Assembly (NCBI RefSeq): GCF_013393905.1
Contig: NZ_CP040272.1
Coordinates: 2,360,900-2,392,899, forward strand
DNA: 32,000 bases
From: Nostoc sp. C052
GTDB taxonomy: Bacteria; Cyanobacteriota; Cyanobacteriia; Cyanobacteriales; Nostocaceae
Reading direction: 5' to 3'
Below are positions 1 to 32,000 of the stretch, one piece after another; the stretch's first letter is position 1; the number at the start of each line of letters is the position of its first letter. Position numbers and translations under genes: made by a program. The notes under the pieces are model-generated. The model saw nothing but the letters and a program-made list of their open reading frames with translations. It was not told the DNA's origin and ran no database searches.

Positions 1-1
1 T

Positions 2-427
2 GCAAATGATTTTAACGCTGGAGCGATCGCCTGGAAAACTTATACTAACTCTCGTTATGGCTTTGAATTTCCATATCCGAGTACCTGGACTCCTTTAGCA
101 GCCCCAGCAAACGATGATGGAATTGCGTTTATTTCACCACAGGACAAATCAGTGGAAATTCGGGGATGGGCAAGTCATCAGCTACCAAATTCGATTGTTA
201 CAGATCAAGAGTCTGTGAAAAAGATACAACCAAACTTTCAAACCACTCAAGGAGTTTCTGGGGTGGTAGTTGTAGAAGTTGATCAACAAGTAGGTTCCAT
301 GACACTGACACTAACTCAGGGTCAAGTGAAATACCATTTGCGGGGACGAAGCAAGAGCCAAAAATTTCAAGATTACTATCGTTTGTTTTATTACATTGCC
401 CAGCAGTATCGGATTACGAAGTCTTGA
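2..427 (+). CDS. Hypothetical protein, C-terminal part (5' end lies outside the window)
   Basis: The frame is open from position 2 to the stop at 425-427 (ANDFNAGAIAWKTYTNSRYGFEFPYPSTW...). The track ORF 152..427 is its 3' part. I recognised no catalytic motif. Confidence 0.45.
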   Translation, partial: ANDFNAGAIAWKTYTNSRYGFEFPYPSTWTPLAAPANDDGIAFISPQDKSVEIRGWASHQLPNSIVTDQESVKKIQPNFQTTQGVSGVVVVEVDQQVGSMTLTLTQGQVKYHLRGRSKSQKFQDYYRLFYYIAQQYRITKS

Positions 428-556
428 GGTATGGGGTATGGGGATAAAGGAGATGAAAAAGCAAGGGAGCAGGGAGCTAGGGAGAAGAGTTTTCCCCCAG
501 CAACAGCAGCACCCCGCCCCTCTGCCTCTTCTCCATACCCAATCCCCAATCCCCAA
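428..556. repeat. STRR-like intergenic element: G-rich heptamers (GGTATGG/GGGTATG) on the left, C-rich heptamers (CCCCAAT) on the right
   Basis: ggtatggggtatgggga at 428-444 and ccatacccaatccccaatcccca at about 533-555. The same G-array/C-array architecture recurs at 14791-14891, 19708-19760 and 30807-30864. Confidence 0.6.
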
Positions 557-627
557 AATCCACATCTCCCTCAGAATGATGATTGAGAGGGGACAGAAAC
601 CTGATAAATTTAGCTATCAGCGAGTAA

Positions 628-1794
<1,167 letters not shown>

Positions 1795-1806
1795 GGTAAA
1801 CTCTGC

Positions 1807-2451
1807 GTGCGGCTGATAACAGAAGCTTATTTAACTCAAGTCAGTAATTGGCCTGAAAATGGTCGTCATATTTTAGCACAATATGACGACCATTCAATTG
1901 TTGTTTATCAAGCGTATCGTCCATCTATTGGTAACTTCGCCGCCACCTATGGTTATTTTGGTGGTGAGTTTAGTTTTGACCGTATGAGTTGGATAAAACC
2001 TAACTTCCTCTGGATGATGTATCGTTCTGGATGGGGTACACAAAATGGACAAGAGGTAGTGTTAGCTATTTGGATTAAGCGTTCGGCTTTTAATGAAATT
2101 TTAGCGGCGGCTGTTCATTCCAGCTACGTTCCAGAACTTTATCCCGATAAAAGTATATGGCAAAAAGCATTGAAGCAATCACAAGTCCGTCTACAATGGG
2201 ACCCAGACCATCACCCAACTGGGACAAAATTAGAAAGACGCGCTATTCAGTTAGGGTTACGTGGTGAAGTACTAGTTGCTTATGCCAAAGATTGGATTGT
2301 GAACATTGAGAACATCTCGGACTTTGTACAAAAACAGAGGCAAAACATTAAATCTGACTGTGCAGAGTTGATTACACCACAGGAGAGAGTCTATTCTGTG
2401 TTTGATACCGAAACGCAAGCAAAGCTGAGATTATCTGCCTGGACTGAATAG
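1807..2451 (+). CDS. DUF4291-like conserved protein of unknown function, embedded in the sulfolipid operon
   Basis: GTG start 13 nt after the sqdB stop; the ORF ends 6 nt before the sqdX ATG. The sequence (WPENGRHILAQYDDHSIVVYQAYRP...FSFDRMSWIKPNFLWMMYRSGWG) resembles the DUF4291 family as I remember it. Confidence 0.65.
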   Translation: MRLITEAYLTQVSNWPENGRHILAQYDDHSIVVYQAYRPSIGNFAATYGYFGGEFSFDRMSWIKPNFLWMMYRSGWGTQNGQEVVLAIWIKRSAFNEILAAAVHSSYVPELYPDKSIWQKALKQSQVRLQWDPDHHPTGTKLERRAIQLGLRGEVLVAYAKDWIVNIENISDFVQKQRQNIKSDCAELITPQERVYSVFDTETQAKLRLSAWTE

Positions 2452-2457
2452 TTTTTT

Positions 2458-3588
2458 ATGAGAATTGCTTTATTTACCGAAACCTTTTTACCCAAGGTTG
2501 ACGGCATTGTAACGCGCCTACGCCATACTGTTGACCATCTACAGCGCAGTGGTAATCAAGTGCTGGTGATTGCCCCAGATGGAGGCATCACAGAACACAA
2601 AGGCGCTAAAGTTTACGGTGTTACTGGCTTTCCTCTGCCATTGTATCCAGAATTGCAAATGGCATTACCCCGCCCAGCTATTGGTTATGTTTTAGAAGAG
2701 TTTAAGCCTGATATTATTCATGTCGTAAATCCAGCAGTTTTGGGTTTAGCAGGTATATTTTATAGCAAAATCCTCAAAATTCCCTTGGTGGCGTCTTATC
2801 ATACCCATTTACCCCAATATCTCCAACATTACGGTTTGGCTATGTTAGAAGGGTTTCTTTGGGAACTGCTAAAAGGCGCTCATAATCAAGCAGCTTTGAA
2901 TCTGTGTACTTCCACAGCAATGGTTGAGGAACTGACAGCACACGGTATTGAACGTGTAGATTTATGGCAGCGCGGAGTAGATACAGAATTATTTCACCCC
3001 GATTTAGCTAGTGTAGAGATGCGATCGCGCTTATCGCAAAATCATCCAGAAAGTCCATTACTACTTTACGTTGGGCGGCTTTCGGCGGAAAAAGAGATTG
3101 AGCGCATCAAACCAATTTTAGAAGCAATTCCCCAAGGGCGGTTAGCATTAGTTGGGGATGGGCCCCACCGTCAAGCATTGCAAAAACACTTTGCTGGTAC
3201 AAACACTTATTTTGTGGGGTATCTCATGGGACAAGAATTAGGTTCTGCCTTTGCGAGTGCTGATGCCTTTATCTTTCCTTCCCGTACAGAAACACTGGGC
3301 TTAGTATTACTAGAAGCGATGGCTGCTGGCTGTCCGGTGGTAGCAGCCCGTTCTGGGGGAATTCCCGATATTGTGACAGATGGCGTAAATGGATATCTTT
3401 TTGAGCCAACAGCAGATATTCAAGGGGCATTAGCTGCTACTGTTCGCCTCTTAGAACAAAAACAACAACGAGATATCATCCGCAAAAATGCTCGTCAGGA
3501 AGCAGAAAGTTGGGGTTGGGCAGCTGCGACCAGACAGCTACAAGATTACTATCAAAAAGTGATATTTTCTCAAGACTTGACAAAATAG
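2458..3588 (+). CDS. sqdX: Sulfoquinovosyl-diacylglycerol synthase, GT4 family glycosyltransferase
   Basis: GT-B/GT4 features: N-terminal MRIALFTETFLPKVDGI and an EX7E motif (ETLGLVLLEAMAAG). Operon context with sqdB. Confidence 0.85.
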   Translation: MRIALFTETFLPKVDGIVTRLRHTVDHLQRSGNQVLVIAPDGGITEHKGAKVYGVTGFPLPLYPELQMALPRPAIGYVLEEFKPDIIHVVNPAVLGLAGIFYSKILKIPLVASYHTHLPQYLQHYGLAMLEGFLWELLKGAHNQAALNLCTSTAMVEELTAHGIERVDLWQRGVDTELFHPDLASVEMRSRLSQNHPESPLLLYVGRLSAEKEIERIKPILEAIPQGRLALVGDGPHRQALQKHFAGTNTYFVGYLMGQELGSAFASADAFIFPSRTETLGLVLLEAMAAGCPVVAARSGGIPDIVTDGVNGYLFEPTADIQGALAATVRLLEQKQQRDIIRKNARQEAESWGWAAATRQLQDYYQKVIFSQDLTK

Positions 3589-3746
3589 GGTAATGGGAGA
3601 TGAGCTAGCACGGGAAGAAGAAAGATTATTGCCCAATGCCTAAAATCTAAAATTCCCATAACCGAAACAGACTCATGATACAAGCCCATTTATTTATGGT
3701 AATTATTAATTTTGAATTTTGAATTTTTAATTCGGAGCGAAGCGAC

Positions 3747-6317
3747 GTGACACTCCCCAACCCTGGCAGCGTCTTGGCTACATTAACTGAACTAACTCAA
3801 GTTAATCGTACTCACGCCCTACTGCGTCGCGTTAAAGACTTATCTGTTAACGAATTTGTTTGCTTACTTGACTTTATAACTGCTGAGTTCCAGCAATTTC
3901 TGAGAGCTATTGAACTAATCAATAATGAAGCTCTAGAAACTATGTTGGAGAAAGTATTAGAAGCCATCACACTCAAAATCGGTCAAATTCTCCAAGCAGA
4001 ACATACAGCTATTTTTTTAGTTGACTATGACAAAGGTCAATTGTGGTCGAAAGTTCCCCAAGATAATACTCAAAAATTCTTAGAAATTCGTACTCCCATT
4101 ACAGTGGGTATCCCTGGTCATGTTGCGAGTACAGGTCAATATCTCAATATATCTGAAACTTATACTCATCCGCTATTTAGCCCAGAGCTTGAAAAACAAA
4201 TGGGCTACAAAATACATAACATTTTATGTATGCCCGTTATTAGTAGTAAAAATAAGACTGTAGCGGTAGTACAACTAGCTAATAAAACCGGGAATGTTCC
4301 GTTTAATCATGATGATGAAGAACGTTTTCGAGACTTTGCCGCCTCTATTGGTATTATTCTAGAAAGCTGCCAATCTTTTTATGTTGCTGCTCGTAATCAA
4401 AGAGGCGCAACGGCTTTGTTACGGGCAACTCAGACACTAGGGCAAAGTCTGGATTTAGAAGCAACTTTGCAAATAGTCATGGAACAAGCCCGAATTCTCA
4501 TGCAGGCAGACCGCAGTACACTATTTTTATATCGTAAAGAGATGAGCGAACTCTGGACGAAAGTGGCAGCGGCGGCAGATGGCACAAACTTGATAGAAAT
4601 CCGCATTCCTGCTAACCGTGGCATTGCTGGATATGTAGCTTCCACTGGTGAAGCCTTAAATATTTCTGATGCTTACAAAGACCCCCGTTTTGACCCAACG
4701 ACAGATAGAAAAACTGGCTATGTAACTCGCAATATTCTGTGTTTGCCAGTATTTAATTCTGCAAATGAATTGATTGGTGTGACGCAATTAATTAATAAGC
4801 AACAAGGGAGTTTTACTGCTTCTGATGAAGAGTTTATGCGGGCTTTTAATAATCAAGCCGGAATTGCCTTAGAAAATGCTCGTCTGTTTGAAAATGTGCT
4901 ATTAGAAAAACAGTATCAAAAAGATATTTTACAAAGTCTGTCAGATGCCGTGATTTCTACAGATATGGCAGGACAAATTGTCACGATTAATGATGCAGCA
5001 TTGGAGTTGCTGGGTTGTCCGATAGGAGACGCCAATAGCAAGAATAACAAGCTTTTGTGGGAACAAAATTTGATTGGCCGCCTAGTTTGGGAAGTTGTGC
5101 CGATTGAAAATCTCCAAATGCGACTAGAAGATAGTCTCAAAACTGGAGCTAAACATTATGTGCCAGAGCAAAGTTTGATGGTGGGACTTTATCAAGTGCT
5201 GAGTGCTGTTAGCAGTAGCGGGACTCATCACTCAATTTTAGCAGTACGCGATCGCACTAACCCCGATATTTTCATTCCCTGGAATCAACCCCTCATTCCC
5301 CAATCTGAGTTTCTCACTGCTGATGAGGTACAAACATTAGAGCGCAGTACTAATCTCACTGTGAATCCCCTGACTAACCCAGAAGGCGGTGTACGCGGTG
5401 GTTTGGTGGTGTTGGAAGACATCAGTCAGGAAAAACGGATGAAAACTACCATGTCTCGCTACCTAACGCCTCATGTCGCTGAACAAGTGATGGCGCTGGG
5501 AGAAGATGCTTTAATGGTAGGCGAGCGCAAGGAAGTAACCATCTTATTTTCTGATATCCGGGGCTACACAACACTGACGGAAAATCTTGGTGCAGCTGAA
5601 GTGGTATTGCTGCTAAATCAGTATTTTGAAACGATGGTAGAGGCGGTTTTTAACCACGAAGGTACTCTCGATAAATTTATTGGAGATGCCTTAATGGCAG
5701 TATTTGGTGCGCCGTTACCACTTACAGAAAATCATGCTTGGAGGGCTGTGCAGTCAGCGTTAGATATGCGACAACGCTTGGAGGAATTTAACCAGCGGCG
5801 AATTATCCAGGCGCAACCACAAATTCGTATTGGCATTGGGATTAGTTCTGGGGATGTGGTTTCGGGTAATATTGGTTCCCGCAAACGAATGGATTACACC
5901 GTCATTGGAGATGGTGTAAATTTGAGTTCGCGCTTAGAGGCAGTAACAAAGGATTATGGCTGTGATATTATTTTAAGCGAATTTACTTACCAATTGTGCA
6001 GCGATCGCATTTGGGTGCGCCAATTAGATAAAATTCGAGTCAAAGGGAAACACCAGGCAGTTAATATCTACGAGTTAATTGGCGATCGCACTACTCCCCT
6101 AGATGCCAACACTCAAGAGTTTTTGTTTCATTATCATACTGGACGCGCTGCTTATTTATCGCGCAACTTCTCACAAGCGATCGCCTGTTTTGAAGCCGCC
6201 AAATGCATCCAACCCCAAGACCAAGCTGTTGATATCCACCTAGAACGTGCGAGGAATTATCAACAAACTCCGCCTCCAGAGTCCTGGGATGGTGTCTGGA
6301 CAATGCTTTCTAAGTAG
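3747..6317 (+). CDS. cyaB1: Class III adenylate cyclase with GAF-GAF-PAS-cyclase-TPR-like architecture (CyaB1 type)
   Basis: Two GAF-like blocks (...GIPGHVASTGQYLNISETY... and ...GIAGYVASTGEALNISDAY...), then a PAS-like segment, then cyclase motifs (ILFSDIRGYTTLTE, KFIGDALMAVFGAP, GDGVNLSSRLE). At 856 aa it is similar in size and layout to Anabaena CyaB1. GTG start. Confidence 0.85.
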   Translation: MTLPNPGSVLATLTELTQVNRTHALLRRVKDLSVNEFVCLLDFITAEFQQFLRAIELINNEALETMLEKVLEAITLKIGQILQAEHTAIFLVDYDKGQLWSKVPQDNTQKFLEIRTPITVGIPGHVASTGQYLNISETYTHPLFSPELEKQMGYKIHNILCMPVISSKNKTVAVVQLANKTGNVPFNHDDEERFRDFAASIGIILESCQSFYVAARNQRGATALLRATQTLGQSLDLEATLQIVMEQARILMQADRSTLFLYRKEMSELWTKVAAAADGTNLIEIRIPANRGIAGYVASTGEALNISDAYKDPRFDPTTDRKTGYVTRNILCLPVFNSANELIGVTQLINKQQGSFTASDEEFMRAFNNQAGIALENARLFENVLLEKQYQKDILQSLSDAVISTDMAGQIVTINDAALELLGCPIGDANSKNNKLLWEQNLIGRLVWEVVPIENLQMRLEDSLKTGAKHYVPEQSLMVGLYQVLSAVSSSGTHHSILAVRDRTNPDIFIPWNQPLIPQSEFLTADEVQTLERSTNLTVNPLTNPEGGVRGGLVVLEDISQEKRMKTTMSRYLTPHVAEQVMALGEDALMVGERKEVTILFSDIRGYTTLTENLGAAEVVLLLNQYFETMVEAVFNHEGTLDKFIGDALMAVFGAPLPLTENHAWRAVQSALDMRQRLEEFNQRRIIQAQPQIRIGIGISSGDVVSGNIGSRKRMDYTVIGDGVNLSSRLEAVTKDYGCDIILSEFTYQLCSDRIWVRQLDKIRVKGKHQAVNIYELIGDRTTPLDANTQEFLFHYHTGRAAYLSRNFSQAIACFEAAKCIQPQDQAVDIHLERARNYQQTPPPESWDGVWTMLSK

Positions 6318-6318
6318 T

Positions 6319-6345
6319 CATTAGTCATTCTCCTTCTGACTAATG
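6319..6345. terminator. Weak hairpin between convergent genes (cattagtc - 11 nt - gactaatg)
   Basis: An 8-bp perfect stem seen directly, located 2 nt after the cyaB1 stop and upstream of the minus-strand gene end. There is no strong U-tract. Confidence 0.3.
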
Positions 6346-6367
6346 CCCAATTCTCTGCGTCTCTGGC

Positions 6368-6643
6368 TCAACCTTTAGCCTCTCCGTGGTCATCTTGAAA
6401 CGGATCTTCGCCAATCCCTAGCTCTTTTTTTGAGCGTTTCAACTGTTTCCATAGATCCTTTATTTGTTCGTAAGCTGCACCTGGAGGTAGTTTTCCACCT
6501 GTTTCTAAGTTGCAAATGTAGCTGACCCGTTGAGCAAATTCCTGTAAATTTGCATTAAAAACCAAGTTTTCCGGCTTTACTTGACCGTAGTAGCGACCAC
6601 GAGGGAAGAGAAAATCATCCTTGTTCACTATTTTATTCTCCAA
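6368..6643 (-). CDS. Small conserved hypothetical protein (91 aa)
   Basis: Clean ORF convergent with cyaB1, with plausible composition and no overlap with other genes. A small minus-strand gene sits at this position in the related Anabaena locus as far as I recall. Confidence 0.55.
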   Translation of the reverse strand: MENKIVNKDDFLFPRGRYYGQVKPENLVFNANLQEFAQRVSYICNLETGGKLPPGAAYEQIKDLWKQLKRSKKELGIGEDPFQDDHGEAKG

Positions 6644-7311
6644 TTTCTTTAGTTCTCCTTCTATTTGAATCTCTGAAGCTGAATCACTAGCTAACCTAAT
6701 TTTTACTTTTGTGAGACTGGGGTAGACCCATCACCCAAATCCTTTTCCTAATTGTTGATGCAGGAGTTGGTCAATTTAGATTTTGAGACTAGAGGATAAA
6801 GCTTAAAATATTTTTGTTGTAAATGTTACAAAAAAGCTTCTGCTAAAGTAACCAGAGGGAATATTTGACTTTCCTCCCAGTTGTCAATTTATCTCATCTT
6901 AATTTATGAAGTTCAAACTGTAATCAACTTCAGTCGAAACAATTAGATACATACTAAAACATACCCAAATATCTTAGCAAATTATATTTGCAACAATAAG
7001 TACATTTTATTTTATAAGCTTACTTAAGTAAATATACTATGTAGAAAAGCAAACTGTCCTCTGTTAAAAGTTAGAGATTTAGTTCTGAATCTCTGGCAAC
7101 TAGCTACTGAAGAATCACCAAAAAGAGGGCATTAAACATTGGGCATTGGAAAGAGGCACAGGAGTAGGGTGCGGAGGGGAAAATTCTTCTTCCTTGCTGC
7201 CTGCTCCCTCATTAAAATAATCACCAATGGCTAATAGTTAATAACTAAAGATAAAATGGTGAAGCCTCAAAGGACAACTTTTGTCCATCGCCTAAAACTT
7301 TACCTGCCACC

Positions 7312-8049
7312 ATGTCTGTTAATTCCAAGTTATACGAAGGCAAAGCGAAAATTCTCTATACAACGGACGATCCAGAAGTCCTGTTGGCTGATTTTAAGGA
7401 TGATGCCACGGCGTTTAACGCCCAAAAGCGTGGCAGTATCCAAGGTAAAGGAAAAATCAATTGTAGCATTTCCAGCCAGCTTTTTAAACAGTTGGAGGCT
7501 TATGGTATAAAGACTCACTTTATCGACAGCCCTGCCCCAAATCAGATGCGAGTGAGGGCAGTCAAGATTTTCCCCTTAGAAGTAGTAATCAGAAATATTG
7601 CTGCTGGCAGTTTGTGTCAGCAAACAGGATTATCAGTGGGTACAATTCTGAAACAGCCTTTGGTTGAGTTTTATTACAAAAACGATCAGTTAGGAGATCC
7701 TTTGTTGACACGCGATCGTCTGTACCTGCTAGAACTAGCTACTGCGGAACAAGTAGACGCAATTACACATCTAGCATTGCAAATCAATGAATTTCTCAAT
7801 AAATTTTGGCAGCGGTGCGGCATTACCCTAGTAGACTTCAAACTAGAGTTTGGCTTGGACTCACAACAGCAGTTGCTCTTGGCAGATGAAATTAGCCCCG
7901 ACACCTGCCGTTTGTGGGATATTGCAGAAGAAGACTCAAACCGCCGGGTAATGGACAAAGACCGCTTTCGTCGGGACTTAGGAAAAGTAGAGGATGCCTA
8001 CCAGGAAGTTTTACAAAGAGTGCTAAAAGCAGTAGAGAGTAATAGTTAA
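7312..8049 (+). CDS. purC: Phosphoribosylaminoimidazole-succinocarboxamide (SAICAR) synthase
   Basis: Family motifs KLYEGKAKILY, VVIRNIAAGS and LADEISPDTCRLWD; length 245 aa. Confidence 0.95.
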   Translation: MSVNSKLYEGKAKILYTTDDPEVLLADFKDDATAFNAQKRGSIQGKGKINCSISSQLFKQLEAYGIKTHFIDSPAPNQMRVRAVKIFPLEVVIRNIAAGSLCQQTGLSVGTILKQPLVEFYYKNDQLGDPLLTRDRLYLLELATAEQVDAITHLALQINEFLNKFWQRCGITLVDFKLEFGLDSQQQLLLADEISPDTCRLWDIAEEDSNRRVMDKDRFRRDLGKVEDAYQEVLQRVLKAVESNS

Positions 8050-8076
8050 GTGCATAAAAATCAATTAAACTCGTGT

Positions 8077-8133
8077 GGATTGTCATTTGTCCTTTGTTAT
8101 TCACCAATGACTAATGACCAATGACTAATGACT
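8077..8133. repeat. Left arm of a 57-nt imperfect inverted repeat flanking omp85/bamA (contains TGACCAA/TGACTAA heptamers = STRR2 complement)
   Basis: The reverse complement of 8077-8133 aligns with 10697-10753 at about 50 of 57 positions by my hand alignment. Confidence 0.75.
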
Positions 8134-8147
8134 ATTTGTGATGGTGT

Positions 8148-10694
8148 GTGGTCGTGAAGAGGAATATAAGTAAAATGCGTTTATCCCCCGTATTGCTGGC
8201 AGCAGTGGCAATTGCAGCCCCTTTGGGTGGTTCATTGAGTGCAAATGCCGAAACCGCCAACAGTTCAAAACAGACAACAGAAGTTTTGACACTAGAAACA
8301 AATCAGCAGCCAGAAAAGGACACTGGTCAGGTTAACTCTAGTAAAAATCTAGAATCTCTATCTAAATCCACAGCGGTTATGGAAGGGGAGCGTCCCCAAT
8401 CCCGCGTTATTGCAATTTACCCTGCCAATCCAGCAGCGATACCTGGGTTGGGCTACGCCTACGCGACTCCAGGGGTAAAAGTGTCAGCCTCTACAACACC
8501 AAAAACGGCACAAACTTCTCAACTCAATTCCAGCCCTACTCAACAGCCGTCTCCCGCTCCCGAAATTCAACAACCAGCGTCTTCCCCAACACCTGAGACT
8601 ACTCCAGTCCCAGAAAATGTCAATCCACCGACAACGGAACCTTTATTACCCACAACTCCAAAACCATCAAGTACTCCAGACATTCCATTTCCAGATAATC
8701 AACAAAGAACACCTGCCCCACGCCCAGGCACTACTCCCAATCCGCAGAATGTTAACCCACCGACTACAACTCCGGGAAATACTCAACCCAACACAACCCC
8801 AGAAGCCAATGACCCCCGCGTACTGGTGTCGGAAGTAGTAGTTAAATCACAGGCTGGGCAACTATCACCAGAACTAGAAAGCCAAGTTTACAAAGTAATT
8901 CGTACCCAACCAGGGCAAACCACAACCCGTAGCCAACTGCAAGAAGATATTAACGCCATTTTTGGTACTGGCTTCTTCTCCAACGTCCAAGCAACGCCAG
9001 AAGATACCCCCTTGGGAGTGCGAGTCAGCTTTGTGGTGCAGCCTAACCCTGTTCTTAGCAAAGTAGAAGTGCAAGCCAATCCTGGCACTGGTGTCGCTTC
9101 TGTACTACCAGCTAATACTGTAGATGAGGTATTTCGCGAGCAGTATGGCAAAATCCTCAACTTGCGTGACTTGCAAGAAGGCATCAAGCAGTTAAACAAG
9201 CGGTATCAAGACCAAGGCTACGTACTAGCCAACGTGATTGGAGCGCCACAAGTCTCTGAAAACGGAGTTGTTACCTTGCAAGTAGCAGAAGGGGTAGTAG
9301 AAAATATTAGAGTCCGGTTCCGCAATAAAGATGGTCAAGAGACAGACGAGAAAGGACAACCGATTCGGGGACGAACACAAGATTACATCATTACACGAGA
9401 AGTAGAACTGAAGCCAGGACAAGTATTCAATCGCAACACAGTACAAAAAGACCTACAGCGTGTGTATGGGCTGGGACTGTTTGAAGATGTGAATGTGTCC
9501 CTTGACCCTGGTACTGACCCCAGCAAGGTAGATGTAGTAGTAAATGTAGCTGAACGCAGCAGCGGTTCGATCGCAGCTGGGGCAGGGATTAGTTCTGCCA
9601 GCGGACTTTTTGGAACAGTAAGCTATCAACAGCAAAACCTGAACGGTCGAAACCAAAAACTGGGCGCAGAAGTACAGGTGGGAGAACGAGAACTGCTGTT
9701 TGACCTGCGGTATACCGATCCCTGGATTGCAGGAGATCCTTACCGGACTTCCTACACAACCAATATTTTCCGCCGTAGTTCTATTTCGTTGATTTTTGAT
9801 GGCAAAGATGAAGATGTTAGGACGTTTGACCCAGCTAATCCCACTAATACAGATTCTCAGGATCGCCCCCGCATTCTCCGTATAGGCGGCGGTGTTACCT
9901 TTACCCGTCCCCTGTCCTCCAATCCTTACAAAACTTCCGTCTGGACTGCCTCAGCAGGTATACAGTATCAGCGAGTTTCCGCCCGTGATGCCGATGGCAA
10001 TCTCAAAAAAACAGGAGCGGTATTCAATAATGATGGAGTTCCTCTTGATGAGAATGGAAACCCTACCAGCAACGGTCAACCAATCGAAATTCCACTTACC
10101 TTGTCTCCAGGAGGTCAAGACGATTTACTACTGCTGCAAGTCGGGGCACAGCGCGATCTCCGTAATAACCCCCTACAACCCACTAGCGGTTCTTATCTCC
10201 GCTTTGGGATTGATCAGTCGGTTCCCGTCGGACTAGGCAACATTTTCCTTACCAGATTTCGGGGTAGCTACAGCCAATATTTACCCATCAAGCTGCTTAG
10301 TTTCAGCAAAGGGGCACAAACCTTAGCATTTAACCTGCAAGCAGGAACCATCCTTGGTGACTTGCCTCCCTACGAAGCTTTTACCCTTGGGGGTAGCAAC
10401 TCTGTTCGTGGTTATGAAGAAGGAGCATTAGGTAGTGGACGCTCTTATGTGCAAGCATCAGTTGAGTATCGGTTTCCAGTTTTTTCAGTAGTCAGCGGCG
10501 CACTATTTTTTGATCTCGGCAGTGACTTGGGAACTAGTACTAGAGCAGCTGAAGTGTTAAACAAAAATGGTAGTGGTTTCGGGTATGGTCTTGGCGTTCG
10601 CGTCCAGTCTCCACTGGGGCCAATTCGTATTGACTACGGTATCAACGATGTGGGTGACAGTCGGATTAATTTCGGTATTGGCGAAAGATTCTAA
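8148..10694 (+). CDS. bamA: Omp85/BamA-family outer membrane protein (cyanobacterial Toc75-like) with Pro-rich N-terminal region, POTRA domains and a C-terminal beta-barrel
   Basis: Signal peptide MRLSPVLLAAVAIAAPLGGSLSANA; the ATG at 8175 is an alternative to the GTG at 8148. Pro/Thr-rich region with NVNPPTT repeated. POTRA-like segments. The barrel ends in ...RINFGIGERF with a terminal Phe. Followed by lpxC-fabZ-lpxA-lpxB. Confidence 0.9.
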   Translation: MVVKRNISKMRLSPVLLAAVAIAAPLGGSLSANAETANSSKQTTEVLTLETNQQPEKDTGQVNSSKNLESLSKSTAVMEGERPQSRVIAIYPANPAAIPGLGYAYATPGVKVSASTTPKTAQTSQLNSSPTQQPSPAPEIQQPASSPTPETTPVPENVNPPTTEPLLPTTPKPSSTPDIPFPDNQQRTPAPRPGTTPNPQNVNPPTTTPGNTQPNTTPEANDPRVLVSEVVVKSQAGQLSPELESQVYKVIRTQPGQTTTRSQLQEDINAIFGTGFFSNVQATPEDTPLGVRVSFVVQPNPVLSKVEVQANPGTGVASVLPANTVDEVFREQYGKILNLRDLQEGIKQLNKRYQDQGYVLANVIGAPQVSENGVVTLQVAEGVVENIRVRFRNKDGQETDEKGQPIRGRTQDYIITREVELKPGQVFNRNTVQKDLQRVYGLGLFEDVNVSLDPGTDPSKVDVVVNVAERSSGSIAAGAGISSASGLFGTVSYQQQNLNGRNQKLGAEVQVGERELLFDLRYTDPWIAGDPYRTSYTTNIFRRSSISLIFDGKDEDVRTFDPANPTNTDSQDRPRILRIGGGVTFTRPLSSNPYKTSVWTASAGIQYQRVSARDADGNLKKTGAVFNNDGVPLDENGNPTSNGQPIEIPLTLSPGGQDDLLLLQVGAQRDLRNNPLQPTSGSYLRFGIDQSVPVGLGNIFLTRFRGSYSQYLPIKLLSFSKGAQTLAFNLQAGTILGDLPPYEAFTLGGSNSVRGYEEGALGSGRSYVQASVEYRFPVFSVVSGALFFDLGSDLGTSTRAAEVLNKNGSGFGYGLGVRVQSPLGPIRIDYGINDVGDSRINFGIGERF

Positions 10695-10696
10695 TT

Positions 10697-10753
10697 TGTC
10701 ATTGGTCATTGGTCATTGGTCATTAGTGAATCACAAAGGACAAAGGACAATTA
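10697..10753. repeat. Right arm of the inverted repeat flanking bamA (TTGGTCA = STRR2 heptamers, then CAAAGGA heptamers)
   Basis: tgtcattggtcattggtcattggtcattagtgaatcacaaaggacaaaggacaattaa; see the left arm at 8077-8133. Confidence 0.75.
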
Positions 10754-10898
10754 ACTTTTTTGGATTAGCTTGCTAATTTTTACATTTACCTCAATACTGT
10801 TCCGATAAAGGGATTAATGACATTTTTCGGGGAATATCAGGGACTTTACCAAAACAGATGATGAAAAATACTAAAGGAAATATATTGACTTTTCGGCT

Positions 10899-11765
10899 AT
10901 GCAGCAGCACACTATAGCAGCCCAAATCACCCAAATAGGGGTGGGACTGCATAGCGGTGTGAATACCCAAGTGCGGATACTACCTGCTGAGGCGGGAAGT
11001 GGACGCTATTTTGTGCGGGTAGATTTACCGGATTTGCCAATCATTCCAGCCCAAGTTGCAGCAGTTAGTCACACCGTTCTCTCAACTCAGTTGGGTAAGG
11101 GTGAGGTATCTGTTCGCACAGTAGAGCATTTGTTAGCAGCGCTTTCGGGTATGGGCGTGGATAATGCCCGGATTGAAATTGATGGCCCAGAAGTCCCACT
11201 TTTAGATGGTTCAGCAAGTGTGTGGACAGCCAACATTGCCCAAGTTGGCTTAGTATCACAAACCGTTAATAACCAAGTTCCCTTGGCTATTACAGAACCC
11301 TTATGGATCTATGAAGGAGATGCTTTTGTATCTGCCCTCCCAGCACCAGAAACCCGGTTTAGTTACGGAATTGATTTTGAGCTACCAGCCATTGGTAATC
11401 AATGGCATAGTTGGTCACTAACAACTGAACAAGGAACAACTTCTGCTAGCTTTGCTGCTGAAATTGCTCCTGCGCGTACTTTTGGGTTACTGCATCAAAT
11501 TGAACACTTGCAAAAAACAGGGTTAATTAAAGGTGGCAGTTTGGATAATGCACTCGTTTGTGGGCCTGAAGGCTGGCTAAATCCACCATTGAGATTTGCA
11601 AATGAGCCAGTCCGTCATAAAATCTTGGATTTAGTAGGAGATTTAAGTTTACTAGGAACTTTTCCTCGCGCTCATTTCTTGGCGTATAAAGCCAGTCATA
11701 ATTTACACATTCAACTGGCTCAAAGAATTTTAGACTTGGGATTTGGGATTTTAGATTCAAACTAA
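10899..11765 (+). CDS. lpxC: UDP-3-O-acyl-N-acetylglucosamine deacetylase
   Basis: Motifs [16 protein letters not shown] and [10 protein letters not shown]; operon context. Confidence 0.93.
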
Positions 11766-11847
11766 AGCCTAAAATCTAGGATTAATAAGACTTTGGATAT
11801 ACGGCTAGCCTACTCAACTTTCAGATGAAAAATCAACTACACGGCCA

Positions 11848-12372
11848 ATGTCAATCCTCACTGAAGTGAATACGATCGATACGACTACATCTACCGAACC
11901 ACAGGCTATAAATGAGACTAAAATCAGTTCTGAGATTAAAACAACTTTCACATCTGAAGAAATTCAGAAATTACTACCCCACCGCTACCCATTTTTACTT
12001 GTAGACAAAATAATTGACTACGTTCCAGGTAAAAAAGCCGTTGGTGTTAAAAATGTTACTATCAACGAACCCTATTTTCAAGGACATTTCCCTGGGCGTC
12101 CACTGATGCCAGGGGTGTTAATTGTCGAAGCAATGGCACAAGTTGGGGGCATTGTCCTAACTCAAATGTCTTCGGTAGAAGGCGGACTGTTTGTCTTCGC
12201 TGGTATCGATAAAGTCCGCTTTCGTCGCCAGGTCATACCGGGAGATCAACTAGTAATGACGGTGGAACTGTTATGGGTAAAACAACGTCGTTTCGGTAAG
12301 ATGCAAGGTCGTGCCGAAGTTGACGGTCAACTTGCTTGTGAAGGGGAATTAATGTTTTCTCTAGTTAACTAA
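11848..12372 (+). CDS. fabZ: 3-hydroxyacyl-ACP dehydratase
   Basis: Motifs [29 protein letters not shown] and EAMAQ. Confidence 0.95.
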
Positions 12373-12682
12373 AAGTTTGCTTTCGTGGTAAGGGCATAGC
12401 CGTGAAATGCCCCTACTGCATTCTGAAAAAGGATAACAGTCAAAAAATTCACAGTAGCATCTGATAATTTCTTGATTTTTGCCGCCCTCTCTAAGAGACG
12501 CACTCACAAACACACTTAACTTGCTTTGCCTGGCACTTTCGTTCACTGAAAATACTTCACGCTCAACAATGTCAGTTGCCTCGATGGGACGGCAGTTGGT
12601 ATAACTCTCTTTAGCAGAGTCATACGTTGCCTAGAAACCCGCCCCGGCGCTGGCTTATCAAGACAGTTCTGGAGATTCACCC

Positions 12683-13501
12683 TTGAAAACGCTAATTCAT
12701 CCAACTGCTGTAATTCATCCGAAATCGGAACTCCACCATACAGTGCAAGTCGGTGCCTATGCTGTGATTGGAGCGCATGTCAAAGTGGGCCCTGAAACAA
12801 TAATCGGCGCTCATGCAGTGCTAGAGGGGCCTTGTGAAATTGGGGCGCAAAATCAAATTTTTACAGGTGCAGCCATCGGTATGGAACCCCAGGATCTCAA
12901 GTTTGTGGGAGAACCAACCTGGGTCAAAATTGGTGATAACAATTTGATTCGTGAGTACGTTACTATTAACCGCGCTACTGGTGCTGGTGAAGCAACGGTA
13001 ATTGGTGATGGCAATCTACTGATGGCTTATGTCCATGTAGCTCATAACTGCGTGATTGAAGACCAAGTAGTGATTGCTAACTCTGTGGCGTTGGCTGGTC
13101 ATGTTCATATAGAGTCCCGTGCTAGGCTGAGTGGGGTTTTAGGTGTCCACCAATTTGTGCGTATTGGTAGACACGCAATGGTGGGAGGTATGGCACGTAT
13201 TGATCGGGACGTGGCCCCATATATGCTGGTGGAAGGAAATCCGGCGCGGGTACGAACCCTTAATCTTGTCGGACTCAAACGGTCTGGTATGGATTCAGCA
13301 GATTTACTGACGCTGAAAAAAGCCTTTCGCATTCTCTACCGTTCTGATTTGTCTTTTAAGGATGCCTTGGAAAAGTTGGAATTGTTAGGCAATAGCGAAG
13401 AGTTGCAGCATCTACGCCGTTTTCTGCTACTTTCTCAGATGCCAGGAAGACGTGGCTTAATTCCCGGTAAAGGGAAAAAAGGCGTGAGTGATGAATCGTG
13501 A
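12683..13501 (+). CDS. lpxA: Acyl-ACP--UDP-N-acetylglucosamine O-acyltransferase
   Basis: Left-handed beta-helix hexapeptide repeats (IHPTAVIHPKSEL..., IGAHAVLEG...). TTG start with GGAG 8 nt upstream. The frame is closed by TAG at 12632-12634, and no ATG lies between that stop and the TTG. Confidence 0.92.
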   Translation: MKTLIHPTAVIHPKSELHHTVQVGAYAVIGAHVKVGPETIIGAHAVLEGPCEIGAQNQIFTGAAIGMEPQDLKFVGEPTWVKIGDNNLIREYVTINRATGAGEATVIGDGNLLMAYVHVAHNCVIEDQVVIANSVALAGHVHIESRARLSGVLGVHQFVRIGRHAMVGGMARIDRDVAPYMLVEGNPARVRTLNLVGLKRSGMDSADLLTLKKAFRILYRSDLSFKDALEKLELLGNSEELQHLRRFLLLSQMPGRRGLIPGKGKKGVSDES

Positions 13502-13629
13502 ATTAAAAGTTAGGAGTTAGGAGTTATGAGTTATGAGTTGATAAATTAATTTTTTTAACTCTTCACTCCTCATTCCTAACTCCTAACTGCTAACTCTTCA
13601 CTTTTAATTCTTAACTCCTAACTTTAATT
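13501..13629. repeat. STRR hairpin element (AGTTAGG heptamers facing CCTAACT heptamers) filling the lpxA-lpxB gap
   Basis: Left arm aaaagttaggagttaggagttatgagttatgagttg. Right arm ...cattcctaactcctaactgctaactcttcacttttaatt. The complementarity is imperfect. Confidence 0.7.
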
Positions 13630-13634
13630 ATAAA

Positions 13635-14825
13635 ATGCGGATATTTATCAGCACTGGCGAAGTATCTGGCGATTTACAAGGGTCGCTGCTAATTTCAGCG
13701 CTGAAGCGTCAAGCTGGGGCGATTGGGTTGGAATTAGAGATTGTGGCACTGGGAGGCGAAAAAATGGTAGAGGCTGGAGCAGTTTTGCTAGGTAATACTA
13801 GCAGTATTGGCTCAATGGGTATTCTAGAAGGGCTACCTTATGTTTTACCGACCCTCCAGGTGCAACGTCAAGCGATCGCTTCCTTAAAGCAAAATCCACC
13901 TGATTTAGTGGTACTAATCGACTACATGAGTCCGAATCTGGGAATTGGGACTTACATGAAACGGCAGTTACCACATGTGCCTGTAGTCTATTACATTGCT
14001 CCCCAAGAGTGGGCTTGGTCGCTCAATGTGCGTAACACTAACCGAATTGTTGGTTTTACAGATAAGCTGTTGGCAATTTTTCCACAAGAAGCCCGTTACT
14101 TTCGTGAGAAAGGGGCAGAAGTTAGTTGGGTAGGGCATCCTTTGCTTGACCGGATGCAGGACGCTCCCAGTCGGGAAGCAGCCCGTGCAACCCTGGGGAT
14201 TGCGCCAGAAGAGATTGCAATCGCACTCCTCCCCGCTTCTCGCCGCCAAGAACTAAAATATCTTTTACCAATTATTTTTGAAGCTGCCCAAACTATTCAA
14301 GCTAAATTACCTGAAGTTCGTTTCTGGATTCCCCTGTCACTGGAAGTCTATAGACAGCCAATTGAAGAGGCTATTAAGCGTTACGGTTTACGGGCTACAG
14401 TTCTATTAGCTCAACAAAAGGAAGTTTTTGCTGCGGCTGATTTAGCCGTTAGCAAATCTGGTACTGTCAACCTGGAACTTGCTTTGTTAAACGTGCCGCA
14501 AGTGGTAGTTTATCGCCTCAGTCCCCTAACTGCTTGGATAGCTCGTAAAATCCTCCAAGGTTCTATAAGCTTTGCATCGCCACCTAATTTAGTAGTTATG
14601 AAGCCGATTGTGCCAGAATTTTTACAAGAGGAAGCTACGGCAGAAAATATTATCCAAGCAGCAATGGAATTACTACTCAATCCCAGTCGCAGAGAACAAA
14701 CTTTGCTAGATTATGAAGAAATGCGGCGGTGTTTAGGGGAAGTTGGGGTATGCGATCGCGCTGCTCTAGAAATTTTGCAAATGTTGCCAGGGAGTGGGGA
14801 TCGGGGACTAGGGACTGGGGACTGA
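13635..14825 (+). CDS. lpxB: Lipid-A-disaccharide synthase
   Basis: N-terminal MRIFISTGEVSGDLQGSLL (the GExSGD signature), GT19-like length, and operon context. The last roughly 10 codons (GSGDRGLGTGD) are encoded by the STRR heptamer array. Confidence 0.93.
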   Translation: MRIFISTGEVSGDLQGSLLISALKRQAGAIGLELEIVALGGEKMVEAGAVLLGNTSSIGSMGILEGLPYVLPTLQVQRQAIASLKQNPPDLVVLIDYMSPNLGIGTYMKRQLPHVPVVYYIAPQEWAWSLNVRNTNRIVGFTDKLLAIFPQEARYFREKGAEVSWVGHPLLDRMQDAPSREAARATLGIAPEEIAIALLPASRRQELKYLLPIIFEAAQTIQAKLPEVRFWIPLSLEVYRQPIEEAIKRYGLRATVLLAQQKEVFAAADLAVSKSGTVNLELALLNVPQVVVYRLSPLTAWIARKILQGSISFASPPNLVVMKPIVPEFLQEEATAENIIQAAMELLLNPSRREQTLLDYEEMRRCLGEVGVCDRAALEILQMLPGSGDRGLGTGD

Positions 14826-14891
14826 GGACTAGAGACTAGGAAAATTTTCTATATTTAATACGTCATACCCAATCCCCAATCCCCAATCCCC
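14791..14891. repeat. STRR element: GGGGACT-type heptamers (14791-14840) facing CCCCAAT heptamers (14865-14891)
   Basis: ggagtggggatcggggactagggactggggactgaggactagagactagg ... ataccc aatcccc aatcccc aatcccc. It overlaps the 3' end of lpxB. Confidence 0.75.
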
Positions 14892-14902
14892 TTAGAGGTG
14901 TC

Positions 14903-16171
14903 ATGGCTTATGAGATGAAAAAACAAAGAGCGATCGCAGTTGATTTGTTCGCTGGCGCGGGTGGTATGACTCTTGGCTTTGAGCAAGCTGGTTTTGATGT
15001 GCTAGCATCTGTGGAAATTGACCCGATCCACTGTGCAACACATGAGTTTAACTTCCCTTATTGCTCAGTGTTATGTAAAAGTGTTGTGGATACAACCGGG
15101 GAAGAAATTAGGAGTCGGTCTGAGATTGGCGATCGCGAGATTGATGTGGTAATTTGTGGCTCACCATGTCAAGGATTTTCCCTAATTGGTAAACGAGCTA
15201 TCGATGACCCCCGAAATTCTTTGGTGTTTCACTTTCATCGGCTGGTTTTTGAGCTAAAACCGAAATTCTTTGTGATGGAAAATGTTCGAGGGATCACAGT
15301 TGGCGAACATAAACAAATCCTCCAAACCTTAATTAGCGAGTTTAGAATTCACGGCTATCAAGTAGAAGAAAATTACCAAATTCTCAACGCTGCAAATTAC
15401 GGAGTACCACAATCTCGTGAGAGATTATTTCTGATAGGTGCGAGGGAAGATGTAGAGTTACCAAGATACCCTCAGCCGATTACTAAACAAGCGCTAATAA
15501 ATAATTCAAATTCTAAAAGAATATCTGACATTCCATCGAGTCCTACAGTCTGGGATGCAATTAGAGATTTACCTGAAATAGAAAAATATCCTGAATTATT
15601 AACAAGAGATTGGGTTGTAGCAGAATACGAAAAGCCTAGTAAATATGGTCTTGTACTTCGTGGTCTTAAGTGCCTAGATGATGATTATTCTTACAAACGG
15701 GAATATGACTTGCGAATACTTTCATCAAGTTTAAGAACAAAACATTCTGCGGAAACTATTAAACGTTTTCAGGATACTCAACAAGGCGAGAGAGAAAAAA
15801 TTAGTCGTTTTCATAAGCTACATCCTGCTAGTGTCTGCAATACTTTAAGGGCCGGAACAGACAGGTATAGGGGTTCTTTCACATCTCCAAGACCGATTCA
15901 TCCATCTACGCCGAGGTGTATCACCGTCAGGGAAGCAGCAAGATTGCATTCTTACCCAGATTGGTTTAGATTTCATATAACTAAATGGCACGGATTTCGG
16001 CAAGTTGGTAACTCTGTACCACCGCTACTAGCAAAGGCTGTGGCATCAGAAATTATTCGCAGTTTGAATATTTCGCCTTTTAAGCCGAGTTCGCGATACA
16101 AGTTGGGAGAGGAAAAACTATTACAATTTAATATGTCGCAAGCGGCACAATATTATCAGTGTGACTGTTAA
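14903..16171 (+). CDS. DNA (cytosine-5)-methyltransferase
   Basis: Canonical m5C methyltransferase motifs in order: I DLFAGAGG, IV GSPCQGFS, VI ENV, VIII QSRERLF, IX TVREAARLHSYPDWF, X GNSVPP. A variable AT-rich target-recognition region lies between VIII and IX. Confidence 0.92.
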   Translation: MAYEMKKQRAIAVDLFAGAGGMTLGFEQAGFDVLASVEIDPIHCATHEFNFPYCSVLCKSVVDTTGEEIRSRSEIGDREIDVVICGSPCQGFSLIGKRAIDDPRNSLVFHFHRLVFELKPKFFVMENVRGITVGEHKQILQTLISEFRIHGYQVEENYQILNAANYGVPQSRERLFLIGAREDVELPRYPQPITKQALINNSNSKRISDIPSSPTVWDAIRDLPEIEKYPELLTRDWVVAEYEKPSKYGLVLRGLKCLDDDYSYKREYDLRILSSSLRTKHSAETIKRFQDTQQGEREKISRFHKLHPASVCNTLRAGTDRYRGSFTSPRPIHPSTPRCITVREAARLHSYPDWFRFHITKWHGFRQVGNSVPPLLAKAVASEIIRSLNISPFKPSSRYKLGEEKLLQFNMSQAAQYYQCDC

Positions 16172-16330
16172 GTTAAGCAAATGTACTGTAGCAGACACCA
16201 GACGCAAACTAAAATGTATAGTTTAAATAATAAATTATACACACTCATTCTTTTCAAAACGTTGTTTTTATATGCTAAAAGTGTGTTTAACAGATATTTC
16301 TTGTATGCAGCACTTTCCTAATATTTTAAT

Positions 16331-16726
16331 TTGGAGTTAATTAACACTCTCGTTATGTCAAATGAAGATTGGTACAACATCAAGAATGCTTACGAGTATG
16401 TATTAGAAAAAACATCAAGACATACTTATTTAGTTTATATGCCTTGGTTAATTAACCAAATTATTGAATCCAAGTTTATTTCATTTTTTGCAACGATGTC
16501 GCATATAAACCTCATTGTACACCCAACTATTGACTTAAATTCTAAGCATCATCGTATTGCAATTTATCCAAAAGCTAGTTGGTTTACACTCCACTATAGT
16601 TACTATGATTTAAAAGAATATAGATATGATGAGTATAAGGTTGTACTTGAAGATGTAGAAAATATTCTCTGGCAGCTAATGGAACGTCTTGATAAATGGA
16701 AAGTGAAAAATCTGCTTAATGATTAG
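16331..16726 (+). CDS. Orphan hypothetical protein (131 aa from TTG; 123 aa from the ATG at 16355) directly downstream of the methyltransferase
   Basis: Only long ORF in a markedly AT-rich stretch, on the same strand as the methyltransferase. I recognised no family. Rich in Tyr, Asn and Lys. Confidence 0.45.
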   Translation: MELINTLVMSNEDWYNIKNAYEYVLEKTSRHTYLVYMPWLINQIIESKFISFFATMSHINLIVHPTIDLNSKHHRIAIYPKASWFTLHYSYYDLKEYRYDEYKVVLEDVENILWQLMERLDKWKVKNLLND

Positions 16727-16930
16727 CTATATAGTTAACAAAAAGGTTTGGCATTAGCCACCCACTATTACTATCAAGACTACTTTAAATGTTTGAAGTA
16801 TTGCATCTGTGTTCAGGCACTAAAAAACCCCTATACATATCGTTCCTGATGAATAAACTTATCCACTTCTTCTGGTGTGGCAAAACTGCCTTTAGCATAC
16901 GCACTGCTTTATCTAGTTTAGCTTTGAGGT

Positions 16931-16959
16931 GCGTAGGCGTAGCCCGTCGTAGACATCGC
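16931..16959. repeat. Dispersed 29-nt repeat gcgtaggcgtagcccgtcgtagacatcgc (inverted copy at 21934-21962)
   Basis: Its reverse complement matches 21934-21962 with one mismatch. The 15-nt core gggctacgcctacgc also occurs inside bamA near 8450-8464. Confidence 0.8.
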
Positions 16960-16960
16960 T

Positions 16961-17440
16961 TTACTTATTACCGACAGAATTTTTCTCAGCATAGTTCAGA
17001 TTTCTCTGATATTCTTTGATTTTTTGTTGAGCAACTACATAATTTTGGCTAGAAGATGGCACAGTTTTCATAAGTGCGATCGCAGCTTCCCACTGACTCA
17101 CAACTATTTTCCATTCATCTGGAGATTTTGCTGATTGAGTAAGGTTAGCTGCATTAATTGCTTGATTAACAGCCTCTCGAAATTTATCACTTTCAAGTAA
17201 CACAGTCGGCGATTGTGAAGTCACTGGTGAGGGTATAACTAATACAGATTTTGATGGTATTTGTGTTGGAATTTTAGAGGTTATGGGAAGTTTTTCTACA
17301 AGTTTTGAAGAAAAGTATATTATGATAGGAATTGAAAAGATCAGAAAAATTAGCAACCAATTTTTATTTAAATTACGATACTTCCACCGAGTCTCGATAA
17401 CTGTAATTTTTTCATCATTCGATAAAATATTTGATTTCAT
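16961..17440 (-). CDS. Hypothetical single-pass membrane protein (about 159 aa from ATG; 168 aa from the TTG at 17467)
   Basis: Hydrophobic segment WLLIFLIFSIPIIIYFS, then a Ser/Pro/Thr linker, then a helical C-terminal module (FREAVNQAINAANL...WEAAIALMKTVPSSSQNY...AQQKI) that recurs at the C-termini of many cyanobacterial proteins. A purine-rich stretch lies upstream of the ATG. Confidence 0.5.
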   Translation of the reverse strand: MKSNILSNDEKITVIETRWKYRNLNKNWLLIFLIFSIPIIIYFSSKLVEKLPITSKIPTQIPSKSVLVIPSPVTSQSPTVLLESDKFREAVNQAINAANLTQSAKSPDEWKIVVSQWEAAIALMKTVPSSSQNYVVAQQKIKEYQRNLNYAEKNSVGNK

Positions 17441-17630
17441 TTTGTTTAAACCCCTTTCCCCGCGCAACCTAATTATCGTCTATCTTAGAATTCCCCATTT
17501 ATAGACAAAAGCAACTATTTTATAATTTTCCCAGCCCTATATTTAAAATTTACTTAAATTTCTTAGATGTCTTGTAAAATTCCCTATTTGAGACTCTTTC
17601 TCTCCGTCTATGTGCGAGGCAAATTAAATC

Positions 17631-18143
17631 CTAACGTTCTTTTGTAATTATAGAACTACCATTACTAATACTTACTTTTTGAATAAAAACGTTAGTAGGA
17701 GATGATAAAATATCAGTGCTGATTTGATTAGCAATAAATTCAAAATCTTGATTTGTTAATCCCTGTGCGGTATCGCCACTTAAGTTAATACAAATAGTTA
17801 AATTTTGAGGATTAGTAGAAGACTCTACCGCTTCTATTTCAACTTCTTCTATGCCCAAATCAAACTCTTTACTCCAATCTGGAAAATCCTTACCCGTTTG
17901 TTGTCCATAAACTTTGACTATTTCAACAGACGCAGCCCCTAAAGCTGTTAACCCTTTGCGGATAAATGCAACTAAAATTTGCTGATTTAGTACTTGAGTA
18001 GACTCTAGTATTACCTCTAAGGACGCATCCTTAAAGGCAACTTTTGCATTGATCCTTTTAGGGTGTAGGTGGCGGTTCATCAGAGATGCGATCGCATCTG
18101 CATCTCCCTGCTTTGCAAGTTTGAGAATATTTGGCTGTGTCAT
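17631..18143 (-). CDS. Hypothetical protein (170 aa from ATG; the GTG at 18149 is an alternative start)
   Basis: The N-terminal module LAKQGDADAIASLMNRHLHPKRINAKVAFKDASLEVILES...LVAFIRKGLTALGAASVEIVKVYG is a recurrent cyanobacterial N-terminal domain of unknown function. The C-terminal half is unrecognised. Confidence 0.5.
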   Translation of the reverse strand: MTQPNILKLAKQGDADAIASLMNRHLHPKRINAKVAFKDASLEVILESTQVLNQQILVAFIRKGLTALGAASVEIVKVYGQQTGKDFPDWSKEFDLGIEEVEIEAVESSTNPQNLTICINLSGDTAQGLTNQDFEFIANQISTDILSSPTNVFIQKVSISNGSSIITKER

Positions 18144-18386
18144 AACCACTAAAAGAAAAATCTCGGAAAATAAACCTATATTCTCAGGATTCCCTCTTGA
18201 CAGCCTTAAGTAACATTAAGATGCAAAATCTCAGCTAATCTGAGCTAAAATATTTAGTATAAAGATAGTCTTTACACAGATTTTTACAAAAATTATATTT
18301 TCCCTATATCAACATCAAAAACTAGTGTTTTTGTGCTTGCCAAATTAACAGAATTAATATTAATCAGTTTACTTTCAATTTTCAAT

Positions 18387-19052
18387 ATGAAGTTTTATCG
18401 AGATCATGCTTGGCCATCGACGCTAGAAGAAGCCATAGTTATCCAAGAAGCGCTGCGAGATCGAGTAATTACTGAGGATCAACTGCAAGAACCTATCCAG
18501 TATGTTGCTGGAGTCGATATGGGTTTTGAAGCTGATGGAACCATTAGCCGTGCAGCTGTCGCAGTATTGAGTTTTCCTGATTTGCAAGTCATTGAGACAA
18601 GCCTAGCACACCGTCCTACCACCTTTCCTTATGTTCCTGGATTCCTCTCATTTCGGGAAATTCCAGCCGTTCTCGATGCTCTAGAAAAGATTAAAACAAC
18701 ACCTGATATCATCCTGTGTGATGGTCAGGGAATTGCTCATCCCCGCAGATTAGGTATAGCTAGCCATTTAGGTTTACTTATAGATATACCAACAATTGGT
18801 GTCGCTAAGTCCAGGTTGTTAGGGAAACATGAAGAATTGGCAGAAACCAAAGGCAGTACGCAACCACTGATATATGAGGGTGAAACCGTTGGGGCTGTTT
18901 TGCGATCGCGCACAGCAGTAAAACCTCTATACATCTCCAGTGGCCATCGAATTAGCTTACCGACAGCCATTGACTATGTATTACGCTGCACGCCAAAATA
19001 TCGGCTACCAGAAACTACACGCATTGCTGATAAATTAGCGTCGGACAGATAA
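18387..19052 (+). CDS. nfi: Endonuclease V (deoxyinosine 3' endonuclease)
   Basis: Motifs VAGVDMGF, PYVPGFLSFREIP and DGQGIAHPRRLGIASHLG. The ATG at 18387 gives a typical length of about 221 aa. The track ORF starts at an upstream non-ATG codon (18333). Confidence 0.9.
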   Translation: MKFYRDHAWPSTLEEAIVIQEALRDRVITEDQLQEPIQYVAGVDMGFEADGTISRAAVAVLSFPDLQVIETSLAHRPTTFPYVPGFLSFREIPAVLDALEKIKTTPDIILCDGQGIAHPRRLGIASHLGLLIDIPTIGVAKSRLLGKHEELAETKGSTQPLIYEGETVGAVLRSRTAVKPLYISSGHRISLPTAIDYVLRCTPKYRLPETTRIADKLASDR

Positions 19053-19159
19053 AGCTTGTTGAAGTTTTTTCTAAATGCTTGCTTCCACCTACTCAATCGT
19101 GTTAGGAATCGCACAGGAAGATGTTGAAGTAGCTAAATACGATTTACAAAGTTAGAACA

Positions 19160-19708
19160 ATGAACGCACTAACTTTACAGTGGCACGATGCAGGTCAAGA
19201 TAAAACTCAGAACATTTACGAGCAACAGCCAAGTCAAAATCCTGGCACTGTCCGCATCGGTCGCGACCCCCTCCGGTGCGATATTGTTCTGAGTCACCCT
19301 ACTGTCTCTGGACTGCACGTTGAAATCTTTTTTCATCACCAGCAACAGCGCTTTTATATTAGGAATTTGCGATCGCAAAATCCCCCTGTTGTCGATGGAA
19401 GGCAATTAGTCCAAGGTGAAATGCCTTTAACTGAGGGCACTAGTATTACTTTGGGACAAATAAAACTCAATGTTACTAACGTTTCCACGGGTAGTATTCC
19501 AGCAACAATTTTGCTGCCACCCCATCCACCAGTAAACATCGGACATCACCACCATCCACTAACACCCCCTGCACCACCGCCAGGAGTTTATGGCTTAGAA
19601 TGCCCCAAATGTCATAAAGTTTCCCCAGGAGAGAATCTACAAATTGGCTGTCATTGGTGTGGGACATCTTTAGCTGCGGCTGTGAGTGTTTTGGTAGCAA
19701 GGAATTAG
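19160..19708 (+). CDS. FHA-domain protein with Pro/His-rich linker and C-terminal CxxC...CxxC zinc ribbon
   Basis: FHA core: VRIGRDPLRCDIVLSHPTVSGLHVEIFF...IRNLRSQNPPVVDGRQL...ITLGQIKL. Linker HHHHPLTPPAPPPG. Zinc ribbon CPKCHK...CHWCG. Confidence 0.8.
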   Translation: MNALTLQWHDAGQDKTQNIYEQQPSQNPGTVRIGRDPLRCDIVLSHPTVSGLHVEIFFHHQQQRFYIRNLRSQNPPVVDGRQLVQGEMPLTEGTSITLGQIKLNVTNVSTGSIPATILLPPHPPVNIGHHHHPLTPPAPPPGVYGLECPKCHKVSPGENLQIGCHWCGTSLAAAVSVLVARN

Positions 19709-19741
19709 GGAGTGGGGGCAGGGGGCAGGGGAGAATAACTA

Positions 19742-21697
19742 ATGACAAATGAACAAATCCAATTAAGTTGGGAAGAACCAGCGACAGGTGAACGGCGAGA
19801 ACCAAGGTTAAATATACCGATCGCTTTTGGTCGAGAATTCGCTCGTTTACCTGCTGAACTTAAGGGAGTGCGCGTTTCTCGGATGCTGCTTAACAGTAAC
19901 GAAGTTTCTCGCTACCATGCCCTAATTGAGTGGGAACAAGACCATCTAGTGGTGATTGATCAAGGCAGTGTTAACGGTGTCTATGTCAATGGTCAACCAC
20001 AAACGCGGAGTGTCTTGGCTAATGGCGATACGTTGCAAATTGGCCCCTATTTAATAACGGTGACATTTGTTGCTAACGCCTCTGCACCAGATACTAGCCC
20101 CCCTTCAACGATTCGCTTTAATGCAAATACCAATCTTCCAGACCCCAGCTTGCCTGTAGTCCAGCCGTTAACGCCTTTGACAAGTAATTTCCCGCCATTG
20201 GCATTTCAAGCACAAAAGGTTGCTGTGCAAGCACTTCATGCTACGGGATTGCCAGTAGATGAATCTGATTATTTAGCGATCGGGGCGGGATTGGGTAGCT
20301 TTTTATGGGCTGATTTGCTGCGAATTAGTGGTGTACGTGCTGACAAAATTGTAGCTTTGGGATTAGAGGCAGAACCTTATGCCCGTTACAAGCGCCTCTG
20401 TTTGAATTCGCAAATTCCCTTATATGAAAGACTGCGTTCTAATTCTGACTCTTGTCCTGATAATATTTGGGGTTGGCCTAGTTATGCCTTGCGTGAGGCT
20501 TGGGGAGACTTAACTAAGGGACAGATAAATTCAGCATTCAAGTATTTATGGCAAGTCTTTGCCGAACCAACATTTGCTGAAACTTATACTCCCCGTGCTG
20601 GTAACGTCTTTGATTCCATAGATAGGGAGACAAAGCGTATTGGCTGGAATCAAATTTATCGCTATGGGCGAGTTAGAGGAATTCGGAAAACTGATGATGG
20701 CAGATATTGCGTAGCCTATTCTCGCGGCCCAGGAGATTATGCTTTTTTAGTTAGTCGTTATTTACATTTAGCTACTGGGTATCCAGCAATTCAGTTTCTC
20801 CCAGATTTGCAAGCTTATAGGGAAAAATATCAAGACTTTAAATCTGTGGTCAATGCTTATGAAGCCCACGATCATGTTTATGAACAACTAGAGCAACATG
20901 GTGGTACGGTATTGATTCGGGGGCGGGGAATTGTGGCTTCGCGGATTGTGCAGCGGATTTATGAAGCCAGAAAACGAAATCGGAATATTGCAGTTTTGCA
21001 TTTAATGCGATCGCCTAAACCCCAAGGTAACAAATTTCAAAGAGCCACGCGCCTAGTCAAAAATCATTACGAATTTCAACCCTTTAACTGGCCGAAAGCC
21101 TGTTGGGGCGGCGAACTCCGGGCAATGTTAGAAAAAGCTAGTCCCGATGAACGCAAACGTTTACTAGCAGACTGGGGTGGAACAACCACCGCCGACCGCC
21201 AAGACTGGCAGCAAATTACCGCCCAAGGGTTAAGCGAAGGTTGGTATCAAATTACCTTCGGTGAGGTGCTGGATGTAGAACGAGATGCCCAAAACCGGAC
21301 TATTACCCGTATCAGAGAGCAAAGCTTTGGGGAAATGAAATTGCTCGCTGACTTTATTGTTGACGCTACTGGACTGGATGCCAAGGTAGATACCAATCCC
21401 CTACTAGCAGATTTGGTGAAACATTACAATCTCCCAGTGAATCATCTGGGGCGATTGACTGTAGCGAACAATTTTGAATTGATAGAAATGCGTAGTGATA
21501 GAGGTCAAATGTATGCTGCGGGAGCTATTACTTTAGGTGGCCCTTATGCAGCAGTTGATAGTTTTTTGGGCTTGCAATACGCCGCATTAGTCGCCGTTGA
21601 TGGACTCGCCGCCGCCCGTGCTACTGGAGTGCAAAAGTTGAATGTTGTAAGTTCCTTTAGTCAGTGGTTGAAGTGGGTGTTAAATCAGTCACCTTAG
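19742..21697 (+). CDS. FHA domain fused to a two-dinucleotide-binding-domain (FAD/NAD(P)-type) flavoprotein-like region
   Basis: N-terminal FHA: IAFGRE...VSRYHALIEWEQDHLVVIDQGSVNGVYVNGQ...LQIGPYLITV. Pro-rich linker. Rossmann-like DYLAIGAGLGSF, a second GxGxxA (IRGRGIVASRIV), a DATG motif (FIVDATGLD), and a C-terminal MYAAGAITLGGPYAAVDSF. Confidence 0.75.
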   Translation: MTNEQIQLSWEEPATGERREPRLNIPIAFGREFARLPAELKGVRVSRMLLNSNEVSRYHALIEWEQDHLVVIDQGSVNGVYVNGQPQTRSVLANGDTLQIGPYLITVTFVANASAPDTSPPSTIRFNANTNLPDPSLPVVQPLTPLTSNFPPLAFQAQKVAVQALHATGLPVDESDYLAIGAGLGSFLWADLLRISGVRADKIVALGLEAEPYARYKRLCLNSQIPLYERLRSNSDSCPDNIWGWPSYALREAWGDLTKGQINSAFKYLWQVFAEPTFAETYTPRAGNVFDSIDRETKRIGWNQIYRYGRVRGIRKTDDGRYCVAYSRGPGDYAFLVSRYLHLATGYPAIQFLPDLQAYREKYQDFKSVVNAYEAHDHVYEQLEQHGGTVLIRGRGIVASRIVQRIYEARKRNRNIAVLHLMRSPKPQGNKFQRATRLVKNHYEFQPFNWPKACWGGELRAMLEKASPDERKRLLADWGGTTTADRQDWQQITAQGLSEGWYQITFGEVLDVERDAQNRTITRIREQSFGEMKLLADFIVDATGLDAKVDTNPLLADLVKHYNLPVNHLGRLTVANNFELIEMRSDRGQMYAAGAITLGGPYAAVDSFLGLQYAALVAVDGLAAARATGVQKLNVVSSFSQWLKWVLNQSP

Positions 21698-21760
21698 TAT
21701 TAGGGGGCATGGGGCATGGGGAATAGAGTATTTATCCGGCTGTTTTGAGTACCAAATCCC

Positions 21761-21918
21761 AACATTGAGGATAAAAGGTGCAACATTGAGGATAAAAGGT
21801 GCAACTTCGAGGATAAAAGACGCAACTTCGAGGATAAAAGGCTCAACTTCGAGGATAAAAGACGCAACTTCGAGGATAAAAGGTGCAACGTCGAAGATAA
21901 AAGGCGCAACGTTGAGGT
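21761..21918. repeat. 21-bp tandem repeat, 7 full units plus a partial unit (consensus aacttcgaggataaaaggtgc)
   Basis: Units start at 21761, 21782, 21803, 21824, 21845, 21866 and 21887, with a partial unit from 21908. Units 1 and 2 are identical to each other, and units 3 and 5 are identical to each other. Variation is confined to positions 4-6, 11 (unit 7 only) and 17-19 of the unit. Confidence 0.9.
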
Positions 21919-21933
21919 TCTGAGGTTTAATTG

Positions 21934-21962
21934 GCGATGTCTACGACGGGCTACACCTACGC
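21934..21962. repeat. Second (inverted) copy of the dispersed 29-nt repeat
   Basis: gcgatgtctacgacgggctacacctacgc is the reverse complement of 16931-16959 with one mismatch. Confidence 0.8.
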
Positions 21963-22120
21963 AGAATTCTTACTCTCTGATATTATGAATAAAATCGGCG
22001 GTTAGAAACTTCATCCCGGCTGTATTTTTTATAATTTTTTCTGTTATTTGCTCACTATTAACTATTTAGAGACTATAGACTGAGAACCATAAGTAAAATA
22101 TCGTGTATTTTGGCAGACTT

Positions 22121-22498
22121 ATGGAGCCAGTATCACTGACAGCAGCTGCGATCGCAACTTTAGTCATCACCAAAGCCTTTGAAAAAACTGGTGAAATCAT
22201 CGGCGAAAAGGCTTGGAACGAAGGCGAAAAGTTGTTAGTTCTGCTGAAACGCAAGGAACCTAGCACGGCGAAGGTTATTGAACAGTCTAAAACACAACCT
22301 TTAGATTATGGTCAAGCTTATCTCATTGGGCAGCAAGTAGAGGAAGCGGCAAAAAAAGACCCTGAAATTGCTCAAGCTGTGGAAGCTGTAGCTAATGAGG
22401 CACAACCTCAACTGACGAACACTATTATTGAAAATTGGCAGGGAATAAATATCAAAGGTGGAACTAATACCATTTCTGGTAACACCTTAAATTTCTGA
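22121..22498 (+). CDS. Small helical protein (125 aa from ATG), apparently the detached N-terminal module of the downstream STAND NTPase
   Basis: Starts with a hydrophobic helix (MEPVSLTAAAIATLVITKAF) followed by a charged helical region, and ends in a G/N/T-rich segment (NTIIENWQGINIKGGTNTISGNTLNF). It is in the same reading frame as 22505..24886, separated only by TGA-CTA-AAG. Confidence 0.6.
   Translation: MEPVSLTAAAIATLVITKAFEKTGEIIGEKAWNEGEKLLVLLKRKEPSTAKVIEQSKTQPLDYGQAYLIGQQVEEAAKKDPEIAQAVEAVANEAQPQLTNTIIENWQGINIKGGTNTISGNTLNF
22496..22498 (+). other. Single in-frame TGA separating the N-terminal module from the NB-ARC ORF
   Basis: 22505 minus 22103 is 402, which is 134 x 3, so the two ORFs share a frame. 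The sequence reads aat ttc TGA cta aag ttg ccc. No ATG lies between the stop and the P-loop. Confidence 0.9.
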
Positions 22499-22504
22499 CT
22501 AAAG

Positions 22505-24886
22505 TTGCCCGAAAGGGAATCGATAGTCTCTACTGAAATACCGCAAAATTTGCCCCTGACTGGGGTACTGGAGTTTGTCGGGCGTGAAGAGGAATTACAA
22601 AATCTTCACCAACTTTTGCAGGATAATAAACAAGTTGCGATCGTAGGTATGGGTGGAGTAGGCAAAACTGAACTCGCTACCCAATACGCCAAACAGCATT
22701 TGCAGAATTATCAAGGTGGGGTTTGCTGGTTATCTGCACAGGGAATTGATGTCGAAATTCAGATTTTCAGATTTTTTGAATTAAAATTCAACAGAATTGT
22801 ACCGGACGATTGGGAATTAGCAGATAGACTGAAATTCTGCTGGCAAAATTGGCAACAAGGTGAAGTACTGCTGGTGTTTGATAATGTCACTGACTACAAA
22901 ACACAGGTACAGCGTAATCTACCCTCAGAATCACCCCGATTTAAAGTATTGCTGACAACGCGTGAGAAATTTGACAGAACTTTGCCGCAATTACCTTTGG
23001 GTGTTCTCAAACCATTGGCGGCGATGAAATTATTAAAATCGCTGGTTGATAGAGAACGACTCAAAAGCGAACCTTGGGCTGCGAGAAGAATTTGTAAATC
23101 CTTGGGATATTTGCCTTTGGCGTTAGAGTTAGTGGGGCGATATCTGGATACAATGCCAGATTTGTCTCTGGAGACACTGCTGAAGCGGCTAGAGAAAAAG
23201 CGACTCGAACACGAAGCAGTCGCCAAAGCTAACCCATTGATGCGTTATGAATACGGTGTTGCCGAAGCTTTTGCATTGAGTTGGGAACAGTTGGATGAAA
23301 ATGCACAAAAATTAGGCTGTTTGCTGAGTTTGTATGCCTTAGCTGACATTCCGTTATCTTTTGAGGCGATAGAAGATGAGGAAGAACAAGAACTCAACGA
23401 GAAAGCTATAGCTGAGTTGCGAAAACTGCATTTAGTACAATGGCAAAGTAAAGGAATATATCGTTTACATCCACTGATTCGGCAATTTTTCCAAATGAAG
23501 TTGGATGAGTCAAGTGAGGCGGATAAGGTGAAAACAAATTTTACAGCGCAGATGGTAGAGGTGGCAAAGCAAATTTCTCAACAGCTTAACCGTGAAGAGA
23601 TTCTCAACGTCACTCCCTTTATCTCCCACATTGCAGAAATTGCAACCCATTTATCCCAATATCTCAGCGACGAGGATTTAATTGCGCCTTTCACAGGCTT
23701 AGGCTGGTTTTATCAAGGCCAAGGGCTTTATCAGCAGGCAGAACCTTGGTTGCAGCAGTGTAAAAAAGTCACTGAAAATCGTTTTGGTTTAGAACATCCC
23801 CATGTCGCCGCTAGCCTAAACAATCTTGCTGGACTCTATGAATATATAGGACACTACAGCGAAGCCGAGCCTCTGTATCTGCAAGCTTTGGAACTGAACA
23901 AATGCTTAATGGGAGAAAATCATCCTGATGTCGCCACTGCCCTGAACAATTTAGCAGCACTTTATCAGTCTACAGGACGCTACAGCGAAGCCGAACCCCT
24001 TTTTGAACAAGCTTTGGAACTAAGAAAACACCTACTGGGAGACAACCATCCCCATGTCGCCACTAGCCTGAACAATCTCGCAGAACTATACCGTTCTACA
24101 GGACGCTACAGCAAAGCTGAACCCCTCCATCACCAAGCTTTGGAACTGAGAAAACGCCTGCTGGGAGAAAATCATCCTGATGTCGCCAATAGCTTGAACA
24201 ATTTAGCAAGACTCTACATAGATACAGGACACTACAGCAAAGCCAAACTCTTGTTTGAACAAGCTTTAGAACTGACAAAACGCCTGCTGGGAGAAAATCA
24301 TCCCGATGTCGCCAATAGCTTGAATAATCTGGCAGGACTCTATAATACTACAGGACGCTACAGCGAAGCCGAACCCCTTCTTGAACAAGCTTTGGAACTA
24401 AGAAAACACCTACTGGGAGACAACCATCCCGATGTCGCCACTAGCCTGAACAATCTCGCAGAACTATACCGTTCTACAGGACGCTACAGCGAAGCTGAAC
24501 CCCTGTATCACCAAGCTTTGGAACTGAGAAGATACTTACTGGGAGACAACCATCCCGATGTCGCCGCTAGCCTGAATAATCTCGCAACACTCTATCAGTC
24601 TACAGGACGCTACAGTGAAGCCGAACAAATACATCTGCAAGCTTTGGAACTTTGGAAAAGCTTGCTGGGAGACAACCATCCTGATGTTGCCACTAGCTTG
24701 AACAATCTCGCAGGACTCTACTGTTCTACAAGACGCTTTAGTGAAGGCAAACCCTTATTTGAGCAAGCTTTGGCAATTTGTGAACGTACTTTAGGTGTAG
24801 ATCATCCCAATACAATGACGGTTCGGGGAAATTATGCAAGATTTTTAACCCACATTCCGCACCCGGAACTGTCACAAAAGAAATAG
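22505..24886 (+). CDS. STAND NTPase, NB-ARC domain plus about 9 kinesin-light-chain-type TPRs (bacterial NLR-like); the present 3' end is created by an IS insertion
   Basis: Walker A VAIVGMGGVGKTELA, Walker B VLLVFDNV, LLTTRE, and the GLPLA-type motif LGYLPLALELVGRYL. These are followed by 42-aa TPR units (HPDVATSLNNLAxLYxxTGRYSEAEPLxxQALELRKRLLG). The last 12 codons (THIPHPELSQKK) read into the IS terminal repeat. The native end is reconstructed at 26965. Confidence 0.88.
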   Translation: MPERESIVSTEIPQNLPLTGVLEFVGREEELQNLHQLLQDNKQVAIVGMGGVGKTELATQYAKQHLQNYQGGVCWLSAQGIDVEIQIFRFFELKFNRIVPDDWELADRLKFCWQNWQQGEVLLVFDNVTDYKTQVQRNLPSESPRFKVLLTTREKFDRTLPQLPLGVLKPLAAMKLLKSLVDRERLKSEPWAARRICKSLGYLPLALELVGRYLDTMPDLSLETLLKRLEKKRLEHEAVAKANPLMRYEYGVAEAFALSWEQLDENAQKLGCLLSLYALADIPLSFEAIEDEEEQELNEKAIAELRKLHLVQWQSKGIYRLHPLIRQFFQMKLDESSEADKVKTNFTAQMVEVAKQISQQLNREEILNVTPFISHIAEIATHLSQYLSDEDLIAPFTGLGWFYQGQGLYQQAEPWLQQCKKVTENRFGLEHPHVAASLNNLAGLYEYIGHYSEAEPLYLQALELNKCLMGENHPDVATALNNLAALYQSTGRYSEAEPLFEQALELRKHLLGDNHPHVATSLNNLAELYRSTGRYSKAEPLHHQALELRKRLLGENHPDVANSLNNLARLYIDTGHYSKAKLLFEQALELTKRLLGENHPDVANSLNNLAGLYNTTGRYSEAEPLLEQALELRKHLLGDNHPDVATSLNNLAELYRSTGRYSEAEPLYHQALELRRYLLGDNHPDVAASLNNLATLYQSTGRYSEAEQIHLQALELWKSLLGDNHPDVATSLNNLAGLYCSTRRFSEGKPLFEQALAICERTLGVDHPNTMTVRGNYARFLTHIPHPELSQKK
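23686..24830 (+). repeat. Coding tandem array of 126-bp TPR units with very high inter-unit nucleotide identity
   Basis: As an example, 23971-24150 and 24349-24528 (offset 378 bp, which is 3 units) differ at only about five positions by my count. Confidence 0.85.
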
Positions 24887-26942
24887 CAAAGAATTGTGGG
24901 GTTAGTTTTTGATTTAAAACCAAAATTGGAGAGATGGAAATTTAAAAATCAAACCAGAGTTTGCGAAAATAAAGAATCGGTATAAAAAATCCTGCACTAA
25001 AACGTAGAGTTACTAAACATAGAGTGAGTAACTCTTGCAAAAATTAGTAAAAGTAAAGCTTAATTAAAATAATAATCAAACTAATAAATAGTAGCGACGA
25101 CAAGTACTAGGAAAAAATTGTAATATCCATAATCTTTCATCAGAGAGGTTTGATATTTGTGAAACACTATTAACAATTAATAAATGAATACCTTGGAAAC
25201 ATTGAAATATCCACCTGAGAGTGGGGCGGTCTGTTGGTTTACCTAATTGATTTTTTATTTCCTGGTTTTGAGCTAATAAAATTCCACGTAACTGTCGTTG
25301 TCCTAAAGTATAAACCAACAAACATAACCCCATAATCATTGATAAAGCTTCAATGCGCTCCGGTGACTTAATAAATATGCTATCTGTTAAGAATAAAGGG
25401 TCTTTTAAGAAAGCAAAGCCTCTTTCACATGATTGTTGAGCTTTATATTCCTTAATCATGTCAGTGTGGCTTAATTGGGATTCATCAATAATATTAGTTG
25501 CTAAAATAAATTTTCCCGAAGCGCGATTTTCAAGTTCAATTGCTGCTTTATCTTGCTCTAATTGCGCGGATATCTGATAGTAATATTTCCAGTCATTCTG
25601 ATTGTTGTTTTTGTTTTTACCTTGAGGTTTTAACTGTTTCTTAGATATTTTAATTTCAGCCAAACAATGATATTTTAATTGCTCTGATAGATGTAATGCA
25701 GCTTTCTTGGCATCTCGATGACAAGCAAATTCTTCATTACATAATTTTGTGAGCTTTTGATGAGCATTTATTTGGGCTTGCTGAACACGGCGCATCAGCT
25801 GTTTAGAATCTGCTTTTTTCCGTTCTTGGCTTTCAACTATCAGCCATCTTTGCTCGATCCCGGCATAGTTACTAGACTTGACTATATATGAATAACCTGT
25901 TATTTCACTTTGGATTAAATCTTTGGAGTCTATTCCTAATAGTATTTGCTTGGCTAACCCCACTGTCAATGGAACTCTGCATAACCATTTGAGGCTTTTC
26001 ATCAAATTCAGGTTTTCGGCACTATATAATGCGCTGTCTGCTACCATTAACGCATCTATATCAATATTTTCTCGAAAATTCACGAGAGTTTTCGCAAAGG
26101 TTTTCGTATCTGATTGATTTCCTGACGCTGCTTTTAAAAAGATGGGAATATCCCCATCACTGCTACAAATTAACTCTAGAATAAATTGTTTTAAGTCTGG
26201 TCTATGATCTCTTGAATAACCATAAGTTATATTTATTGGTTGTGGTGCTAACTCTAGGAGCTTATCTTCATTTTCTGTGGGAGCATTTCTTTCAAAGGCT
26301 ACTTCGGGTAAACCAGTTTTATATTCTCCGTGCAGATGCAATGAAGAAGAATCTAAGTGTAGCGATGATAAATCTACTCCATATTTTTTTACTGCTGCTA
26401 ACGCTATTAAAGTGAAGATTCCACTTAATCCTTTTAAATATAATTGGTCTAATACTCTTCCTAGTCTGTCGTCATTTAAATGTTCTGGTAATACTCCTTC
26501 TCCTATCAAGTGTTCACAGGCATAGCTATCCATATATTTAGGAAACATATATAATGTTCCAGATACAAACCCTAACCCGTTTAGTATCATTGCTTTGACC
26601 GCCTGACCCGCACTCACTTTAGACTGCGGGTGCTGTCCAAGTATTTTATTTATTTGGTCTACCAACCCTATTTCATCAATAATTCCTGCTACTATCCCCA
26701 GGTGATTTAAATTTTTTACTTCAATGCTCAAAGGCGAATTCATTTTCACACTATATCCCATCAACTATTTTTAGCTTTTCATGATGGAAGCTTATAGAGT
26801 GCTAATTTTATTTATTTTTTGACTTTTACCCTGATTCTGGCTATTAACTTTACTTCTGGGTTTTTCTTGTCTCAATTTCTACCAGTAGTTTTAATTTACT
26901 TACTGCTTTCTCTGTGTGCCAGTTTTAGGTGCGGAATGTGGG
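24849..26942 (-). mobile_element. IS4-superfamily / IS1634-like insertion sequence (2094 bp) inserted into the 3' end of the STAND gene
   Basis: Perfect 15-bp terminal inverted repeats: cccacattccgcacc at 24849-24863 and ggtgcggaatgtggg at 26928-26942, extendable to about 28 bp with mismatches. A 6-bp direct repeat TTTTAA lies at 24843-24848 and 26943-26948. One 562-aa transposase ORF lies inside. Confidence 0.88.
25076..26761 (-). CDS. IS1634/IS4-family DDE transposase
   Basis: 561 aa. The N-terminus (LNHLGIVAGIIDEIGLVDQINKILG...KVSAGQAVKAMILNGLGF) is typical of IS1634-group transposases. The ORF fills the element bounded by the inverted repeats. Confidence 0.85.
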   Translation of the reverse strand: MGYSVKMNSPLSIEVKNLNHLGIVAGIIDEIGLVDQINKILGQHPQSKVSAGQAVKAMILNGLGFVSGTLYMFPKYMDSYACEHLIGEGVLPEHLNDDRLGRVLDQLYLKGLSGIFTLIALAAVKKYGVDLSSLHLDSSSLHLHGEYKTGLPEVAFERNAPTENEDKLLELAPQPINITYGYSRDHRPDLKQFILELICSSDGDIPIFLKAASGNQSDTKTFAKTLVNFRENIDIDALMVADSALYSAENLNLMKSLKWLCRVPLTVGLAKQILLGIDSKDLIQSEITGYSYIVKSSNYAGIEQRWLIVESQERKKADSKQLMRRVQQAQINAHQKLTKLCNEEFACHRDAKKAALHLSEQLKYHCLAEIKISKKQLKPQGKNKNNNQNDWKYYYQISAQLEQDKAAIELENRASGKFILATNIIDESQLSHTDMIKEYKAQQSCERGFAFLKDPLFLTDSIFIKSPERIEALSMIMGLCLLVYTLGQRQLRGILLAQNQEIKNQLGKPTDRPTLRWIFQCFQGIHLLIVNSVSQISNLSDERLWILQFFPSTCRRYYLLV

Positions 26943-27062
26943 TTTTAAAAGAAGCATATCGTTAACGATCGCACCCTTTCAAAAAATCACACCAAATTGA
27001 TGCCAGACAACAGTTGTAGTTCAAATTTTAGCAGCGATCGCCATCAATTCTAACTTAAAACA

Positions 27063-27118
27063 GCGATCGCTCCTTGTTCTCTCTTCCTTTGCGTCCTTTG
27101 CGGTTCGATTCTCATGCT
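27063..27118. repeat. Dispersed HIP1-headed repeat, copy A (gcgatcgctccttgttctctcttcctttgcgtcctttgcggttcgattctcatgct)
   Basis: Direct repeat of 27304-27367. Copy B carries about 8 extra nt (ctctgcgc). It sits in a cluster of five GCGATCGC sites between about 27033 and 27311. Confidence 0.75.
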
Positions 27119-27303
27119 CATTAGCAAAGGGCGATCGCTCATTCATCTCTAAATTAAACTGAAACATAGGGCGATCGCTTACTTCTAAAAAATTCCGACT
27201 GTGCCGCTATTATTGACGATAGAGCAGCATGGGGTTGCGGTCAAGCATTAAGTATTACTACTATCAGAACCGGAGGCTTCGTCATTAATTGTAACCTCAA
27301 AGG

Positions 27304-27367
27304 GCGATCGCTCCTTCTTACCTCTTCCTCCGTGTCCTCTGCGCCTCTGCGGTTCGATTCTCACGCT
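27304..27367. repeat. Dispersed HIP1-headed repeat, copy B, forming the 5' boundary of the truncated STAND paralogue
   Basis: gcgatcgctccttcttacctcttcctccgtgtcctctgcgcctctgcggttcgattctcacgct. The first 12 codons of track ORF 27332.. are encoded by this repeat. Confidence 0.75.
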
Positions 27368-28753
27368 TATATATTGTCATTAGCGTTAGAGTTAGTGAGA
27401 GGATATCTGGATAAAATGCCAGATGTATCTCTGGAAACATTGCTGACGCGGCTAGAGAAGAAACGAGTGGAACAAGAACCAGTAGTCAATGCTAATTCAT
27501 TGATGCCTTCTGAATATGGTGTAGCTGAAGCTTTTGAAGTGAGTTGGGAAAAATTAGATGAAAATGCCCAAAGCTTTGGCTGTTTGCTAAGTTTGTGTGC
27601 CTTAGCTGACATTCCCTTATCTATTGAGACTATAGAAGATGACAAAAAACAAGAACTCAACAAGAAAGCCATAGCCGATTTACTGGAATTACATTTGCTA
27701 CAACAGAAAAGTCAAGGAATTTATCGTCTCAATCCAGAGATTCGGCAACTTTTCCAAATGAAGTTGGATAAGTCAAGTGAGGCGGATGAAGCAAAAACTA
27801 AATTTGCCGCCATGATGCTAGAGGTAGCAAAGTTAATTCCGCAACAGCCTAACCCTGAAGATATTCTCAACCTAACTCCACATATCCCGCACATTACAGA
27901 AGTTGCAACCCACCTATCCCAGTATGTCGGCGATGAAAATCTCATTACTCTGTTTACCAAATTAGCCTGGTTTTATCAAAGTCAAGGACTTTATCGGCAA
28001 GCAGAACCTTGGTTGCAACAGTGTGTAGAACTGACTCAAAATCGTCTTGGGTTAGAACATATTGATGTCGCCACTAGCCTCAGCAATTTAGCAGGAGTCT
28101 ACGAATCTACGGGACGCTACAACGAAGCCGAACCCTTGCTTGAACAAGCTTTAGAACTGAGAAAACGCTTGCTAGGAGAAGAACATATTGATTTCGCCAC
28201 TAGCCTCAGCTATTTAGCATTAATCTACGAATCTACAGGACGCTATACTAAAGCCGAACTTTTGTATCAGCAAGCTTTAGAACTGTGGAAACGCCTCGTG
28301 GGAGAAGAACATCCCCATGTTGCCACGAGTCTGAACAATTTAGCAGCATTGTACTGTTATACAAGACGCTACAGCGAAGCCGAACCCTTGTTTGAGCAAG
28401 CTTTAAAATTGAGAAAACGTCTGCTGGGAGAAGAACATATTGATGTTGCCACTAGCTTAAATAATTTAGCACAACTCTACGAATCTACTGGACGCCACAC
28501 CAAAGCCGAACCCTTGTATCAGAAAGCTTTAGAACTGAGTAAGCGCCTGCTGGGAGACAATCATCCTGATGTTGCCATTAGCATGAATAATCTCGCCGCA
28601 CTCTACCGTTATGCAAGACGCTATAGGAAAGCCAAACCCTTATTTGAGAAAGCTTTGAAAATTTGTGAACGAACTTTAGGTGTAAGTCATCCTACAACTA
28701 TGACAGTTCGGGAAAATTATACAAGCTGTTTAAGAGAAGCAGCATATCACTAG
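27332..28753 (+). CDS. 5'-truncated paralogue of the STAND protein: it lacks the P-loop/NB-ARC N-half and retains the winged-helix/linker region plus about 6 TPRs; possibly a pseudogene
   Basis: Homology to 22505..24886 begins at about 27373 (LALELVRGYLDKMPDVSLETLL versus LALELVGRYLDTMPDLSLETLL, which is aa 204 of the full copy) and continues to the stop. The GTG start and the first residues come from repeat copy B. There is no Walker A. Confidence 0.6.
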   Translation: MSSAPLRFDSHAYILSLALELVRGYLDKMPDVSLETLLTRLEKKRVEQEPVVNANSLMPSEYGVAEAFEVSWEKLDENAQSFGCLLSLCALADIPLSIETIEDDKKQELNKKAIADLLELHLLQQKSQGIYRLNPEIRQLFQMKLDKSSEADEAKTKFAAMMLEVAKLIPQQPNPEDILNLTPHIPHITEVATHLSQYVGDENLITLFTKLAWFYQSQGLYRQAEPWLQQCVELTQNRLGLEHIDVATSLSNLAGVYESTGRYNEAEPLLEQALELRKRLLGEEHIDFATSLSYLALIYESTGRYTKAELLYQQALELWKRLVGEEHPHVATSLNNLAALYCYTRRYSEAEPLFEQALKLRKRLLGEEHIDVATSLNNLAQLYESTGRHTKAEPLYQKALELSKRLLGDNHPDVAISMNNLAALYRYARRYRKAKPLFEKALKICERTLGVSHPTTMTVRENYTSCLREAAYH

Positions 28754-28804
28754 CGATCGCCTAAAAGTAATTCAAAATAAAAAAAGTAGTTACAAAGCTC
28801 CAGC

Positions 28805-28972
28805 ATGAAGATAAAAGTCCTATTAGAACCCAGTGATGAAGGCAGATACACCGTCTATGTTCCCTCACTTCCAGGTTGTATCAGTGAAGGAGAAACTATT
28901 GAAGAAGCATTAGAAAATATCCAAGAAGCAATAGAACTTTTTCTTGAGCCAAGCTTTTTAGAGTTATTGTAA
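28805..28972 (+). CDS. HicB-like (UPF0150) mini-antitoxin, 55 aa, not in the ORF track
   Basis: My translation is MKIKVLLEPSDEGRYTVYVPSLPGCISEGETIEEALENIQEAIELFLEPSFLELL. The xLPGCxSxGxTxEEAxxNxxEAI core is the HicB/UPF0150 signature. Confidence 0.65.
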   Translation: MKIKVLLEPSDEGRYTVYVPSLPGCISEGETIEEALENIQEAIELFLEPSFLELL

Positions 28973-29015
28973 ACGCGATCGCTCTCTACATCCTCAATAG
29001 TTTAAAATATATATT

Positions 29016-29042
29016 CCCCTCTTCTTGACTGATGAAGAGGGG
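29016..29042 (-). terminator. Hairpin (cccctcttc - 9 nt - gaagagggg) just downstream of the minus-strand pentapeptide-repeat gene
   Basis: A 9-bp perfect GC-rich stem 8 nt beyond the stop of 29050..29547. On the minus strand it is followed by an A/T-rich run (aatatatatttt). Confidence 0.55.
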
Positions 29043-29049
29043 TGAGAAT

Positions 29050-29547
29050 TTACTTACATCCTAAAGACTTGCGAGTATCCACGCCAGTTTTAGAATTCAC
29101 ACCACTTGCCTTAACACAAAGCTTTTTCACTTGAACCCCATCTAAAATTGCATTTGTAAAATCAGTACCCGTGATATCCACACCATCAAAAGTAGAACGC
29201 AGCATCATGGCATCAGTCAACACAGCATCACTTAAATCAGCATTCTTAAATCTTGTTAGATAGGCTATACCTTCACTAAAATCAGCACCATGCAGATTTA
29301 CTCCCTCCAATACGCTACCGTTAAACACGCCACCACGTAAGTCAGCATTGCTAAAATTAGCATTCTCTAATTTGAGATTGGTAAACTCAGTACCAATTAA
29401 ACTTTGACCAGAGTAATCCTTGCCCTTAAGTTCATCATTCCCCACAGAACGGGTAATACTGGAAGAACTTGCAGCTTGTGCCGATAGAGGAAACAAAAAA
29501 AGAACCATAGCTAAGACAAAGCTAGCTAACAGTTGCCAATATTTCAT
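29050..29547 (-). CDS. Secreted/lumenal pentapeptide-repeat protein
   Basis: Signal peptide [25 protein letters not shown]. Consecutive A(D/N)LXX pentapeptides ([32 protein letters not shown]...[15 protein letters not shown]). Size and layout resemble thylakoid-lumen pentapeptide proteins. Confidence 0.85.
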
Positions 29548-29620
29548 AATGTCTTCTTAATAAATCTCAACACTTTCACCTTAACTATTAAACCTCACAG
29601 AAGGGTACAAAGGAGACAAG

Positions 29621-30793
29621 CAGGGTGGTTTCATACAACGAGAGAAAAATAATAATGATTTATAGAGGGTGGAGAAAAATGGATAACTAACAAGTATGAA
29701 TCTCGTCGAACAATTGCAGCAAGTCCCAGACTATAGACACATCCGAGGACGAAGGCATGAATTATGGTTGGTATTATTGCTCATATTGCTCGGAGCAATG
29801 ACTGGGTATTGGGGCTACCGGCCACTGGAAGATTTTACCAAAGTACACAGACGGAGCTTAATTGAGCTGTTAAACCTAGATGAAACAATGAAGTTTCCAT
29901 CCTATTCAACGTTCCGACGAGTACTCAAAACAGTAGATTTTCAGCCATTCACCGACTTATTTAATAATTGGGCGTTAGTTTTTGTTCCACCGATGCCAGG
30001 AGAAAGATTGGCAATTGACGGAAAAGGCATTCGTTGCACAGTCACAGATTACAGTCAGTCCTACCAAAACTTTATCAGTACAGTATCGGTTTATAGTCAT
30101 GAACGAGGTATTGTACTCAGGATGCAACCAATGTCCAACAAAAAAATTAGTGAAGTAGCGATCGTAAAACAATTAATCTTCGAGTTTTGTGGTCAACAAG
30201 TCGTTTTTACACTTGATGCTCTACACTGCCAAAAAAAACTGTATCACTGATTGTCAATAGTGGCAATGACTACCTGATTGGATTAAAAGAAAATCAACCG
30301 ACACTCTACAAAATGGCTCAAACCGAGTTACAACAAGATGTTCCACTTAGCAGTGCCACAACTGTAGAGAATGTTCATTCTCGGCTAGTTCAACGTCAGT
30401 GCAAGGTTTTTGCTGCCCCCGAACAAATTCAAAAAAAATGGTCTGGACTCAAAACTTTTATTGTTGTCGAGCGTCAGGGTGAGCGCAATGGTCGGCCATT
30501 TTACGAGCGTCAATTCTATATCTGTAGTCAATATCTCGAAGCTCAACAGTTACTTGCCGACATTCAAGGGCATTGGGGAATCGAAAATCGACTTCATTGG
30601 GTAAGAGATGTGACATTCAAAGAAGACTTTCCACTACGGCGTGGTGGCAATGCCCCTGTGAATTGGTCTATCTTACACAACTTTTTTATTACGATCGCAC
30701 GCAAACTCGGTTTCCGAACTATTCCTCAAGCACAACGCGCACTCTCCAACCAACTCGATAGAGTTTTTTCTTTCTTTGTATGAAACCACCCTG
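29621..30793 (+). mobile_element. ISAs1-family insertion sequence (1173 bp)
   Basis: Perfect 18-bp terminal inverted repeats: cagggtggtttcatacaa at 29621-29638 and ttgtatgaaaccaccctg at 30776-30793. It is flanked by a 19-bp direct repeat, agggtacaaaggagacaag, at 29602-29620 and 30794-30812. Confidence 0.85.
29696..30783 (+). pseudogene. ISAs1-family (H-repeat-associated) transposase split into two frames at an A8 run
   Basis: ORF 29696..30250 (...DALHCQKK-LYH*) continues in the -1 frame as TVSLIVNSGNDYLIGLKENQPTLY..., joining ORF 30313..30783. The switch point is ccAAAAAAAAct at 30231-30238. Confidence 0.75.
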
Positions 30794-30806
30794 AGGGTAC
30801 AAAGGA

Positions 30807-30864
30807 GACAAGGGGGACAAGGGGGACAGGAGAATAACCCATACCCAATGCCCAATGCCCAAAA
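30807..30864. repeat. STRR element (GGGGACA heptamers, then CCCAATG heptamers) that received the ISAs1 insertion
   Basis: gacaagggggacaagggggacagg agaataac ccatacccaatgcccaatgcccaaaac. Confidence 0.65.
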
Positions 30865-30921
30865 CTGGAAAGCATCTCGTAGGATGATAGATGTTGAGGT
30901 GCGATCGCAAAATAATTACCT

Positions 30922-32000
30922 GTGGCTAATCAAGAAGACAACGCCCAATCTTTGGCGCGAACCCCTTTATATCAATTGGGTGTAGAACTCAAAGCCCGCT
31001 TTACCAGCTTTGGCGGTTGGGAAATGCCCGTGCAATTTAGTGGAATTAGTCGCGAACACGAGGCTGTCAGAAATACAGCCGGAATGTTCGATATTTCCCA
31101 CATGGGCAAATTTACCCTCCAAGGTAAAAATCTAATTTCCCAACTCCAGTCACTAGTGCCTTCCGACTTGAGTCGTTTGCAAGCTGGTCAAGCACAATAC
31201 ACCGTATTGTTAAATCCCCAAGCCGGAATTATTGACGATATCATTGTTTATTATCAAGGTGAAGACACCACTGGGATACAGAAAGCATTCATCATAGTAA
31301 ATGCGGCAACCTCCAGTAAAGATAAAGCATGGCTATTGCAACACCTTGACCTAGATAAGTTGCAATTTCAAGACCTTTCACCAGATAAAGTCTTAATCGC
31401 CGTCCAAGGGCCAAAAGCGATTAAATATCTCCAGCCATTAGTCCAAGAAGACTTACAACCAATCAAAGCCTTTGGACATTTAGAAGCAACCCTACTAGGT
31501 AAACCTGCTTTCTTAGCCCGCACAGGTTACACCGGAGAAGATGGCTTTGAGGTGATGATAGACCCAGATGTGGGGATAGCATTGTGGCAAAGTCTCCATA
31601 AAGCTGGTGTTATCCCTTGTGGACTCGGTGCGAGAGATACTCTGCGCCTAGAAGCGGCGATGGCACTTTACGGACAAGATATCGATGACATCACCACACC
31701 CTTAGAAGCAGGTTTAGGGTGGCTAGTTCACTTAGATACCAAAGGCGATTTTATTGGTCGGGAAGTTTTAGCACAACAAAAAGCTACTGGAGTGCAGCGC
31801 CGATTGGTCGGTTTACAAACTCAAGGACGTAACATTGCCCGTCATGGCTATCAAGTGTTATCCGCAGGTAAAGTTGTGGGAGAAGTGACCAGTGGCACTT
31901 TGTCACCTACACTTGGTTATCCCGTTGCCTTAGCTTACGTTCCTACCAAGCTAGCAGGTATCGGTCAACAGCTAGAAGTTGAGATTCGTGGCAAAGCTTA
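30922..32000 (+). CDS. gcvT: Glycine cleavage system aminomethyltransferase (T protein), 3' end outside the window
   Basis: My translation from the GTG at 30922 is [64 protein letters not shown]...[13 protein letters not shown]...[12 protein letters not shown]. The frame is open to the window end. It is absent from the track because no stop is reached. Confidence 0.9.

Follow-up and report, generated by a model that had tools for sequence, protein, structure and literature searches.

A conserved in-frame UGA-CUA between a Bell-BASS7 gene and an NB-ARC-TPR frame in Nostoc sp. C052 suggests programmed stop-codon readthrough

The window, i.e., the whole analyzed stretch of 32,000 nucleotides from Nostoc sp. 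C052, contained two open reading frames in the same frame of its forward strand, with TGA-CTA-AAG as the sole separator before a TTG codon at position 22505, as the initial annotation had described. The upstream frame, ORF1 (22121-22498 including the stop), encodes a 125-amino-acid Bell protein with a C-terminal BASS7 motif and matched QLE40653.1 (FD723_09405) exactly in the protein collection. GTG 22103 and ATG 22121 are its candidate starts, and its TGA ends at 22498. ATG 22121 was taken as the real start because homologues all begin with MEP, and ORF1 therefore comprises 125 amino acids; from the range of 125 to 131 proposed earlier the longer form was dropped. The second frame is open from 22499 to 24886 and encodes an NB-ARC domain and 9 TPR units. 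Reading through the TGA would yield a product of 921 amino acids (125 + 1 + 795), which corrects the previous estimate of approximately 926. Between ORF1 and the NB-ARC frame no promoter-like and no terminator-like site was found. Nucleotide identity delimited a conserved head block (22050-22680, forward strand) that extends from the upstream leader through ORF1, the TGA and the linker to the P-loop. Compared with non-syntenic loci, identity was 85-99% for approximately 22121-22620 and went down to about 50-60% from 22721 onward. The conserved block crosses the stop and reaches the P-loop. Neighbors of the locus are an IS4-type DDE transposase (25076-26764, reverse strand), a truncated NLR paralogue (27374-27958) and a second transposase-associated ORF (29696-30247), in agreement with the two insertion elements and the truncated paralogue noted initially.

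ORF1 of the window is 97% identical to the product of survey locus L007, RCJ33357.1, which is the Nostoc example of the Bell domain in Dyrka et al. (2020; 10.1101/2020.01.06.895854). Judged by its sequence, ORF1 is a member of this published Bell-domain family with a BASS7 motif at its C-terminus. The Bell domain (MEPVSLTAAAIATLVITKAFEKTGE; 22121-22420, forward strand) was modeled by AlphaFold2 as a helical bundle with helices at residues 6-16, 19-22, 29-45, 47-56, 63-79, and 81-106 (mean pLDDT 70), and the N-terminal residues were almost invariant in alignment A1. An alpha-helical domain of about 100 amino acids, a conserved hydrophobic N-terminal helix and a protein length below 200 amino acids, all characteristic of Bell proteins, were found in ORF1. 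The N-terminal helical module of the initial annotation was retained as far as its helices are concerned, while its identity was refined to a Bell domain plus BASS7 motif. A Pfam search of ORF1 gave no match, and neither Foldseek with the Bell model against the PDB (best E-value 1.5) nor a PDB sequence search gave a significant one. The BASS7-type amyloid-signaling motif IIENWQGINIKGGTNTISGNTLNF (22424-22495, forward strand) is a C-terminal motif of about 25 amino acids fitting the family consensus, as a comparison with the bass_07 row PTIINENWQGINIKGGTNTINNNTFNF illustrates (Table S2 of Dyrka et al., 2020). It occurs as a single copy at the locus, and its region was disordered in the AlphaFold2 model (pLDDT below 50). 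Homologues of ORF1 were stand-alone proteins of about 125 amino acids (range 87-163) in all 120 matches listed of 225. With a dN/dS of about 0.1, ORF1 is under purifying selection. Its Bell domain may act as a membrane-attacking executioner of cell death.

The NB-ARC NTPase domain (22574-23209, forward strand) was identified with PF00931 (E-value 2.1e-15; 57.1 bits versus a cutoff of 23.5), and its Walker A motif GMGGVGKT (22646-22669) is intact and located 49 codons past the TGA. A dN/dS of 0.18-0.30 versus relatives showed that the NB-ARC domain is under purifying selection. The TPR sensor region (23627-24886, forward strand) consists of 9 TPR_10/TPR_12 units and ends with a TAG stop (TPR_10, E-value 4e-123 in 9 stretches; TPR_12, E-value 1.5e-127). 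The profile searches bore out the NB-ARC domain and the nine TPRs recognized initially. An NB-ARC domain above the Pfam threshold followed by a C-terminal repeat array of 9 TPR_10 units places the protein among the NLR-like STAND NTPases.

The stop between both frames was surveyed in 78 genomic loci, including a TGA same-frame class of 57 and 11 loci with TAA or TAG. In 57 of the 78 loci ORF1 ends with TGA and a stop-free in-frame path leads into the NB-ARC domain, with 56 distinct linker sequences among them. TGA was the ORF1 stop in every locus of the class and in all 15 ORF1 clusters (80% identity) of the TGA set. Sixty-six independent assemblies carry the identical TGA, as do 5 contigs from metagenomes; a metagenome pattern search which left the stop position free returned TGA in 5/5 matches. 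As a control, the stops of the downstream NLR ORFs at the same loci were counted (TAA 25, TAG 14, TGA 3), and TGA-C occurred in none. In the window the conserved UGA-CUA (22496-22501, forward strand) directly follows UUC. CTA stands directly 3' of the TGA in 55/57 loci, whereas CTA makes up 7.6% of the leucine codons in other parts of these genes. Recognized readthrough contexts, mostly in eukaryotes and their viruses, include UGA, C at +4 and UGA-CUA (PMC7026636). All three were found here, giving the leaky stop and 3' context expected for programmed readthrough. Among the best 150 of 465 representative matches, none was a fusion in which a sense codon replaces the stop. This conservation indicates that the TGA is old and selectively kept, and it excludes a recent mutation as well as an assembly error. 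Different partners run in frame after TGA-CTA at other loci, namely an nSTAND1-WD40 protein (L075), an NB-ARC protein (L079), a PsbP-like protein (L072) and unknown sequences (L033/L034, L077, L078/L080). A cassette of head plus leaky stop appears to be swapped among unlike sensors, including NB-ARC-TPR, nSTAND1-WD40 and others.

The linker from the TGA to the FVGRE at the start of NB-ARC has 25 codons in the window (22499-22573, forward strand). Across loci its length was 24, 25, 26 or 28 whole codons and in-frame stops were found in 0/57, a lack that is partly inherited within any one class because the nucleotide sequence of the linker is conserved over much of its length. Frames +1 and +2 were closed by stops in 57/57 and 52/57 loci, respectively. 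The first in-frame start codon was found at codon index 17 or later in 55/57 loci (17-20 in 39, later or absent elsewhere), and at L040, L052, L055, L069, and L076 it lies past the conserved FVGRE. The downstream frame of the class is conserved and usually has no start codon near the stop, with the window as the exception: its third codon, 6 nt after the stop, is TTG, where other loci carry TCG, CCG or TCA. As stated initially, no ATG occurs between TGA and P-loop in the window; the in-frame candidate starts are TTG 22505 and TTG 22550. Across loci the position of the candidate TTG start is occupied by TTG or by TTA or CTC, synonymous codons that are not starts. The codon for leucine in QNL is TTG in about 70% of the loci versus 28% TTG among leucine codons elsewhere, and many loci carry a GTG immediately 5' of FVGRE. 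Gene callers place the NLR start at one of these two codons.

A covarying RNA hairpin starts 8 nt 3' of the TGA in the commonest class. From linker codon +1 to +17 variability was lowest at third codon positions. Within the 28-codon class the 5-bp stem S1 was 98.5% paired, versus at most 43% of cells in slid controls; its compensatory changes were from CG to UA and from CG to GC, and G-U pairs were numerous. A candidate stem S2 pairs the loop GGGA with a downstream UCCC and showed few compensations (L022, L042, L043, L044; alignment A2 by eye). By means of S2 the hairpin possibly forms a pseudoknot. Both stems were also recognized by eye in the sequence of L079, with the codon phase offset by 1 nt. 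The covariance model R1 gave one match per TGA-class locus, on the sense strand and at the stop, and no match in TAA/TAG loci or elsewhere in 689 kb; an Rfam search was without match. The window carries a degenerate copy of the element (22493-22543, forward strand), which scored 30.2 bits with R1 (E-value 1.3e-4) versus 58-82 bits in the intact class. It belongs to the 25-codon subclass, in which a 9-nt deletion removes the 3' strand of S1; this subclass showed weak hairpins only, and covariation was looked for in it and not found. The hairpin predicted for the window pairs GACUA (22497-22501) with UAGUC (22524-22528) and encloses CCC (22508-22510), a GAAA loop and GGG (22515-22517), and the minimum-free-energy fold had a z-score of -2.7.

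The TAA/TAG relatives differ from the TGA class. They are ordinary two-gene pairs, with the sensor mostly in another frame, a motif copy of its own and no RNA element. The motif was repeated at the NLR N-terminus in 7/11 TAA/TAG loci (p-value of at most 0.005) and in 2 more at about 0.04, while no NLR-side repeat was detected in TGA loci (p-value of at least 0.13). All 11 TAA/TAG loci offer 71-100 residues before the P-loop, the value for L071 being a 100-residue stretch in which no P-loop was found, compared to just 49-55 residues in TGA loci with NB-ARC. In the window, the 49 residues between TGA and P-loop contained no second BASS7-like segment (Smith-Waterman score 12, p-value of about 0.99). 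The canonical BASS pair carries the same motif twice, once at the C-terminus of the effector and once at the N-terminus of the neighboring NLR. This arrangement was found in the TAA/TAG relatives L057, L064, L068, L070, L071, and L074 and was not found in the window.

The locus is a putative Bell/BASS7-NLR cell-death system, probably with a role in anti-phage defense or abortive infection. The balance of the sequence evidence leans toward programmed UGA readthrough as the link between Bell-BASS7 and NB-ARC-TPR, and one gene would probably yield the executioner in abundance and the sensor fusion in small amounts. A single mRNA would bear both frames. Most ribosomes would stop at UUC-UGA-CUA and release the free 125-amino-acid Bell-BASS7 protein, a dormant executioner with an amyloid-forming tail. 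A few would decode UGA, most likely as tryptophan via a near-cognate tRNA, aided in most relatives by the hairpin, possibly a pseudoknot, 8 nt downstream, and would produce the 921-amino-acid Bell-BASS7-NB-ARC-TPR sensor. For Nostoc sp. C052 the junction peptide of the predicted fusion reads GGTNTISGNTLNF-X-LK. A trigger sensed by the TPR array would cause NB-ARC oligomerization and cluster the BASS7 segments, which may then nucleate the amyloid fold, template the abundant free Bell-BASS7 protein and turn on its membrane-damaging Bell domains. The ratio of sensor to executioner would be fixed by the leakiness of the stop. We propose that the motifs of both products always match because both are read from the same DNA copy. 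The initial annotation had listed, as one of three explanations among which it showed no preference, a real split or readthrough arrangement setting the ratio of free module to sensor; the TGA-CTA, the open frame, the RNA structure and the single motif fit this explanation.

A less probable alternative, which nevertheless deserves serious attention, is that the frames are two separately translated genes of an operon, with the NLR made from an internal TTG or GTG (TTG 22505 or 22550 in the window), possibly by termination-reinitiation. In this case the RNA structure would couple or regulate translation, or mark a processing site, instead of stimulating readthrough, and the motif-less NLR would contact Bell-BASS7 in another way, or a BASS7-bearing NLR encoded elsewhere in the genome would serve the free effector in trans. 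Gene callers do predict two genes with 75 nt between them, and the NLR proteins so annotated begin with MPLSGVVEFVGRE or VVEFVGRE. The enrichment of TTG at the QNL codon points in the same direction, the TTG 6 nt past the stop could permit coupled re-initiation in the window, and published BASS7 pairs may be distant, e.g., 1725 bp in Calothrix 336/3. However, separate translation leaves unexplained the constant shared frame, the linker indels in whole codons, a TGA that is never TAA or TAG, and the fixation of CTA. It is also at odds with five intact loci whose first start lies past FVGRE and with codon swaps that keep the leucine but destroy the start. Unlike partner domains all run in frame from the stop, and the NLR-side motif is missing in the TGA class only. 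The initial annotation had named orthologues with two genes, each with its own start codon, as the sign of a plain operon; the orthologues always carry the stop, yet a conserved start codon of their own for each gene was not found.

Decoding of the UGA as selenocysteine or another specially inserted residue, with the hairpin acting like a SECIS element, appears very improbable. Bacterial SECIS elements generally take the form of a hairpin that directly follows an in-frame UGA, and here a conserved hairpin does occupy this position, with the UGA inside its lower helix. Known bacterial SECIS elements have a GU-containing apical loop, however, whereas the conserved loop AAYGGGAA has none and seems to be paired with the downstream UCCC; Rfam offers no match either. 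Neither cysteine nor any other sense codon was found at the UGA position in the 78 loci and the protein matches examined, and the site is flanked by an amyloid motif and a linker and does not belong to a redox site. A survey refers to cyanobacteria solely with regard to an orphan selD in Prochlorococcus, and Nostoc does not appear in it (PMC5029168). That a once-fused Bell-NLR gene is decaying after a recent nonsense mutation, or looks split owing to a mistake in sequencing or assembly, has a practically negligible probability. All-in-one Bell-NLR architectures have been reported, and IS elements and a truncated paralogue lie nearby. Against this stand purifying selection on both ORF1 and NB-ARC and the lack of a sense-codon fusion among the protein matches examined. 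The remaining two initial explanations, a very recent nonsense mutation and an assembly error, were both excluded, given the TGA in every locus of the class and the recurrence of this TGA in independent assemblies and metagenome contigs.

Programmed stop-codon readthrough has been amply described for viruses and eukaryotes, but bacterial cellular genes offer very few examples. In our literature search no earlier report of the present arrangement was found. We see about an even chance that these loci represent widespread cyanobacterial immune or cell-death systems in which a virus-like readthrough signal (UGA-CUA, 8-nt spacer, hairpin or pseudoknot) in a chromosomal gene provides executioner and sensor from one frame. 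If readthrough takes place, the class would be a clear and testable bacterial case across dozens of Nostocales genomes and a third type of architecture, intermediate between two-gene, two-motif pairs and all-in-one proteins. It would explain the many Bell-BASS proteins which adjoin motif-less NLRs and stay outside paired-motif screens. The single motif copy would keep the partners from drifting apart, leakiness would set their stoichiometry, and this leakiness could respond to infection-induced changes in translation termination. The N-terminus of these NLR genes is probably wrong in public annotations.

With the known Bell/BASS-NLR pairs the locus shares the Bell effector (97% to the published example), BASS7, an NB-ARC-TPR partner, tight collinear linkage and Nostocales hosts. 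While those pairs have two motifs and separate, often overlapping genes, it has one motif, a conserved in-frame UGA-CUA and an RNA structure. The definition of a BASS pair needs the motif on both proteins, and stop codons and readthrough are not mentioned by Dyrka et al. (2020; 10.1101/2020.01.06.895854). The TGA class has no NLR-side motif, and a search based on paired motifs would not detect it. The predicted readthrough product resembles all-in-one Bell-NLR and fungal HeLo/HeLL-NLR proteins in its order of effector domain, NOD and repeats. All-in-one proteins can do without an amyloid motif and without a free effector. The present locus, in contrast, retains the motif between Bell and NB-ARC, and its main product would be the free effector. 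We infer the logic of HET-S/NWD2 of Podospora and of the antiphage system Bab/Agp of E. coli (10.1101/2024.11.07.622273), in which a sensor-nucleated amyloid leads via a membrane executioner with the same motif to death. Those systems use two genes and two motif copies, and no sequence or fold match between them and the window was found. Viral signals that have been described include the pseudoknot of MuLV gag-pol, which lies 8 nt past the stop, the UGA of Q-beta coat/A1 and, in alphaviruses and Colorado tick fever virus, UGA-C, UGA-CUA and stem-loops on the 3' side (PMC7026636). Our class differs from them as a chromosomal bacterial gene family, known here from sequence alone, with another RNA sequence and a STAND NTPase extension of about 800 amino acids. 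It agrees with them in the UGA, the C at +4, the CUA, the spacer of about 8 nt, a stable stem (covarying in the 28-codon class) with a possible H-type pseudoknot and, as predicted, a minor C-terminally extended product from one mRNA.

The Bell-BASS7 gene (ORF1) and the NB-ARC/TPR gene of the NLR sensor (ORF2) share one frame, as the initial annotation had stated. ORF1 runs from GTG 22103 or ATG 22121 to the TGA at 22496-22498, after which no stop interrupts the frame between 22499 and the TAG at 24884-24886. The separation by TGA-CTA-AAG was likewise found, with CTA-AAG alone between the TGA and TTG 22505. As MEPVSL... opens all homologues, ATG 22121 was taken as the start of ORF1, giving a length of 125 aa; QLE40653.1 (FD723_09405, Nostoc sp. 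C052) matches it exactly. The proposed content of ORF2 was confirmed by Pfam, with NB-ARC (PF00931) at 57.1 bits and nine TPR_10/TPR_12 units, and its Walker A motif GMGGVGKT is located 49 codons downstream of the TGA. Readthrough would indeed yield a single protein, of 921 aa, however, and not of about 926 aa as calculated before. No promoter-like or terminator-like site was found between the two ORFs.

For ORF1 no Pfam family was obtained. Its orthologue in the related locus L007, RCJ33357.1 of Nostoc punctiforme NIES-2108, is 97% identical and is the cyanobacterial Bell-domain example of Dyrka et al. (2020; bioRxiv 10.1101/2020.01.06.895854), who suggested that Bell executes cell death in analogy to the fungal HeLo domain. 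The 24 C-terminal residues of ORF1, IIENWQGINIKGGTNTISGNTLNF, agree with the bass_07 rows in Table S2 of that paper, where Calothrix AKG20974.1 (PTIINENWQGINIKGGTNTINNNTFNF) with its partner NLR AKG24489.1 (ENWHGINIKGGKNEIKGNTFIF) is one example. An AlphaFold2 model of ORF1 (33 homologues) was helical from residue 6 to 106 with the motif disordered. As Foldseek of this model against the PDB gave nothing significant (best E 1.5) and the ORF1 profile produced only chance coiled-coil matches among PDB sequences, the putative kinship of the Bell fold to HeLo or Bab found no confirmation in the PDB.

Searching 5.8 billion proteins, 225 ORF1 homologues were identified, and the 120 matches listed were all 87-163 aa long at 49-100% identity. 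Among 1.84 billion cluster representatives, 465 relatives were found with a profile. Only three of the best 150 were longer than 217 aa; their domain make-up is different, and a Bell-motif-(sense codon)-linker-NB-ARC protein was absent from these 150. Using tblastn, a method blind to the stop codon, 80 genomic loci were collected, 78 of them with a full-length ORF1 ending in TGA (67), TAA (8) or TAG (3). The in-frame NLR ORFs of the same TGA loci served as control and ended in TAA 25 times, TAG 14 times and TGA 3 times, never in TGA-C. The ORF1s ending in TGA represent 15 clusters at 80% identity. A metagenome pattern scan with the stop position left free matched 5 contigs, all five with TGA and three of them with new motif types. 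This conservation of the TGA across homologous loci, proteins and metagenome contigs excludes both the recent nonsense mutation and the assembly error that the initial annotation had considered.

TGA was followed by a stop-free stretch in the same frame into FVGRE, the conserved beginning of NB-ARC, in 57/78 loci. The intervening linkers (56 distinct sequences in the 57 loci) measure 24, 25, 26 or 28 whole codons, and stops interrupt the two other frames in 57/57 and 52/57 loci. CTA stands right after the TGA in 55/57 loci, while it makes up only 7.6% of the Leu codons elsewhere in these genes. A -1 frameshift at A_AAT_TTC (22489-22495, just before the TGA), a heptamer resembling a slippery site, was dropped as a candidate: stops occur in both other linker frames, and as the junction sequences were read, the other loci do not retain the heptamer, which was therefore taken to be there by chance.

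In the 28-codon linker class, the commonest one, third codon positions were the most variable in ORF1 and NB-ARC, as coding sequence would show. They had the lowest variability in codons +1 to +17 of the linker (mean entropy 0.38, 0.46 and 0.29 at the first, second and third position), pointing to constraint on the nucleotide sequence. When 42 junctions were aligned, of which that of locus L002 belongs to the 25-codon class, two paired regions emerged: an outer helix UGACU/AGUCA that includes the stop codon, and a stem S1 (GCCCG/CGGGU) that begins 8 nt past the UGA and closes a conserved 8-nt loop AAYGGGAA. In both helices 97.3% of the alignment cells were paired, compared to at most 43% with the partner strand slid. 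Changes in S1 were CG-to-UA (4 and 8 sequences), CG-to-GC (2) and C-G-to-U-G (10), and the numerous G-U pairs point to a sense-strand RNA. A second stem, S2, can form between GGGA of the loop and a downstream UCCC, and is paired in 37-41 of 41 sequences; four of these, read from the alignment as L022, L042, L043 and L044, carry compensatory changes from G-C to A-U. Together S1 and S2 would form an H-type pseudoknot with an A-rich third loop of 9 nt, S2 having thinner support than S1. Reading the sequence of L079, both stems are kept despite a 1-nt insertion that shifts the codon phase, an argument that it is the RNA, and not the peptide, which is being conserved.

In each TGA-class locus the covariance model built from this alignment had a single match, located at the stop of ORF1 and in sense orientation; it had none in the 11 TAA/TAG loci or elsewhere in 689 kb. 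A palindrome or recombination site at the DNA level was disfavoured, as the many G-U pairs would be A-C mismatches on the other strand and the model matches the sense strand only. Recognised determinants of readthrough, with mostly viral and eukaryotic examples (PMC7026636), include UGA, a C at position +4, the UGA-CUA context and a structure some 8 nt downstream. At L014, L021 and L032 ORF1 is cut short by a premature TAA or TAG, so these copies are probably pseudogenes; in L014 and L021 the RNA element is still at its normal position.

The window itself falls into the 25-codon class, with 15 distinct sequences among the genome loci. Compared to the main class 9 nt are absent, the 3' strand of S1 among them, and the covariance model scored 30.2 bits on the window (E 1.3e-4) versus 58-82 bits in the intact class. 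The fold predicted for the window is a 5-bp helix GACUA (22497-22501)/UAGUC (22524-22528) around a CCC-GAAA-GGG hairpin (z = -2.7); no covariation was detected within the 15 distinct sequences of this subclass. The TGA-CTA context and the common frame are intact in the window. Purifying selection was observed for NB-ARC (dN/dS 0.18-0.30) and ORF1 (about 0.1), and a pseudogene or artefact is effectively excluded.

Loci with TAA or TAG behaved differently. In eight of these 11 the C-terminal motif of ORF1 is repeated at the N-terminus of the downstream NLR (p <= 0.005 in seven, about 0.04 in L037 and L038), as in L070 with TIENWKGINIKGGNSTIN versus TTENWNGINIKGGNPVIN, and alike in L071 and L074; a KLAEKIG-type motif is common to L057, L064 and L068. 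All 11 have 71-100 residues ahead of the P-loop (for L071, a stretch of 100 residues in which no P-loop was found), and in 10 the NLR frame differs from that of ORF1, L074 having the same frame. The motif copy on the NLR, the longer N-terminus and the other frame mark them as canonical two-gene amyloid-signalling pairs. In contrast, no motif repeat was seen in TGA-class loci (p >= 0.13), and their one motif copy lies directly 5' of the stop. Where the partner is an NB-ARC, the stretch ahead of the P-loop is just 49-55 residues long. Judged from these sequences, the motif can only reach the TGA-class sensor through readthrough.

Other ORFs also follow TGA-CTA in frame, namely an nSTAND1-WD40 NTPase of 798 codons (L075, 4415-6811), a divergent NB-ARC of 407 codons (L079), a PsbP-like protein of 240 codons (L072, 4433-5155), an ORF of 252 codons without Pfam match (L033/L034, 4373-5131), whose translation has one hydrophobic and one Pro-rich stretch, and one of 133 codons of no recognised family (L078/L080). 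In L077 an ORF of 124 codons, again of no recognised family, is in frame after TGA-CTG, not CTA. Pfam gave no informative match for the partners in L033, L077 and L078. As Bell-motif-TGA-CTA precedes such different ORFs, the cassette is not confined to NB-ARC sensors.

Comparing the window with non-syntenic loci, nucleotide identity was 85-99% over about 22121-22620, a block of ORF1, TGA, linker and early NB-ARC to about the P-loop, and 58-83% just upstream, 73-76% just downstream and about 50-60% from 22721 on. Synonymous divergence was saturated in NB-ARC (dS 1.3-2.3), against a dS of 0.04-0.5 in ORF1. For these reasons the head (leader, ORF1, TGA and linker to the P-loop), which spans the stop, has apparently been swapped or homogenised between sensors that differ widely. 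At about 22050-22680 the head is near-identical to that of non-syntenic L005, L013, L017 and L029, whose NB-ARC synonymous sites are saturated, a pattern suggestive of a swapped cassette or of gene conversion, the breakpoint lying near Walker A. The syntenic L002 shares 91-99% identity at about 21821-22620 and 82-89% from 23421 on, but only 50-73% in the NB-ARC core (22621-23420), which resembles a mosaic or hypervariable segment of the NTPase more than the usual variation in the repeat region.

Downstream, an IS4-type transposase (DUF4277 + DDE_Tnp_1; 25076-26764, minus strand) separates the NLR from a truncated NLR paralogue (27332-28753, plus strand) without head and P-loop, in which 27374-27958 is 70% identical to NLR residues 205-399 and 6 TPR_10 units come next. 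Two FHA-domain proteins (19160-19705, 19742-21694) are encoded directly upstream of the Bell gene. Beyond them lie endonuclease V (18333-19049), a C5 DNA methylase (14903-16168) and a housekeeping block with lpxC, lpxA-like, lpxB and BamA genes. A tRNA scan of the 32-kb window found none.

The real split or readthrough arrangement, the remaining proposal of the initial annotation, was retained, and programmed UGA readthrough is the best-supported explanation, held with moderate confidence. The main rival, regarded as less likely, is that translation of the NLR begins independently or by re-initiation at a TTG or GTG within the frame, the RNA element then being a regulator. It is favoured by the QNL codon, the in-frame Leu codon before FVGRE (22550-22552 in the window, and equivalents), which is TTG in about 70% of loci versus 28% among Leu codons in these genes, and by gene callers, which put the NLR start at such internal codons. 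They annotate it as beginning 75 nt past the stop, and the N-termini read MPLSGVVEFVGRE or VVEFVGRE. The protein search with linker plus NB-ARC N-terminus, which returned 13 short fragments only, shows such gene-caller starts and is not comprehensive. Moreover, the window alone carries a TTG (22505) in third place behind the stop, where the other loci have TCG, CCG or TCA. However, internal starts leave unexplained the invariant TGA and CTA, the common frame across different partners, the absence of a sensor-side motif and those loci that offer the NLR no usable start. An ATG, GTG or TTG in frame first appears at codon 17-20 in 39 loci and at 23-25 in 10, but 6 of the 57 have none before FVGRE; in L040, L052, L055, L069 and L076 the first start lies past FVGRE, with intact ORFs of 589 to >916 codons. 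The candidate TTG (Leu of QNLP) also swaps with TTA and CTC, so that leucine is kept and start ability is gone. Alongside readthrough, an NLR lacking the head may be started secondarily from the QNL codon. Decoding of the UGA as selenocysteine is highly improbable: none of the homologues carries a Cys in its place, the loop is unlike the generally known form of a SECIS loop, and Rfam was without match for 22300-22800 apart from a chance snoRNA match on the opposite strand.

The Bell domain, BASS7 and the NLR pairing are already published, and neither "readthrough" nor "stop codon" appears in that paper (Dyrka et al., 2020; 10.1101/2020.01.06.895854), which does not mention the leaky-stop arrangement. 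Full-text literature searches on readthrough, covering Bell/NLR systems, cyanobacteria and bacteria at large, brought up no earlier report of it. The case for a leaky stop is entirely comparative. A screen demanding the motif on both proteins would miss the TGA class. Under programmed readthrough, termination at the UGA would deliver the free Bell-BASS7 executioner, and occasional readthrough the Bell-BASS7-NB-ARC-TPR sensor, with the junction GGTNTISGNTLNF-X-LK in this strain, X being expected to be Trp. The sensor, oligomerised by its ligand, might then nucleate the amyloid fold, by which the free effector would be templated and activated. This proposed activation by a sensor-nucleated amyloid is modelled on the published BASS systems, HET-S/NWD2 and Bab/Agp.
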